Source: a virus
Lineage: Duplodnaviria; Caudoviricetes
Length of the DNA stretch: 64,000 bases
IMG/VR virus record: IMGVR_UViG_3300025018_000091
Reading direction: 5' to 3' (one strand)
Shown here: positions 1 to 64,000 of the stretch, piece by piece
How the letters are laid out: each line of letters begins with the position of its first letter
Numbering within the stretch: the stretch's first letter is position 1
Made by a program: the position numbers and the translations under genes
The notes under the pieces: model-generated
Database searches by the model: none
Seen by the model: only the letters and a program-made list of their open reading frames with translations
What the model was told of the DNA's origin: nothing

Positions 1-1080
1 TTTTATCCAATCAAGCTTATTAATCATGTTTGTTTTAGTAAGTTGATCTAAAGTTTTCATGCTATAATCTTCTGAAATAGAGAACTTTGGCCAATGTGGA
101 GCATATTCCTTCATATCAACCGTTGTTTCTGAACTCCATAAGCCAATATTAAAAGCAAAACATTTATCTTGCCAATTATTTAATTCTATATTTGAAACAA
201 GATCGCAATATACTGATTTTTCAGGTTCAAATGCATAAACTGTTGCTCCCATTGCTCTCGCAGTTAATGCATATGAGCCATATGATGCCCCAATATCAAA
301 AACAACATCATCCGATTTTATTTTCCAATATTTATCTCTCAATTCTGCTTCTTCTGAATCAAAAGTAAAATAAGAATAATCTGGATGAGTGCTGCCCTTC
401 ATTATTTCAAATTGATTGCCATTAAAAATCTGTTTTTTAGTTTCCATTTGTTTTCCCATAGCATTTAAAGCATTTTGTATCTGCTCTCTGGAATAAAGAT
501 TCATTTTTCTTATTGGAAATTTGCCATTTTGATCTGAATCATCAATAAAATCTATTGGGTCTGGAAAATTAAATGGTTCCAACTTCCAATTTATCTCTTT
601 AAAATCACCATCTGCTAAAAGATTAATATTTTTAATACAATTAGGATGATTACTCATCAAAATATAAGGTATATTACTTCTTACAAAATTTGATAATGCA
701 GCGACTTTATTTTTTGTTGATAAATGAAACAAACAATCTCGGCAAAATAATAAATCTGCCATTGGCAAAACATCTTCTGTTATATCTAAATGAACAAACT
801 CTTTATCTGGATAATTCTGTTTATTAAATTCTATTTGACTAAGTACAATATCAGCTCCAATATATTTAATATTGCCAAATTTTAAAGTACTCATCCAGTT
901 AAAATTACCACATGGACAATCAAAAATACTTTTGATATTATGTTTAATTAAAAATGGAATAAAACCATGTCTAATACTAAATGTATAATCTAATGTACTG
1001 CCAGGTCCACAATGACCGTCTGCTTTATAGTCTTTAGTTATATCATATTTTTTGGATATTTGTTCTAGAATCTTATTCAT
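1..1080 (-). CDS. Two-domain methyltransferase (class I SAM MTase plus FkbM-family MTase), 3'-truncated by the window edge
   Basis: Not in the ORF track; I translated it by hand. ATG at 1080 overlaps the upstream stop (TAATG) and the frame stays open for 360 codons to base 1. N-terminal part: GHCGPGSTLDYT...SIFDCPCGNFNWM...YIGADIV...DLLFCRDCLFHL. C-terminal part: VVFDIGASYGSYAL...VYAFEPE...TLDQL...KLDWIK (FkbM pattern). Confidence 0.85.
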   Translation of the reverse strand, partial: MNKILEQISKKYDITKDYKADGHCGPGSTLDYTFSIRHGFIPFLIKHNIKSIFDCPCGNFNWMSTLKFGNIKYIGADIVLSQIEFNKQNYPDKEFVHLDITEDVLPMADLLFCRDCLFHLSTKNKVAALSNFVRSNIPYILMSNHPNCIKNINLLADGDFKEINWKLEPFNFPDPIDFIDDSDQNGKFPIRKMNLYSREQIQNALNAMGKQMETKKQIFNGNQFEIMKGSTHPDYSYFTFDSEEAELRDKYWKIKSDDVVFDIGASYGSYALTARAMGATVYAFEPEKSVYCDLVSNIELNNWQDKCFAFNIGLWSSETTVDMKEYAPHWPKFSISEDYSMKTLDQLTKTNMINKLDWIK

Positions 1081-2183
1081 TACCAATTAATTCCATTCTT
1101 AATCATTTCATATTCTGCAAGATAAGATTTTGCCATAACATGTCGATCAAAACGAATAATCGCATGCTCTCGGCAAACTTTAGGATCAATATTATCTATC
1201 AACTTAATTGCAGATACAAAATCTTCTACATTAGAGTCGCATAAGTAACCAGTTACACCATGTGTTATTGTTTCTAGTAAAGCCCCAATCCTAGTACATA
1301 TAACTGGAGTTCCACAAGCCAAAGCTTCTGGTTGTTGTAATCCAAAAGGCTCTTGAAATTGAACTGTATTTATAAATGCTTTTGCTTGTTGATATAATTC
1401 TCGTTTAGCTTCATGATGATAAGGGTCGCCAGGAAGCCACTCAAAAGTTATATTTGGATAATCTGATGCTAAATCAACAGCTTGATAAGCGCATTTTTTT
1501 TGATAAGCACATGAGATTCTATCTGGATGATCTCCTGCCATAATCAAATTTATTCCTGATTTCTTAGCAACCTCAATTGCTAATCTATAACCCCTAACTT
1601 CATGCCACCTTCCTAACCACAAAAAATAGTCTTTTTTGTCATAAGTTGGAGTATACCAGTCTGTATTTATTCCATAATAACTTACATGTGCATTTTTAAC
1701 TGGTTCATAGCTTTGCTTTCCAAAATAAGGCACATTGGTATTTTCATAATCTGTAGCACCTCTTAATGCTCGGTCTCTCATATTAACTGATGAACATACA
1801 ATATTATAAGCTGGATTTGGATGATCCCAAACACCACCAAGAGGAGATGATATAACATTTCGTTTTCCTTCAGCATATAATATTTCTGCAATACGTTTTT
1901 TTATGCTAAAATCATGAATAACATCTAAGTTACGTAACACTTCAGCATGCATTTCAAAACACTGTTGTTCACATGTCTCACCAGTAGGAACATCTTGTCC
2001 ATCAGAGCACGGCATCTCAAATAATTTAACACCATCAATACATTTTGTTCCAAATGGAGCAAATAAACTAATTTCATGTCCCATTTCAACTAAACAATAT
2101 ACAAGGTCTAATATAAAGAACTCTCCTGAATGTTTAGGAGATGGTATTGGATGAAAATGTGTTGCAATTATTCCTATTTTCAT
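1080..2183 (-). CDS. GT-B fold glycosyltransferase (GT4-like)
   Basis: MKIGII start, GHEISLFAP, YFLWLGRWHEVRG, and EPFGLQQPEALACGTPVI (GT4 E-x7-E motif). Confidence 0.9.
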   Translation of the reverse strand: MKIGIIATHFHPIPSPKHSGEFFILDLVYCLVEMGHEISLFAPFGTKCIDGVKLFEMPCSDGQDVPTGETCEQQCFEMHAEVLRNLDVIHDFSIKKRIAEILYAEGKRNVISSPLGGVWDHPNPAYNIVCSSVNMRDRALRGATDYENTNVPYFGKQSYEPVKNAHVSYYGINTDWYTPTYDKKDYFLWLGRWHEVRGYRLAIEVAKKSGINLIMAGDHPDRISCAYQKKCAYQAVDLASDYPNITFEWLPGDPYHHEAKRELYQQAKAFINTVQFQEPFGLQQPEALACGTPVICTRIGALLETITHGVTGYLCDSNVEDFVSAIKLIDNIDPKVCREHAIIRFDRHVMAKSYLAEYEMIKNGINW

Positions 2184-2869
2184 TTGATTGCTTCCGAAAT
2201 AAAACTATGCGTCATGCCTGCATCTACTATAACGTTAGCCATATTGGGATCTTTACTTTTGCCAGACATATTGTAAAATTCTATTTTCTTAAAATTTGCT
2301 TCAGACAAAAATTTGGTCATAGAACTTTTATTATACATACACATATGTCCTTCATAGAAATCCCAAGTACAATTCTCGCCACAAGCGCCAAACATTAAAT
2401 AAGATAACTGTAATGAAGGCTCTGCGTTACTATAAAATAGTGGTTGCTCACTAGCAAACTTATACATTTTATTATTTATGTAAGCATCTATTAAAATATC
2501 TAAATCTGGAGTTGTTATCCTGATAACTCCACCAGGCTTTAGCATTCTATAACATTCTTTTAATAATCTTGGCACTTCAAAAATTGGATTTAAATGTTCA
2601 ATTACTTGACCAATATAAATAGAAGTAATACTATTATCTTCATGTTGCGCAAATCCTTGTCTTAAATCATGAATGCGGAAATCAAAATCTTCGCCATTTT
2701 TAAGAAATTTTACACATTGTTGAACACTTTCGGCATACATGCTCAAATCACTATTTACACTTGTTCTTAAAAAATGTAAATAAGTTGCGAAATCAGCACG
2801 ATCATAGTTAATCCATGTTGTTGGTAACATAATTGGACCACAACCAATATTTAATCTTACTTCTTGCAT
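2180..2869 (-). CDS. Class I SAM-dependent methyltransferase
   Basis: RLNIGCG glycine motif, VIEHL, and LLKECYRMLKPGGVIRITTPD. Confidence 0.88.
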   Translation of the reverse strand: MQEVRLNIGCGPIMLPTTWINYDRADFATYLHFLRTSVNSDLSMYAESVQQCVKFLKNGEDFDFRIHDLRQGFAQHEDNSITSIYIGQVIEHLNPIFEVPRLLKECYRMLKPGGVIRITTPDLDILIDAYINNKMYKFASEQPLFYSNAEPSLQLSYLMFGACGENCTWDFYEGHMCMYNKSSMTKFLSEANFKKIEFYNMSGKSKDPNMANVIVDAGMTHSFISEAIK

Positions 2870-2870
2870 C

Positions 2871-5318
2871 TTATTTTCTATATGGAGTTGTAGGATAATA
2901 TGGAATCATTGGATCAGTTTTTGATTTTTCAATCATATCATAAAACATCTTTTCCCAATCTTTAGCTAAAGAATCTAATCCAAAATTCTCTTTTGCATAT
3001 TCCTGTAATACTAATCTATCATCTTCACTATTATTAAACATTGCATTAATGACTGCGCTGATAAAATTATTCTTATATTCTGAAGTTGTCCAATCACCAG
3101 GTATTAATGTCCCTCGTTCTCCTACTGTTTCATTTAAAGCTGCAATACTTGATGTAACCATACGCAATCCAGCAGCTTGAGCTTCCATTGCAGTAATACA
3201 ACTTGTTTCAGTAAACCAAGTAGGATGTATCCAACAACCTGCACTTAAAAATTCAATTGCCAATTCATCTTGATTTACTCTATCATGATAAAAAACACCC
3301 AATGACTCCATATCTTTTATTTGTTTCTTAAGTCTACTAATTAAATCAGCCTGTCCCTGATCATATTGTGCAGAATATTCCCAATTTTTGAAACCATAAA
3401 ATAAATGTAATTCTGCCTTTGGAACATGTGCCTTAATAGTTGTCCAACATTCTAGCAAAATTGGCCAACTTCTATCAGGACTACTACTATTAACTGCTTT
3501 AAATCTATTTCTTGGAACTTTTTTATTAAATCTGTTTAAATCAATTCCATTTCTAGTAACTGATACTTGTTCTGGATTAATATTATGTACTCTAATGATA
3601 TTATTTTTATGCCAATCAGATAACGCTAATACCTTATCTGTTTTTAATAATAATTCACTGGTCGCACCATTAGCAATTACATCATGAACCCATAACAATG
3701 TTACTTTTGCTTTTACATTATACTTATCTGCTAACATAGATGCATGACGTGATACAACCAAGATATCGCATTCTAAATTAGCATATTTTTCAGTTCTATA
3801 ATATTCAACACGATCATAAATTCCTTCATTATTTCCACAACTATTATAAACACGAACTCTATGACCTAAAGCAGCTAATCTTTTAGCCTGCTCAATTAAC
3901 ATTGTTTCGCTTCCACCAATTCCAAACTGTTTTACACTTATTGGTGTCCAAATTTCAACTCCATTACCTGCAAAAAAGATAATATCAAGCTTACCACCAA
4001 TAGGTTCGGCAATTGGTTCATCAACTTTTTGAGGCAATAATGCATCTTCATCAGCTTTGTTTTTTATTATAACCTTTTTATCTATTATACTGGTCATTAA
4101 TGATATTGATGCCGCATCTAATTCACCAATTTTTTCTAATTCTTTTATAGATTTGTAAATTTGACGATGTAATAAGTTTATTTCATAAAGACGTTTATTT
4201 AACAAAAATGCCGGCTCAGTTGGTTCATATCTTAATCCTCTATTTACGCTATCTAAAGCCTCTTCTATTCTTCCAAGCTTATTTAATGCAAAATTATAGT
4301 ATTTATGAATTTCATATTCTCTATCTGCAGGATTTATGAACAAAAGTGTTTTAGTTTCAGAACAACCAAGACCTAATTTAATGAAATAAACACATCTTTC
4401 CCAATTGCGTATTTCATCTCTTCCGCCCTGCTGTGCCAAATAATAGAATATTCGACCTAAAGCAAGATAGCCTTCTGCCCAAGATTCTTTAATAGCTACC
4501 GTTTTAAACGCCCACTTAAGTGCAGATTCATAATCTTGACGCATTTGATAAATATCAATCAATTTTAAGCAAGCCATTGCTCGCTCATCATCCCAACCAG
4601 ATACATCTATATATTTTGATAAACGCTCAATTGCCTCATCCATTAAATTAGCATTATAGCACTCAAGACCTAAATAATATAATTGGCGAGGGTCAGAATC
4701 TCCATGCTTTTCAAAATATGAACGTAAGATCCTTAAATTACGACCAAATTCTTGTACTTTTTTACTAAGATATCTTTGATGTTTAAATAAAACATCTTCT
4801 ACTGTTTGGAAAAAACAAGAAGGATCTTTATTAATCAATACTTCATGAACTGGATTTACCCAATGAAATCGATCTTTATTATAAACTAAACGCTCTCTAT
4901 AATGATAACATGTACATTTTCCATTGCTATCATATGCGTATTCATATGGAAACATTAAACATACTGATTTATCTTCACTATCTGGAAGATAATCTTGGAT
5001 TATTTTTAATAGATTTTCACCTTTAGTAATAATATCATCTGCATCAACCCACAATACCCATGGTTGAGTTGCTAAATCAAATGATCTTTGTCTCGCTTGT
5101 GAAAAACTTTCAATTAATCCAGTTTCAGAATTATTGCAATCTGTATATACTTCAAAAATATCAGCATATTTTTTCGCAATTTCAGGAGTATTATCTGTTG
5201 AACCAGTATCAACAATAACAATTTCTGAAACATAATCCTTTATTGAATTCAAACATTGTTCTAATAATGGTTCATCACGAACAATTAAACATAGTGAAAT
5301 AGGCGCGCGTTCAATCAT
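2871..5318 (-). CDS. Multidomain glycosyltransferase: GT2 (GT-A) + TPR + GT4 (GT-B)
   Basis: ISLCLIVRDE, IVIVDTGSTDNT, WVLWVDADD (DxD) and FHWVNPVHE; then TPR helices (DPRQLYYLGLEC, WAEGYLALG); then GIGGSETML, SSPDR and ETSCITAMEAQAAG. Confidence 0.9.
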   Translation of the reverse strand: MIERAPISLCLIVRDEPLLEQCLNSIKDYVSEIVIVDTGSTDNTPEIAKKYADIFEVYTDCNNSETGLIESFSQARQRSFDLATQPWVLWVDADDIITKGENLLKIIQDYLPDSEDKSVCLMFPYEYAYDSNGKCTCYHYRERLVYNKDRFHWVNPVHEVLINKDPSCFFQTVEDVLFKHQRYLSKKVQEFGRNLRILRSYFEKHGDSDPRQLYYLGLECYNANLMDEAIERLSKYIDVSGWDDERAMACLKLIDIYQMRQDYESALKWAFKTVAIKESWAEGYLALGRIFYYLAQQGGRDEIRNWERCVYFIKLGLGCSETKTLLFINPADREYEIHKYYNFALNKLGRIEEALDSVNRGLRYEPTEPAFLLNKRLYEINLLHRQIYKSIKELEKIGELDAASISLMTSIIDKKVIIKNKADEDALLPQKVDEPIAEPIGGKLDIIFFAGNGVEIWTPISVKQFGIGGSETMLIEQAKRLAALGHRVRVYNSCGNNEGIYDRVEYYRTEKYANLECDILVVSRHASMLADKYNVKAKVTLLWVHDVIANGATSELLLKTDKVLALSDWHKNNIIRVHNINPEQVSVTRNGIDLNRFNKKVPRNRFKAVNSSSPDRSWPILLECWTTIKAHVPKAELHLFYGFKNWEYSAQYDQGQADLISRLKKQIKDMESLGVFYHDRVNQDELAIEFLSAGCWIHPTWFTETSCITAMEAQAAGLRMVTSSIAALNETVGERGTLIPGDWTTSEYKNNFISAVINAMFNNSEDDRLVLQEYAKENFGLDSLAKDWEKMFYDMIEKSKTDPMIPYYPTTPYRK

Positions 5319-5340
5319 ATCTTTCTCTTTTCACTTTTAA

Positions 5341-5347
5341 TATATCA
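5341..5347 (-). promoter_or_regulatory. TGATATA motif (extended -10-like promoter candidate) upstream of the glycosyltransferase operon
   Basis: The same 7-mer occurs in the intergenic DNA upstream of several minus-strand genes (see findings). Confidence 0.45.
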
Positions 5348-5373
5348 ATGACAAGCGCTAATTAATTTTTATA

Positions 5374-6222
5374 TTATGCTGCTTTTGTAATCGTCAAACC
5401 GCTGCCATTAGGATTCATTATTATTGGTGTTCCTCCAGAATTTATAGCGGCTTGAATCTTAATCTTATCTCCAGATGAAATATCCATTATTATAGTAGCT
5501 CCACTAGTAGCTTTACCCTGAGTCGCCTGACGATTATACATCCAAACAACAGTACCTCCAATTAACCCATAACCACTACCAGTATCTATCATCAATTGTG
5601 CATAGCTGTCACTTCTGGTAGTACCAGTAGTAAGATTAGTAGTTACATAAAAACTAATTAAATATGTACCAGTTGTATTTATTGTTACTTCAGCAGAAGA
5701 AGCTGTGTGTGTAAAATCAGAAGTTTTATTTCTTTCTGTATCCAACGGCACATCAGTTAAACCTGCACTAATATTTGTACTACTAGCCGCATCATATGCA
5801 TGAAAATAAGCAGGAGTAATACTAGCCGGTCCAGTAGGACCAATTGGTCCCGTTGCTCCCGTTACGCCTGGACTACCTTGAGGTGCTCCAGCAGGACCTG
5901 TAGCTCCAGTAACACCAGCAGGACCTGTAGTGCCAGCAGGACCTGTAGCTCCAGTTACACCGGGTGAACCTTGAGGTCCAATAGGTCCAGTTACACCTGT
6001 AGCACCGTCTGCACCAATAACTTTAAGAATAACTTCATCAACAATTGTTCCGCCATATGGAGCAGTACCTTGATAAGCACCATCAGGAGTATCAGTTTGC
6101 CAATATACATATGCAGTAGGAACAGAACCATTATCATCACGACCACGCTTATAATAAGTCGTAACTGAAGGCGCTCCCGCACCACCAAAAGTTACTGTCC
6201 ATTCTCCACTATAATCAACCAT
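5374..6222 (-). CDS. Collagen-like protein with C1q/BclA-CTD-like C-terminal head
   Basis: About 20 G-X-Y triplets ([13 protein letters not shown]...), followed by a beta-rich domain AYFHAY...VPLD...[14 protein letters not shown]...GDKIKIQA. Confidence 0.8.
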
Positions 6223-6225
6223 CTG

Positions 6226-9200
6226 TTATCCATCCTCTACTTCAATAAATGCTGAAGATACCTGTACAAAATCAGTATCATTTGCGCCCGTATCTAATTT
6301 AGCATGTAATTCTACAGAACGCTCTCCAGCAGTTATTGTAAGTGGTCCAAGAGTCTTTGATTGTAATGTAGTATTATTGTCAGTAATGTACCCGTCGATA
6401 TAATATCCATCATAAACATCATATAACCTGATTGTGTATGTTTGTGCATTATCTACTTCACACGCTACTCTTAATGTATATATAGCACTTCCAGAATAAT
6501 CTGCAGTATTTAATATTCCAGAACCTAATCTACTATAAATACTAAGATTTGTAGCAAATAAACCAGCTGCTAAACTTATTATTGCATTTCCTGCAGATCC
6601 AGTTGCTGATCCTGCTGGTCCCGTAGCTCCTTGAGGTCCTGTAGCTCCAGTTACACCGGCAACACCAGTGGCTCCTTGAGGTCCTGTTGCTCCAGTAACT
6701 CCCTGTTCACCTTGAGGTCCTGTTGCTCCAGTTACTCCGTCTATACCCGTAACTCCTTGTGGACCGGTTGCTCCCGTAACTCCATCTTGACCTTGTGGAC
6801 CTGTAGCACCGGTTACACCGGGACTTCCTTGAATACCTTGAACTCCAGTAGCTCCCTGTGGACCAGTAGCACCCGTAACTCCGTCTATACCCGTAGCTCC
6901 TTGCGGACCAGTTGCACCAGTTACTCCGGGTGAACCCTGAATGCCTTGAGGTCCTGTAGCACCAGTTACTCCAGGACTTCCTTGAATACCTTGGAGACCT
7001 GTAGCACCCTGAGGTCCAGTTACACCATCTGCACCAGTAGCTCCTACTGATCCTGTAGCTCCTTGTGGACCAGTAGTTCCGGTAACACCATCAATACCAG
7101 TTGCACCTTGTGGTCCTATAGCACCTGTTACACCTGGTGATCCTTGAATACCTTGTATACCAGTAGCTCCTTGAAGTCCTGTAGCACCAGTTATACCAGG
7201 ACTTCCCTGAATACCTTGAGGTCCTGTAGCTCCTTGTGGACCAGTAGCTCCCGTTACACCAGGAGATCCTTGAATGCCTTGTGGACCAGTTGCTCCAGTT
7301 ACACCAGGAGATCCTTGAATGCCTTGTGGACCAGTTGCTCCAGTTACACCAGGAGATCCTTGAATGCCTTGTATACCAGTAGCTCCTATTGGACCTGTTG
7401 CGCCCGTTACACCAGGACTTCCTTGAATACCTTGGGGACCTGTAGCTCCTTGTGGTCCAGTCGCACCCGTAACGCCAAGAGCAACATCCAAAATATCTAA
7501 TGCAATTTGAACATTTGATGCAGCCGTTCCAACAAGAATTCCAGTAAATCCAGTGGTATCAACAGAAATTGATGTTGCTGGATGAGCATTCGTTGCATCT
7601 CTATTAATTAAAGAATTATGATCTGTAGGAGAATAACTACCTACTGGTGTTGATGCATCATTTCTATAATCTACAACATCCCTTAGTGCAGAATATTTTA
7701 TAGTAGAAGAATATGCAGCCTTATATTGATAAATTAATCTATATATAAGTTTCATTTCCGGAGTAATTAACCCAGAAACAAATATAGATGCTGGGCTTGC
7801 TGCCGTTTGAGCATCAAATAATGATCCATAATAATTATCATGAGGAATAGATATAATTGGATCATAACTATCATTTGATGCAAAAATCCAAACAACAAAA
7901 AAATCTGTGATAGGAACATCAGTTAATTTCCACCCAGTTCCACCACCAACATTCTCATTATATTGAGGAATATTAGATACAGAACCCCATGGGAATGGGA
8001 ATGAATTTGAGGCTATTTTTCTCCATGCAGGAGTTGTCCCAAATTTATATAGTACAGGGATTTGTCCAGGATTTGCTGGTAAAGTTCCGCCCAAATTTTG
8101 TTCATAAGGATCTGTGCCAGTTCCATTTATTATATCATGTTCTAAATCTTCATCATCAACTGTTCCGCTAGTCATAGACACATAAGTATTAGTACCATCT
8201 GAGGCTGGAGTTCCCGTAGTAATTGCATTACTATCTAATCCTAATCCAGTTTCCCATCTCATTCCAAAATTATCATGTAAATATTCATGAGTTGCGTTGG
8301 ACATTACAATTCCATGACGCTCATCTCCAAATATAGTAACTGCGCCAGTATCATCTATATAAAGTAACGCTATCAATGCGTCATCTAATATATTAGCAGT
8401 TGTATTTTCCGTTAAATATCCATCAACTGAAGAATAATAAACCCAATGCACACCTACAGAATTAGTTACTGGAATAGATTCTGTACTCTTTATATATTTA
8501 ACAGCACCAGCATAAATAACAAAGTTAGTTCCAGTTATCGTTAATGTCAGTCCAGACATTGATATTGAAGATTGTGTTCTGTCTTCAAATCCATTATTTA
8601 TGACTTGAATTGGTCCTGTAGAACCAGTAACACCAGGAGATCCTTGGTTACCTTGCGGTCCTGTTGGTCCAGTAGCTCCTGTTGCACCTTGTGATCCTGT
8701 GGCGCCTGTAACTCCATCTGTTCCAGTTACACCTTGAATACCTTGAGGTCCAGTAGCTCCTTGTGGACCAGTAGCTCCTGGTTGACCTTGAGGTCCAGTA
8801 GCACCTGTAACACCATCTACACCTGTAGCGCCTTGCAAGCCAGTTACGCCTTGAGGTCCTGTAGCTCCAGCAGGACCTGTTGCGCCTGTTGCGCCTGTTA
8901 CACCATCTGCTCCCGTTGGTCCAGGTTCACCTTGAGGACCTGTAGCTCCAGCGGGACCAGTTGCACCAGTAATTCCTGGGGAACCAGTTGGTCCTGGTTC
9001 ACCTGTTGGTCCAGCAGGACCAGTTACACCATCTTGACCAGCAGGACCTGTTGCACCAGCGGGACCAGTTGCTCCAGTTACACCGTCAACACCATCAACT
9101 CCTTGTGCTCCAGTTGGTCCAATTGGACCTGTAGCTCCAGCAGGACCGGTTGCTCCAGCGGGACCAGTAGCTCCTGTTACACCATCAACACCATCAATGC

Positions 9201-9483
9201 CTTGTGTTCCAGTTGCGCCTTGTGGACCTGTTACACCGGCAGGACCTGTTGCGCCAGCAGGACCGGTTGCACCGGTTACACCGGGAGATCCTTGAGGTCC
9301 ACCAAAAGGACCAGTAACACCAGGAGATCCTTGTGGACCTTGCAAACCAGTAGGTCCAGCAGGACCAGTAGCTCCAGCAGGACCTGTTGCGCCAGTTGCG
9401 CCAGCGGGACCTGTAGGACCTGTGATACCGCCACCAGATCCAGATGGAACTCCTTTTATTTGGTTTGCATTAACTTTGCTCAT
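6226..9483 (-). CDS. Large collagen-like fibre protein (two G-X-Y tracts around a globular domain)
   Basis: Roughly 90-triplet Thr-rich collagen tracts at both ends (GATG, GVTG, GPQG), with a central non-collagen domain of about 370 aa and a C-terminal beta domain. Confidence 0.85.
7253..7372. repeat. Perfect 45-bp tandem repeat (about 2.7 copies) inside the collagen gene
   Basis: Unit gttacaccaggagatccttgaatgccttgtggaccagttgctcca at 7253-7297 and 7298-7342, partial copy to 7372. Confidence 0.9.
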
Positions 9484-9490
9484 TGATTGC

Positions 9491-10093
9491 TCACGTATTA
9501 TCTAAGTAATAATCGGCAGTAATTATATCGTCTGGAGGAGGAACAGTTGTTGGTGGAACAGTTAAAATAACAGTATCATAACCAGATCCAGGTCCTCCAC
9601 TTTCAGCAATAAAATAATCATCTAAGAAAAATTGTTTTACTCCATTTTTATACACTATTATTCGGTATAAATCGTTTTGAATAAATTTTCCGAATGGAAT
9701 AGAATAAACAGTATTTGAGTCATCAACAACTCCGACCAATTCAATATCTTCTTTTTTCAAAACTGATAGATTCTCACTGGTTACTTGCAATCCGTTTACT
9801 ATTCCGGCATCTTGTAAAAATGATTTTTGATCAAGATTAAATTGAAGCAAATCAATATCACTACATTCAACAACTATATCTTTTGCTAAAATTTTATGAC
9901 GCAATTCACCTTTTAATAATGAAGCACGAATATCTTGCTCTGCTACGCCAGGTATTTGCAGTAAATCTCGTGTTTGATTAAAATTAATAGGATATTGAAA
10001 AATTGTAATTGTTTTATTGCGATCTGAAGTAATATTTCTTACTATAAAACAACCGTATCTTTTTAAATAAGGAGCAAATTGATCTACAGTCAT
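9491..10093 (-). CDS. Hypothetical protein, probably virion- or fibre-associated
   Basis: 200-aa ORF tightly packed upstream of the collagen gene; no catalytic motif recognised. Confidence 0.6.
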
Positions 10094-10097
10094 AATC

Positions 10098-10973
10098 TTA
10101 CTCCTCTATTGAAATTACATCATCTTTATCATCATTAGGTTGATCATCTGATATTATTTTTTGATCAGTAGCAGTTTCTTCTGAGCTAGATTTACTAATG
10201 GGTTTTTCATTAACAATCTTATCTTTAATGGTAATCATTACAGATCTTTCTACTTCTGGATTATCTTTTGTTGCTTTAACATCAAATAACTTATTAGTTA
10301 AATTATCATCTGGAGCGGCTTGTTTCTGATTTGCCATAACAGTAGCTAATGTAGTTAACATCTTATCTACTAAAGTATCATAACTAAATTTAGAAACGTC
10401 CATAGGAGTTATTTGCTCATAATTTTTATCGCCATGAACTAATAGTTCATCCTTTTGTAAAATAGCTTCTTTTAATGTTTCCGGTGACATAGCTAATAAA
10501 TTATCTGGTGTTAATCTGTAACGTACATACATTAACTCTTCTAAATAATCTAAACTTCCAACTGATGGTTGGGTATCACTATAATCGCCATCTTTAATAT
10601 TAGTGCGTATACCTTTATCAACAGATGATAACAATACTCTTGTATAACTATCTTGCCAAGCTGGTTGTTTTCCAAATTCTCGTTTTAATTGTGTCAAAAC
10701 ATCAGCTAATTTTGTGAATGCTTCTAATTTATGAGACATAGATTCTGATAGAAACGCCTCACTTCTATGATAATTTTGCAATCCTCGTCTTGGAATATAA
10801 TCAGTTTCTTGATTAATTCTTCTTGTATCAAAAGCATTCTTAGTAAAACCAAAACTGTTTGATAAAGAATTTTTACGAATAGAAAACGAACGTCTTCTTT
10901 GTGCAATATCATCGGCACTTTTTATAATGACACAGTATATGTCTAATACATCTAACAATTCCATTTTTACCAT
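10098..10973 (-). CDS. Hypothetical protein
   Basis: 291-aa ORF, co-oriented with a 4-bp gap to the next gene. Confidence 0.6.
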   Translation of the reverse strand: MVKMELLDVLDIYCVIIKSADDIAQRRRSFSIRKNSLSNSFGFTKNAFDTRRINQETDYIPRRGLQNYHRSEAFLSESMSHKLEAFTKLADVLTQLKREFGKQPAWQDSYTRVLLSSVDKGIRTNIKDGDYSDTQPSVGSLDYLEELMYVRYRLTPDNLLAMSPETLKEAILQKDELLVHGDKNYEQITPMDVSKFSYDTLVDKMLTTLATVMANQKQAAPDDNLTNKLFDVKATKDNPEVERSVMITIKDKIVNEKPISKSSSEETATDQKIISDDQPNDDKDDVISIEE

Positions 10974-11058
10974 ATATTAAGGTTGCAAGTGACATTACAG
11001 GCTATTATGATACAGAAATATTACCCAAAGAAATATAATGTAACAAATATTAACGGGC

Positions 11059-11087
11059 TTGACAGGATTTTTTTTTGATATTACATT
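11059..11087 (+). promoter_or_regulatory. Sigma70-type promoter of the CCA-adding enzyme gene
   Basis: TTGACA (11059-64), 17-bp spacer, TACATT (11082-87), ending 6 nt before the ATG. Confidence 0.7.
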
Positions 11088-11093
11088 TTTACC

Positions 11094-13338
<2,245 letters not shown>

Positions 13339-13367
13339 ATTTAGATTTTAATCAGCGTTCTAATAAA

Positions 13368-14381
13368 TTAGACACCGACTACTACAGACTTACGTCCAGC
13401 AGCAACACCACGTGGGTTTACGATTGCGATTCCGATGATTTCGGAAACAACCCAACCTAGCTTCAATTGCTTTGGTTCATCAGCTGGCAAGACTTCAATG
13501 TCTTGACGGATAGGCATAACACCTACGAATTCAGGATCAGCAGCGCCATAAATTGTTCCAGGTGGAACGATCTTGGAAACCATAATATCAGTTCCCCAAA
13601 TGTGTGCATATAGACCGGTTTGTAGAACTTCTCTCATTGTGACGGGATCGAAATCTCCGCCGCCTGTGCCCTGTCCACCGCCTGCTCCCCACTTAAGGAT
13701 ATCGGTGAATTCATTAATGTTCATGAAATACTTGGTAGTCACAAGGTCCCAGCGGTCGATCTGTTGCTTGATTTCAACAAGGTCTCTCTTCAAAAGACCA
13801 GCGTCAGCGATGTCAGTCAATGTATTTTCGACAGAGGCTGCTGCATCTAATGCTGCGAATACGTTTGCGTCTTCTTGTGCCATCATTTCCTGGCGAGCCT
13901 TTTGGACTGCACGGTCAATGACGTTGAATCTACGACGCTTTACTTCAGCAATACGTACTGTTGGGTTTGCGTAGATTTCGAATTCAGGAACTACAACACG
14001 GTCACCGAATACACGGGATTCTGGACCAGTACCGTTGCTGGAAATAACAACAGCGGCTACATCGATATCTCTATCGTAAGTAGGCGTTGCACCTTGTGGC
14101 AAAGGATCTACAACCAATGCTCTACGGGCAATTCCATGGTAGTCTAAGTTTCTGCGGATTGGGTTTGCCATAGCCTGAGCTAAAGCAATCTTTCCGTCTT
14201 GAGTCATAATAGCGCGGGAAATCAATTCATCGCGTCTTTCGTCACTTAATGCAGTTTGTCCAGCCATACCCATATTTGATGGTTGATTCTCTTCGAGAAT
14301 AGCAGCATATTTAACAAGTGTTTGAAGGGCATCTTTGAGTGAGCTTGCATTCATTTGCCCACCATTATTAAACATATTCAT
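13368..14381 (-). CDS. Major capsid protein (HK97 fold)
   Basis: 337 aa, GGAG RBS, followed by a strong terminator. Capsid-like pattern LAQAMANPIRRNLDY...RRALVVDPLPQG...QEDANVF...IWGTDIMVSKIVPPG...GWVVSEIIGIAIVNPRGV. Lies downstream of the protease and decoration genes. Confidence 0.85.
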   Translation of the reverse strand: MNMFNNGGQMNASSLKDALQTLVKYAAILEENQPSNMGMAGQTALSDERRDELISRAIMTQDGKIALAQAMANPIRRNLDYHGIARRALVVDPLPQGATPTYDRDIDVAAVVISSNGTGPESRVFGDRVVVPEFEIYANPTVRIAEVKRRRFNVIDRAVQKARQEMMAQEDANVFAALDAAASVENTLTDIADAGLLKRDLVEIKQQIDRWDLVTTKYFMNINEFTDILKWGAGGGQGTGGGDFDPVTMREVLQTGLYAHIWGTDIMVSKIVPPGTIYGAADPEFVGVMPIRQDIEVLPADEPKQLKLGWVVSEIIGIAIVNPRGVAAGRKSVVVGV

Positions 14382-14449
14382 ATGTTATCTCCACAATTAA
14401 AGGAATTGTTTGCCAATTTCTTAGCAATACACATTATGTGTATGATAAA

Positions 14450-14463
14450 ATATGATAATATTA
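14450..14463 (-). promoter_or_regulatory. TAAT-N4-6-CATAT motif (late promoter candidate) upstream of the capsid gene
   Basis: TAATATTATCATAT on the minus strand; similar copies upstream of other structural genes. Confidence 0.45.
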
Positions 14464-14544
14464 GCTTTTTTAGAAAAAAAAAATACTGCACTTACTATAC
14501 ATATTATGATATAGTATAATCTGCATCTTAATTTGGAAATAATT

Positions 14545-15684
14545 ATGAATTTAATTGGTAAAAAATTTAATAAATTAACAGTAATATCTAAGGCTGATAG
14601 TATTTTAGGCGGACAAAAAATAAAAAGATATTGGGGTGCATGGAATTGTCAATGTGATTGTGGAAATGTAATTATTGTAAAAACTATTGATTTAAATAGA
14701 GGTAGTGTTAAGTCTTGTGGATGTTTGTATAAATTACACGGCAAATCATATAAACCAGGACAAAAATTTAATAGGTTAACATTAATATCATATAAAAAAG
14801 GTAAATGGTTATGTTTGTGTGATTGTGGTAATCATATTGAAGTATTAACTGAAAATATAAAAAGAAATACCAAATCTTGTGGATGTTTAAAATCAGAAAT
14901 ATCATCAAATAATTCTATAAAATTAATATCTGGAAGGCGTAAATTTGAACCAAAAATTGCATCTGCTAGAAGAATTTGGAAAAATTATTGTTATAAAGAT
15001 AAATTATGTAATATTACATTTGAACAATTTCTAGTAATATCTAAAGAAAATTGTATTTACTGTGGCACTTCTCCAAATACTCAATATAATTATTTCAATA
15101 CTTTATCAAGCAATAGTTCACAAAAATCAAAAAATGAAGGATTATTTATTTATAACGGATTAGATCGTATTGATAATACAAAACCACATACACTAAATAA
15201 TAGTGTTCCATGCTGCCAAATATGTAATAGAGCCAAAAATAATAGGTCTGTCATTGATTTTTTATCATGGGTTAACTTATTAAAAATTAATTCATTTGAA
15301 CAACTAAAAATAATTCCAATTCAGCTACCCAAAATATCTCTATCTATAAAATGTATTTATAACTCTGGATATAATGATGGAGATTTAAAAATAGAAGAAT
15401 TCTATTTTTTATCTCAACAACAATGTTATTACTGTGGTTCCTATCCACAAAATATCTTTAATAAAGCAAAAAATGATAAAAAATCATCTCAATATGCAAA
15501 AGATAATGGTAATTTTATTTATAATGGGCTAGATCGTATTGATAATACAAAGCCACATAATAAAAATAATGTTGTACCTTGCTGTAAATACTGTAATTTT
15601 ACAAAAAGCAAACTCATATTAATAGAATTTCAAATTTGGATTAATAAAATTCAGCAATATCAAAAAGAAAAGCACGGCTATTAA
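14545..15684 (+). mobile_element. Free-standing HNH homing endonuclease with duplicated nuclease domain
   Basis: Repeated LTVI...WxCxCDCG modules; two CxYCG...NGLDRIDNTKPH..NN.VPCCxxCN HNH motifs; antisense insertion between structural genes. Confidence 0.85.
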
Positions 15685-15696
15685 GCCGTGCTTTTT
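15668..15696. terminator. Bidirectional terminator between the convergent HNH and decoration genes
   Basis: aaaagcacggct-atta-agccgtgctttt hairpin overlapping the HNH stop codon. Confidence 0.85.
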
Positions 15697-15726
15697 AGAT
15701 TATTCAATCAAAGATTATTCAATCAA
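15697..15726. repeat. 15-bp perfect tandem direct repeat
   Basis: agattattcaatcaa twice, between the terminator and the decoration gene stop. Confidence 0.85.
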
Positions 15727-16392
15727 TTAGAACTGTGGATTGAAGTGGAATACTGCCCATGCATAAGTTCTAGTACCAAGAGCCGAAGCTAAGTAATTTG
15801 GAGTATTTACCAAAGAACCATTGGTTTCGAAGCTTACAAAGTGACCGACTACGATTGTGTTACCACCAGCAGCAGTACTTCCAACTGGAGTTAACTTTCC
15901 ACCTACGGTTGCGGATGCTGGTACCCAAGTTAATGAAGTTCCAGTATCAAGAGCTGCATTTCCAGGGACTAAGCCGTCTGCTGCTTGGTCACAAGCTGCA
16001 TCTAAGGTTACTGCATAAAGTCCTGGCTTATCCCAAAGAGTGACTTTGCCAGATCCAGTAGCGGTGTGAGGACCTAAGACTGCGCCACCAGTTGCTACTT
16101 GACCAACTGTTCCACCGACTACAGATCCAAATAGAGTTCCATATCCAGTGATACCATCATCAGCTAACATCAATGGACGAGCAGAGGTTGCTACGTTACG
16201 AGTAACAACAACTCTCTTTAAAGAATTAACATATCCATCAAATACATCATAAGCAGCTTTATCAGTTGCAGAAGTTGCGACAACAGATGCAAAAGTAACG
16301 ACTTCGCCGCCCATAAGGGTTAATACTTCTGTATCAAGTCCATCGAACTGACCTAATGGTTGAACACCCGGTTGTAAAAGTTTTAGAGCCAT
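15727..16392 (-). CDS. Head decoration/cement protein (putative)
   Basis: 221 aa, Gly/Ala/Thr-rich and beta-prone; upstream of the major capsid gene; paralog of 24222..24911. Confidence 0.6.
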   Translation of the reverse strand: MALKLLQPGVQPLGQFDGLDTEVLTLMGGEVVTFASVVATSATDKAAYDVFDGYVNSLKRVVVTRNVATSARPLMLADDGITGYGTLFGSVVGGTVGQVATGGAVLGPHTATGSGKVTLWDKPGLYAVTLDAACDQAADGLVPGNAALDTGTSLTWVPASATVGGKLTPVGSTAAGGNTIVVGHFVSFETNGSLVNTPNYLASALGTRTYAWAVFHFNPQF

Positions 16393-16599
16393 TTTGTTTT
16401 CCTATAATCTCTAATGCTGTTAAAAACAGCATCGTTACTTACACCTTAAACTTACTAAATATAACATATATTTTTTTATGCCCATATAACAAACGATTAT
16501 TTAATTAATGTACTGGATTAAAGTGAAAAACCATATATTCATAAGTTTTTATGCTTGATAATGAAGATAACGTATATTTTTATGCCTATGGATATACTG

Positions 16600-17889
16600 T
16601 TATAGTGCGAATTTTAGTCCACTAAGCTCTTCTTCTAATTTACTAGCCATTTCTTCTGTAGATTTTCGTACAGATTCTGGTGTTTTTTCTGGCATTGGAC
16701 CTGCGCCTTCAGGAACTGTAGAAGGTTCATTTATAATAGTATTATTCTCTGTAGCAGCCTTATCAATTTGTCTTTTTGCATTTGCTTCAATACTTTTAGC
16801 ACGATATAATATAATAAGTATATATTGAAGTGATGCTTTATATGGAGGAAATGCTCTTACTATATCTTCAAAATCATTAGCAATTAATCCTTTACCACCC
16901 TCTAATATTTGTGTCTTATCAACAAATTTGTTCAAATACCCCTTATCTTCTATTTGTTCTGCTTGATAAGTTTGTGAACTTAAATTTTCTGTAGCTTGAT
17001 TTATTAATGTAGCATTTTCATCAACTACCGTTTTAAATAGCTCATAAGACCTTATTACAATTGAACTTTCAGGCGATTTAGCTAATTGCAATAATTCACT
17101 AGCCGTTCTAGTTCTTTGTAATGTATTGATAACTGGTACAATTTTTTCATAAGTATCATAAATGTCCATTACATGTTTTCTAAGCTTTCGCATTTCTTCC
17201 AAAAAATTACTACTATAAGTTGTACCAGTAAATAATCCAGCCGAATCATTTAAAATATCATCAATTTCAGCAATTAATTTCTTATTGTTTCCTCTAAAAC
17301 CTTCATTAATAAATGGAAGTTTCTGCTGTATATAAAGTGCTCCTAAAGTTGCAGCAATAGTTCCAGCTACTAACAAAAAGGGAAACGCAGCAGTAGAAAT
17401 CAACTCAGCTTTTTTTTTTAAGCTGGCTGTTTGTTCTAAACAAACATCAGCAAGAATACGTAATTCTTCTTTGTTTTGATTATCTAAATCATTACCTAAT
17501 CTAACTAACGACAATAATAATTGCTGCTCAGCATATTTTCTTTGTGTTACATGACCATCAGGCATCTTCTGAACAATATTCATTAAAATATCTTGTCTTT
17601 CATTTAAATTCTCAACAAGACCATTTAATTTATCATATGATGGTGAAACGACTACTGCATTTGGATGAGCATCTTCAATAATATTTCTCTTATACTCCAT
17701 ATCTTTAGGAGTATCTGGTTTAATACCATATAGTGCTTCAATTGCAGAAATATCTAAAGAATCAATCCTTGGATCATCCTCTAACTTCCTTCTGATTTCA
17801 TCGGGATCAGCCTTTGAAATTAAGCCCCTCTCTTGGGCAATTTTAGCAAATTCTTCAAAAATGTCGCTATGTCTCATTATTTGGCTCAC
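16600..17889 (-). CDS. Hypothetical head-associated protein (paralogous N-terminus to 22053..23318)
   Basis: Shares FAKIAQERGL / LVKLAKEKGL and the DAHP...KMPxG module with 22053..23318. Confidence 0.55.
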   Translation of the reverse strand: MSQIMRHSDIFEEFAKIAQERGLISKADPDEIRRKLEDDPRIDSLDISAIEALYGIKPDTPKDMEYKRNIIEDAHPNAVVVSPSYDKLNGLVENLNERQDILMNIVQKMPDGHVTQRKYAEQQLLLSLVRLGNDLDNQNKEELRILADVCLEQTASLKKKAELISTAAFPFLLVAGTIAATLGALYIQQKLPFINEGFRGNNKKLIAEIDDILNDSAGLFTGTTYSSNFLEEMRKLRKHVMDIYDTYEKIVPVINTLQRTRTASELLQLAKSPESSIVIRSYELFKTVVDENATLINQATENLSSQTYQAEQIEDKGYLNKFVDKTQILEGGKGLIANDFEDIVRAFPPYKASLQYILIILYRAKSIEANAKRQIDKAATENNTIINEPSTVPEGAGPMPEKTPESVRKSTEEMASKLEEELSGLKFAL

Positions 17890-17929
17890 AGTGGGGGTAA
17901 TTTATTTATATGCTTTCATATGCCGTTGA

Positions 17930-19027
17930 TTATGGTACTTTTTTTGCAAGATCATCAATGAACATATCTACAATTTGTTTTTTGCTGACGAAGTTGTTGG
18001 GTAAATAGACAGTATTTGAACCTTCAGCAGTCTTATTAATATCAGTAATTGTAAACACAATTTCTTGAAATGTAGGTAAATTTTTCATTAATGATTCTAA
18101 TCCATCTAAACCGCTATAAACTTGTTTAGCAAATTTAACTAACATATCACTAATACCATTAATATTATTTGTGGCAGCTTCTGTCCAAATAGAATCTCCA
18201 GTATGTCTAATATCTTGATAACCAGAATTTAATTTAAATTTTGTTTGTGTAGAAACATATGCTGAAACTGGTGCTGTTGGAGTTTTACTTGAAAAGAATC
18301 CGCCACCACTATCACCTTTACCTTTACCTGGATTAACGAATTCATTAATTGTTTCTCCAGCTATAATAAAACCAACAGATGATAATGCAATCTTAAATAT
18401 TATTCCTAAAAACTTAATAAGAACAGAAAGTACTTTTCCTTGTAATAATTTAAATGTTAAACCACCTAACCAAGCTCTTTTATCTAATGTTCCTTCTTGA
18501 AATTCAATTATAGCTAACTTAACAATTCTAGCATCTCTCATCTGTTTTCTAACATCATAAGAAGCGCTCTTATTTTTCTCTAACTTATCAAGGACTGCTT
18601 TTTCATCTGCATCAGTTACTGGTGTATAATTTGCACTAACAGCATTACTAACTGCAGAATCAACTTGTTGTGAAGTGGTCTGTTTTCCGCCAGTAATTAT
18701 TCCTTTAATAGTCTCATAAATAGACATTAACATTCCACCAACATTAACTTTAAATACTTGTTGTGCTAAAGCTAATAATGCACCAATCCAGGGTGCTCCC
18801 AATGCAGAAAATAATATGCTTATTGCGCCAGGAGCAATTAAATTAAGTATACTTGCTTCTTTATTATTAGGATCTATTTTTGATACGAAATAATCTTTAA
18901 TTTTCCCCATTAAAGATATAATTGTATCACCAACTCCCGCCTCTTTAATAATTGAGGGATTGTCTAATAATGACTCAACAACCATCATATCAACATAAAG
19001 TTTTATTTCGCTATTATCTATAGTCAT
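17930..19027 (-). CDS. Hypothetical virion protein with hydrophobic/amphipathic helices
   Basis: Segments LIAPGAISILFSALGAPWIGALLALA and VLSVLIKFLGIIFKIALSSVGFIIAG; many hydrophobic-x-K-x-A sites. Confidence 0.55.
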   Translation of the reverse strand: MTIDNSEIKLYVDMMVVESLLDNPSIIKEAGVGDTIISLMGKIKDYFVSKIDPNNKEASILNLIAPGAISILFSALGAPWIGALLALAQQVFKVNVGGMLMSIYETIKGIITGGKQTTSQQVDSAVSNAVSANYTPVTDADEKAVLDKLEKNKSASYDVRKQMRDARIVKLAIIEFQEGTLDKRAWLGGLTFKLLQGKVLSVLIKFLGIIFKIALSSVGFIIAGETINEFVNPGKGKGDSGGGFFSSKTPTAPVSAYVSTQTKFKLNSGYQDIRHTGDSIWTEAATNNINGISDMLVKFAKQVYSGLDGLESLMKNLPTFQEIVFTITDINKTAEGSNTVYLPNNFVSKKQIVDMFIDDLAKKVP

Positions 19028-19036
19028 TATAACCTT

Positions 19037-20653
19037 TTATCTTCTACTACTAAGTTTTTGCTCGGTAGCAAACTGCCAACGTCCTACAGATGCAGCATTA
19101 TCTCTGGTAAATTGTTGTAATTGCTGATTAACTAATGTCTTAAACTTTGGATTCGTATCAATTATATATCCATAAGTACCATATAAAGCGCCTATAACAT
19201 TTGATGTTGTAGAAACTAATTGTCTTAAGTTATCACAGAAAACCATCATTCCACTCCAACCATTTTTCAACATTTGTGAAGTTAGTTGTGCATTCTGAGT
19301 TAAATTAATATATGGATAAGTATTATTCATTATTTGGTGTTGAAGAATATCTATAATCTTAAGAGCATCGGCAGCTGCACGTATACCCATACTTCCGCCA
19401 CCACCAGCAACACTTGTATCAAAATTAGCATACATCTTTATAAACTGTTGTATCTTAGTAAAGTTTATTGCATTTGGTTCAAGTGGTAATGAAGTTAATA
19501 AACTAGTCAATGCATTTCTTTGTGCAACACTCATTCCTCCTGCACCACCAGCCCCAGCACCAGCACCAGTATCTCCAGTAGCTCCAGTAGCTCCAGTTGC
19601 TCCGGTTGCTCCAGTTCCAGTTACGCCAGTTAATGAACAATTAGCTTGCGTTCTAGAATCTCTTAATTGAGGACCAAATTCTTTAATTGCTTGCAAATAA
19701 CGAACTGCCATTTTTTCATATTCAGGTTGCCTTTCTACATGGGCAGAAGCAACACTACTTAACATCATGGCTCTATTATACAAAATACGAACTGCTAAAC
19801 AAGGATCCCCCTCATTTGGATCCATAACATCATAAGCTTTTGTTTCATTTGGCTTTTTTATTTGCATTCCATATAGCCATCTTATAAGTGCTCCAAGATT
19901 TTCTAAATTACCCATAGTAAGTTTAACTGGAGTATCTCTAAAATCTGGCACAGAAGATAATCCTCTGGTATCTCTACCATTAGCATCAGGAATTAATACA
20001 CTATCTGGGAATGCATCTACTACCAAATTAGGATCTATATCCGGTGTTTTGCCTTCAGGAGCCACCTTAACTTCTTGCTTTTCACCTTGTGGTAAGCTTC
20101 TATTTAATTCACCTATAAGATTTTTTACTACAATTTCAAAAGGCTTAGAGTCTTTAGAATTTGGAACTGCAACATCTCTAAGATAACTTAAATAACCAAT
20201 AAGTGCATCTTTATCTGCATAAGCCAACTTCTTTAATGGTTGTCCTTTAGCATCTCTTTTATTTAAATCAGCATCTAAACTTTCAAACGTCCAAGCATCT
20301 TGAGGTCTATTAGTGTCAGTGCTTAACCAAGCAATTCTTTTACCATTCCATTTTACTTGACTTCTTGCTGCCCACTCTAAAAAGTGACCTAGAGTACGAC
20401 CATCAGCCATTGTAAAATTCGCTGGAGCACCAGATTCAGTGCTTATAGGAACTACCTTGGGTGGTGCTTTAGGATCTTTTAGATTCCTTTGCATATTTGT
20501 TCCAAGAGCTTTTGCCAACTCAAATACTCTTACTTGATGATCATAAGCTGGATTAGAAGCCACTGGAGTATCAGGTGCGGCAAATTTTTGGTTAAAATCA
20601 ACGCCAGCATTGATTAACGAATTAATTAGTTCTGTGTTATCAAAAATAGACAT
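19037..20653 (-). CDS. Hypothetical virion protein with a short G-A-T collagen-like linker
   Basis: 538 aa; [23 protein letters not shown] stretch; within the structural operon. Confidence 0.55.
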   Translation of the reverse strand: MSIFDNTELINSLINAGVDFNQKFAAPDTPVASNPAYDHQVRVFELAKALGTNMQRNLKDPKAPPKVVPISTESGAPANFTMADGRTLGHFLEWAARSQVKWNGKRIAWLSTDTNRPQDAWTFESLDADLNKRDAKGQPLKKLAYADKDALIGYLSYLRDVAVPNSKDSKPFEIVVKNLIGELNRSLPQGEKQEVKVAPEGKTPDIDPNLVVDAFPDSVLIPDANGRDTRGLSSVPDFRDTPVKLTMGNLENLGALIRWLYGMQIKKPNETKAYDVMDPNEGDPCLAVRILYNRAMMLSSVASAHVERQPEYEKMAVRYLQAIKEFGPQLRDSRTQANCSLTGVTGTGATGATGATGATGDTGAGAGAGGAGGMSVAQRNALTSLLTSLPLEPNAINFTKIQQFIKMYANFDTSVAGGGGSMGIRAAADALKIIDILQHQIMNNTYPYINLTQNAQLTSQMLKNGWSGMMVFCDNLRQLVSTTSNVIGALYGTYGYIIDTNPKFKTLVNQQLQQFTRDNAASVGRWQFATEQKLSSRR

Positions 20654-20664
20654 ATTGATCCTAC

Positions 20665-22041
20665 TTATTTGCCTGTTGGTTGTCTACGAAGTATTTTTCT
20701 ACGGAACCAAGACCTATCATCTGGTTTCTGAGCCCATTCCCAGCCATCGCCAGCTGGTGGTAATTGTCCTGGTGGAACTGGAGCTAATGGTCCGCCAGAT
20801 CTAAATGGATCGTTTGGTCCTTGAACAAGTTTTTGTCCACCACTCAAATTACCAGAACTCAATCTTTCATTAATTTGTTGCATTACATGTCTAAGAAAGC
20901 GTACTTGCATATCATGACTTATTGCATTTCTTTGGTAACCGCCCCAACGACTCATCATATCAAGTAATACATATTGTTTTGTTAGTGCTGTTAATGGAAA
21001 CTGATCTATTACTTTAGGGGTTCCACTTGCATCTAAAATAGTAAGACGAGGAATATATAATTCATCGATATCCTTCATCAGATCTTCATATCCAGATGTA
21101 TCACCTAAATCTTTTTCTGCTTCAGGTTTTCCTGGTGATTCATACAAAGGACTAGAGCTATCAGTAAATCTTCTGTATGCTGGGTTTTTTGTAACATTAT
21201 TAGCAAAATATAGATAGAATTTTGTTAACTTAATTATTAGATTAGTTAATCCTGCTGCTTTTGCAACTTTATTTTTAGGAGGTAATTTTGTTAACTCATA
21301 ATTAGTTGGTATAAGAATTTTCATTTTAGCAGCATCTGATTTAGTAAAAAGATTTCTTACAGAATCAGGAGCTTCAAAATCTTCAGATACTCTAATTATT
21401 GCATCTCCGAATGCATATAGATTTCTTAATGCATTTTGTGTTCTAGGTCCCCAAACACCATCAACGAATCTTTCATTACCCTTACCACCAATTCTAGCGA
21501 TATTATCAACAACATTTTCCATTTTAATTAGTTGATCATCATATACTGGATTCTTTTGTTCTGGAGTATTTGCTTCTTCAGATGTACTCCACTCATTTCC
21601 ATGTAATGGAGAACTATTTAGATAATTAAGCGTAACAAAATCATTGAAATTTGCAAAACCTTGTGAGGGTTGGTCTCCAGCACTAGGATTTTGTAATGAA
21701 ATGGGCGTTTGTCTGGCTGTCTGTGAATCTCGTTTAAAATGATAATTTATTGCAGTGCTTGCAAAATTTTGAATTGCTTTTTGCATTTCACTAACAGCTA
21801 TTTTAACGTTTCCTACATCTGATGATACTGATTTTGTTCCTGGTTTCACATCTGGTTTTGTTCCTGGTTTTGCCTCTTCTGGTTTCGGTAATCTTCCCGG
21901 TGTAGATGTTCCTGCTGGTGCTGGTGCTGGTGCTGGTGCTGCTGATGCTCCTGCAGATGTTTCTGCAGGTGTTTCTGGTTTTGGCAATCTTTTTGCTGTT
22001 TTTTGTATTTCTGATACTAACTGTTTAAATCTATTGGACAT
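20665..22041 (-). CDS. Virion protein with a peptidoglycan-binding-like motif
   Basis: VDGVWGPRTQNAL matches the PG_binding_1 signature (DG.WGP.T..AL); Pro/Ala-rich N-terminus. Confidence 0.55.
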   Translation of the reverse strand: MSNRFKQLVSEIQKTAKRLPKPETPAETSAGASAAPAPAPAPAGTSTPGRLPKPEEAKPGTKPDVKPGTKSVSSDVGNVKIAVSEMQKAIQNFASTAINYHFKRDSQTARQTPISLQNPSAGDQPSQGFANFNDFVTLNYLNSSPLHGNEWSTSEEANTPEQKNPVYDDQLIKMENVVDNIARIGGKGNERFVDGVWGPRTQNALRNLYAFGDAIIRVSEDFEAPDSVRNLFTKSDAAKMKILIPTNYELTKLPPKNKVAKAAGLTNLIIKLTKFYLYFANNVTKNPAYRRFTDSSSPLYESPGKPEAEKDLGDTSGYEDLMKDIDELYIPRLTILDASGTPKVIDQFPLTALTKQYVLLDMMSRWGGYQRNAISHDMQVRFLRHVMQQINERLSSGNLSGGQKLVQGPNDPFRSGGPLAPVPPGQLPPAGDGWEWAQKPDDRSWFRRKILRRQPTGK

Positions 22042-22052
22042 AATCAGCCACC

Positions 22053-23318
22053 TTATTTTGCATAACCGGGACTAGTTAATGTTGCATAATCATCATTATT
22101 TTCGGCAATTACTGTATTAACTTTTGCTCTAAAACTTGTTAAATTTTGTGCAGCTAATTTATCTTTAAGTTCTGTTGAAAATAATGCTGATATTTGATTT
22201 GGATGCATTATTCTTAATTCAGCACCTTGTGATTTATTAAGTTTAGCAATCACTCTATGTATATCTGAATTTTCTAAACCAATATTTTCAATCCATGTTG
22301 AAACAGCAATACGATATTTATCATTTATATTATTTAGATCTATTTGACTTACTTTTTGAGATAAGTCTTCATAGTGTAATCTTAATGGGGTTAAAGCCTC
22401 TATAATATCTCCGAATGGAATTTGTTGTTCTTGAAATATTGCTGATTGTTGTCTACCAACTCTAAATGCTTGATTTGCTGCCCAAATAAGAGAAATTCCT
22501 CTATCTATTTGAGCTATTGCATTAAAAGCCGTTCTTTTATCTTGTTCTGCAACATTAAATGAATTAAAATTAAGTTTTACAAAAGCGTCTCTTTTAATTC
22601 TAACCTGATGAATATAGTTAAAAACTATATTCATTTTATATTGGTCTATCTTAACATCAGAATCTGCTTCTTTCTTAAAATTTGCAATATCTTTGTTTAT
22701 TTGTTTAAGATCATCAATATAGTTAGATGCAATTCCTGATGGCAAAAAATTTGGTAAAACAGTTATTAAACTATTTGCTCCAGCAGATATATTTTCATAC
22801 CCTTTACTAAGATAGTCTTTTCCAAGTAATTGTTTTCTAGAATCATCAATATCTATTGGTAATTCTTCGCCTAAAGAAGTCTTAACGGCATTAATTATAC
22901 TTTTAGCATTAGATAACTTACCAGTAGGCATTTTCTCAACTACTCTCATCATTGCTAAATGTTCATCTATAATTGTTTCAATAACTGCATCACCAGCAAC
23001 ACCCTCTAAAAATGGGCTTCCTTTTGGATGAGCATCTTGAATTAATTTATTATCACATTCAGAAGCAGCAGCTTGTTTATATTGAATGAAGGTTAATTCT
23101 AATTCTTCAGCATATTTTTCCATACCAGAGGCTCGTAGACCGCTACATAATTTCATAAGATTTTCTGACAAATTTTCTGTTGGTCTCAAATCTAATTTTG
23201 GTTTTCTTGAAGCTATCTTTTTTAATGGATCCTCTTTCACTAATCCCTTTTCTTTAGCTAATTTTACTAAAGAACGCATTGTCTCAGAATCTTCAAAATT
23301 TATATGCTTAAAAGTCAT
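22053..23318 (-). CDS. Hypothetical head-associated protein
   Basis: 421 aa; LIQDAHPKG module shared with 16600..17889 and the protease-scaffold. Confidence 0.55.
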   Translation of the reverse strand: MTFKHINFEDSETMRSLVKLAKEKGLVKEDPLKKIASRKPKLDLRPTENLSENLMKLCSGLRASGMEKYAEELELTFIQYKQAAASECDNKLIQDAHPKGSPFLEGVAGDAVIETIIDEHLAMMRVVEKMPTGKLSNAKSIINAVKTSLGEELPIDIDDSRKQLLGKDYLSKGYENISAGANSLITVLPNFLPSGIASNYIDDLKQINKDIANFKKEADSDVKIDQYKMNIVFNYIHQVRIKRDAFVKLNFNSFNVAEQDKRTAFNAIAQIDRGISLIWAANQAFRVGRQQSAIFQEQQIPFGDIIEALTPLRLHYEDLSQKVSQIDLNNINDKYRIAVSTWIENIGLENSDIHRVIAKLNKSQGAELRIMHPNQISALFSTELKDKLAAQNLTSFRAKVNTVIAENNDDYATLTSPGYAK

Positions 23319-23398
23319 GTTGCCTCGAATGGATCAATTTATTCTATAATATGCAGAATTATAGCATGCTCATACTAAATAAAAAGATATGCAGTAAT

Positions 23399-24181
23399 TT
23401 ACTGTTTTATTGTATCAAGACGTCCATATCTTAACATACGCAGACCGTGCTTGTTACAATACCTTATACCATCAATAATCTTATATTTCGCCTTGCCACA
23501 AATATTACAACCAGGAACACTGCACTTTATATCTGTATAATCAATTCGCCTTTTCCAAGCATCAATAGCACTTATAGATTTATTTTTCTTTGTATTCTCA
23601 GAATCTTTGTGCCCTATATGAACTTCAGACATATGCTTTCTTACTTCCTGTGTATAAATAGATTCATTATCTTTAGATTTCTGAATCATACTCATATTGG
23701 CTTTCTGTTCTGCAGTACGTTTAGTTCCTAATGCAGGATGTCCTTGTGTAGCAATTTGTTTTATTGTTGCTTCTCTTTGTTGCTGTTTGATTTTTTCTTT
23801 TTCTTCAATAGATAATGACGCATGCCAATCTCTCATCATTTTCTTAAACTTATCAGATTTAGGGGCATTCATTCCACCATAGGTAACATTATAGCCAGTA
23901 TTAAACTGTATATATGTATTATACTGTTTTACTAATTCCGTTTCAAGATAGTTTGCATCATCTTGCGATTTACAAGAAGCTATTATTTCAAATTTGAAAT
24001 TATCAATTCCATATTTTAAGAAAGCAAAATGAATAGCTTGACTTGGCTTATTTTTATAAAAAGCTCTACGATGATCGGAAAATCTTTTAGCGATATTAGT
24101 TGTTTGACCAATATATTTTTTGTCATTAACTGCATTTGTGATTATGTAAAGTGACCATATTTTCTGTATATGTTGCGCCAT
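23399..24181 (-). mobile_element. GIY-YIG homing endonuclease
   Basis: SLYIITN...KKYIGQT...KRFSDH...FEII...E...YN...GYNVTYGG, NUMOD3-like repeats, C-terminal CxxxxC...CxxH; own GGAGG RBS. Confidence 0.9.
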
Positions 24182-24221
24182 ATTGCACCTCCAATACAGT
24201 ATATATCACTTGTTCCGGAAG

Positions 24222-24911
24222 TTAAAACCAAAGGCACTCGATCATAGGGTTCATGCTTGTAGGAGGTGCCGTAACCATCGCGACAGCAGGGTGGATACTA
24301 CTTGGACGTCTAGTAGTCAAAAATCCAATCTCGCTAACATATAAATTAGCCCTGACCGGATATTGCTGGTTTGTCTCAAACTGATCTGTTTGGAAAAACA
24401 TTCTATTAAACCAAACTGTCATTCTACCAGATCCTTGGGTACTATCATCACCGGGAATATTTGGAACATAATAAGTATAATTTACAATAGTTCTAATTCC
24501 ATTTGGAGAACCAGTTCCGGTCAAATCAAAATTTAATGGAGTTCCTGCTAAAAATGTAATAACACCATTAACTGGATTTAATACTACATTTGTCGTAGAA
24601 TTAAAACTAGATGAAAGAATATTAGGCTTTTTTAATTCGGCTTTAATATCTATTGGAGTAACTAATTGACCGCTGGGACCTACAACTCCAGTAGCGGGAA
24701 CAATTACCACTTCGTTCCAAGAAACATTTGTAAATGCTTTTGTTTTAATATCATCAATTAACCCAATTGGAGCAGTACCATTACTAACAGTTGCCATTAC
24801 TTGATTACCAATAACGGTTAATTCAGCAATCTGACCGGGTTGAAATTCTGCTGACGGGTCACATATAAAATAAGATGGAAGCGTATTTCCAACCTGAACA
24901 AGTCTTAACAT
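24222..24911 (-). CDS. Decoration-like structural protein (paralog of 15727..16392)
   Basis: MLRLVQVG vs MALKLLQPG starts and a shared TxGSG[RK]xTxW motif. Confidence 0.55.
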   Translation of the reverse strand: MLRLVQVGNTLPSYFICDPSAEFQPGQIAELTVIGNQVMATVSNGTAPIGLIDDIKTKAFTNVSWNEVVIVPATGVVGPSGQLVTPIDIKAELKKPNILSSSFNSTTNVVLNPVNGVITFLAGTPLNFDLTGTGSPNGIRTIVNYTYYVPNIPGDDSTQGSGRMTVWFNRMFFQTDQFETNQQYPVRANLYVSEIGFLTTRRPSSIHPAVAMVTAPPTSMNPMIECLWF

Positions 24912-24980
24912 TGCATATCCTCTCTAAACTCCACATACTTTCATATAACCTAAATATGAAAGAATGAATAGAAAATATGC

Positions 24981-26129
24981 TTAATCGACCTCTTCTTCAA
25001 ATGACATAGATGATGATGTTGGGACTTCTAATTCATCTGACATATCTGCGTCTAATAAATCATCTACAGAATTATAATCTGTAGAATTAAAAACTGTGCC
25101 ATTCTCTAATAAATTCTTAATCATTTGAGCTGAGTTTATTGAATTATTTTGAGGAGATCTAGCATCTTGCTTATCAATCTTCTTTTCCATATCATCTAAA
25201 TAATCATAATAATTTGGATTTTCTGTCAAATGATCCATAGTTATTTCTGTAGCTACATGTTTATCATTTGTGTGTTCCATTTCAACTTTGATACCTTTAG
25301 CTAAAGCTTTTGGATCAAAATCTTCAGGCTTTTTCTTGTCAGCTAAACCACCGGGAATTTCATCTTCCCAAAGAGCATCTTCTGCCATCTTGTATAAAAC
25401 ACCCATAATTTGATCTGCTTGGCTTTGCATTCCAGCATCTTCAAAAATATCAATGGCACTATTCAAATAATCAACAGCTTTTGATACAGAAATACCTTCT
25501 TCTTGACCACTCAATATCTTAAACATTGAATCTTCAATTGTACTTGCAGTTGCATTTGGATTAGCGTTTGAATTTGTATTTGTATACATGTTTGCACCCA
25601 TATTTACATTTACATTTGGATTTACATTTAGATTTTTATTTGACAACGAACTTATCCTTTGTTTAACTGCAACCGCATCTTTAGGACTGGTGCTTAAATA
25701 TTGCTTAAGTAACGATATAGCAGCAATATTATTGCCGAGTTTTTGATAATTAATAGCCGCATTATATAAACATATGCTTACTGGTTTACCTCTGTAAGCC
25801 GCTAAATAAGCCCTTGCCGACTCGTCATATTTGCCTTGAGTATAAAAATTACCACCACGAGTAAATTCAATTGAATATAACTGTTCCTTTGCATTAGAAT
25901 CGTTTGGATTCACTGTTAAAACTCTATTAATTAATGAAAGCGCTGCATCAAAATTATTAAGCTTTTTATAACATATTGTTTGATTATATAGATAAGCAGA
26001 ACGATGATCTATCTCAAAAGCTTTAGCCCAATATTTTGCTGCATTTGTATAATCTTTTTGCGAAAATAACTCAGCAGCTTTATCACTAAATTGCTTAGAA
26101 TGTTGCTGCGTATAGGGACTACTTGGCAT
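24981..26129 (-). CDS. TPR protein with C-terminal DUF5661-like module
   Basis: Tandem TPRs (AAELF..KDY..AA.YW.KAF...AYLYN..ICY); GGLAD...LAKGIKVEMEHT...ITMDHLTENPNYY. Confidence 0.7.
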   Translation of the reverse strand: MPSSPYTQQHSKQFSDKAAELFSQKDYTNAAKYWAKAFEIDHRSAYLYNQTICYKKLNNFDAALSLINRVLTVNPNDSNAKEQLYSIEFTRGGNFYTQGKYDESARAYLAAYRGKPVSICLYNAAINYQKLGNNIAAISLLKQYLSTSPKDAVAVKQRISSLSNKNLNVNPNVNVNMGANMYTNTNSNANPNATASTIEDSMFKILSGQEEGISVSKAVDYLNSAIDIFEDAGMQSQADQIMGVLYKMAEDALWEDEIPGGLADKKKPEDFDPKALAKGIKVEMEHTNDKHVATEITMDHLTENPNYYDYLDDMEKKIDKQDARSPQNNSINSAQMIKNLLENGTVFNSTDYNSVDDLLDADMSDELEVPTSSSMSFEEEVD

Positions 26130-26138
26130 TTACGATCC

Positions 26139-26672
26139 TTAAACGATAAACTTTGCAAGATTTATTGCTTTAACAGCAGTAGCAAATTTACTAGCAATAT
26201 CATCCTTGATTTCACTCCAAGCGGCTTCTCTTTCATCCTCATCAGTAATTTTTTCATATAGATTAACTAATGTATTTTTAATTGCTTCAAATGGTCCTTC
26301 TTGACCAACTTTCTTTAATACATTATAAATTATTGAGGTAACTTTTATAGCCATACCAAGAGGGCTTGCTACAAACAAATTCTTCAAATCTTCAGCATTT
26401 AAAAGATCTAAATGTTTTAATAATTTACCAATATCATCAGTAGAAAAAGCATTACTGATTAACTCTTGTGTAGCTAATACTCGTAATACTTTTTCTACCT
26501 CTCTTGATTCTTTTTGTAATCCTGCTTTATCAAATATGTCAGCAGCAGCATTAAGATAATCAAATGCTTTAGCTAATTTATTGAAATTATGCTTAGTTTC
26601 AATTTGACTTGAAACTAGCGTTTTCTCCATAGAATGCATTAACTCATTCTCAATGCTGCCACTTTTAAACAT
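26139..26672 (-). CDS. Hypothetical head-associated protein
   Basis: 177 aa; contains the shared helical-hairpin motif YLNAAADIFDKAGL. Confidence 0.55.
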   Translation of the reverse strand: MFKSGSIENELMHSMEKTLVSSQIETKHNFNKLAKAFDYLNAAADIFDKAGLQKESREVEKVLRVLATQELISNAFSTDDIGKLLKHLDLLNAEDLKNLFVASPLGMAIKVTSIIYNVLKKVGQEGPFEAIKNTLVNLYEKITDEDEREAAWSEIKDDIASKFATAVKAINLAKFIV

Positions 26673-26697
26673 ATTATATCCTATTCAAGGTTAAGAC

Positions 26698-27381
26698 TTA
26701 CTTATTTTTCTTAGCAAATGGATTTGTTTTTCCAGATTTGCCAGTGTCTTTTCCTTTAACAGCAGGTTTCTTGGTTGACTGAGTTGACTTAGTTGACTTT
26801 GGTTTATCTGTTGACTTTGGCTTATCTTTTGCAGCATTAGAATCTGTCTTCTTCGTGCTTTTCTTGGTATCTTTCTTAGTATCTTTCTTGGTATCTTTCT
26901 TACCCTTAGCACTAGAGTCTTTCTTGCCTTTTGTATCTTTACTCTTAGCAGTTTCTTTCTTGGCTGCTAGAACTAAAGATGCTAATTTTAGACTTACAGT
27001 TGAGCTTTTTTCTAAGCCTACAGAATCTAAAGCGGCTGATGCTGTAAGTAGACTATCAATTGCAACGTCGTAATTAGCAGAAACATCATACAATCCTGCA
27101 TTTAGATCGTCAGCACTATCGCTGTCACCAGCTTCATCTTCTTCATCTACATCTGCATCATTGTCATCTACTTCGATGTCATCTGCACAAGAAGTGTCTT
27201 TCATTTCGTCATCGTCGTCATCAGCACTACAGCTATCTTCTTCATCTTTTTCCATAGTACTTGCATCATTTTCATCTGAAGCAAATTTATATGTAGTGTT
27301 AAACAAAGAATTGTGTTCTTGGCTTTTTAATACTGCATCCATTGTTGCAGCTACAAAATCTGATACACTTTTATTATTCAT
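26698..27381 (-). CDS. Bipolar acidic / Lys-rich protein (internal head or DNA-binding candidate)
   Basis: Asp/Glu-rich middle and a KKDT-repeat basic tail; lies directly downstream of the protease. Confidence 0.6.
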   Translation of the reverse strand: MNNKSVSDFVAATMDAVLKSQEHNSLFNTTYKFASDENDASTMEKDEEDSCSADDDDDEMKDTSCADDIEVDDNDADVDEEDEAGDSDSADDLNAGLYDVSANYDVAIDSLLTASAALDSVGLEKSSTVSLKLASLVLAAKKETAKSKDTKGKKDSSAKGKKDTKKDTKKDTKKSTKKTDSNAAKDKPKSTDKPKSTKSTQSTKKPAVKGKDTGKSGKTNPFAKKNK

Positions 27382-27406
27382 AGTATCCTCTAATAGTTAT
27401 CTTATC

Positions 27407-30400
27407 TTAGAACGACCCTTTGGAAGTCTTAGATAGTGCTGCTGACAATTGAGCAACTAAATTTTCATCGTTAGAACTTGCTGGGGCGAATTCTCCAGAT
27501 CCAATCATTCCGACTTGTGGTATATGTCCAGCTTCCTTACGAAGTACTGGTGTATGCTTTGCAACAACTCTCTTAAGAGAATCAAAGCTATCATCATTAA
27601 ACTTCATAATTTCATCAACCTGAAAAGAAACGGCTTGTCTATCATTATGACACAAACCACGATCTACCATGTCATAAGCAAGTTCATAAGCTCTTGCCAT
27701 TTTCACACGATACTTGTTAAGTTCTGCTTCCATTTCTGCCTTAACATGTTCCTTTACAAGTTCGCTTGCGAATTCAGATCCACCGTCAACCTGTCCCCAG
27801 TATTTCTTATAATAAGAAACTGCGTCCTTGTCTAAACCTTCTGCAATTAATGCGTCTAGGTCTGCCGGATCTAATTTACCTTCGCTAACTAATCTATGAA
27901 TAGCTTCTGCTTCTTTACGAACCTTTGGAGGTGCATTAGCAAGATCTAACATTGCTTTTTGAGTTTCCTCTAATCCTTCAATAGTTCCTAAATTACCAGA
28001 TGGTTTTACATCAAGTTGAGTTGTAGCATTTCCCTTTGGATGTGCTTCATGTAGATGAGGGCTGGTCTTCATTGCTTCTGCAGCTAACTTAGCGCGCATT
28101 GCAGATCTACCTTCTAATGAATTAAAGCTGGCTAATTCTACTTCTGCATTAGGATCTTTTTGAACGATTTCAGCAGCCATTTCTGGATCATCTGTCTTAA
28201 CTGCATCATTATCGTCAACTTCACCAGTATCACCTAAGCCAAGAATATCCATTAGATCTGTGGTATCTTCGCCTTCGCCTTCGTCACCACCCAATAATTC
28301 TTCTATACTAGCATCTGATCCTTCTTCTTCTAAAGAAAGATCATCTCCAGAATCAACATCTTCAATCATGTCACTAACTTCATCTAAAGCATTATCTGTA
28401 TCAGTGATTAGAGCAGATAAATCATCTACAGAATCTAGATCTATATCTGTTACACCCATAGTATTATCTCCTTCAGCGGCTAATGATTCAAGTTCTGCCT
28501 CGATTTCAGCGCGCTTTACTATAGCTTCTGTACCACGAGCGTATTTAACAAAAGCTGTCATTAATTTAAATCCATCAGCAACAGCTGTCTTGGCTTCAGT
28601 TAACGCGTCTTCTATGATAGAGCCAACAAATTCCTTATTAGAGGCAGTGACCGCGCCCTTATCATACATACCTGCAATCATCATTAATTCTTGTTGATGA
28701 TCTTGAAGTTCTGCAACTGATTCTTTCATTGCATTTGTTAATGCACCATTAAGTTCTTTTCTTAATGTATTAAGAGTTCTTGTTTCAGATGCGGCGGCAC
28801 CCATTTCTGGGGCTCCCATTTCTGAAGCAGCTTCGCCACCCATTTCATTTTGTTCTCCGGTTAATGCTCTAACAGCTTCAACTAAATCGGAGCTAAGATC
28901 TCTAACTTTTTCAGCTAATTCTAATGCAGTTTCTTTTGGATCGCCAGATTTGCCGGTGTCTTCAGCTTCACCTTCTGGGGCTGCATCCATTGGTTCTGCA
29001 GGGGGTGCAGGAGGTGCAGGTGGTGCTACTTGTGCTCCCTTTACAAGAGCGCGAACTTTATCGGCACCAAAAGATTTAACATTTTCAATAAGTTTGGCTC
29101 CAAATGCTTTAGTTGCAATATTGTTGTATAATGTATCAGTTCTATTTCCAGATAATTCATCAACAGATGCTGTCAATAGCAATTTGTCTCCCAAGAATAC
29201 TTCCCAACCACTCTTGCCATAGTTTTGTGTTCCGTCAGCATTAGATGCTTTTTGAAAACGTGCTCTTAGAGATGCTCTCTGGATCATTTCCTTACGCTTC
29301 TCTTCATCATTTACTTTGACAGATGCTGGACTTGGATGCATTCCATCAACTGGTCCTACGCCTGGGAATGGTTTTTGACCATTCATATGTTTATCACCGC
29401 TACCACGAAGTTGCTCATTCATCTTATCTGGTGCATATTTTGTTTTACCTGGAGTTGGCTCTTGTGGATTCTTATCACCCTGTTGGAAGTATGCTTCTTT
29501 CTTTTGTTCCAATGCTTGTTTAGCTAAGTTTACAACCGCATTACGACGCATTGCGCGTTCCTCGGCATCAGCGCGAGCAAGCATCTTCTTGCGCTCTAAA
29601 TCTCCGGGGTATAATTGTTCTGGACTGCCCATATTATCGACATCCATTTGCTTATCTCCATCAGTTCTCAACTTTTCATTCATTGGGTCTTTTGGATACT
29701 TTGGCTTACCTGGGCTTGGCTCGTTTTCATTGCCAGCACCTTGAAAATAACCTTGTTTATTAATATTTGATCCAGACATATTTTCCTCTTGTGTACTTGT
29801 GGAAGTGTTTGCTAACTTATCTAAGCTTGTTTTCATTTGATTTAACTTAGTCTCTATAGACGCCGTAACTACTCTAAGCTCAGAAACTAGGTCTGCTTCC
29901 ACATTAGTAGAAGCATATCTGACAGGGGTAGCTAATCCAGAATCCGTGTTGGGTAACACTGTCTCGTCCATCGCGACAGTTCCCGACGATTGATTAAATG
30001 CTATATCATTAGTATCTTCTTCTGCTTTTTTTGCAGAATCAGTAATTAACACTAATTTCTTCATAGCATCATCAATATCTTGCTTTAAACCTTCTAAACT
30101 TTGTGCCGATAAATTAAATGAAGAGCCTTCTCCATTTTCAGAATTCACATTAATTGATGCCGTGAATCTATCAGCAATTTTGTTAATTTCTTTTTCTTTA
30201 TCTTCAACATATGTATTTAATGTATTTGCTGCAGCAATAATATGCTTGATGTGTGCTTTAGGGTCGGCTCCATTAACTACAATTGATAACTCAATTGGAT
30301 TTAAATCTACGTTAATTTCACCATAACAAGTTTTATTTTTCATATGGGTACAGAAATCGGCTTCAGTGCGTGCAACACGATGACAACCTTCTTCGGTACA

Positions 30401-30976
30401 AATTGCACGACCAACAGCAGTTCCCATAGATACAGAATTCGAATACCCGGTTGCAACCTTTCGTGCCAAATCCGGGTAATTATGTTTATCTAATGCACAT
30501 AAAGCTATGACTCGCTTTAAATTGCGATCATAATAAGTATCAACTATAAAGCCTCTAACATGATCTACTGAGCTTGATTTATGATCTATGCAAAGAGGCT
30601 TTCCAATCCATTTCTTGTATGCTTTTACAAGTTCTTCTTCTGGAAAGATATCACCATTAGAATTCTTATACGGCTTTACGCTTAAATCGTTTGATTCCCA
30701 ACGCCAAGTATTATCAGACTTATCCCAACCTACTTTAACAGGCTCTCCAGATGCATTTATTTTTATTGTTCCATCATCATTAAGTGCTGCAGCTTCTGCC
30801 GCGTGCATCATAACTGCTGAAAAATATAAGAAATCCTCAGCTTTAGGTGCTATCTTTTTTAGGTTAGCGGCAAACTTTTTAAAATTATCTAAAATCTCAG
30901 GACTAACAGAGGGAATACAAGATGCAGTATCTTCTATTCTACTAATCTCTATCAATTCACCATTTTTAATAAACAT
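27407..30976 (-). CDS. Prohead maturation protease fused to a long scaffold region
   Basis: NSNGDIF...GKPLCIDH (His)...SVSMG (Ser)...C...C...CTH...ELSIVVNGADPKA herpes/HK97-type protease pattern, then about 900 aa of coiled-coil and acidic scaffold-like sequence. Confidence 0.85.
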   Translation of the reverse strand: MFIKNGELIEISRIEDTASCIPSVSPEILDNFKKFAANLKKIAPKAEDFLYFSAVMMHAAEAAALNDDGTIKINASGEPVKVGWDKSDNTWRWESNDLSVKPYKNSNGDIFPEEELVKAYKKWIGKPLCIDHKSSSVDHVRGFIVDTYYDRNLKRVIALCALDKHNYPDLARKVATGYSNSVSMGTAVGRAICTEEGCHRVARTEADFCTHMKNKTCYGEINVDLNPIELSIVVNGADPKAHIKHIIAAANTLNTYVEDKEKEINKIADRFTASINVNSENGEGSSFNLSAQSLEGLKQDIDDAMKKLVLITDSAKKAEEDTNDIAFNQSSGTVAMDETVLPNTDSGLATPVRYASTNVEADLVSELRVVTASIETKLNQMKTSLDKLANTSTSTQEENMSGSNINKQGYFQGAGNENEPSPGKPKYPKDPMNEKLRTDGDKQMDVDNMGSPEQLYPGDLERKKMLARADAEERAMRRNAVVNLAKQALEQKKEAYFQQGDKNPQEPTPGKTKYAPDKMNEQLRGSGDKHMNGQKPFPGVGPVDGMHPSPASVKVNDEEKRKEMIQRASLRARFQKASNADGTQNYGKSGWEVFLGDKLLLTASVDELSGNRTDTLYNNIATKAFGAKLIENVKSFGADKVRALVKGAQVAPPAPPAPPAEPMDAAPEGEAEDTGKSGDPKETALELAEKVRDLSSDLVEAVRALTGEQNEMGGEAASEMGAPEMGAAASETRTLNTLRKELNGALTNAMKESVAELQDHQQELMMIAGMYDKGAVTASNKEFVGSIIEDALTEAKTAVADGFKLMTAFVKYARGTEAIVKRAEIEAELESLAAEGDNTMGVTDIDLDSVDDLSALITDTDNALDEVSDMIEDVDSGDDLSLEEEGSDASIEELLGGDEGEGEDTTDLMDILGLGDTGEVDDNDAVKTDDPEMAAEIVQKDPNAEVELASFNSLEGRSAMRAKLAAEAMKTSPHLHEAHPKGNATTQLDVKPSGNLGTIEGLEETQKAMLDLANAPPKVRKEAEAIHRLVSEGKLDPADLDALIAEGLDKDAVSYYKKYWGQVDGGSEFASELVKEHVKAEMEAELNKYRVKMARAYELAYDMVDRGLCHNDRQAVSFQVDEIMKFNDDSFDSLKRVVAKHTPVLRKEAGHIPQVGMIGSGEFAPASSNDENLVAQLSAALSKTSKGSF

Positions 30977-30979
30977 CAA

Positions 30980-31144
30980 TTATCTCCCGCTCGTCTCATC
31001 TTGTGAGCCAGAATTAAACTTATCACCTTCAGAAGATTTCTTACCACTCTTAGAGAAATCTTTGAGGTTTTTTTTCTGTTCCTCAGTTAATTCTTCTTCA
31101 TCTAGAACAGAGACTATTTTACCATCACCATGTTTAACGAACAT
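30980..31144 (-). CDS. Small 54-aa protein missing from the ORF track
   Basis: GGAG RBS followed by MFVKHGDGKIVSVLDEEELTEEQKKNLKDFSKSGKKSSEGDKFNSGSQDETSGR*; its stop abuts the protease start. Confidence 0.7.
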   Translation of the reverse strand: MFVKHGDGKIVSVLDEEELTEEQKKNLKDFSKSGKKSSEGDKFNSGSQDETSGR

Positions 31145-31261
31145 CTTATGCTCTCCAATTTGGGAGAATCTACATATAGATTACAATTATAATGATTTAT
31201 TGCTACAATTTTCTGTAACGCTATAAGAATATAACATTATTACCATTTAATATGAAAATTA

Positions 31262-31909
31262 TTAGCTGGATTGTAATCTATCTTTTAGCTCCTCATTTAA
31301 CTGATCCTGCCTCTTGTTGTAAAGATCCATTATTAATGGCGTCTTTTTCTCTATTTTGGTTTGTAATTCTGTACTAACAGAATCAACCCAATTCTTCGCC
31401 AAGATATTTGATCGAATATGATCTATAATCCTATCATCAGCGATTTCTTCAATATCATCACATTGTTTTTGAATTTCTTCAATTGAAGTAACAACATTTT
31501 TTGCAAATTCTTTATCATCTAAACTATCAAACAGTTTAATAAAATCATTCACTTTAGTTTCTAAATCTTCAATAGAAGAAATAAAAGACTTCATAAGTTT
31601 TATAGTCTGTGTATCTGAAGCAAATGATTGCATAGCATTAACACATTTAAATGCTGATACTTTGAACTCATTAAAATTATTTATAGATTGATCTCTAAAT
31701 CTTCTAATGGCTGCACGGGCTTTTATTACCGAATCAGGAGTCATATCAGTATTCTCCTTAAATGGAGTTTTCATAATATTTAAATGATTAGATGCTAATG
31801 ATAATAACTTTAATGTAGTATTAAAAAAGATAATAGCTTTCTCTGCCTCTTGTTTTTCGGCATCAGACACTTCATATGTCATCTGAACAGTATAAGCTCG
31901 TTTAATCAT
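31262..31909 (-). CDS. Hypothetical coiled-coil protein
   Basis: Likely start MIKRAY at 31909, overlapping the phosphatase stop (ATGATTAA). Confidence 0.55.
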   Translation of the reverse strand: MIKRAYTVQMTYEVSDAEKQEAEKAIIFFNTTLKLLSLASNHLNIMKTPFKENTDMTPDSVIKARAAIRRFRDQSINNFNEFKVSAFKCVNAMQSFASDTQTIKLMKSFISSIEDLETKVNDFIKLFDSLDDKEFAKNVVTSIEEIQKQCDDIEEIADDRIIDHIRSNILAKNWVDSVSTELQTKIEKKTPLIMDLYNKRQDQLNEELKDRLQSS

Positions 31910-32651
31910 AAAAAAATCCGCCCGCATTTTCTGTAGGTCCAAAACCTCTTCCACCAGTATCGTTATTGTATACTCCAACTACTGGAACCTCATCTTCCTT
32001 TTTATTATGTTCTTTTATTGCCCTATAATTTTCTCTAATGGGCGATTGTTCTAAATCAGATAAATATAAAAAGTCATTAGGGAACGACTTTGTTTGGTCT
32101 AAATAAGGGGCAAAAGAACCCTGCGGACCACTTTCTAAAATGCTTCCACGATTATCATCGATGTATTCGCGTTCATTGGAAACTATATCAGTTTCTGAAG
32201 AATATTTATCTGGCTTACAGGATCTAATTAAGTTTTCATAAAGCTGTGTAATAAATGGCGATATTCCAACACCAAACCCTAATGATTTCGCCTCTGCTAT
32301 TGCTTTTTCTGGATTTTCATGCATATACTTACATTTAACGATTGCTATTACTAATCCAGTTCTATCTTTTCCTGCTTGACAATGAACAAAAACTGGTCCA
32401 TCTTCTAAAAATAACTGTTTAAAATCATGCTGAAATAAATTCATTAATGATGATTTTCTGCCATCAATTGGTATGATTACATGATCTATCCCTAGTTTAG
32501 TTGCTATATTGTGTATTCTATTTCCACTTTTTCTATCTAAACTAACAATTCTGTTAATACCAAGCTTATTCTTTAAATTAACAACATCTACGGGTGAAGG
32601 CGAACTACCCCTATATAAACCTTTCGCTACCTTCCTAAACCTGCGTATCAT
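31902..32651 (-). CDS. Cys-based protein-tyrosine/dual-specificity phosphatase
   Basis: GLYRGSSP...GINRIVSL and P-loop VFVHCQAGKDRTG (HCxxGxxR). Confidence 0.9.
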   Translation of the reverse strand: MIRRFRKVAKGLYRGSSPSPVDVVNLKNKLGINRIVSLDRKSGNRIHNIATKLGIDHVIIPIDGRKSSLMNLFQHDFKQLFLEDGPVFVHCQAGKDRTGLVIAIVKCKYMHENPEKAIAEAKSLGFGVGISPFITQLYENLIRSCKPDKYSSETDIVSNEREYIDDNRGSILESGPQGSFAPYLDQTKSFPNDFLYLSDLEQSPIRENYRAIKEHNKKEDEVPVVGVYNNDTGGRGFGPTENAGGFFYD

Positions 32652-32652
32652 A

Positions 32653-33399
32653 TTATAAATTCCTCACGATATTATTAAGCACTTCTCTAACATATCTAGC
32701 ATTATGATTAAATAAAACATGCTTTACAAATGTAAGAGATTGACCTATTGCTGATGACGGCGGAAGATTTTTACTAGAGATCTCTGTTTCATTAAATGAA
32801 TAGATTTTTCTTTTCAAACTATTTAATGCATTTAGTCTTTTTTCCGGATCAATTCTTGTTAATGTAAATCTAATAATATCAGCCAGATATCTACCAACCA
32901 ATCTCGGATCCCCCAATTCAGTAACTGCTGCATTTTTTACAATATCCATATTCATCTTTACCTTATGTTGTTTATTAAACAATATAAGGGCATTCTGCAT
33001 TGCTACTGATTCTGGTTTTTGTAAATCCTCTCTGATAGCTTTGTTAAACTGATTGTTATAGATTTTTAAAAACTCTTTAACACACTCTTTTGGAGCATTT
33101 TTTCTTAGTTTCCTAAGTAAAGCTGAATAGGATAATTCTTCAACTTCAGTTAAATCAATAATAGACTTAGCTTCATCCTCTGCTTTATTATTATCTTCAA
33201 GATGCTTAAAAAACTCTACTTGCTTTAATCTTTTCTTAGCTAATTGCTTTGATTTATAAGTTCCTAAATTTTTACCCTTTTCAGACATTACACGATATTT
33301 TCCATTTGGTAATCTTTTAATAACAGCAATCTTCATCAAACTTGCTTCGCAAGCATCTTTGTATTCAATCGCTAGTTTTAAAATATTATCGTTATTCAT
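32653..33399 (-). CDS. Hypothetical head-associated protein
   Basis: Basic module GKYRVMSEKGKNLGTYKSKQLAKKRLKQVEFFKH, preceded by LMKIA. Confidence 0.55.
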   Translation of the reverse strand: MNNDNILKLAIEYKDACEASLMKIAVIKRLPNGKYRVMSEKGKNLGTYKSKQLAKKRLKQVEFFKHLEDNNKAEDEAKSIIDLTEVEELSYSALLRKLRKNAPKECVKEFLKIYNNQFNKAIREDLQKPESVAMQNALILFNKQHKVKMNMDIVKNAAVTELGDPRLVGRYLADIIRFTLTRIDPEKRLNALNSLKRKIYSFNETEISSKNLPPSSAIGQSLTFVKHVLFNHNARYVREVLNNIVRNL

Positions 33400-33806
33400 T
33401 ATTTTTTATTTGCAAGTGATTTGAGTAATACTGCCTCGCGACTTCTTAAGAAAATATCATCCATAATACCATTACCATCTACTTCACATAAACCTCTAAC
33501 CGATCTTTCACTAATAAAAATTTGCTTTCCTAATTTACTCATATTAGTACGCCTATCAAGATAAGTACCTTCCATCACTAAACATTCTTTATAAGCAGCA
33601 ATAACTTTTCCAAAGAAAACAGTTGGGTATGGAGTTGATACTTGTTCTGTACTTACTGTCTCATATGCATCACCAAGATACACTTCTACATACTTATCTT
33701 TAAATAACTCATACCAAAATTCTGCGATAGTTGAATGACCTTTTCTTGTTGAATTAATTTCATTCATTTTCTCTATCATAGCATCTAATTGATCTTGTGG
33801 TATCAT
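33399..33806 (-). CDS. Hypothetical protein (tandem paralog A)
   Basis: Highly similar to 33806..34228 (EVYLGDAYE...YP.VF.GKVI..Y.ECL.MEG). Confidence 0.7.
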   Translation of the reverse strand: MIPQDQLDAMIEKMNEINSTRKGHSTIAEFWYELFKDKYVEVYLGDAYETVSTEQVSTPYPTVFFGKVIAAYKECLVMEGTYLDRRTNMSKLGKQIFISERSVRGLCEVDGNGIMDDIFLRSREAVLLKSLANKK

Positions 33807-34228
33807 TATTTTTCCTCTTCAAGATCTAAATTTTTAAGCTCTATTGTATCGCGACTTCTCATAAAAATATCATCTATAATACCACGACCATCTACCTCAC
33901 ATAACCCTCTAATTGCTCTTTCACTAATGAAGATTTGTTTTCCAGGCTTATACGATATATTTTTCATTTCTTTGGATTGCAACATTTTTCTATCGATATA
34001 AGAACCTTCCATTATTAAACATTCTCTATATGAGCCTATAACTTTTCCAGAAAATACTGCTGGATATGTTGTTGAAATTTGATCAACACTTAATTCTTCA
34101 TATGCATCACCAAGATACACTTCTATAAATTTACCTTTAAATAATTTACATAAGAATTCAGCGACAGTAGCATCTCTATCTACATTTAATTCATCAACTA
34201 AATTTGTTAATTCTTCTCGCGGTATCAT
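33806..34228 (-). CDS. Hypothetical protein (tandem paralog B)
   Basis: Paralog of 33399..33806; stop and start codons overlap. Confidence 0.7.
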   Translation of the reverse strand: MIPREELTNLVDELNVDRDATVAEFLCKLFKGKFIEVYLGDAYEELSVDQISTTYPAVFSGKVIGSYRECLIMEGSYIDRKMLQSKEMKNISYKPGKQIFISERAIRGLCEVDGRGIIDDIFMRSRDTIELKNLDLEEEK

Positions 34229-34240
34229 CGATAATCCTTA

Positions 34241-35425
34241 TCAGGCAAACTTAAGAAGAAATTTCCTATAGTTTATTAAAACTGCAGAACTGGTTATTAC
34301 TGAATAAGATGACTCTTTATTAATAACTACATTGGCATTGATATTAATACCTCCAACTTTTGATGTGGCTATTTTAAATACATCTGCTAAAGAAGAGGCT
34401 AATTGTTGAATAGTATTAGCGCACAAATCTTTTGGTCCCTGAATATCACATTGTACTTCTACATTTTTGTCATCAGTATGAATATGTGCATTAGCTATTA
34501 ATTCTTCTTCTAATGCCGAACACAAAATGCGCCCAAACTCTATTGCATGATTAGTTTCTTTTGCTGATATTGGAATAACAAAATGATACGTAGGTAATAA
34601 AGCCTTGTATAATTGTTTGTGATGTTTCTCTGAAACACGAACTTGTTGTAATAACTGGTCTACTAATGACGTAACATTATCGGGAGTAGTGTTTGTATTT
34701 TGAGGATTTATATATGTACCCATTAATTGCTCCCATCTATCATCATCTGTTGTACTTGCCGGTTCTTGTACCGCCAGAGTTTGCACTGGTGTTTCTTCTG
34801 TAGATGGTGCTTTTTTAGATTTTTTTGACCACACTTTTACACCGGCTAAATAAGATTCTACTGGCGCAGTAAAATAACGATTGTTTTTTAATTCAGTAAC
34901 AAATCCAGTAATGTCACCTTCTTTAGCCTTTTCAACAGCAGAAGGAAATTTTTCTTTTAATAAACGAGCCCAATCAGAAACCCCCTCTTCCAATGTATCA
35001 TAAGCTCGAAATAAACTATTAAGATAATATTTTTGCTTTTGCTTGTCATATTCATGAGCCAATAATATAATAACATCACCTTTCCAATATTGATTTGGAG
35101 AACCAGCTGCCATTAAATTTCCAACATTATTATTATGTAATGCTCTAAATCCTGTTTCCATTCCAAGTTGACCCATTAAAATATCAACAGTAGCATCAAC
35201 ATTATCTTTAACACCTAACATTTGCATAGCCGCATTTTTTACAGCAGATCGTATAGTAGAAACATTTGGAGGATTAGTTTCTTTTTTTACAACTCTCCAT
35301 CCATTTTTATTAGCACGATTTATTGCATCTTGACTGGTATTTCTAATATCTTTGTCAACAAACCCAATACTTAACAAATTGAATTCATCTAATTTTTTAT
35401 AGAACATAGAGTCTAATTTAGTCAT
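34241..35425 (-). CDS. Glucosaminidase (GH73/FlgJ-like) peptidoglycan hydrolase fusion
   Basis: ILMGQLGMETG (catalytic Glu)...NNVGNL...FRAYDTLEEGVSDWARLL...YFTAP..Y, plus an extra C-terminal domain. Confidence 0.75.
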   Translation of the reverse strand: MTKLDSMFYKKLDEFNLLSIGFVDKDIRNTSQDAINRANKNGWRVVKKETNPPNVSTIRSAVKNAAMQMLGVKDNVDATVDILMGQLGMETGFRALHNNNVGNLMAAGSPNQYWKGDVIILLAHEYDKQKQKYYLNSLFRAYDTLEEGVSDWARLLKEKFPSAVEKAKEGDITGFVTELKNNRYFTAPVESYLAGVKVWSKKSKKAPSTEETPVQTLAVQEPASTTDDDRWEQLMGTYINPQNTNTTPDNVTSLVDQLLQQVRVSEKHHKQLYKALLPTYHFVIPISAKETNHAIEFGRILCSALEEELIANAHIHTDDKNVEVQCDIQGPKDLCANTIQQLASSLADVFKIATSKVGGININANVVINKESSYSVITSSAVLINYRKFLLKFA

Positions 35426-35426
35426 T

Positions 35427-36920
35427 TTATACCTTAATAGAGTTAACTACATTAATTAGATGTTCATAAAATAATGGGTCTGAATCTTCAATAGAATTAG
35501 CATACTTCATAATAATTTTTGATAAAATTATTGGATGTTCTCCAGACATAGATTCTAAAGATTCAACAAATTTACTGTGTGCTCTCGGTGGTTTCAATGG
35601 TTTATTTTGTAGAATTACATCCAACGGATGTAATTTTGATTCTATTTCTGATTTTTTTTCCGGTGATAATGCTGGATTAAAAACAGTATTTGCTGGAGCT
35701 GTTGGTGGTTGTACTGGTGCTGCCGGTGCTGGTGCTGCTGGTGCTGCTGGTGCTGCTGGTGGAGCTTTAGGAGAATCAGGTCTAACTAATCCTCTTGGCG
35801 CACCGACAAATCCTGATGGAAAAGATGGATTTTGAAATAGAGACATTTCACTACTTCCATCAGATGGCACCACTACACTAGGAGTTCTACTTAATTCTGA
35901 TGATGTCGGTATTACATCCACTGTTGATGATGTATAAGCAGGTTCTCCTGGCTTATCTGATTTCTCTATTTCACCAATCTCTTCTCTAATTTTTGTTTTA
36001 GACTCATCTCTTTCTTTTGAAAGCTCTTTTTTATTTTTCTCTTCAGGTATAATCTTCTCAATAAAATCTTGAGCTTCCATTAACGTCTTTAAATGATCAT
36101 TATAAAACTTTTTGAAAGTATCATCATAAATTTTAAAGTTACTAACTATCTTATTAGCATCTCTTACATAATCATCTACCTGTCTATTTGCTCTGGCTTT
36201 TCCCATAGTTTTTAGCAAATTTATAGTAGTATTTAATAATTTATCTGATTGATCTAGTAATCTAATTAAATCTTTTTTTAGTCCTTTAGTTCTGCCAGGA
36301 TATCTCATTTCCCATGCTAATAATGCTCTACCTCTAGAACTTCCTATATTTCTAAAGAAATCAAGAACACCACCAACAATACCTGCTTCTTTAATTAAAG
36401 AAGACCGAAATGATGCTTCTTTTTTATCTCCAAATCTTTCTTTTATATCTTGAAGATATTTAGCATATTCTCTATTGTATCCAGGTCTACTTGGATCTAC
36501 TTCATCAAATAAAAATCTGCGATGCACTTTATCAACATTATGATCAAATTCTTTTATTAAATTAGTAACATAAACAAACTTCTTATGAAATCTACCAATA
36601 TCCCCTACAGCGAGCATATACTCTCTTTTAGATATTTTATCCCTGGCTTCTTTAATTAAATCTTTACAGCTAACACCATCTCCACCTATTGGATATTTTC
36701 CAATTTCTTTTCCAGATATAATAGATCTTATTGGATCATCTGTTTTATCTCTAAGATTATCCATAATCTCTTTAAATTCTGGATCAAACCAATGCTCCGG
36801 TGAAAGTAAATTACCAGTAGTTTTTTCACGAGCAATGTCTCTCCATCGCATTTTTTGTGCAGTTTTTTGCATAGGGATACCTTTATTCATGTCAATCGTA
36901 AATAATACAAGATTATACAT
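35427..36920 (-). CDS. Hypothetical head-associated protein with a Pro/Ala-rich tail
   Basis: Directly downstream of the portal gene; MQKTA, LIKEA (x2) and IMKYA sites. Confidence 0.55.
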   Translation of the reverse strand: MYNLVLFTIDMNKGIPMQKTAQKMRWRDIAREKTTGNLLSPEHWFDPEFKEIMDNLRDKTDDPIRSIISGKEIGKYPIGGDGVSCKDLIKEARDKISKREYMLAVGDIGRFHKKFVYVTNLIKEFDHNVDKVHRRFLFDEVDPSRPGYNREYAKYLQDIKERFGDKKEASFRSSLIKEAGIVGGVLDFFRNIGSSRGRALLAWEMRYPGRTKGLKKDLIRLLDQSDKLLNTTINLLKTMGKARANRQVDDYVRDANKIVSNFKIYDDTFKKFYNDHLKTLMEAQDFIEKIIPEEKNKKELSKERDESKTKIREEIGEIEKSDKPGEPAYTSSTVDVIPTSSELSRTPSVVVPSDGSSEMSLFQNPSFPSGFVGAPRGLVRPDSPKAPPAAPAAPAAPAPAAPVQPPTAPANTVFNPALSPEKKSEIESKLHPLDVILQNKPLKPPRAHSKFVESLESMSGEHPIILSKIIMKYANSIEDSDPLFYEHLINVVNSIKV

Positions 36921-36955
36921 AAATGATTCTTTAGTAGATTAAATTATGACCAGAA

Positions 36956-38899
36956 TTATGCTGGAGGAGGTGGTGCTCCCCCGCCTTCTGGAGGAGGTGG
37001 TGCTCCCCCACCTTCTGTAGGAGGTGGTGCTCCTCCTGCGCCCCCTCCACCCATAGGTGGTGGGGGAGGTGGTAATCCTCCCATATCTAATCCTGGTAAT
37101 CCTCCACCCATACCGCCTGGCGCTCCCCCTAGAGGCATTTCACCTGGCAATGGGGCTTCTCCTGGTTGACCTTGACCTGGCTGTACTTCTGGCTCTGGAA
37201 TTTCATCTTCTTCATCTAATGCTCTCAAAGAATTCAAAGACATAGTTGTTAAAGATATTTTTTCTTTTTCATTAATTGCATTTTGAATAGCTTCTGTACG
37301 CATCTTTCTAACTTCATCTTCATATTCAAGACCCATAGAACGATATAGTGTATGTAATGAAGCTCTTTTTTGAGTTCCTTCACCTTGAGTTAAGGTAACA
37401 AGATTGTTAATATAATCACCAGCATCAAACAATGACATATGGTTCCAATCTATGTCAGGAACTATTAATTGTTTCTCTCCATCAGAATAATCGTAAAAAC
37501 CTTGAATCTTAGAAATTGGTGCAAATATTTTTCTCTTTAACCACATTCCCATCATGTTTCTAAATTGCATATAGCGCTGTCTTAATACATCAAGCGCTAC
37601 ACCACCATTAGCATATGTGGTATCTGCACCACCGTCCATCAAAACTGGTGGAACCTGCAATCCAACATAAATTTCTTTAATTATTTGTGTAATATCACCT
37701 GAAATATCATAAATTCCAGATCCATATCCCACTCTTTCTACAGCAACACCTTCATGAGTAAAAATCTTAAAATCCTTATCATATTGAGCAGATTCAAAAA
37801 CACTTCTCCAAGCTTCAAGATCAGCAAATGTTGGTTTAAAATCAGCAGAACCAATCTTAACTAAAGTCAATGGATTAATCATATTATCTGCTTGTGCGTA
37901 CTTAGATTCACGAAGCTTATCAAACAACATTAGTTGTCTAAAAATACATACAGGAAGACCTGTGCCTCTTATTTCGTAAGGGCTAATTTTTCTAGCTAAA
38001 TGAGAAACATGGAAATTGTCCAAAGGAATATTTTCTCCATGTTTTACAGAATCAATAATGTGTTGGTTTAATTGTTTGCGCTGCTCAATATCAGATGGTT
38101 TATTAGAGAAAATTATCTTTTTAAGATTCTCATCAGGACGCAACATGATTATTGGTTCACTGGCAACAACCGTTCTCTTAACTAACATATAATCTGGATT
38201 TTGGATTAATAACCTGCTCCATTTGCCTTTACTTTCATCAAGCTCAGCATAAACAAACGATTCGCCTAATAACCAATATTCTTGAGCAATCTGAACACAA
38301 ATATTCATTAGATCAATTTCTTCAATCATATCATTAAAGAATTTTTCAATCTCTTTATTTGGACATTTTATATTTAATTTACTAATTGGGTATGTGCTAT
38401 GTAAATTAATAGCATTATGAACAAATGGATTTAAGGCATAAAAACTACGACACCATGCATTAATGGTAGGACGATCACGAGGAAGATTTAAATTACTATT
38501 AAGCCAAAGAGGAGAATATACTTCTGGTGTTTGTTTTACTGAATCACCATTTCCTCCACGATATCCTCCACCACTACCACTGCCGCCACCACTAACAACT
38601 TGCGCCTGTTTAGTTAAGCCAATAGATGATGTTACTGTAGCATTAGATGTAATGCCATCTTCACTAAATGATGGTCCTGTTCCCTCCCTAAATGCACCTT
38701 GTCTTACTTCATCAGTTAATGTATCTCTACGATATTCTGATATACTTTTTGCCATTAAAGCGCTAACTTGTGGAATACCCTGTGACATATGTACACTACT
38801 ACGTGATATATTCGATGGCATTAATCCACTATCAATTTGTGGAACAGCTCCTCTTTTTTCTAAAAACTGTTCAGACCTAGATTTCTTATAATTAGACAT
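36956..38899 (-). CDS. Portal protein
   Basis: Follows the terminase gene. NPFVHNAINLHSTYP...YWLLGESF...LIQNPDY...HLARKISPYEIRGTG...QLMLFDKLRE pattern, with a Gly/Pro-rich C-terminal tail. Confidence 0.8.
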   Translation of the reverse strand: MSNYKKSRSEQFLEKRGAVPQIDSGLMPSNISRSSVHMSQGIPQVSALMAKSISEYRRDTLTDEVRQGAFREGTGPSFSEDGITSNATVTSSIGLTKQAQVVSGGGSGSGGGYRGGNGDSVKQTPEVYSPLWLNSNLNLPRDRPTINAWCRSFYALNPFVHNAINLHSTYPISKLNIKCPNKEIEKFFNDMIEEIDLMNICVQIAQEYWLLGESFVYAELDESKGKWSRLLIQNPDYMLVKRTVVASEPIIMLRPDENLKKIIFSNKPSDIEQRKQLNQHIIDSVKHGENIPLDNFHVSHLARKISPYEIRGTGLPVCIFRQLMLFDKLRESKYAQADNMINPLTLVKIGSADFKPTFADLEAWRSVFESAQYDKDFKIFTHEGVAVERVGYGSGIYDISGDITQIIKEIYVGLQVPPVLMDGGADTTYANGGVALDVLRQRYMQFRNMMGMWLKRKIFAPISKIQGFYDYSDGEKQLIVPDIDWNHMSLFDAGDYINNLVTLTQGEGTQKRASLHTLYRSMGLEYEDEVRKMRTEAIQNAINEKEKISLTTMSLNSLRALDEEDEIPEPEVQPGQGQPGEAPLPGEMPLGGAPGGMGGGLPGLDMGGLPPPPPPMGGGGAGGAPPPTEGGGAPPPPEGGGAPPPPA

Positions 38900-38973
38900 A
38901 AAGCCTCGTTTCCACTATACCCTCTACTATACATAATAAATAATATATCAGTAAGTATATGTGTTTTTACAGC

Positions 38974-40857
38974 TTAAAATCTTCTAGGAACAAAACCGGC
39001 TAATATTAATGGTCTATTTCCATCTACGAAATTCTGTTGTTGAGAGTTAGGATTATTAGTAGTAAATCCCTTTGATACAATAAACTTATAAGCCAAATAT
39101 CCATTCAATAATGCCATAAATCCATCGTTTGGTGTACTACCTTTTACATAATGAATAACAGGGTCAGAACCAGTTTTAGAAATAGAAGGCTTAACTTCCA
39201 TGCTGGCACAATGATCTATTAACCATGCTACTTTTTCATAATCACCAAAAGGAAATCTAATTTCTCCTTTTTTCATTTTCTCATACAATTCACGAATATA
39301 AAAATCTCTTTCAAAATCTATTTCTTTAGGAAATGAATCTTTTCTAAATGTTACATAATTATTTACTTTACCTCTTGCACGAGAAACAATATAGCGATCA
39401 CCATATATAGTATGAAGCGTTTCAGATAAATCTTGAGAAAATCCAATGTCTCCAACCGCTAACTCAATGCTATATTGCCTCATAAGTTGATCAATAATAC
39501 CCTTTTTACTTTCTAAATCATTACGTTTAAATTTTGTTGCGAATTCAATAGAAAGTAATCCTGGTCCTTTGGCAACTAAAACTACTGCGGTACTATATGA
39601 TTGCCCTGCTACTTTAGATTTTTCGGGATTGGCTAATTGCTCAATATCGGCACGTAATCCATAGTCAAGACCTAATACAACGATTTGTTCTTCACCAGGG
39701 GTTATTCTGGGTCTAAATTTTCTTCCAGCATCTCCACAAAGATCAGCTATTTCATCTGGAGTAATTGGGCTCGTATCTCCTTGGAAAAACTCACCTAAAA
39801 CTTCTGTATGAAAGATGCGCTCTGTATTAATTGGATGTTTACCGGGCTTTTCATTTTCTAAGTCTTCTCTAGTAAACATAGGCATATATATTTGATTGAT
39901 ATGAAATCCAATCATTTTACAATCATCATCATTATGATCTCGTAATGCTACCCATTTACCACGTTCAGCCGCTTGTCTTTTATCTTGCTCAAAACCACAA
40001 TGTGGACATTTTACAATGAATCCATGTAACCAAATTTTTTCCCAATCATCTGATCCTGGTGTATATAATGGGAAAAATTCTTTACATTCCTCACAACCAA
40101 GATAATAATATTGCTGTGATGATGACATCCACATTTTATGAAAATCTGAACCCTTTTTACGAGGAGTTCCAAAATATACTTGAACACCTTTAGATGGCTT
40201 ACCATATTTGGCAGTAGTCAAAATCTTAAGAGCATTTCCCATTGCCAATCCAGTTGTTCTCTGACATTCGTCAAAAAAGATAACATCAGCCGTACGTCCC
40301 ATCAATCTATCTGCATCAATACCAGTAGATTCAATCCATATGTGATTTCCACCAACAAACTGTTTAAAATGCAAAGAATCATTAGTAGGACTTGTTGGAT
40401 CTAATAAACCCTGCATATAAGACTTAATTTTACCAGAGTTCTTTTTATCGATCTTTTCTTCATCATTTTCTATTCTTATTGAAGATGCAATCATCTGGTT
40501 TAATTTAGTTTTAGAATATGCTGCGGCAAGCTCTAATAATGGGAAAGCATGAATTACTCTTATCGGTGGTTTGTTTCCAACACCAAATAGTCCTGAACCC
40601 ATGAAATACATTTCGAGAGCGCCTGCCATGGTAGTTCCACCAACCTGACGCCCTTTTACCATAATGACAGGTTTTGAATTTGGCTCTAGTGCTTTTATAC
40701 CGATATACCTATAAATATCTGAAAATGGCTTATATCCATTATTACTTAACTTAAATGGTGCTCCATCTAAAGTTAGATATTTCTCACAGAATGCAACAGG
40801 ATCAAATAAAACTAATTGATCTTTTAGCTTATTAAATAATTCTTTCTGATTTGGCAT
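38974..40857 (-). CDS. terL: Terminase large subunit
   Basis: VIMVKGRQVGGTT (Walker A region), VIFFDECQ (Walker B), GTP coupling motif, CxxC...CxxC, nuclease LGLDYG ... DGFMAL. Confidence 0.88.
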   Translation of the reverse strand: MPNQKELFNKLKDQLVLFDPVAFCEKYLTLDGAPFKLSNNGYKPFSDIYRYIGIKALEPNSKPVIMVKGRQVGGTTMAGALEMYFMGSGLFGVGNKPPIRVIHAFPLLELAAAYSKTKLNQMIASSIRIENDEEKIDKKNSGKIKSYMQGLLDPTSPTNDSLHFKQFVGGNHIWIESTGIDADRLMGRTADVIFFDECQRTTGLAMGNALKILTTAKYGKPSKGVQVYFGTPRKKGSDFHKMWMSSSQQYYYLGCEECKEFFPLYTPGSDDWEKIWLHGFIVKCPHCGFEQDKRQAAERGKWVALRDHNDDDCKMIGFHINQIYMPMFTREDLENEKPGKHPINTERIFHTEVLGEFFQGDTSPITPDEIADLCGDAGRKFRPRITPGEEQIVVLGLDYGLRADIEQLANPEKSKVAGQSYSTAVVLVAKGPGLLSIEFATKFKRNDLESKKGIIDQLMRQYSIELAVGDIGFSQDLSETLHTIYGDRYIVSRARGKVNNYVTFRKDSFPKEIDFERDFYIRELYEKMKKGEIRFPFGDYEKVAWLIDHCASMEVKPSISKTGSDPVIHYVKGSTPNDGFMALLNGYLAYKFIVSKGFTTNNPNSQQQNFVDGNRPLILAGFVPRRF

Positions 40858-40869
40858 ACTTTACTGCTT

Positions 40870-41541
40870 TTAGTAATTTGTGGCTGGTACTAAGCCGCTA
40901 AAAGCATCTGTATTTGCAGGATCAATATCATCATCATTTGCTACATCATTTAAAGAACCTAATTGTGATGAATTATTGGCATCGGTGTTTTCGCTTTTTG
41001 CAGCTAAGTTTTTCTGACTAACGTGTATAATAAGATCGTTAGAGTCCCAGTCTTTTGCATCTGATACATCACCTTCATGTATAGATCTAATTTTATTTAA
41101 AATCGCTGAAATAGATAAGTTACCTCTAGTGCTTTTAATTACATTATCAAGTGTTGTCTCTATTTGAGGACACTTCATAATAACAATAGGTAATTTTTTC
41201 TCCATCTTTACTTTTTTATGTAAAACAGAGTTCTGATCAGAGGCTTGTTTAGTGGTTTGACTGCTATCTTCTACAGAGGTTTTATTGATATTATTTAAAA
41301 ATGCAGATAATCCGCTACGTTCTTTCATATCTTCCACAGCGGCAGCTACAGAAGGATATTTTGATTTGTTATTCATTATAGAACTAATCTGATCAAATAG
41401 AGATCTATCAACAGATTTGGGTTGAACTGCGTCTTTTTCTATTAATTTCTTCTGAAATTGATTAAGCCAATGATCTTCGTCTAATTCACTCTCAGAGTTT
41501 CTAGAAATTACAGCCTGATGTCTATTATATTTGTTTGACAT
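40870..41541 (-). CDS. Hypothetical protein
   Basis: Likely start MSNKYN at 41541, just after the upstream stop. Confidence 0.55.
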   Translation of the reverse strand: MSNKYNRHQAVISRNSESELDEDHWLNQFQKKLIEKDAVQPKSVDRSLFDQISSIMNNKSKYPSVAAAVEDMKERSGLSAFLNNINKTSVEDSSQTTKQASDQNSVLHKKVKMEKKLPIVIMKCPQIETTLDNVIKSTRGNLSISAILNKIRSIHEGDVSDAKDWDSNDLIIHVSQKNLAAKSENTDANNSSQLGSLNDVANDDDIDPANTDAFSGLVPATNY

Positions 41542-41542
41542 A

Positions 41543-42553
41543 TTAACCTTTAAACTGTGCTGCCCAATCAAACTGATTATCTACACTAATATCAAAATCC
41601 TCATCAGGCATATAGCCCCTATCTTGACGCAATGGATATCCCATATCAGCTAATAATTGCATTACTTCAGCCTGTTCACGATCAGTTAGTTTCCATTTTA
41701 TAACCTGTTTTGCATAAATATCTTCAATATCATGTCCTGCAGACACCATACCATTTATACAAATTCTAGCGATTCTAGATGCAAATAATGGCGCCATAAT
41801 ATAAACTCCTTGAACGCCAGTAATTTTTTGAGCTTCTTTAATAAAAGATTCATGTTCTAAACTTGAAGACTTCTTTTTCTTATTTTTCTTTGTCTTCTTT
41901 ATTTTATCAAGTCTTTCATGTAATCGGTCTATACCATCCTCAATTTTAACTCTAACCTCTTCAACTTTATTAGCATCTAATTTTTCTTCAATATCTAATC
42001 TCATTGCTTTTGAAATTTCAGAGTCTAGTTTTTCTAAATAAGAGACGGCGCGCTCTAATCCAGCAGTATCATATCCAGAGTGTTTCGGAACGGTTTCAAA
42101 ACGCTCTTTAATCCAAACAACAAATCCTTCAGGTCCTTTAGATTCCCAATCCCATCTTTCGCTCTTCTTAGATTTCTTAGCGTCATTTTGGTCAAGATCA
42201 GATACTTCTAATGCATCCTCAGCATCTTTTTCATCCACAACTTCAATAACCTCTTCAACAGGATCTGGACTATCTCCTGCTCCAGGTATTTTATCAAGTT
42301 CTATTGTATCAAGATCATTTTTATCAAGTTCAACAACTATTTCTAATGGTTCGTCTGATTGAACCACTTCAATTGGTTCATCTGATTCTTGAACTACAAA
42401 TTCCTCTTCTTCAGATCCTTCAGGTTCTTCAGACTCTTCAGTGAAAAAACCTTCAACTGGATCAGTATTAATATGTAAGTTTGCTTCATCCCTAGAATCT
42501 AAAATATCGTAAGGAGAGCTTGAAAATGATTGTGCCGTTGATTTTAATGACAT
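41543..42553 (-). CDS. Hypothetical protein with an acidic N-terminal half
   Basis: 336 aa; Glu/Asp-rich N-terminus, then FIKEAQK before a conserved-looking C-terminal domain. Confidence 0.55.
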   Translation of the reverse strand: MSLKSTAQSFSSSPYDILDSRDEANLHINTDPVEGFFTEESEEPEGSEEEEFVVQESDEPIEVVQSDEPLEIVVELDKNDLDTIELDKIPGAGDSPDPVEEVIEVVDEKDAEDALEVSDLDQNDAKKSKKSERWDWESKGPEGFVVWIKERFETVPKHSGYDTAGLERAVSYLEKLDSEISKAMRLDIEEKLDANKVEEVRVKIEDGIDRLHERLDKIKKTKKNKKKKSSSLEHESFIKEAQKITGVQGVYIMAPLFASRIARICINGMVSAGHDIEDIYAKQVIKWKLTDREQAEVMQLLADMGYPLRQDRGYMPDEDFDISVDNQFDWAAQFKG

Positions 42554-42616
42554 CGAGTACCTCTAGACCTAACTCTATGATATGTTTATATGCATTTATA
42601 TGCGATATTAGTTATA

Positions 42617-44149
42617 TTAAATCCACATCTTATCGTAAAGAGTATTTCCAGAATCAGTTGTTCCATATTCTGGATCCTCATCATTTGGTGCGTCTAAATC
42701 TTCTTTTGGAGAAATTCCATCTGGTAAACCATATAAATCTGGCTCTCTAGGACTTAAAGTTCCAATTAATTCATCTAATAAAGATTGCAGATCATTAATA
42801 TTATCAATTGCATTATCACCTTCTTCAGAATCATAATCCCTTCCGAAATCTAACTTGTCAGGACTTTTTCCTTCAAAATCTGGCATTGTTAAATATTCGT
42901 CCAGTTGACCACCTATAGGTATGGAGTCTCCATAGGCTCCAGAATCTCCTAAAATGGGTGAGGAATTAATTTGATCATCGATTGGAAAATCAATTGCGGT
43001 CTTCACAAAAGACGATAATAATATCATTCTTCTAGCAATCTTATTACTTTTCTTTTGACCTTTAGTTATACTACCATCATCTTCTATATAGGAATCATCA
43101 GATTTATATTTGTTTTTATTACGCTTTCTTTTTTTCTTTAGAAAATCATCAACACTCTTATACTTTTCCATATTCTGGTAAAAACCAGCCCCTGGTCCAT
43201 GCTTTGCTGGACCATCAACACCTTCGGTCTCATATAAATCATAATTTTTAAAAAGCGGTTCTTTAAAACGAGGTTGTACGACTATAGCCCTTTCAGACTT
43301 ATACTTCTTTTTATTCGGAGTAGGTTCATTTTCTCCACCGCCTCCTTGAAAATATGCTTGTTTTGTATTATTTTTCATGTGTTTAATATAATATGGATAA
43401 AACTGTTTGTATACTGGAATATTATTAGCAATAATGAAAGAAGTTATATTGTTCCATATATTCATCTTAGAAATATAATATTCTGCACGATCTGCATCCC
43501 ATTTAAAAGCATCATTTATCTTATCAGCAAATGAATTATGAGTTGCGATTTTTATGACTTCAGGATGCTTAGAAACATACTCTATTATAGAACTATCAAT
43601 ATCAAAATTAAGCTTGGATGCTAAATATATTGATCTAATCGCTCTATTCTTATTTGAAGTCAACGTAATTTCTGGAGATAAACATGTTTTAATTTTCTTT
43701 TCTTTTATATCTTTGAAACCATGTCCAGTAGGATCTATCACATTTTTTAAATCAAAAGATAGCAATAATGCATTGCATGTAAAATCTCTACTAAATAATT
43801 CTCTTTGCATATTAGTTAGTTTAGCAATGCCCCTATTATGCAATATATTATCAATTCCTGTTACCATAAAATTTGATGAAAAATCTATTTTTAACTTACC
43901 AATAAAAATAGAACTATGTCCATCAGACATGGTTTTTCTTAAAATATTATATTTCTTTTGCAGTTCTGTTGCAAATTCTTGTGATAGGTAATCACAAGTT
44001 TTATCGCCAGTAGTAATATCAATATCTGAGATTTTATCTAATCTATTAAGATACTTGTCTCTAGGTACACCCCCACATATTGTAGGGGCAGATACATCAA
44101 TTTCATTAGCAACAGACATCATTTGATTTAATAAATCACGTAATTTCAT
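42617..44149 (-). CDS. Divergent class II (CCA/poly(A) polymerase family) nucleotidyltransferase with an acidic C-terminal extension
   Basis: CGGVPRD...SDIDITT (catalytic DxD intact), FSRDFTCNAL, DPTGHGFKDIK; motif D altered to TSNKNRAIR. Start probably at the ATGA overlap (44149). Confidence 0.8.
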   Translation of the reverse strand: MKLRDLLNQMMSVANEIDVSAPTICGGVPRDKYLNRLDKISDIDITTGDKTCDYLSQEFATELQKKYNILRKTMSDGHSSIFIGKLKIDFSSNFMVTGIDNILHNRGIAKLTNMQRELFSRDFTCNALLLSFDLKNVIDPTGHGFKDIKEKKIKTCLSPEITLTSNKNRAIRSIYLASKLNFDIDSSIIEYVSKHPEVIKIATHNSFADKINDAFKWDADRAEYYISKMNIWNNITSFIIANNIPVYKQFYPYYIKHMKNNTKQAYFQGGGGENEPTPNKKKYKSERAIVVQPRFKEPLFKNYDLYETEGVDGPAKHGPGAGFYQNMEKYKSVDDFLKKKRKRNKNKYKSDDSYIEDDGSITKGQKKSNKIARRMILLSSFVKTAIDFPIDDQINSSPILGDSGAYGDSIPIGGQLDEYLTMPDFEGKSPDKLDFGRDYDSEEGDNAIDNINDLQSLLDELIGTLSPREPDLYGLPDGISPKEDLDAPNDEDPEYGTTDSGNTLYDKMWI

Positions 44150-44865
44150 ATATGTACCCATCGTTTTCTATTAACTATCTGATTAATAGTATTAGGTTTT
44201 ACATTATATTGTTTTGCTAATTCTGTTTGAGAACATTCGCCGTTATCCCATTTTCTTCTTATTTCTATAATATCTTCATTAGAAAACTTAGCATTCCATT
44301 GTTTTTCTCCTTGACAATTTTTGCTTATTAAGTGTTTTACTTCACCAGAAACCCGCCTATTTTTTAAAAAAGAAATAACTTCTTCAGAATGTTTTTTACC
44401 AAAAAAACCATTACGTTCACCAGATAATGATTTTGATAATTTATCTTTAACATCTTCTGTTAAATGTTTTCCGAAATTATGATTATTAGAACCTCTTATT
44501 TTATCACGAGAATCTTCATTCCATTTTAAACCAGAAACCCCTTCGCCGCCATCTGTTAAATTCATACCAACATTAGGATCTCTAGAATTAAAAAAAATAA
44601 TCCAAAACTTTTCTCTATCAAAAGCTTCTTGTTCCGTAATGTTATTCTCTAGTTCTTCAATAATAAAATTTTCCACACCATATTTATTAATTGACTTATG
44701 AAGATACTGATATGCTTTTTTTTCTCTATTCTTAGCTATCTTTATATGTTTTTTCCAACGATTATTAATATCAGAAGTTTTTCCAATATAAACCTTTCCA
44801 TTTATAAGATTAATAATCTTATAAACACAAAATTTATTATTTTGAAGTAATTCGCGAAGTTTCAT
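44146..44865 (-). mobile_element. GIY-YIG homing endonuclease (NUMOD3 + HTH)
   Basis: CVYKIINLINGKVYIGKT...RWKKH...GMNLTDGGEG...FFGKKHSEE...SQTELAKQYNV. Confidence 0.9.
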
Positions 44866-44879
44866 GCATTTTCTTCATA

Positions 44880-46682
44880 TTAAACAGCTGGTGGCTTAGC
44901 GACGGGAGCTGGTGGAGGTGGAGGTGCGTTTTCTAATCCTTCTAATTCTACTTCAGGAGTTTCTTTTATTTCATTTTGAAGAGATTCATTTTCTAAATCT
45001 TTTCTCATTTGCTTTCTGGCAATTTCTTTTTCATCTTGTTCTTGAAGTGATTTTTTTGCCTGCTCTATTTCTGGAGACTTTGCCTTTTCGCCTTCATTTT
45101 TAACATCAATATCTCTTGTCTTCATAGTTCCACGAAGCTTAGAAATAATATCTTCTAAACGAGTAGAGATATAGTTATTAGCTTCAAGTGCTTTATTTGT
45201 AGCTTCTGATAAAGCTGGGAAAAATGGTGCCAACCCTAAACTATCTAACATCATATCTGCTAAAGCTAATTGACGAGGCATCTCTCTTGTTTTATAGAAT
45301 TTTGCGATATCTTCAAATTTTGCCACAACATCAGAAATAGTAAGATTAGAAAATACAGATTCTACCATATGATCAAAATCTTTAGATGGTTGTTCAGGCG
45401 CTATATCATCTTCAGTTACTTCTAAATTTTCATCTGGCTTCTTTGGAGATGGAAGTGGCGGTGGTGGTAATGGTTCTGGTGATTCTGCTTGAGCAGTAGA
45501 TACAAATTCATCATCTTCTACAATTAAATCATCTTCAGTATCCATTACTTCAAGAGTGTCAGCACTAGTATTTCCTGTTTCTAATTTATCTAAAAATTGT
45601 TTAATACCTTCAGAAACTGGTTCTTTAGGTTCGGCAGGAATAGGTTCAGTAGGAACAGCTTCGGGAGCAGGAGTTGTAGTTCCTGGTGTAGTTGCTGGCA
45701 ATCCACCAACGTCTCCACTTCCTTGCATTGGTGGTGCTGGTGGGGGTGGTTCAGGTGCATTTTCAACAGGAGACTCATTAGTAGGTTCTTCTGATTTATC
45801 TTTAGGCGCATTAGGATCTTCAGCTAAAGAATGTAATATATCTGCTGCTTTTACAAATCCCTGATATGTAAGTTTATTTGCTGAACGTACAATCATATCG
45901 GCATAAAGCTTATCTGATGAACTACGTTTATTTACCATTTGAATTTTCTTTTTTAAATCATATATGGTTTCTAATAGTAATGCAAATTCCTTATCAGCAA
46001 ATAGCTGTCCATCTTGAGAGCGTAATAGTTTTTCTGCAGAATCCAATCTGCCAATAATCTTATTGCGCTGCTTTTCTATAATTTTCTTTCTTTCTGAAGC
46101 AGATAGTTCATCTACGGCGGCATCTCTGGCAAAATCTATACTATCACCATTAACCTGCTCTTTTTCTTCTTCTTTTGGATCAGGTTTAATTGGTAGCAAA
46201 TATCCAACATCTGCATCACCATACCAGTTATGAGCGACCTTATATTTTAAATGAGTACCTTCTTCATAATATCTTAACCAATTAAGAAAATCATTTACTT
46301 CAGTAACTCTCCAGCCTTGTGTTGCATTACGGACAGCAATATTTCTTGGTAATTGATGTCGTTTTTCTTCAAAATATATATCTTTTACTGTTTGCAGCCA
46401 CTTACTCATATCATGAGCACCAGGTATATTTTGCATTTGTTCAAGATTAGGATATGCTACCTTAGACTTAACCTTTTCTAATAATTGAGGGTCAACTTTT
46501 CCTAAATCATCTACATTAACACCAAGCTGCTCTAATATTCTTAATTGTCTAATAATCCTCATTATTACTACAGGATCATTAGTATCTAAGCCACTATCAG
46601 TATAAGGAGTAATTAAATCACTCCATGTAGGTGTATTTTCTGTTTCTGTAATGTTATGTGATTTTGGCATGATCTCACTCAT
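44880..46682 (-). CDS. Hypothetical head-associated protein, Pro-rich
   Basis: 600 aa with coiled-coil and poly-Pro linkers; contains the helical-hairpin motif. Confidence 0.55.
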   Translation of the reverse strand: MSEIMPKSHNITETENTPTWSDLITPYTDSGLDTNDPVVIMRIIRQLRILEQLGVNVDDLGKVDPQLLEKVKSKVAYPNLEQMQNIPGAHDMSKWLQTVKDIYFEEKRHQLPRNIAVRNATQGWRVTEVNDFLNWLRYYEEGTHLKYKVAHNWYGDADVGYLLPIKPDPKEEEKEQVNGDSIDFARDAAVDELSASERKKIIEKQRNKIIGRLDSAEKLLRSQDGQLFADKEFALLLETIYDLKKKIQMVNKRSSSDKLYADMIVRSANKLTYQGFVKAADILHSLAEDPNAPKDKSEEPTNESPVENAPEPPPPAPPMQGSGDVGGLPATTPGTTTPAPEAVPTEPIPAEPKEPVSEGIKQFLDKLETGNTSADTLEVMDTEDDLIVEDDEFVSTAQAESPEPLPPPPLPSPKKPDENLEVTEDDIAPEQPSKDFDHMVESVFSNLTISDVVAKFEDIAKFYKTREMPRQLALADMMLDSLGLAPFFPALSEATNKALEANNYISTRLEDIISKLRGTMKTRDIDVKNEGEKAKSPEIEQAKKSLQEQDEKEIARKQMRKDLENESLQNEIKETPEVELEGLENAPPPPPAPVAKPPAV

Positions 46683-47430
46683 TTATTTTCTTATTAATTG
46701 TTTCACTTAACAATTTGGCTTCAGCCAATCTCACTTCGGTATTAGGACCATCTTTTTCTACAGGGAGTTTTAACTTAGAAAATTCCTCGTTAAATACTTC
46801 CATAAAATATAGAGATGTTTCTAAATCCATCTGAGATAAAACTTTTCTGATTACATCATGAAATACTGAAATATGCTGATCTACTACCTGTAAAGTTACT
46901 TTATGTTCTACTGTTTGATTCACTGGTACCTCTGTAAATTTATAATATTTTTCCAGTATATTTCCTAATACTTCTGCATAATCAATAAGTAGTCTATCTA
47001 CTCTAGTATTAATATTTCTTGGATCTTCTTGAATTTCGTCAAATACTTGAGCTAAACGACTTTCAATAGCAACACATAAATTAGTAATAATTTGTCTAAT
47101 ATCTAATTCTTTACCTGCCAATTCAAGCATTTTACTTTTATAGGTAGGATTATTTTGTACAGATAAAGCTAGTTGTTCTTCTGTGCTGGTAGCTAATGCT
47201 GATTTAGATTTTACCAAATCATCATTAATCATATTATAAATATCTAAATAATTAGACTGAAAAGACTTGATAGATTTTTCAGCAATAACAAATTTAGCTT
47301 CACTTACATTTGTATATTTAGCTTTTAACCAATCATGTATATCTTTTGATGATATACCAATAACTAACTTCGAGATAATCTCGTCTTTATCTGGATGCTC
47401 TAAAATCTTCTTGAGTGCATTTTTGTTCAT
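46675..47430 (-). CDS. Hypothetical protein (possible small terminase, weak)
   Basis: N-terminal HTH-like helices followed by coiled-coil; upstream of terL in the same operon. Confidence 0.35.
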   Translation of the reverse strand: MNKNALKKILEHPDKDEIISKLVIGISSKDIHDWLKAKYTNVSEAKFVIAEKSIKSFQSNYLDIYNMINDDLVKSKSALATSTEEQLALSVQNNPTYKSKMLELAGKELDIRQIITNLCVAIESRLAQVFDEIQEDPRNINTRVDRLLIDYAEVLGNILEKYYKFTEVPVNQTVEHKVTLQVVDQHISVFHDVIRKVLSQMDLETSLYFMEVFNEEFSKLKLPVEKDGPNTEVRLAEAKLLSETINKKINE

Positions 47431-47446
47431 TATTCATTCTGTTGAT

Positions 47447-48154
47447 TTAATAACCCATTCTATCTTGTCTTGTATCAAAAATAGCATAGAAAGGAATGTT
47501 TGTCATTTGTGTTTGATTTGCTACATCGCCACCAGGAACTTTTACACCACTATTTAGTGTAAATCCAGTTTCAAAATTATAGATTTTCTTATCTAATTCA
47601 CACTGCCACATATGTTCCCCAACACGAGCAATCTGCGCCCCTGCATGATCTGGACAATAACGTGAGCTAAGAGGAGATTCATGAATATCCATTTGCTTAG
47701 TCATATTACTTTTCTCAATCAATTTCTCAGAATCTGCAATTTTATTAGATTCTGCTAAATCTTTTGCTGGCTGTTCATATTTTTTTTTAAGCTCTTCAAT
47801 TCTTTGGTCTATTAAATCTTTTCTTTGAACTACTGCTTCTGGAGGGGAAGCGATAGTCAATAACAATTCATCAATAACAGATGCTTGTTTTTTCAATTCT
47901 GGATCACCAGATTCATCAAAAGCCGTAGCTAAATTAGCTAAATCATCAATAGCTTCAGGAGTAATTTTTGACTCTTCTGGAGGTTCTATATCCTCAACAG
48001 TTTCTGCAGTAATTTTTAATAGTGCAGCTGCTTGTACACAAGAACTTGCCACAATCTGAAGACAATCGTCATCATATTCGGCTAGAAGAATGGCTTCATT
48101 ATCTGGGCTTTCTAACCAGGAAGCTATAGCTGTTAACATTTCTGAAATTCTCAT
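47447..48154 (-). CDS. Hypothetical protein with a C-terminal Cys/His motif
   Basis: RYCPDH...WQCELD; also carries the helical-hairpin motif. Confidence 0.55.
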   Translation of the reverse strand: MRISEMLTAIASWLESPDNEAILLAEYDDDCLQIVASSCVQAAALLKITAETVEDIEPPEESKITPEAIDDLANLATAFDESGDPELKKQASVIDELLLTIASPPEAVVQRKDLIDQRIEELKKKYEQPAKDLAESNKIADSEKLIEKSNMTKQMDIHESPLSSRYCPDHAGAQIARVGEHMWQCELDKKIYNFETGFTLNSGVKVPGGDVANQTQMTNIPFYAIFDTRQDRMGY

Positions 48155-48165
48155 AGTTATTCCTT

Positions 48166-49083
48166 TTAAATTCCTTCGCCCTTAATGGCATCTTTTTCTT
48201 CTTTACGTTTTTTCTCAGTTTGTTCAGGAGAACGGAAACTTGGCTCACTAAATGACTCTCCCTCAAAAGCAGGAACTAATGGCGATGGAGACGTGGTAGA
48301 AGTTTCGAAATATTCTGTATTCTTTGGCTTACGCTCACTATAAAGTTTTTTTAAAGCAATTATAGCTGACCATAGTTCATTGCCTTGTTTAGGCTTATGT
48401 CCTCGTTGCAAAGAATTATAAACATTAGTAATTAAAGCGCGCCCACCAGGCTCATCTAATAGAGCTTCTAATATACCATAGTTTGTTAATCCTATATCAG
48501 ATACATATGGCATTCTCATAAATTTTATTAAATCGCGTCTATCAATTGGTTGTACAGGAGGAGCATATGTTTTATCTTCAAATTCTTTTGTTTTAGTGGT
48601 ATATTTTTGTAATGCTTTTTGTTGATTATTAATTATACCACTCAATCTTTTATAAGTAGATCTTATCTTTGGTACTAAAACTTCGCCCCCATTTTCTTTA
48701 GCAAAATTAACAACATCATTTATGTTATCATTTATCATTCTATCTTTTAAACGACCAAGGATAACAAATAATGCATTTGAATCTAAATCTCTAATAGAAT
48801 CCATTAATTTTCTCATTGTCATAAGTATATATTTAGATGTTGGTTCATTTACTCCTGATAATTTTGGTATAATAAGATCTTTATTAACAGCGCTATAATG
48901 ACTAATGGCAGGATCTATTTTAGGGACAGGAATAGTTTCATCATTTACATATAGATTAAAAGCATTAATTATTTCATCTTTTATACGATTAACGGCTTTA
49001 ATATCGTCTTCATCAGAAGCTATAGACTTAAATCCATACTTTGGTGCCAACAACTCTGATAATCTAAATAATCTATTTGACAT
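48166..49083 (-). CDS. Hypothetical protein
   Basis: 305-aa ORF in the operon. Confidence 0.55.
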   Translation of the reverse strand: MSNRLFRLSELLAPKYGFKSIASDEDDIKAVNRIKDEIINAFNLYVNDETIPVPKIDPAISHYSAVNKDLIIPKLSGVNEPTSKYILMTMRKLMDSIRDLDSNALFVILGRLKDRMINDNINDVVNFAKENGGEVLVPKIRSTYKRLSGIINNQQKALQKYTTKTKEFEDKTYAPPVQPIDRRDLIKFMRMPYVSDIGLTNYGILEALLDEPGGRALITNVYNSLQRGHKPKQGNELWSAIIALKKLYSERKPKNTEYFETSTTSPSPLVPAFEGESFSEPSFRSPEQTEKKRKEEKDAIKGEGI

Positions 49084-49086
49084 GTT

Positions 49087-50706
49087 TTATCCAAAAATCT
49101 TTGCGTTAATAAAACTTGCAGCTTCATATGTTTCATCCATTCCACGTCTATATAACGGACGACAATTGCCCTCGCTATCTTGATAGACCTTATGTAATGG
49201 TAAACCAGTATGTCCACATATTGGATGTTGACTTGAGCTATTCTTAACAATCATAGAACAAGTACAAGGATCAGATGCTTCCGCAATCTTAGAGGTGTTT
49301 CCAAGACCTTGAAGAAATACTTGGAATCCAGTCGCATATGCCTTTTCGTCGCCCGCATTTGCCAATACATTCAACGCATCTTCTGCCTTGGCTGCATTGC
49401 CTTCTGCAACAGCAGAACGAATGTTATTAATTAAATCGCTTGGCTTCAATCCAAATAATGGAGATGCAGAAGCGGCTGCCTTATAATCTGATTCATTATT
49501 AATGTATAATTTATCAATATTTCCTTTTTCAAATAAGGATACAGATCCATTACATAAAAACACGGAAGGTTTATTGATACCGTTAGCATTAATCTTAACA
49601 GGAACAGTAAAAGCTACCTTTCCACTATCTAATGAAACGCTATAAAATAAGGTATTTTCATTAACATCTGAAACTGATAATTGAGCATTAGAATAGCCCA
49701 TACTAACTAATTCTCTCATTATATTATCGCGAGCGATATTTAATTTATCAGAACCAAATTTGAAGGCTGCAAATCCATTTGGAGAAGAAAATTTCTTTTC
49801 AAATGACATAAATTCATCAGATTTTGGTAATTCAACATCTTTTTTAGAAGCCTCGGCTACTTTTTGTCCAACAATTTGTCCTTGGAAGAATTCTGATTTT
49901 CCTTGACGAGTTGCATGTAATCTAGTTAATGCTAATTCTGCATCACTAACTTCTCTGTTTTCACTAGAAGCCTTTGTTAAAACTCCAAGAATATTTGCGG
50001 CATTAATCTTTAATTTGCTACCAGCATTAGTTGTGACATACTTTTTAACATTTTCATGGTTTAATTCTTGTGGTCCAGAATTTCCCATAAAAATAGAAGC
50101 CTCAGATACCTTATTATTAGTAATCTCAACTGGAACATAAAAACTAGTAATACCCTTTGGTGTTTCGTAATCAGCCTTTAAAACTAAAAATTTATCACTA
50201 CCATCATTAACAGCTAATGAAGTTGGTTTTAGTCCCCAAGAATCTAAATCTGTATTTACCTCTGCTATAGCTTTATTTGCTAAAGCTTGAGAATATAGTT
50301 TTAGAGGAATACTTTTATCAAAAACACTATTCAATGCATTTGATAAAATAGGATCTGCCACTTCATATGGATTCAAATTAGTTGAATCATCTTTAGTAGT
50401 GACTCTAGGTTCATCTTCTAATGATACTTCTACTCCCAGCTCATCACCAAATAGCTGCGCAAATTTAGTGTTACGAGAATATAATTTTTGATAAAGACTT
50501 TTAAGATCGGCTCTGCTTATAAACAAAGTATTATTAGATGCCATCTTTTCAATTACTCTTGACATTGCGCCAAGTGTTTGATCATGAGGATATGATTCAG
50601 TGTATCTTGCTAATTTAATAGCTAATACAGGAGTAGCGATCTTGTGATTATCCTCTACTGTTTTTGCGATGGATCCAATTAATTGCTGTATTTTGTCGAG
50701 GCTCAT
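49087..50706 (-). CDS. Hypothetical structural-module protein
   Basis: 539 aa with an internal repeat (YETPKG..SFYVPVEI vs SLDSGKVAFTVPVKI) and a C-terminal CxC...CGH...C motif. Confidence 0.55.
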   Translation of the reverse strand: MSLDKIQQLIGSIAKTVEDNHKIATPVLAIKLARYTESYPHDQTLGAMSRVIEKMASNNTLFISRADLKSLYQKLYSRNTKFAQLFGDELGVEVSLEDEPRVTTKDDSTNLNPYEVADPILSNALNSVFDKSIPLKLYSQALANKAIAEVNTDLDSWGLKPTSLAVNDGSDKFLVLKADYETPKGITSFYVPVEITNNKVSEASIFMGNSGPQELNHENVKKYVTTNAGSKLKINAANILGVLTKASSENREVSDAELALTRLHATRQGKSEFFQGQIVGQKVAEASKKDVELPKSDEFMSFEKKFSSPNGFAAFKFGSDKLNIARDNIMRELVSMGYSNAQLSVSDVNENTLFYSVSLDSGKVAFTVPVKINANGINKPSVFLCNGSVSLFEKGNIDKLYINNESDYKAAASASPLFGLKPSDLINNIRSAVAEGNAAKAEDALNVLANAGDEKAYATGFQVFLQGLGNTSKIAEASDPCTCSMIVKNSSSQHPICGHTGLPLHKVYQDSEGNCRPLYRRGMDETYEAASFINAKIFG

Positions 50707-50726
50707 TTAAACACCTATTCCGTAAT

Positions 50727-51188
50727 TTAAACCAATTCAGGGTATTTACTTAATACCTCTTTTTTAGCTGATTCGTTAAGTTCATTTAGTAAAGCATTAA
50801 CTAATTTTTTGTTATCAGCTAGTTTTTGTGGCAAATATTGTTCGGCTTTATTTAATTCAGCACGAGGAATACCCAATTTATTATAGGCAACCTTCACTAA
50901 TGGATCGCCCTTATAAGAAATTTGTAAATCTCCACTAATTTTATTAATAGATACTTTCCAATTTGAAGATGCTATCTTTTCCTCTTGGTCTGGTTCATAA
51001 ATTGATACAATATAATCGCCATCATCGGAGCTTTGTATTTGCCACAAATTTGCTCCATTATCATCGTCCTTGAATCGGACCACATCAAAAGCAACTCTTT
51101 CGATGCTATCCTTAACATCTTCAAGACGATATGCCTTTTTATAAATTGTATTTTCTAAGCTTGAGTAATTTATCGCAAATTTCGACAT
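50727..51188 (-). CDS. Hypothetical protein, first gene of the structural module
   Basis: GGGAG RBS before MSKFAINY. Confidence 0.6.
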   Translation of the reverse strand: MSKFAINYSSLENTIYKKAYRLEDVKDSIERVAFDVVRFKDDDNGANLWQIQSSDDGDYIVSIYEPDQEEKIASSNWKVSINKISGDLQISYKGDPLVKVAYNKLGIPRAELNKAEQYLPQKLADNKKLVNALLNELNESAKKEVLSKYPELV

Positions 51189-51240
51189 CACGTCTCCCAT
51201 TATATAGAATATGCCACACTATACATAAAAAAATATTGAT

Positions 51241-51258
51241 AATAAGCATATGCTTATT
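51241..51258. promoter_or_regulatory. 18-bp perfect palindrome (operator candidate)
   Basis: aataagcatatgcttatt in the intergenic region ahead of the structural module. Confidence 0.5.
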
Positions 51259-51301
51259 TTCTATATCAGTCTTCCATGCATTCGATTTTATTGCCAAAAG
51301 A

Positions 51302-51342
51302 AAAAGGGAGTTGGGAATTTTAGTAATTCCCAACTCCCTTTT
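51302..51342 (-). terminator. Rho-independent terminator ending the replication module
   Basis: aaaagggagttgggaatt-ttagt-aattcccaactccctttt, an 18-bp stem with T runs on both sides. Confidence 0.9.
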
Positions 51343-51367
51343 ATAGAATATTTCTATTTAAAGTTAT

Positions 51368-51808
51368 TTACCAAGCCTCATCACGAATATCACACATTTG
51401 ACTCAATATTTCTTTTATTCTAACATCATTTTCAATTATTTTTCTAATTTTCTTTCTTGCTCCACCATAAATCTTCTTGCCATTCTTATAATCTACATTT
51501 CCATTTAATGATTTAGTTATAGAACTCTGATTGACATTTAACATCTTTGCTATCTCCATCTGAGTATAACCATCTGCATATAATCTAATAACTTCTCTTT
51601 GTCTAGGTGTAAGTAAAGTATCTACAACTCTCCAAAATTCAACTTTTAATTGGTCTTCTAATTCCATTAAGTCCTCATTGTATCCAAATGGGTTTAATCT
51701 ATTATAGATTCCATCTTCATTACAGAATGCTTCCATCATATCATTGCTACATACCGTTTCGAGAAGTACCCATTGGTAGCGGTCGCTCCTGTTCTGCCTT
51801 TTATTCAT
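51368..51808 (-). CDS. Sigma70 region-4-like HTH transcription factor
   Basis: LTPRQREVIRLYADGYTQMEIAKMLNVNQSSIT; no recognisable region 2; AGGAG RBS. Confidence 0.75.
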   Translation of the reverse strand: MNKRQNRSDRYQWVLLETVCSNDMMEAFCNEDGIYNRLNPFGYNEDLMELEDQLKVEFWRVVDTLLTPRQREVIRLYADGYTQMEIAKMLNVNQSSITKSLNGNVDYKNGKKIYGGARKKIRKIIENDVRIKEILSQMCDIRDEAW

Positions 51809-51815
51809 AAAAACT

Positions 51816-52085
51816 CCTATTTAGTATAAGTTACATTTTTTATTATATCTGATATTTTTTTTTATGTTCATTGGATAAAAGTTTTCCTGTAAGTGAATTA
51901 GATATTTTCTCTTTCCATTCTTTTGAAAGATTTTTCCCTTTAAGCCAACCATCATGTGTTTTATAATATTTCCTTAAACTATCAGATAATTTCGCAAGCA
52001 TTTCTGGAGTACGTGGCGTTGTATTTCCGCCCACAGAGATATTATAACCTTTATATACATAGATTTTGACATTGATAACTATCAC
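51816..52085 (-). pseudogene. GIY-YIG/NUMOD3 endonuclease remnant
   Basis: Starts near GYNISVGG (the end of a GIY-YIG domain), has NUMOD3-like GK.LS.EWKEKIS repeats, no catalytic core, and an apparent frameshift in an A9 run. Confidence 0.6.
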
Positions 52086-52091
52086 TCCGAT

Positions 52092-52847
52092 TTAATCCTT
52101 GACAATAAAAGATAATGATTCATAACTATTCTGAGATAGATATTCATCTATATCTTTGTGTCCTGGCGGCAAGTAAAAATTTCTTATATTTGCGTACTTA
52201 CCAAAACGTGACACAATACGCTTTCTACCTTTATCACCAGCTTCATCATTGTCCAATAATAAAAATATGTTATTGGTGTATCTGCTAATGACAGAAAATT
52301 GATAGTAAGTCATATTAGAATTACCTAAAGCAACAATATTTTTAAAACCCAATTCTATAGCTTTGATTACATCAAATTGTCCTTCTACTATATAAACACA
52401 ATCTTGCTCTAAAATATACTGTTTAGTTTCATTTAAACCAAATAGATGACTGCCTTTATGAAATACTGTGTTTTTATATTTTGGTATTTTTCTTCTTTTT
52501 CTTTCATCTTCTGATAAGAGCGTTCTACCAATTAAAGCAACAACCTCCCCATAAGCATCTTTATACGGCATAACTAATGGATAGTTCTCAAAAAAATTAA
52601 ACATCAATTTTCTTGGACAATAAGAATCTTCAATAGTTTTATAATAAAGCAGATTTAATTGCTTAAGATCCTCGTCCCCAATTAATGATGTTAAGGCTAC
52701 CATATTATTAATATTTGGAAAATATCCAAATTGAAATGTATCTTGACTTTCTTTTGTTAGTCTAGAATCAAGATACTCTTTACATTCCTGCGCTTCTGGA
52801 AAGTTATTTAATAAAAATTTACAAGAATCTATTACTTTATCTAGCAT
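52092..52847 (-). CDS. dnaG: DnaG-type primase core (no zinc-binding domain)
   Basis: KYKNT.F.KG..LFGL, Toprim YIVEGQFDVI...VALGNS...LLLDNDEAG...DIDEYL. Confidence 0.88.
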   Translation of the reverse strand: MLDKVIDSCKFLLNNFPEAQECKEYLDSRLTKESQDTFQFGYFPNINNMVALTSLIGDEDLKQLNLLYYKTIEDSYCPRKLMFNFFENYPLVMPYKDAYGEVVALIGRTLLSEDERKRRKIPKYKNTVFHKGSHLFGLNETKQYILEQDCVYIVEGQFDVIKAIELGFKNIVALGNSNMTYYQFSVISRYTNNIFLLLDNDEAGDKGRKRIVSRFGKYANIRNFYLPPGHKDIDEYLSQNSYESLSFIVKD

Positions 52848-52857
52848 ATCAACTTCC

Positions 52858-53196
52858 TCATGCTACATCTTTTCCTACTGTTTTAAGCTTTTCTTTCAAC
52901 ATATTCCTAAATGGAACGCTAAGTTTATCTAATGGTTTTTTACATCCAGCACAAATAACATCATCATTAACAAGCAATGGTCTTGCCTCTTTGCTACATT
53001 TATCGCACTTAACGGCAAATGAAGTAGCTACTTTTTGCTTATATTGTTTAAGAGTTTTCATTTGCACTTTAGCAAAATAAGTAACATTATCAATCTCTTT
53101 ATCACACACAGAGCAATAAACTTTATCAGTTTTGGGATCTAAATAAGGCTCCTGTACCTTTCCGCACCCCTTATTGTTACATGGTATTGAAAACAT
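52858..53196 (-). CDS. Small double zinc-ribbon protein
   Basis: Four Cys pairs: CNNKGC, CSVC, CDKC, CAGC. Confidence 0.7.
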   Translation of the reverse strand: MFSIPCNNKGCGKVQEPYLDPKTDKVYCSVCDKEIDNVTYFAKVQMKTLKQYKQKVATSFAVKCDKCSKEARPLLVNDDVICAGCKKPLDKLSVPFRNMLKEKLKTVGKDVA

Positions 53197-53206
53197 ATTG
53201 TGTCCT

Positions 53207-54175
53207 TTAATTATTTGATTCTATCAATGATAAAGTTTTTATTAACTCTTCTGTGTTATATGGATAGCTAATATCTAATATAACCTTTTGAGCGCCAGAA
53301 CCTTCAACACCTAAGTTTGGCATAACTATCTCATCCTTATTTTTAGATTTAGGAGCAATAGATATATCTTTTAAACCATGTATTGTTTCTACTTGTTTTG
53401 TACATCCTTTTAATGCATCTAATAAGGATATTGATATTGATGTTACAACATCTCGTCCTTCAAGAGTCAAGTTTTTATGAGGCTCTACATTAATAGTTAA
53501 ATGCGCATCAGTATACTGATCCATTCCCATCATATTACCTACGTAATTACCCATGCCGCTTAAACGAAGAATATTTCCAGATACAACACCACCGGGTATT
53601 TGTACTTGTACAGACACGTCTACTCCAATTGATCCTGAAGCGTTACATTTAATACATTCTTTTGTTTGAATAACGCCGCCACATTTATCACAAGTCTGTG
53701 TAAATATCATATTTCCTTGTTTTTTTGTAATAGTTCCTAAGCCATGACACTTATCACACCCATTATTAATGTGTTGTTCACCAAAACCATTACATTCATT
53801 ACATTTTGTAAGACGATAAAATGTAATATCTTTTTTACATCCAAGTACTGAATCTTTAAATAAAATTGTTGTTTCAGCGCTAATATTTCTAGGAATAGTT
53901 CTATAAACTGTTTGTCTTGCAAATGGATTAAAACCACCTCCAAATGGATTAAAACCACCTCCAAATGGATTAGCTGGTACTTCTCGATCTGTTCCTTTGC
54001 CTGATTGCACGCAACCATAGGCTTCATTAATCTTTTTGAATTTATCCTCAGCACCAGGCTCTTTATTTATATCTGGGTGATACTTTTTTGTAAGTTCACG
54101 ATATTTCTTCTTAGCCTCATCCTGTGAGGCACTTTGAGATAATTCTAAAATTGAATACGCTTCCTGTAAATTCAA
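53207..54175 (-). CDS. dnaJ: DnaJ co-chaperone (J domain, G/F region, Zn finger, CTD)
   Basis: KYHPDINKEPGAEDKFKKINEAY, NPFGGGF repeats, four CxxCxGxG-like motifs. Confidence 0.93.
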   Translation of the reverse strand: MNLQEAYSILELSQSASQDEAKKKYRELTKKYHPDINKEPGAEDKFKKINEAYGCVQSGKGTDREVPANPFGGGFNPFGGGFNPFARQTVYRTIPRNISAETTILFKDSVLGCKKDITFYRLTKCNECNGFGEQHINNGCDKCHGLGTITKKQGNMIFTQTCDKCGGVIQTKECIKCNASGSIGVDVSVQVQIPGGVVSGNILRLSGMGNYVGNMMGMDQYTDAHLTINVEPHKNLTLEGRDVVTSISISLLDALKGCTKQVETIHGLKDISIAPKSKNKDEIVMPNLGVEGSGAQKVILDISYPYNTEELIKTLSLIESNN

Positions 54176-54846
54176 CTTTTTGTACCTTTCTTACTTACTT
54201 TAACTACCCTGACAAATCTTCCTTTACCAGAAACGACACCACCAGGAGTAATTTTAGTGATTTTCTTCTTCTTGGTTGCCGCTGATTTCTTTGTCTTAAC
54301 CCTGCCGGTCAAAACAAATGCATAATATAAAGCAACAGATACACCATCTGCTGTATCATAACTTTCTTCAGTAATTTTTGCAATTTTGCTACGCTTATTG
54401 ATCTGGTACTCATAAGGAAATGTAATTCCTAAATGTTTTGCGACAAGCTCTGGCATTTCTTCTTTTTTAGGCAAAATTTTTCCTATTTTCAATCCATGCC
54501 TTATAGTCATAACATTGAATAATTCTGGTTTTTTCTTTAAATAATCATGAGCAAGTAAACATGTCATTCTATTAAAAGTAGTAAGCATAATAATTGTATC
54601 TGCTGTACTTTTACCTTTCATGAATTTTATAATATCTTCAATACCAATATAATCAGGTTTATGTTTTTTGATTATATCTAATATCTTATCTCTAGTATCA
54701 ACAATTCTATCTACTATATAACCGTCTTTAATTGGTTTAATATAGCCACAATCTAAAAGTTTAATCTCTTTTGTTTTATCATTTACAGATAAAGATGACC
54801 AGCCTATTGTGGTGCTTGATACGTCAAATCCTAATATTTTGCTCAT
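54172..54846 (-). CDS. ruvC: RuvC-like Holliday junction resolvase
   Basis: ILGFDVSSTTIGWS, IGIED, YDTADG acidic catalytic residues. Confidence 0.75.
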   Translation of the reverse strand: MSKILGFDVSSTTIGWSSLSVNDKTKEIKLLDCGYIKPIKDGYIVDRIVDTRDKILDIIKKHKPDYIGIEDIIKFMKGKSTADTIIMLTTFNRMTCLLAHDYLKKKPELFNVMTIRHGLKIGKILPKKEEMPELVAKHLGITFPYEYQINKRSKIAKITEESYDTADGVSVALYYAFVLTGRVKTKKSAATKKKKITKITPGGVVSGKGRFVRVVKVSKKGTKS

Positions 54847-54869
54847 ACGAAGTATATATCAGAAAAAAC

Positions 54870-54906
54870 AAAAGGGATCTAAAGTGATTAGCCTTAGATC
54901 CCTTTT
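54870..54906 (-). terminator. Terminator after the SSB gene
   Basis: aaaagggatctaa-N11-ttagatccctttt. Confidence 0.8.
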
Positions 54907-54924
54907 AATATTTTCTAAACTTAA

Positions 54925-55638
54925 TTAGCTAGCAGCTTGCTCGCCGTCATAAGCTGGAAATGATTCGTCTTCCTCATCCGACATACTTACTGGAGCTGGA
55001 GACGATTTAGGTGCGGTTTTAGCTTTAGCAGATTTTGTTTCTGGAGTAGCTTCTACTGCATCTCCGGTTACTCCATTGATTTTATCAATTCTCTTCTGCA
55101 CCATTTCTGGTGTAAATGGAGTAACTCTACGCTTTAGATCTTCAAAATCAACAGAATCTTTGATTTGCTGATCTGCAGCAGATAGTGGTTCTTTTGGAAT
55201 TGGTTGTACTGCATAATATCCAGTTGCTCCACCGTTCTTATCAACTACAACATCGATATCATACTTGGTAGGATCTCCCCAACGTGCTGTATTTCTTGCA
55301 TACTTTCTGATTTGAGAAAATACTGCGAATGAAATATCAAGAATCTTATATGTTCCAGTCTTACGACTAATTACACCAAGCAACCAACGGGGCTTAGCCT
55401 TATCACCAATAGCACATAAAGGACAAGAACCATGGACCGCCGAACAAGACACCTTTTGTCCATAACCAGGGTCGCCTTCCTTCTTATACTTATGAACTAA
55501 ATATTGAAAAGGTTGAGTTACGAGTCTCATTTCATTCGAGCCCTCGTCTAATCTCAAAAATAAATCTTTTGAATTCTTCTTCTCTGAGCCTGCGTATACG
55601 TCATCATTCCAAGAAACTTCACCAAATGTATTTGTCAT
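54925..55638 (-). CDS. T4 gp32-like single-stranded DNA-binding protein
   Basis: FLRLDEG...H...C...CPLC zinc site, W-GDP..YDI motif, acidic C-terminal tail; GGAG RBS. Confidence 0.75.
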   Translation of the reverse strand: MTNTFGEVSWNDDVYAGSEKKNSKDLFLRLDEGSNEMRLVTQPFQYLVHKYKKEGDPGYGQKVSCSAVHGSCPLCAIGDKAKPRWLLGVISRKTGTYKILDISFAVFSQIRKYARNTARWGDPTKYDIDVVVDKNGGATGYYAVQPIPKEPLSAADQQIKDSVDFEDLKRRVTPFTPEMVQKRIDKINGVTGDAVEATPETKSAKAKTAPKSSPAPVSMSDEEDESFPAYDGEQAAS

Positions 55639-55721
55639 TTTGATCTCCTAATGTTATTCTCTTTGTACATTATAGTACTTTTATCTATTTAACAATCGAC
55701 CTTTGTTTATCTCACTAACAC

Positions 55722-56045
55722 TTAACGTGTTACAAATCTCACATAACGAGTACGAGTATGATCAGTTGTTCTACCAAATTTTACACTAATACCCCTATTA
55801 CGTAGTCTGTTGACTACTCTATTTAAGACAATTCTCAACGCGCTAGGGGAACGCGGTAAGGTTGTCTTTTTTCCAAGATTCCTAACTAACTTATTATTCA
55901 AGTCAGTCATTGTTCCTGTCCAAACTTTATTTGTGTCAAGGACCTTCAAAACACCTTGTAAGATAGTGTTTTCCACATTATCTTTACTGTTTTTTTTCTT
56001 ACCTTTAGGTATCATTTTATCACCTACTTTAACAACTTTTTTCAC
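55722..56045 (-). CDS. Basic winged-helix-like DNA-binding protein (putative)
   Basis: WTGTMTDL...PRSPSALRIVL...LRNRGISVKFGR; strongly basic. Confidence 0.45.
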   Translation of the reverse strand: MKKVVKVGDKMIPKGKKKNSKDNVENTILQGVLKVLDTNKVWTGTMTDLNNKLVRNLGKKTTLPRSPSALRIVLNRVVNRLRNRGISVKFGRTTDHTRTRYVRFVTR

Positions 56046-56056
56046 TATTTTTGGCT

Positions 56057-56377
56057 TTATTTTGCCCTAAATACGAGGCTTCTTATGCTGCAAATTTTGT
56101 GCCACGGCAGCAACACTTCCAAAAATAACACCTTATCTGCCGATGTCAAGATCTCCATAAAAGAAGTTATTATCTTTTCCTCGGTCACGCCTTTTCCAGA
56201 AAATAAGCCCTTCGCCTGCACAAATCCGTTTAATAATTCTGGCTTCTCAAGAGTAATAAAATACTTTTTTGTCTTACCAGTATCCGGTTCTAATGTAATC
56301 AAATAGGAAGGTTTATTTATAATAGGGCTTCCCATTGGGACTCTATTTGATACACTTACTGCAATATCATTAGACAT
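56057..56377 (-). CDS. Hypothetical protein
   Basis: 106 aa directly downstream of recA. Confidence 0.55.
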   Translation of the reverse strand: MSNDIAVSVSNRVPMGSPIINKPSYLITLEPDTGKTKKYFITLEKPELLNGFVQAKGLFSGKGVTEEKIITSFMEILTSADKVLFLEVLLPWHKICSIRSLVFRAK

Positions 56378-56379
56378 AT

Positions 56380-57567
56380 TTATTCTCCCTTACTAGTCTT
56401 AGCTTTTTTCTTATCTACTAATTCTAATGTAGCTTCTGCACTAGAAACAACTTCATTTGTTTTTCTTAAAAGCTGTTCTTTTCTCTTTTGATCTAATTTA
56501 GCTTCACGAGCTAATCCTATTTTTTCTACCAACTCTTTAGCTAATACAGAGTCGTCTTTAATTCCATCACAGTATTTTCCAAAACCAACCCACTTCTTTC
56601 CATCATATTCATGAGATACATTTGATGTTTTAACAACTACATCGTAGTCTAGTGCTAATAGAGCAATTTCTTCGTGCTTATCGACAACGCCAACATCAAA
56701 ATTAACTTTAAATTCACATTTTCTTGGCCAAGGTCCAAACTTTGATTTTTCAATTGTTGCTCTTGTAATATGACCAATCTTATTCTCTTTTTCATCAACA
56801 ATCATAGCATCTTTTCTTTGAACAGCTTCAAAATAGATATTTGCACTTAAGAAATGTGCATATGTGTTTCCACCAGAAAATGTATGATCAGCACCATAAG
56901 GATCCATATTATCTTTCTTATGATTAATAATGATAAAAGGAACTTTAGCCTTATTAACTTCTAATGAAAGCTTACGGAATGTTGTTGTTAGAAATCTGGC
57001 TAACAACGACATATTCATTTTTCCAATTGCAGATGTATCTTCACCAGGAGGAATAATGGATCCTAAAGAGTCTAATACAATCATATTAACATTAAAAGTC
57101 CCATCAACAATCTTATCTAAGAAGCCTTCTTTAGATTTGCCTTTTAAGATATGCTTTGCATCTTCTTTAGGAACCCCAAGTAACATTTCAAAACATTTAC
57201 GACCATTTACTGCTAAATCACCTTCTACAAGAATTACTCTAGAAGTATCTACACCAATAACTTCAGCCCAACTTGGATCAAACGTTTGTTCAGCATCAAT
57301 AAACATTTGCTGAGCATCGGGGTCTTGTTGCTGCGCTTCATATATGGCAATCATTGCCATAAGTGTTTTACCAGAACCTGATGGACCATAATACTGAATT
57401 AATCTTCCTCTAGGCAAACCACCAGATGATAACGCATTATCTAATAATAAAGATCCTGTAGAAATAACTGGAACTTTTTCTCCAATTGTTTCATGAGCTA
57501 ATCTATAATCTAATTGTTCTTCAGAGTCAGAGTAACTCTTAAAAAAAGCATCTAATTTATTCGCCAT
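56380..57567 (-). CDS. recA: RecA/UvsX recombinase
   Basis: ISTGSLLLDNAL..GGLPRGRL..YGPSGSGKT, FIDAEQTFD, MIVLDSL, KSKFGP. Confidence 0.95.
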   Translation of the reverse strand: MANKLDAFFKSYSDSEEQLDYRLAHETIGEKVPVISTGSLLLDNALSSGGLPRGRLIQYYGPSGSGKTLMAMIAIYEAQQQDPDAQQMFIDAEQTFDPSWAEVIGVDTSRVILVEGDLAVNGRKCFEMLLGVPKEDAKHILKGKSKEGFLDKIVDGTFNVNMIVLDSLGSIIPPGEDTSAIGKMNMSLLARFLTTTFRKLSLEVNKAKVPFIIINHKKDNMDPYGADHTFSGGNTYAHFLSANIYFEAVQRKDAMIVDEKENKIGHITRATIEKSKFGPWPRKCEFKVNFDVGVVDKHEEIALLALDYDVVVKTSNVSHEYDGKKWVGFGKYCDGIKDDSVLAKELVEKIGLAREAKLDQKRKEQLLRKTNEVVSSAEATLELVDKKKAKTSKGE

Positions 57568-57579
57568 ATTTTTCTCCGA

Positions 57580-58089
57580 TCATTCGTAGCCTTCGGGCAC
57601 TTTTTCTTTATCTGTCGTATTGTTATATCCGAGGATCGTTTTACGCATACCGGCTGAAATATCTTTAAAATGATGATGACTTTTTATTAAAATGTCATAT
57701 TTTTTCTCTAATACTACTTTAGATGCTTTTGCCTTAGCTAATCTTATTTGTAATTCCTCAACAATTGGTGACGATTCTCCTGCCCATTTTTTCATTTCAG
57801 ATGTTGTTCTTAAGCCTTCTGGAGCCATATACTCCAGTGATACTTTATTCTTTGTACTATTTATCTTAGTTTCTAAATAACTAACGGTTTTAACTATTTT
57901 ACATAGATATTCACTTAATATATCTGCTCCTCTTAATGACTTTTGCTGCAATAACTCTGCATGAGCTAAATCATGAGCAGTTTCTTCTGCTAAACTTTGT
58001 AAAACTTCCTGTATATCAGTTAAATCAAATTGAAGAAAATCCTCTTCCATCTGATCTCCTAAAAAATCCTTAAGACTTACTTTATCCAT
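57580..58089 (-). CDS. UvsY-like recombination mediator (putative)
   Basis: 169-aa all-helical/coiled-coil protein immediately upstream of recA. Confidence 0.4.
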   Translation of the reverse strand: MDKVSLKDFLGDQMEEDFLQFDLTDIQEVLQSLAEETAHDLAHAELLQQKSLRGADILSEYLCKIVKTVSYLETKINSTKNKVSLEYMAPEGLRTTSEMKKWAGESSPIVEELQIRLAKAKASKVVLEKKYDILIKSHHHFKDISAGMRKTILGYNNTTDKEKVPEGYE

Positions 58090-58150
58090 AATTAACTTCC
58101 TCTACAATAATTGAATCTGCGAAACTTTTTCTCGACAAACGAAGTTTCTA

Positions 58151-58453
58151 TTATTTATCTTTAATTTTTTCACGAACCTCAGCAGATAACTCTTCTAATT
58201 GCTTATACATTAGTCTTATATGCTGCTGTTGCATAACTGCCATCAAAAATAAAAACACCTCAAAACTAGTCTTTCGTTTTGATGGCGGTTTTAGAAAGAT
58301 TATAATACCATTTTCATCTGTTTCAAATAAATCAATAAATAAATCTTCTCCCTTGTTTGTCAAACTTGTATAAGATGCAACTATTTTATTAAATAGTTGT
58401 ATCTCATCATATGTTAAATCAACGCGTTTATTATCAATTGCAATAAGAGGCAT
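58151..58453 (-). CDS. Hypothetical protein
   Basis: 100-aa co-oriented ORF. Confidence 0.55.
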   Translation of the reverse strand: MPLIAIDNKRVDLTYDEIQLFNKIVASYTSLTNKGEDLFIDLFETDENGIIIFLKPPSKRKTSFEVFLFLMAVMQQQHIRLMYKQLEELSAEVREKIKDK

Positions 58454-58465
58454 AATTATTTCCTA

Positions 58466-59305
58466 TTAACCTGATCGAGAAAATCCGCCTTTGCCTCGAT
58501 TTTCTCCTGATTCGAAGTTCTTATGAGAATTATATACCCTCTCATGCATTTGTTGTAATTTCATTAAATCCGCCGCGTTCGTAGTTCCTCCACCACGCTG
58601 AGCATTTTTATTTGCCATAGCTAAAACAACAGCAGGAATTTCATCATCATCTGATACTGACAACGAAGATGCAATATTAGATTCGCTTTCAGATATTAAC
58701 CCCTGCATCTCTGCAATTGCTTCCGGATCTGCTTGCTCCATCATTTCAGCACTAATAAATCCATTATTATCAGAAGTTATGGCAGATGACCCTGCCCTCT
58801 TAATTTGTTTCGCCATATTCTTAAGACGTTGAGTCTTCTCTGCCGCTGATTTGTCCCCATCGATATTGGGCTTAACGGCTTCGGCTCTTTTAAAGAAGGC
58901 TGATGTTCGTTCATCTGATTGTATTTTTTCCGCTATAACTTCTTCTTCTTCACCATTTTCATTCTTTACTTTAACTGTAAACTTACCATTTTCTACTACA
59001 TCTTTTTGTGGTTTTTTAGATTTAATATCGTCAGTAACTTGTTTAGCGAAATTTTCTAAAAACTCACCAGGTAAATATCTTGGCAAATCTTGAGAATCTG
59101 TTTTTATAAAACCATAATTTGATAAAAGCCAATCATAAAATTGATCTGGATAACTTAATAGCTCTTCAATTGTCGAACGTAAATCAGAGAATAAATCTTT
59201 TAATTTCTCTTCCATGACACTTTGACCACAAAATGGACAAACATTACTATCTATGGCATGTTTCCATTTAGGATTTATTTCTGATTCACAAGACATACAT
59301 TTCAT
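58466..59305 (-). CDS. Hypothetical protein with an N-terminal zinc ribbon
   Basis: MKCMSC...CPFCG. Confidence 0.6.
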   Translation of the reverse strand: MKCMSCESEINPKWKHAIDSNVCPFCGQSVMEEKLKDLFSDLRSTIEELLSYPDQFYDWLLSNYGFIKTDSQDLPRYLPGEFLENFAKQVTDDIKSKKPQKDVVENGKFTVKVKNENGEEEEVIAEKIQSDERTSAFFKRAEAVKPNIDGDKSAAEKTQRLKNMAKQIKRAGSSAITSDNNGFISAEMMEQADPEAIAEMQGLISESESNIASSLSVSDDDEIPAVVLAMANKNAQRGGGTTNAADLMKLQQMHERVYNSHKNFESGENRGKGGFSRSG

Positions 59306-59357
59306 TATTACAACCTTTATTAAACACTTATGCTATTTATATCAACAAAATAGGTAA

Positions 59358-60065
59358 TTAAACTCTTTTGAACGATCCTTTGAACTTAAGATCTTTGACT
59401 GGAGTTGTCTTTTCATGTTTCATCGCAGTCTTTTTAGATTTAGTTCTAACAACAGATTGCTTTTTTGTAGATTTAACTGCCTTTTTATTTAAATCTTTTT
59501 TAGCAGTTTCTATAATTTCGGATCGTGCATCTGCTCTTTCCTCAACAGTATCTAAAAGCAATAAGTTTCCTTCGGAAACAATAGGAAATTTATCTGTAAG
59601 ATCTTTCATTACAACGAAACCAAGATCTGTTACTTCATCAGGAACAACGCCAACAGTAACTTCCATTGATTGTGGTTTTTCTTCAACAGGAAGTGTTTTA
59701 TTTATATTCTTATACAAAATATGCTTTGTCTTATCTCTAAAAGAATCGGAAACCCATTTTGGAATGTAATGATTAAAATACGTACTTCTTCCACGAGTAC
59801 TACCAGAATTAGTTTGATCTAAAATAGTAATTAAATTTTCAACTACATTATTTGGTTTAATTTGTTTTACAAATGGATCTCTATCAGGATCTAATCCTTT
59901 AGCAACAATAACTCCTCTTACATAGTCTAAAAATTGAGGCATAATAAAATTCAGAATAAACTTTTCTTTTACACTCTCTAATTTATACTTAAGTTCTCTC
60001 TTTTTAAAATTGTACTTCATCTTCAGTCTATTCTTAAAACTATTCTTAACTACTATTGTTGGCAT
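59358..60065 (-). CDS. Hypothetical protein
   Basis: 235 aa with a basic C-terminus. Confidence 0.55.
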   Translation of the reverse strand: MPTIVVKNSFKNRLKMKYNFKKRELKYKLESVKEKFILNFIMPQFLDYVRGVIVAKGLDPDRDPFVKQIKPNNVVENLITILDQTNSGSTRGRSTYFNHYIPKWVSDSFRDKTKHILYKNINKTLPVEEKPQSMEVTVGVVPDEVTDLGFVVMKDLTDKFPIVSEGNLLLLDTVEERADARSEIIETAKKDLNKKAVKSTKKQSVVRTKSKKTAMKHEKTTPVKDLKFKGSFKRV

Positions 60066-60066
60066 T

Positions 60067-60939
60067 TTACTTCTTTCCTAAATTTTTAGTGGGCTTTCTA
60101 CCTCTACGACGTGGCTTTGGTTTGCTGTCCGTTTTAAATGTTTCTTTAGCAGATTCAATTTCTTTTTGCGTTGGCTTAAAAGCACCAGTTGGACCCATAG
60201 TTATTATATCAGAAACTTCTTCTATATCGTTAACAGAAGCGGCTGCTGATATTATAGAATTAGTAGATTCGGAAAGCGACAGGCTTCTGGAATTCAAATC
60301 TGTAGAACTGGTATAGTTGTGTGGAGTTGAATTCATTCGTTTAACTGGAATTCCAGCGCCCGTGCTTCCAATATTAGAAGTATATATATTCGAATCTAAT
60401 ACCCCCATAAGTTCTTGGTATAAATCTGAATCATCTTTATATTTCATTTCGGCGCAATCTACAATTTGTCCCCTACTATTAGAATATTTAGCAGAATTAT
60501 TCTCATCAAAACTAACTAATTTATCTAATTCATTTTCTTCTGTAACAAACATATTTGGTTTTGGTTTTTCACGCTTAGGGATAAATTGTTGAAAATGTTT
60601 TTGAATATCTTCTTCTTTTGGCTTATTCTTAGAGTACCTAGGAGAGTCTGTTCCAGAATTAAGCTTTAAAAAAAAATTTGACAAAATATATCCAGCAAAA
60701 TCTTCTATACTAGAATTATTATTTTTGAACTCTATAACTTTTTTTAAGATATGAGCAAAAACATCACCACTTTGTGTCCCAACAGTATTTGACATGGGCT
60801 GCTCCGATGTATCATCATCTACAATAATTGTACCAGAATCAGACTGGTAAGCTTTAACTGGTAGTTTGCCATCCTTAAACCATCTGTATGCGGTTAAGTA
60901 CGCTATGCCTTGTTTTCTTGCCCAATCTGCTAACTTCAT
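60067..60939 (-). CDS. IS607-TnpA-like MerR HTH fused to a non-recombinase domain
   Basis: MKLADWARKQGIAYLTAYRWFKDGKLP; GGAG RBS before 60939; no serine-recombinase YARVS motif. Confidence 0.7.
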   Translation of the reverse strand: MKLADWARKQGIAYLTAYRWFKDGKLPVKAYQSDSGTIIVDDDTSEQPMSNTVGTQSGDVFAHILKKVIEFKNNNSSIEDFAGYILSNFFLKLNSGTDSPRYSKNKPKEEDIQKHFQQFIPKREKPKPNMFVTEENELDKLVSFDENNSAKYSNSRGQIVDCAEMKYKDDSDLYQELMGVLDSNIYTSNIGSTGAGIPVKRMNSTPHNYTSSTDLNSRSLSLSESTNSIISAAASVNDIEEVSDIITMGPTGAFKPTQKEIESAKETFKTDSKPKPRRRGRKPTKNLGKK

Positions 60940-61032
60940 ATCTCTATTCTCCATTATGCATATACAAATAATATCAGATATATCATTTTCTATTTTAAAA
61001 AATAGTTTTATTTACTTCTAATATCTTATATA

Positions 61033-64000
61033 TCAATCATCTGAATCTTCGTCCAAATCAATGAGACCTTCATCATACAAATGATCTTCAATTTGTTCTA
61101 GTAAGTTATCGATTTTATTAATTTTTAATTTATTAGGTTTAGTATCTTTCAAGCTAACTTTCTTAGCCTTCAAATCTGCTGGCAATGCGGGGTTAAGTGA
61201 TACATCATATAAATTACTTAAAATAATTCCCATGTTATCATCATAGTCATTTGTATTTCCAGAGAAACGTAATGCAATACCTGTATCAAAAGTTGCTTTA
61301 CTATGAACTTGTTTTATTCTATCCTGAACTGTTTGCCACCTATCTGGAAATATAGTACAAGAACATTGCTCGCCATGCATATCCTCTATTACAGCTTTAA
61401 TCATTGATTGACCATAATATTTGCTTGTTTCTTTTTTAACCTTAAATTCAAAATAATCTTTTACTATAGCAATAACTGAAGACATTGTAGTTTTATCTGC
61501 AGATTTCTTAATATCTGTTATATTATTATGATCTTGAGCGAAGAATCTTCCATGAGCCTGATATGGTTTACATACAAATGATTCTCCAAGATAAAACTGT
61601 TCTAGTGCATATAATTCAGACATTCTCCATTCACCCTCTTTTGTCCAAGGATAAACAAATTCTTCTGTTTTAGGGTCATGCTTCTTACACCATACCTGTA
61701 ATTTTTTACGATAATCAGAACAATATAGATATATTAATTTTCTAGGAATCTTAAATTCATCTAATGCTCCGCTTGCCGCTAAAGCTTGAATATTATTAGC
61801 TCTAACTTTTTTAGAATCTACTCTAACCATAAAATCAAAAAAACTATTAAATGGTCTTTTAGCAATAATATCTTTAATCGCTTCTTCACCAAGAAACTTT
61901 AAAGCATCTAATCCTGTAACTAATTTATTGCCATCAGTAATAGCATATGTTAGCTGTGATCTATTGATATTTGGTGGTATAATCTTAATCTTATTATCTC
62001 TAATTTCTCTTTTAATTTTCTCAATATTGCCCTTAGAGTCTTGTGCGTTTGAATTTACTTCAAACATAAGATTTGCTAATAAAAATTCAATTGGATAATG
62101 TGCTTTTAGATAAGCAGTCTGATAACCAATCATTGAATATAATACTGCGTGACTAATATTAAAACCATACCCCTGGAACTTATCAACTACTTCATCCCAA
62201 ATTCTTTTTGCAATTTCTTCATTAATATTATTGTTTACAGATCCTTGTAAAAATTCATTTCTCCACTTACGAGCCTTCTCAGGATCTTTTCCTTTAGCTT
62301 TAGTAAGTTTACGTAAACGATCTGCTTCGTGTAAAGTCCAGCCAGCTACATCTTGAGCAAGATACATTAAGCATTCTTCATAAAGACCAAAACCATATGT
62401 ATGCCCAAATCCTCGTTCAAGTTTAGGATGTAATAATGTCATTGGCTTTTTGCCATCACGAGTAAGAATAAAATCATTACGCATATCTCTTGCAGAAGGT
62501 CTCGCCAATGCATTGATATTTGCAACATCATTTATATTCTGAGGTTTAATACGCCTACACAACTCAATAGTTCCACCACTGGTTCCCAATTGAAATACAC
62601 GTAAAGTATCACCTGCAGATATTAAATCATAAGTATCTTTGTCATATTTATCATAATTTAACTGCTCTGGTGGTACTTCTTTCCCAGCACCCTTTATTAA
62701 TTCATAAATCTTGCTTATAATATCTAATGTGGACAAACCAAGCATGTCCATCTTCACTAAACCATTATCTTCTGCTTTTTCTTTATCATATTCAATTGCT
62801 AAAGCTCCATCCTTATCTTTTCTTAATGGAATAAGACCTGTCAATGAACGCTGAGAAATAATAATACCTCCAGCATGTGTAGACCAAGCACGATACTTAC
62901 CACAAATTGCTTTATACTTAAGAAATTCTGGATATTTCTTGCAATATTCTGCAAATAATGGAACTTTAGCGAATGCATCATCAATATTATGAATATCTGA
63001 CGGAATGCAATCAGCTACATCATTGCCGATTTTAATTGCTGATTCACGAGACCCTCCTAGCTCACAGGCTCTAGAGATATCTCTAACAAATACTTTAGGT
63101 GTAATTGTATTAACATTAGATACATGTGCAACATGATCTTCACCATATTTTTGTTTAAGATAGGCTTGAACTTTAGCACGCCCTGAAGGCGCAAAATCTG
63201 TATCAATGTCCGGAAAACTAGACTTTTCTTTGTTATGGAATCTTGCAAAAATCAAATTATACTTAATAGGATCGGCTTGATGGATATTTAACAAATAAGC
63301 AATCAATGATCCGCCAACAGATCCGCGACCTGCCCCAACAGCAACGCCATTATTCCTAGACCAATTTATGTAGTCTGCAACAATAAGCATGTAACTAGAA
63401 AAACCATGATATTCTAATACATCTAGTTCTTCAATTATACGATCCTTATATAGTTGAATTTTATCATCAGAAATCTCTGATAATCTTATTGGAAAATTCT
63501 TATCACAGATATATCGAAGATATAGTTTATCTTCATCTAATGTTTGAATTTCTGGTGGTTGAAGTCTACTCCAAACCAAAAACTGCTCATAGTCAAGTTC
63601 ATCTTTAACTGGAAAGATAGGTAATTCTTTTCCAGATGGGTTAGAATGCTTTGGGTCTATCCATGCAGGATATTCGCACAAATTAGCAAAATACACGCTG
63701 TTAGTACAAAATGTTTCAGCGGCTTCTTCGCCATAATTTCTTGTAAAAAAAGCTTTCACTTCATCACCAGACTTTAAATAAAAATCTGGAACAGGATATC
63801 TCAAACGATATGTAGAATATATTGGTTGGTGTGCGCCAATTGCCAATAAAACATCGTGAGTTTCGTAATCTTCTTTTCTTACATAATGAGTATTACATGC
63901 AGCAACAACTCGTATACCATGCTTCTTGCCGTAATCTATTAGTTTATGATTTATGAATTGTTGATCTATCTCATCATTAAATATATTAGATCCGCGCTTC
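61033..64000 (-). CDS. dnaE: DNA polymerase III alpha subunit, 5'-truncated by the window edge
   Basis: The frame is open beyond 63846 to the edge (PHP segment VVAACNTHY...HDVLLAI). GRGSVGGS, SFPDIDTDF, STHAGG, KMDMLGL, YGFNISHA motifs. Confidence 0.96.
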   Translation of the reverse strand, partial: KRGSNIFNDEIDQQFINHKLIDYGKKHGIRVVAACNTHYVRKEDYETHDVLLAIGAHQPIYSTYRLRYPVPDFYLKSGDEVKAFFTRNYGEEAAETFCTNSVYFANLCEYPAWIDPKHSNPSGKELPIFPVKDELDYEQFLVWSRLQPPEIQTLDEDKLYLRYICDKNFPIRLSEISDDKIQLYKDRIIEELDVLEYHGFSSYMLIVADYINWSRNNGVAVGAGRGSVGGSLIAYLLNIHQADPIKYNLIFARFHNKEKSSFPDIDTDFAPSGRAKVQAYLKQKYGEDHVAHVSNVNTITPKVFVRDISRACELGGSRESAIKIGNDVADCIPSDIHNIDDAFAKVPLFAEYCKKYPEFLKYKAICGKYRAWSTHAGGIIISQRSLTGLIPLRKDKDGALAIEYDKEKAEDNGLVKMDMLGLSTLDIISKIYELIKGAGKEVPPEQLNYDKYDKDTYDLISAGDTLRVFQLGTSGGTIELCRRIKPQNINDVANINALARPSARDMRNDFILTRDGKKPMTLLHPKLERGFGHTYGFGLYEECLMYLAQDVAGWTLHEADRLRKLTKAKGKDPEKARKWRNEFLQGSVNNNINEEIAKRIWDEVVDKFQGYGFNISHAVLYSMIGYQTAYLKAHYPIEFLLANLMFEVNSNAQDSKGNIEKIKREIRDNKIKIIPPNINRSQLTYAITDGNKLVTGLDALKFLGEEAIKDIIAKRPFNSFFDFMVRVDSKKVRANNIQALAASGALDEFKIPRKLIYLYCSDYRKKLQVWCKKHDPKTEEFVYPWTKEGEWRMSELYALEQFYLGESFVCKPYQAHGRFFAQDHNNITDIKKSADKTTMSSVIAIVKDYFEFKVKKETSKYYGQSMIKAVIEDMHGEQCSCTIFPDRWQTVQDRIKQVHSKATFDTGIALRFSGNTNDYDDNMGIILSNLYDVSLNPALPADLKAKKVSLKDTKPNKLKINKIDNLLEQIEDHLYDEGLIDLDEDSDD

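Follow-up and report, generated by a model that had tools for sequence, protein, structure and literature searches.

The open reading frame at positions 42617 to 44149 of the window, a stretch of 64,000 nucleotides from an uncultured groundwater phage with a genome of approximately 444 kb, joins two neighbouring genes in frame. The first encodes a class II nucleotidyltransferase reduced to its head and neck domains, while the second encodes a conserved disordered protein of approximately 250 aa, here termed the carrier, which opens with a peptide that recurs in the window only within the prohead protease-scaffold. This arrangement suggests that the enzyme may enter the capsid as cargo and be delivered along with the DNA. 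We favour, with slightly less than even confidence, a prohead cargo system formed by the enzyme and the motif-bearing carrier, which would operate through fusion, co-assembly, trimming at K-x-A sites and exit with the DNA.

Fused and split forms of the gene pair

The fused gene, its parts and the gene directly upstream are as follows.

42617..44149, minus strand: fused reading frame, nucleotidyltransferase followed by carrier tail; 510 aa from the Met at 44149, the frame being open from 44161
43376..44149, minus strand: class II nucleotidyltransferase, head and neck domains only (Pfam, alignment, AF2, Foldseek)
42995..43375, minus strand: basic half of the carrier, net charge +13, with K-T-A at its end; partly helical, AF2 pLDDT 55–82
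42617..42994, minus strand: acidic disordered half of the carrier, net charge −26, stop codon included
44146..44865, minus strand: GIY-YIG/NUMOD3 homing endonuclease, directly upstream of the enzyme and ATGA-coupled to it

The start at 44149, already proposed from the sequence, is taken as the real one since it yields the family consensus MKLRELL and overlaps the stop codon of the GIY-YIG gene in an ATGA.

The reading frame is considered a gene fusion because enzyme and carrier are separate genes in 12 related contigs, comprising all 11 IMG/VR relatives and a further contig, L045. In these split relatives the enzyme is an unfused protein of 257–263 aa, and the carrier gene, whose start overlaps the enzyme stop by 14 nt, possesses its own ATG or GTG preceded at 6–9 nt by an SD-like AAAGG; its N-terminus is the motif which in the window follows the enzyme domain. 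The sequence-only reading had described a scaffold peptide tagged onto the enzyme, and while the peptide is indeed shared, it is the beginning of a separate gene of approximately 250 codons rather than a grafted element. Programmed frameshifting between the split frames was ruled out, given the start and SD-like AAAGG of the carrier and the +1 shift that would be needed.

A frameshift introduced by assembly or sequencing, with the split form as the true one, would also produce a fused frame, and L001, the nearest of the IMG/VR relatives, has the split form. This explanation is scarcely credible, as approximately 100 distinct fused proteins from several sources were found, and one of them, P0001 from an independent JGI contig, is 90% identical and agrees with the window both in the in-frame junction and in the 9-residue insert; moreover, the window junction lies more than one indel from the split form and is without the SD-like AAAGG. 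In the enzyme tree the fused window groups with split L001 as its sister (99% support), and the distribution of the two states requires five changes, at least three of which are forced by well-supported branches, indicating that fusion or fission occurred at least three to five times.

A minimal nucleotidyltransferase with altered motifs

The catalytic and template motifs of the enzyme, with residues numbered from the Met at 44161, and the comparison enzyme of the window are located as follows.

44057..44074, minus strand: motif A, GGVPRD (translation, alignment)
44018..44026, minus strand: catalytic DxD (DID), invariant (homolog alignment, translation)
43871-43894, minus strand: third carboxylate, D93, within KIDFSSN (homolog alignment, translation)
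43784..43792, minus strand: motif B, SRD replacing RRD, invariant family-wide (alignments, translation)
43643..43657, minus strand: motif D, SNKNR replacing EDxxR (alignments, translation)
11094..12338, plus strand: canonical full-length CCA-adding enzyme, comparison sequence (NF009814, 326 bits against a cut-off of 290)

The head domain PF01743 is the only Pfam match of the enzyme (residues 28–157, E 5.9e-13). The tRNA-binding body and tail domains (PF12627, PF13735 or equivalent), which the enzyme at 11094 carries behind its own PF01743 head, gave no Pfam match past residue 157, and the residues after 262 belong to the carrier. AF2 models the enzyme domain with a pLDDT above 90, and Foldseek aligns approximately 235–250 columns of it to CCA-, A- and CC-adding enzymes and to poly(A) polymerase.

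The sequence-only reading had regarded the catalytic GGxxRD and DxD as intact and motifs B and D as changed, and both observations were substantiated. Alignments to the Aquifex A-adding enzyme and to the CCA enzyme of the window pair RRD with SRD and EDpvR/EDGLR with SNKNR, and among 97 homologs D46, D48, D93, S124, R125, D126, N172, R173 and R176 are invariant. N170, the residue that replaces the D of EDxxR, is at least 90% conserved, as is each of G30, G31, R34 and D35, and the SRD and xNxNR changes are fixed across approximately 100 homologs.

From the altered motif D it had been proposed that the enzyme adds nucleotides other than CCA. The change itself is real, but the family keeps the templating Arg as an invariant residue, which leaves the claim for a non-CCA specificity weak. 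In E. coli poly(A) polymerase, nucleotide choice is barely altered by E211A or D212A and is abolished by R215A (PMC2532741).

The retained Arg, and the small importance of the template E and D in poly(A) polymerase (PMC2532741), would also suit an ordinary second CCA-adding enzyme or poly(A) polymerase acting on tRNA or mRNA and bearing an irrelevant low-complexity extension; PF01743 is matched and PHROGs labels the family ‘tRNA nucleotidyltransferase’. The scores, nevertheless, lie far under every NCBIfam cut-off (NF009814, 46 bits against 290; TIGR02692, 37.8 against 438.8; TIGR01942 (PcnB), 29.6 against 305.65; NF008634, 19.8 against 702), and the EDxxR template of PcnB-type enzymes is absent from the alignment. 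The missing body and tail domains, the family-wide SRD and xNxNR, the presence of a canonical CCA enzyme in the same window and a tail that is conserved to its final residue and forms a gene of its own elsewhere likewise render this explanation very unlikely indeed. No tRNA genes were found in the window.

The fused enzyme is probably not a tRNA CCA enzyme; it is most likely an active template-independent extender of nucleic-acid 3′ ends. Should the prohead cargo reading be true, it would define a new lineage among the class II nucleotidyltransferases, distinguished by its altered template and the lack of tRNA-binding domains. The GenBank phages gave no near DNA match to the window, the enzyme domain had only three distant matches (26–29%), in faecal contigs, and no cultured close relative was found.

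A motif shared by the carrier and the protease-scaffold

The peptide that follows the enzyme domain is KQAYFQGGGGENEPTPNKKKYKS. It is the first part of the carrier. The motif, the second K-x-A and the protease-scaffold with its motif copies are located as follows.

43295..43363, minus strand: shared bipartite motif of 23–24 residues, KxAYFQ, a Gly spacer and NEPTPxKxKY
42995..43003, minus strand: second conserved K-x-A (K-T-A), immediately ahead of IDFP
27407..30979, minus strand: prohead protease (residues 106–216, phrog_18299) and scaffold-like region in one protein
29690..29758, minus strand: scaffold motif copy 1, KQGYFQGAGNENEPSPGKPKYPK
29432..29500, minus strand: scaffold motif copy 2, KEAYFQQGDKNPQEPTPGKTKYA

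As had been noted from the sequence, the peptide occurs nowhere else in the window except in the scaffold repeats: a six-frame regular-expression search and BLASTP recovered it just twice more, both times in the protease-scaffold of 1190 aa (E 4.4e-6 and 0.016). It had also been called nearly identical to both repeats, which is a fair description of copy 1 (15 of 23 residues identical) but not of copy 2, whose match is weaker. At the DNA level the shared peptide has 61% nucleotide identity, and the same codon is used at only 8 of the 15 identical residues, which rules out gene conversion as its origin and indicates selection on the peptide.

The restriction of the motif extends beyond the window. 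In a complete 481-kb relative it is confined to the carrier and the protease-scaffold, and a phmmer search of 1.84 billion proteins with a stand-alone carrier as query retrieved at least 33 protease-scaffold proteins of 1100–1580 aa through the motif alone (best E 3e-12), most of them with two motif copies approximately 90 aa apart, which exceeds what chance would give. The YFQ peptide is kept in orthologs of both the enzyme tail and the protease-scaffold, so that the refutation which the sequence-only reading had set for this case did not materialise, and conservation begins sharply at K(−3) in the two families alike. The spacer of the motif varies (GGGGxNEPTP or the shorter GTEEPTP): in G002 carrier and scaffold alike have the short variant, in G001 the scaffold alone. 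The second Tyr of the motif is 98–100% conserved in both, the first having been set by the search pattern; in an unbiased alignment Y8 is at least 90% conserved and Y25 is invariant. One candidate scaffold gene that begins at the motif (P0239) is located at a contig end and is uninformative; a single case, P0266, known as a protein sequence only, appears to stand alone.

The protease assignment is based on a single PHROG match (phrog_18299). The protease domain matches gp19 of Bacillus phage G and proteins of cluster C mycobacteriophages, which are without the motif region, and a PDB sequence search with this domain returned nothing meaningful. Pfam and PHROGs identified no major capsid protein in the window.

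The carrier as a whole divides into a basic N-terminal half, within which the motif lies, and an acidic C-terminal half, the latter with the conserved motifs IDFPIDD, DFEGKxPxxLDFGRDY, GLPDG and a C-terminal YDKMWI/YEDKWNI. When the window and the 481-kb relative were searched, YEDKW, DFGRDY, GLPDG and other tail motifs were found in the carrier only. AF2 models of 37 stand-alone carriers have a mean pLDDT of 57.6 and contain short helices only, an ESM Atlas search with the carrier gave no usable match, and Pfam, PHROGs and NCBIfam detected no MuF, portal or other polyvalent anchor domain in the tail. Both K-x-A sites are conserved and lie exactly at module borders. The site that had been recognised in the acidic tail (FVKTA) is real, its K-T-A standing ahead of IDFP with K and A each at least 90% conserved, and the variable inserts of relatives fall at this second site.

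The conserved tyrosines could also mark an enzyme-substrate pair in which the nucleotidyltransferase would nucleotidylylate a motif Tyr on carrier and scaffold and thereby control head assembly. GlnD, GlnE and MntA are tyrosine-acting enzymes with which such an activity may be compared. Two motif tyrosines are conserved in both families, the enzyme gene always adjoins a motif bearer, and the enzyme no longer has tRNA-binding domains and is altered at the residues that read base and ribose, all of which would suit this proposal. It is nonetheless very unlikely, since protein modification is known for no PF01743-family enzyme, the Foldseek neighbours are all RNA 3′-end enzymes, and the data favour a role of the tyrosine as acceptor no more than one in docking or cleavage.

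Interchangeable domains, genome context and known systems

The prohead cargo reading draws further on what precedes the motif in other phages, namely a SET domain (P0117), DnaJ (P0170), PcfJ with LRV/HEAT repeats (P0175, P0097), a DUF7919-like domain (P0116) or an unknown domain (P0142, P0158, P0166). The tail therefore behaves as a portable carrier. The cargo differs between genomes and not inside one genome; in L045 a SET-carrier comes right after a free enzyme gene, upstream of terL.

The enzyme gene is the second one upstream of terL and shares its strand with the genes for the portal and the protease-scaffold. The 481-kb relative has the same gene order, running from the 600-aa protein through enzyme, carrier, terL and portal to the protease-scaffold; synteny near terL is also kept in L045. 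The sequence-only reading had placed the gene in the head module upstream of terL. Its position relative to terL holds, but it does not sit deep in a head operon: it occupies the edge of the packaging block, where recombination and replication genes adjoin.

A clade of huge phages keeps, just upstream of terL, a gene pair encoding the minimal class II nucleotidyltransferase and its disordered carrier. In the mechanism that we propose, the carrier would by virtue of the motif co-assemble with the scaffold, or be recognised like it, inside the prohead, so that anything N-terminal to the motif would be carried in, here the enzyme and elsewhere SET, DnaJ or PcfJ/HEAT. The prohead protease would then cut at the conserved K-x-A borders and free the cargo, and the enzyme would exit the capsid together with the DNA. 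Since enzyme and carrier are not covalently joined in most relatives, packaging of the enzyme there would require a non-covalent complex. A wider proposal, offered tentatively and with clearly less confidence, is that such loading is clade-wide, with the carrier copying the scaffold motif and the injected enzyme tailing host or phage RNA, or DNA ends, in the first moments of infection; the enzyme would then be the first virion-delivered member of its family.

Alternatively, the pair may constitute a cytoplasmic two-subunit enzyme for the tailing or repair of RNA 3′ ends, with the basic half of the carrier as RNA-binding subunit, the motif as a common recognition or turnover site for a protease or chaperone, and nothing packaged. 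The enzyme is without RNA-binding domains of its own, the first half of the carrier is strongly basic across the family (median +9), residues 280–390 of the fused AF2 model reach intermediate confidence, and translational coupling with repeated fusion is typical for subunits of one enzyme. Left unexplained would be the replacement or joining of the enzyme by SET, DnaJ and PcfJ/HEAT ahead of the motif, the confinement of that motif, apart from the carrier, to the scaffold, and the long conserved acidic half; this alternative is accordingly regarded as rather unlikely. Were packaging to be refuted, the enzyme-carrier pair would remain an undescribed two-part nucleotidyltransferase.

To our knowledge, experimental evidence for the loading of enzymes into capsids through address peptides comes mainly from T4 and a small number of giant phages, the known capsid-targeting peptides stand N-terminal to their cargo, and no described phage delivers an RNA-tailing-type enzyme. 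If the prohead cargo reading is true, the address would be a scaffold mimic on a dedicated disordered carrier, with an RNA-tailing-type enzyme as the constant passenger. The 24-residue motif and its K-x-A borders would then provide a compact code for predicting virion cargo in uncultured huge phages, and the natural series of fusions and fissions would reveal which parts must stay together.

The nearest parallel is offered by T4, in which the capsid-targeting sequences of the internal proteins IPI-III and of the packaged ADP-ribosyltransferase Alt are removed by the prohead protease gp21, as are the propeptides of SPN3US by the protease of that phage (PMC7411985, PMC5512222). In both T4 and the present case the enzyme is encoded together with genes of the head or the late stage, a short peptide would link it to the core of the prohead, and the border has a conserved putative protease site; delivery with the DNA is here the proposed outcome. 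The T4 tag, however, comprises 10–20 residues, is N-terminal to the cargo and occurs on several proteins, whereas the putative address considered here is the start of a disordered carrier of approximately 250 aa located C-terminal to the cargo, and its motif is shared only with the scaffold polyprotein, occurring once per genome outside the scaffold in the 481-kb relative.

The ejection proteins of SPN3US carry propeptides of 111–130 residues that are cut by protease gp245 at AXE, and the protease itself bears a targeting propeptide (PMC7411985, PMC10052503). As is proposed here, that giant phage has long segments that are cut off and presumably direct proteins into the prohead; the sequences are unrelated, the putative cut is at K-x-A rather than A-x-E, and the protease is fused to the scaffold in the present phage. 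Packaged multi-enzyme phage proteins have been predicted on similar logic, and polyvalent proteins and MuF-domain polymorphic toxins of phages likewise pair a constant virion-associated module with exchangeable enzyme domains that are interpreted as injected cargo (PMC5512222). In contrast to these, the constant module described here is disordered and C-terminal and a known anchor domain is absent from it, while the proposed cargo consists of a class II nucleotidyltransferase, SET, DnaJ or PcfJ/HEAT.

With the Aquifex aeolicus A-adding enzyme (PDB 4wby, 1vfg), class II CCA enzymes and E. coli PAP I, the enzyme shares the head and neck fold, GGxxRD/DxD, motif C and the Arg of motif D. It differs from them in the missing body and tail, in SRD and xNxNR, in scores far under the family cut-offs, in its position beside packaging genes and in being fused or coupled to a carrier. 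The herpesvirus UL26 protease-scaffold polyprotein has release and maturation sites of the form (V/L)-x-A|S. By analogy only, the phage protein resembles it in the fusion of protease to scaffold and in candidate sites with a P1 Ala after the protease domain; the phage motif spans 24 residues instead of forming a short site, and the phage cut sites are putative.

The enzyme-carrier junction is also a hot spot for mobile reading frames, one example being an HNH gene in the relative L002. Some of the apparent cargo may therefore be tolerated insertions and not selected effectors. Directly upstream of the enzyme, the GIY-YIG/NUMOD3 gene of the window is missing at the same site in another relative (G004).

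The nucleotidyltransferase and its altered motifs

The features of the window considered here are as follows.

Window features, with strand where assigned
11094–12338: CCA enzyme with the head and both tRNA-binding domains
23399–24181, minus strand: a second GIY-YIG homing endonuclease, within the head block (phrog_314, E 3.6e-32)
24981–26129, minus strand: TPR protein of the head block with a C-terminal DUF5661 (E 4e-11)
27407–30979, minus strand: 1190-aa ORF, read as a putative protease-scaffold polyprotein
31902–32651, minus strand: dual-specificity/Tyr phosphatase (PF03162, E 1.7e-11)
34241–35425, minus strand: glucosaminidase-like protein
42617–44161, minus strand: open frame of the enzyme-carrier ORF
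44146–44865, minus strand: GIY-YIG/NUMOD3 homing endonuclease

Enzyme residues are numbered from the Met at 44161; the start at 44149 favoured by the sequence-only reading is backed by the consensus N-terminus of the family (MKLRELL) and by the ATGA in which this start overlaps the stop codon of the GIY-YIG gene lying upstream. The sole Pfam match in this ORF is the PolyA_pol head domain (PF01743; residues 28–157, E 5.9e-13). The CCA enzyme, at 326 bits, clears the NCBIfam CCA equivalog cut-off of 290 bits. The present enzyme reaches 46 bits, and its best match among PDB sequences (phmmer) is the Aquifex A-adding enzyme 4wby (E 8.5e-9). In an AF2 model built on the homolog alignment, residues 1–262 have a pLDDT above 90, and Foldseek neighbours of this model are exclusively PAP and class II enzymes that add CCA, A or CC; the alignments span approximately 235–250 columns, corresponding to the head plus neck. 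Body and tail domains were absent by both Pfam and Foldseek.

Translation of the exact coordinates verified GGVPRD, DID, SRD and SNKNR, while alignment with 4wby and BLASTP against the CCA enzyme of the window placed SRD opposite RRD and SNKNR opposite EDpvR/EDGLR, bearing out the motif changes noted earlier. Across 97 homologs no substitution occurs at D46, D48, D93, S124, R125, D126, N172, R173 or R176, and at least 90% share N170. The altered motifs are thus a fixed trait of a family whose metal site is intact, rather than decay. In E. coli PAP, nucleotide choice is nearly unchanged by E211A and D212A and is randomised by R215A (PMC2532741). The templating Arg is invariant in the present family, and the altered nucleotide specificity suggested by the sequence-only reading is viewed here with more caution.

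Coupled and fused carrier genes

The YFQ peptide following the enzyme had been described as a tag; the peptide is present, but it does not belong to the enzyme, as it is encoded by a separate downstream gene in 11 of 11 IMG/VR loci. In these loci the enzyme forms its own ORF of 257–263 aa (C-terminus ...PYYMKHIKGKANVSK*) and the tail, or carrier, is read from another ORF, in frame +1, with the N-terminus MS(V/Q)NK(K/Q)(A/G)YFQGGGG, whose start (ATG or GTG) lies 14 nt ahead of the end of the enzyme's TAA. A frameshift site between the two ORFs was rejected since the tail possesses its own start with AAAGG(A/T) upstream, the two being coupled genes. In-frame fusions were found in the window and in about 100 database proteins, some of which still contain the old carrier start (e.g. 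MSGKRAYFQ); P0001, a homolog from an independent JGI contig (90% identity), has a junction identical to that of the window. A quick maximum-likelihood phylogeny built from 106 enzyme domains requires five changes between the split and fused states, at least three being forced by well-supported branches, and in it the fused window and P0001 are sister to the split locus L001 (99% support). Sampling is biased, the protein search being unable to return 257-aa proteins, so no frequency of fused versus split genes is claimed.

The carrier also occurs behind other N-terminal domains.

Domains ahead of the carrier in homologous database proteins
SET: P0117
DUF7919-like Cys-rich domain: P0116
Unknown domain of ~140–165 aa: P0142, P0158, P0166
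DnaJ: P0170
Enzyme, PcfJ and repeats: P0097
PcfJ and LRV/HEAT: P0175, P0177, P0126
DUF5661, between enzyme and motif: P0020

DUF5661 is also present in the head-block TPR protein, which makes it another small domain that moves between proteins of the head block. On one related contig (L045) a free 257-aa enzyme gene precedes a SET-carrier with the usual 14-nt overlap, followed by three genes, terL and the portal gene; enzyme and carrier therefore form the constant pair, and the slot ahead of the motif takes extra domains.

The peptide shared with the protease-scaffold

A six-frame regular-expression search and BLASTP with the tail as query against every ORF of the window found the peptide elsewhere in the window only in ORF 27407–30979 (E 4.4e-6 and 0.016), residues 106–216 of which match head-maturation protease phrog_18299 (E 4e-14) ahead of a long helical, acidic region. 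In G004, a complete 481-kb relative, the motif is confined to the protease-scaffold (two copies) and the tail protein. A phmmer search of 1.84 billion representatives with a stand-alone tail protein matched at least 33 proteins of 1100–1580 aa in which the motif was the only matching part, present in most of them twice at a distance of ~90 residues. The consensus reads K-x-A-Y-F-Q-G-G-G-G-x-N-E-P-T-P-x-K-x-K-Y, its spacer being now and then shorter or longer, and position tables place an abrupt onset of conservation at K(-3) in carrier and scaffold families alike. Codons agree at just 8 of the 15 identical residues in the window copies; it is therefore the peptide that is under selection, and no recent copying of DNA took place. 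A short-spacer form, YxQGTEEPTP, occurs in carrier and scaffold of relative G002 and in the scaffold alone of G001 (L014/L015/L017/L018 versus L003/L004), which hints at partial co-variation. The closest cultured homolog of the protease domain is Bacillus phage G gp19 (phage G 16966–17559; 32.7% over residues 35–239); cluster C mycobacteriophages come next, and all of these matches stop short of the motif region.

The first half of the tail is basic (net +13 in the window, family median +9) and the second acidic (net -26, median -20). Stand-alone carriers have a mean AF2 pLDDT of 57.6 with only a few short helices, and residues 390–514 of the fused model fall below 50. The tail is conserved up to its last residues (IDFPIDD, DFEGKxPxxLDFGRDY, GLPDG, YEDKWNI), and IDFP is immediately preceded by another K-x-A with a conservation of at least 90%. 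Variable inserts of relatives, Cys-rich segments and NFDYGKGLYENMDKYKSV-type modules, fall exactly at this site. In alignment A3 (columns ~150–370; e.g. P0123 residues 121–200) short conserved modules in variable number lie between K-x-A and IDFP, of NFDYGKGLYENMDKYKSV-like, MLPPKEHGTxIYDWKNSPYQG-like and Cys-rich CxxC types, the first being similar to the GPGAGFYQNMEKYKSV segment in the carrier's own basic half.

The main rival reading of the pair is a cytoplasmic two-subunit RNA-tailing enzyme, whose RNA binding would come from the carrier's basic half; tyrosine nucleotidylylation of the motif is more speculative. The pattern is best fitted by a putative prohead carrier: besides the scaffold a single protein has the motif, its N-terminal boundary is sharp and preceded by K-x-A, any domain is tolerated in front of it, and the gene lies next to terL. 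In T4 and SPN3US, ejection proteins are loaded via removable peptides that the prohead protease cuts (PMC7411985), and packaged polyvalent proteins have been predicted by similar architecture logic (PMC5512222). In contrast to T4 and SPN3US, the carrier here is a long, disordered protein placed C-terminal to what it carries, and no other protein of its genome is tagged.

Genomic neighbourhood and mobile elements

Window and G004 share the order 600-aa Pro-rich protein, enzyme, carrier, 336-aa protein, 233-aa protein, terL and portal gene, continuing through further genes to the protease-scaffold. RecA and DNA polymerase III alpha lie upstream of about 47.5 kb in the window, so the pair opens the packaging block. 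The window has no close relative in culture. The phosphatase and glucosaminidase-like genes, situated between the portal and protease-scaffold genes, encode candidate further head-associated enzymes.

The GIY-YIG/NUMOD3 gene, ATGA-coupled to the enzyme gene, starts with the consensus N-terminus of the enzyme family (MKLRELLQ) and is missing at the same site in G004, which gives it the look of an insertion in which the start of the target gene was duplicated. At locus L002 a 200-aa HNH-like ORF (5121–5720) between the enzyme and carrier genes begins with MSQNK, the usual carrier start, and the carrier restarts at MYKKSYFQ. This is a second gene start taken over by a mobile nuclease, and it marks the enzyme-carrier junction as an insertion hot spot. 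The terL of L045 (9315–12281) encodes 988 aa and gives a weak LAGLIDADG_3 match, probably reflecting an intein or inserted endonuclease, and two DUF723 ORFs (82–1410 and 3977–4879) flank the genes upstream of the L045 enzyme.

Follow-up and report, generated by a model that had tools for sequence, protein, structure and literature searches.

Apparent capture of a target gene's start by a phage GIY-YIG homing endonuclease carrying a diverged replacement 5' end

How two overlapping phage genes came to begin with nearly the same eight residues, written in different codons, is the question raised by a locus in a 64,000-nt stretch of viral DNA (IMG/VR record IMGVR_UViG_3300025018_000091), referred to here as the window. 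The genes of this region are all on the minus strand (Table 1), and the DNA of the region is AT-rich. The gene for a GIY-YIG homing endonuclease starts ATG AAA CTT CGC GAA TTA CTT CAA (MKLRELLQ), and the adjoining gene, which encodes a nucleotidyltransferase (NT), starts at 44149 with ATG AAA TTA CGT GAT TTA TTA AAT (MKLRDLLN). The near identity of these peptides and the difference in their codons had been remarked upon in a first-pass annotation of the window, and we confirmed both: 6 of the 8 residues are the same, with 16 of the 24 bases. The NT ATG (44149-44147) and the endonuclease TGA (44148-44146) together read ATGA. In protein records, the endonuclease is assigned to a 444-kb contig of a huge phage from an aquifer or groundwater. 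We delimited the cassette listed in Table 1 from one pair of related loci with and without the endonuclease (L172 and L196) and from comparisons of the window with its relatives L001 and L172.

Table 1. Features of the endonuclease/NT locus in the window.
Feature	Position	Strand	Basis
Upstream 600-aa gene	44880..46682	-	ORF list; predicted left homology arm
14-nt resident spacer	44866..44879	-	Same as the spacer ahead of the NT start in endonuclease-free L001
Captured NT start (codons 1-8 and the next 2 nt), joined in frame with the endonuclease (MKLRELLQ)	44840..44865	-	
Free-standing GIY-YIG homing endonuclease gene, 239 aa	44146..44865	-	
GIY-YIG domain	about 44551-44835	-	Pfam, residues 11-89
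NUMOD3	about 44380-44463	-	Pfam, residues 135-162
C-terminal helix-turn-helix	about 44161-44268	-	HTH-type matches, residues 200-236
Putative mobile cassette: endonuclease codon 9 to stop plus new NT codons 1-30	44060..44839	-	By comparison
ATGA stop/start overlap of endonuclease and NT	44146..44149	-	Read directly
Cassette-borne replacement NT 5' end, codons 1-30	44060..44149	-	
Nucleotidyltransferase (NT), host/target gene, 510 aa	42617..44149	-	ORF

The NT protein contains the PolyA_pol head domain of the CCA-adding/poly(A) polymerase family (Pfam PF01743, 5.8e-13) and matches phage tRNA nucleotidyltransferase PHROGs. Its C-terminal half has no assigned function. We found 281 NT homologues, mostly on huge-phage contigs, with the contigs of relatives measuring 340-510 kb. 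A blastn search of positions 42600-46700 against a phage collection returned no match, and tblastn of NT returned three remote gut-phage fragments only. No Pfam or PHROG match was obtained for the 600-aa gene upstream. MKLRELLQ or a near variant opens about 80 of the 120 listed NT homologues, and the remainder are mostly truncated gene calls. Because so many begin with MKL, we placed the NT start at 44149 and rejected an alternative in-frame ATG at 44161 (MGTY...); for the same reason, the first eight residues of the endonuclease correspond to the consensus start of the NT family.

The endonuclease matches Pfam GIY-YIG (PF01541, 1.9e-10) and NUMOD3 (2e-11), as well as PHROG homing-endonuclease families (6e-36). 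Six residues (Y15, Y26, R36, H40, E85, and N102) are invariant in 27 close relatives and are the equivalents of the catalytic Tyr, Tyr, Arg, His, Glu, and Asn of I-TevI. Since residues 12-105 align with I-TevI residues 3-93, the enzyme of the window carries an N-terminal extension of 9-10 residues, which we refer to as the prefix. The endonuclease evolves under purifying selection (omega 0.25, window against L172). Scans of IMG/VR with the single protein and with an alignment recovered many distant GIY-YIG genes and one close relative, on the contig of locus L008.

The likeness of the two starts is beyond chance, since the pair shares five of residues 2-8, whereas no other pair exceeds four in a comparison covering 1953 pairs of window ORFs of at least 100 aa. 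More decisively, the NT gene of relatives lacking the endonuclease begins with the start sequence of the endonuclease. L001, the closest endonuclease-free relative, is about 82-85% identical to the window in the nucleotide sequence of the flanks; it shares the upstream gene, an identical 14-nt spacer leads straight into its NT start, and positions 4001-4026 of L001 align by blastn to both 44865-44840 and 44149-44124 of the window. The prefix matches the NT start of L001 at 23/24 positions, against 16/24 for the window's own NT start. Two further pairs of occupied and empty loci, L172/L196 and L174/L218, each gave 24/24 matches between the prefix and the NT start of the empty sister, and across these pairs the prefix matches the downstream NT start of its own phage at 15-17/24. 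The spacers of the empty loci L001, L196, and L218 also match those of the window, L172, and L174, and codon 4 of the prefix tracks the backbone lineage, being CGC in the window and L001 and CAC in L172 and L196. By these comparisons, the prefix is evidently the resident NT start and not native to the endonuclease, and the 14-nt spacer is evidently the native translation-initiation region of NT, now used by the endonuclease. Both parts of the earlier proposal, that the endonuclease inserted a few codons into the NT gene and took over its original start, are borne out by these pairs, in which the junction falls after codon 8 and the endonuclease-free NT genes carry the codon version found at the endonuclease start.

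The diverged second copy of the NT start proved to extend well beyond eight codons. L172, which is occupied by the endonuclease, and L196, which is empty, are 97.6% identical over 2524 nt, through the first 24 nt of the prefix. Across nt 1-90 of NT, the two agree at 54/90 positions, and from nt 91 on they are 96-100% identical. Synonymous divergence (dS) between them is 2.3 (saturated) in codons 1-30 against 0.16 in codons 31-230. Because divergence is confined in this way, the difference between the two loci amounts to replacement of resident codons 9-30, a sharply delimited segment of 66 nt, by the endonuclease body and new codons 1-30. We observed a drop in identity confined to the first 90 nt of NT in window/L001, L174/L218, and L176/L202 as well. 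The 90-nt tract of the window differs from the closest empty-site allele at 34/90 nt, and the replacement tract retains a GG..RD motif.

The window NT agrees with that of occupied L172 at 80/90 positions over nt 1-90, compared with 56/90 for L001, and the endonuclease and 90-nt tract of the window together are about 90% identical to those of L172. From about nt 150 on, the window NT is nearer to L001 than to L172, and the left flank is nearer to L001 throughout. Between the window and L172, dS is 0.25 in the endonuclease body and 0.30 in NT codons 1-30 compared with 1.78 in NT codons 31-230, making the cassette about 7-fold less diverged than the backbone at synonymous sites. These values imply that the endonuclease and the 30-codon tract of the two phages diverged far more recently than the genomes around them. 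The linkage of the 90-nt tract to the endonuclease, with sharp boundaries, is the pattern produced by co-conversion. We take these alignments to demonstrate that the 30-codon tract is foreign and was brought in with the endonuclease. The suggestion that a recoded copy restores the NT gene stands in part: a second copy does restore the gene, but it covers 30 codons rather than eight and, on the evidence of the dS values and the L172/L196 pair, is an imported allele rather than one recoded in place.

We collected 98 loci holding the NT 5' end from protein, viral-contig, and metagenome searches and from contig look-ups. Eleven were occupied, 69 were empty, and 18 had too little upstream sequence to score. 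The occupied loci represent nine distinct sequences, with endonucleases 55-86% identical to that of the window. The endonuclease lay between the same upstream gene and NT in all 11, and the ATGA overlap joining it to NT, which the first-pass annotation had pointed out in the window, is likewise kept in 11/11. Its ORF is intact in all nine distinct loci; that of L245 is intact with a GTG start. In nearly all of the empty loci (n = 69), the upstream gene stops 0-15 nt before the NT start. Presence of the endonuclease is sporadic among close relatives and restricted to one fixed site, as expected of a homing endonuclease. Tract type and occupancy were not strictly linked, as the empty alleles of L222, L228, L193, and L221 have cassette-like 5' tracts. 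Our prediction that every cassette-like NT N terminus would carry the endonuclease failed on these four loci and on L187, all of which are empty or otherwise filled. At L187, an unrelated, endonuclease-like ORF is inserted at the same site and also ends in an ATGA overlap with NT.

Mapping occupancy onto an NT core tree (residues 51-235) yielded nine changes, whether gains or losses, for 10 occupied rows, which is no better than shuffled labels, and each occupied row has an empty sister. Furthermore, L199 contains a 31-nt remnant of the endonuclease 3' end immediately ahead of its NT start, which we read as a deletion footprint and hence as endonuclease loss. The tract of L199 is largely of the consensus type, which is unexpected under a simple model. 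Judged from the aligned loci, the cassette both spreads horizontally and is lost.

An endonuclease tree rooted on prefix-less outgroups placed two members lacking a prefix at its base and all prefix-bearing endonucleases in one clade (SH-aLRT 97), within which 12 members have the full prefix, seven have a decayed one, and the rest have replaced or lost it. One of the basal, prefix-less members, L179, already occupies the NT site and overlaps NT by ATGA; its endonuclease ATG is located where the NT ATG would be. Since comparison with its sister L248 shows the NT 5' tract of L179 not to be foreign, capture of the start and import of the tract came later than the first colonization of the site. 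A likely order of events, as suggested by these trees, would begin with simple insertion of an endonuclease at the NT start codon, continue with a single capture of codons 1-8 accompanied by fixation of a diverged tract, and end with the spread of a cassette composed of endonuclease and tract. Illegitimate joining of a break end to the endonuclease 5' end is one possibility for how the capture may have occurred.

Several other explanations of the locus deserve consideration. MKLR(E/D)LL might be merely the way in which this endonuclease family starts, making its likeness to NT a coincidence, and MKL-type prefixes do occur in about 19 of the 27 nearest relatives of the endonuclease. However, the GIY strand comes first in I-TevI and in distant GIY-YIG relatives, the latter aligning only from residue 11-14 on, and every prefix-bearing relative for which context was retrieved sits at the NT locus. 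The prefix and spacer also match the NT start of empty sisters at the nucleotide level and vary with the backbone, and MKLRELLQ is the NT consensus. This explanation, which the first-pass annotation had itself set against its proposal, retains virtually no probability, and the pairs of empty and occupied loci refute it. Another alternative is that the endonuclease resides in a self-splicing intron or intein with the two MKLR copies as exon ends; introns do encode many GIY-YIG endonucleases, and JGI labels relatives of this one "group I intron endonuclease." Yet between the 14-nt spacer upstream and the ATGA downstream, the ORF fills the insert and leaves no non-coding room for a ribozyme, and the downstream NT has a complete start of its own. 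Rfam at E<=1 over positions 43500-45500 gave no intron match and one chance lncRNA match, and GIY-YIG enzymes, to our knowledge, are not inteins. We consider a spliced element of either kind extremely improbable. An assembly artefact was ruled out, as the same arrangement occurs in independent assemblies from different samples. Logan contigs from four aquifer runs reproduced the arrangement in the probable source run, and two identical 151-nt contigs from sister aquifer samples bridge the junction; no endonuclease-free joint was seen among these contigs, which cannot show absence.

One ancient insertion that duplicated the first codons in place and was then inherited vertically, with drift of the downstream copy and immobility today, would fit the junction common to the whole SH-aLRT 97 clade (the prefix, then F-C-V-Y-K-I), which suggests one capture event. 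We nevertheless find such a history very unlikely in light of the roughly 7-fold lower synonymous divergence of the cassette than of the backbone (window against L172), of near-identical phages that differ in its presence along with a saturated 90-nt tract (dS 2.3), of the nine occupancy changes on the NT tree, and of a prefix that matches the local lineage rather than the lineage of the cassette. The endonuclease may instead have been domesticated and serve the phage, for example, by excluding the markers of competitors or by regulating NT expression through the half-site retained at the start of the endonuclease. Purifying selection and intact ORFs in all nine distinct occupied loci favor this idea, as does the autorepression of I-TevI at an operator similar to its homing site (PMC2988022), but the patchy distribution and the footprint of loss are typical of the cycle of a selfish element. 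Domestication seems unlikely to be the explanation of the locus, and it is compatible with homing of a mobile cassette rather than exclusive of it.

We consider it highly probable that an I-TevI-like, free-standing endonuclease homes into the 5' end of NT, with the endonuclease body and the foreign codons 1-30 as the mobile unit. Arrival of the cassette would swap out resident NT codons 9-30, and the resident spacer, ATG, and codons 1-8 would remain and become the start of the endonuclease. The retained codons would also form a left homology arm ending exactly at the junction, and NT would be rebuilt from an imported start overlapping the endonuclease stop. Because this overlap (ATGA) leaves the imported start without a spacer, NT is probably translated by termination-reinitiation, and we infer that its translation is coupled to that of the endonuclease.

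When a double-strand break is repaired, the break is where conversion tracts originate, and the broken ends are trimmed back until they reach homology in the donor (PMC2988022). Considering that homology stops at prefix codon 8 and resumes at codon 31, we infer that the endonuclease cuts within resident NT codons 9-30. The imported 90 nt, unlike endonuclease-free alleles at about 40% of positions, would destroy the target of the enzyme and provide immunity, and the same divergence would lower pairing with the resident sequence. Since an active enzyme must spare its own genome, and the NT 5' end there is complete, the tract that was imported probably resists cleavage. The strongest differences between empty and occupied alleles are at codon 7 (CTN in 49/63 empty and 0/9 occupied alleles), codon 8 (first base C in 51% of the 63 empty and 0/9 occupied alleles), and codon 14 (CAR, i.e., CAA or CAG, in 44/63 empty and 0/9 occupied alleles), but these could stem from common descent rather than from selection for resistance, since the tract is inherited with the endonuclease and the occupied alleles are not independent observations.

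A more tentative proposal, which we regard as doubtful though worth stating, is that this arrangement is an adapted design in which one short duplication fills four roles, namely, an initiation region, a left arm, an uncuttable allele, and protection from miscopying and deletion. The retained codons would supply the endonuclease with a ready-made initiation region, and a left arm ending at the break would require little resection before copying. Divergence of the imported 30 codons would make the occupied allele uncuttable, would prevent non-productive repair from the downstream copy, and would also keep the two copies from recombining and thereby deleting the element. A half-site kept at the endonuclease start might in addition permit self-repression, as for I-TevI at its operator.

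Free-standing homing endonucleases have to invade essential or conserved genes and yet leave them functional, and introns, inteins, intergenic placement, and splitting of host proteins are known ways in which host genes are spared. The NT locus would represent another phage solution, in which the invader receives the first codons of the gene and delivers a spare, diverged start, and it offers clean natural before-and-after pairs. Such a cassette would explain why mosaicism among huge phages is concentrated at the NT N terminus, how conserved genes can acquire short foreign tracts, and why automated annotation will show two genes with equal first eight residues. A second, unrelated endonuclease-like ORF also occupies the site, so that competition between selfish elements can be studied there in a natural setting, and the 66-nt replaced segment is a testable prediction of the target of the enzyme.

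In Aeromonas phage Aeh1, insertion of mobE reportedly splits nrdA into two reassembling polypeptides ("genes in pieces"). As at the NT locus, the endonuclease there is inside a coding region, and new stop and start signals preserve host function; in contrast, the NT gene leaves only eight codons behind, and a full-length protein is made from the imported start. I-TevI is the endonuclease of the T4 td intron, where RNA splicing keeps the host gene intact. The enzyme of the window resembles I-TevI (PDB 1LN0, 1MK0) in having a GIY-YIG domain with all catalytic residues followed by NUMOD3 and a helix-turn-helix but differs in being free-standing, in its captured N-terminal extension, and in its low sequence identity (phmmer E 2e-8). 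The free-standing endonucleases SegF, SegG, and MobE of T4-like phages (Edgell, Gibb and Belfort 2010, PMC2988022) share with the NT locus intron-less homing, co-conversion of flanks, patchy presence, and tight stop/start overlaps with neighbors that suggest translational coupling (UAAUGA for mobE; PMC2988022). However, these genes are intergenic and coupled to the gene upstream, and they are not described in PMC2988022 as fused to the first codons of a target or as carrying a replacement start, whereas NT would depend on an endonuclease frame that ends at the NT ATG.

Carriage of a gene end is known for fungal mitochondria. For phages, our coverage of the literature, which was incomplete, yielded no account of a homing endonuclease that captures a start codon or replaces the 5' end of a gene. 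The closest analogue that we found is the set of fungal mitochondrial mORFs (Allomyces macrogynus atp6 and Glomus atp6, atp9, cox2, and nad3), which carry a foreign gene end and include a GIY-YIG enzyme at atp9 (Beaudet et al. 2013, PMC3630166). In both systems, an endonuclease ORF moves with a divergent, foreign end of the host gene that replaces the native end in phase, and the native end stays alongside and matches a close relative, with the inserted copy far more diverged. The mitochondrial mORFs replace the 3' (C-terminal) end, whereas the phage cassette replaces the 5' end. The native end left by an mORF is a dead remnant in an organelle genome, but in the phage, the remnant is reused as endonuclease start and initiation region, and NT is restarted via the ATGA overlap. 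The likeness is one of mechanism rather than shared ancestry, with the phage cassette as the apparent mirror image of the mitochondrial elements.

The start of the nucleotidyltransferase (NT) gene is also occupied by an element other than the 239-aa I-TevI-like GIY-YIG endonuclease that overlaps it in the window. In two other phages (L187 and L231), the same site was filled by an unrelated endonuclease-like ORF. Its treble-clef zinc-finger repeats, of the DUF723/DUF4379 type, number three, and its C-terminal domain is conserved but matched nothing known in Pfam. In L187, this ORF likewise overlaps NT by ATGA at its stop, and a decayed remnant was found at a further locus (see the table). Different selfish elements thus share the NT start as an insertion hot spot.

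The gap in L199 is a deletion footprint of the GIY-YIG endonuclease: it matches the final ~23 nt of that gene, which encode ...KRWTYI-stop. Most of the adjoining NT 5' tract (codons 1 to 30) resembles the consensus found at empty sites, an odd result that is unforeseen by the simple model in which the cassette replaces resident NT codons 9 to 30. Four other empty-site NT genes (L222, L228, L193, and L221) start with the cassette-type 5' tract; they may descend from occupied alleles by precise loss, may be naturally resistant, or may represent the lineage that supplied the tract.

Gene callers may choose an upstream in-frame ATG (GTG at this position in L008) as the NT start, but the NT family consensus start is MKL, not MGTY. 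NT is a single 510-aa ORF in the window and many relatives and two overlapping ORFs (~255 and ~250 aa) in several others, where the conserved AYFQGGGG motif directly follows the break; the two-ORF form could reflect a gene that is truly split, programmed frameshifting, or an error in sequencing. The window's NT also contains ~10 added residues (NNITSFIIANNIPVYKQF... versus NYIPITKPVYPYY in relatives), which look like a small local duplication.

Features at or compared with the NT start
Feature	Location	Strand	Size	Remark
In-frame ATG	44150-44161	-		12 nt upstream of NT start; MGTY...; within endonuclease 3' end
NT genes compared for one- or two-ORF form	L001:4001-5522; L008:3606-5121; L172:3217-4727; window 42617-44149			
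Extra NT residues	43400-43470	-	~10 aa	NT residues ~233-250
Second endonuclease-like ORF	L187:273-1184; L231:1698-2600		~300 aa	Unrelated to GIY-YIG endonuclease
Decayed remnant of second ORF	L235:2401-2600		200 nt	
Gap before NT start	L199:1252-1282		31 nt	Matches endonuclease 3' end
Free-standing SegE-like GIY-YIG gene	23399-24181	-	260 aa	Among head genes

The first residues of the window's other GIY-YIG endonuclease did not resemble the start of its downstream gene, and this SegE-like protein shares only 32% identity with the endonuclease at the NT start.
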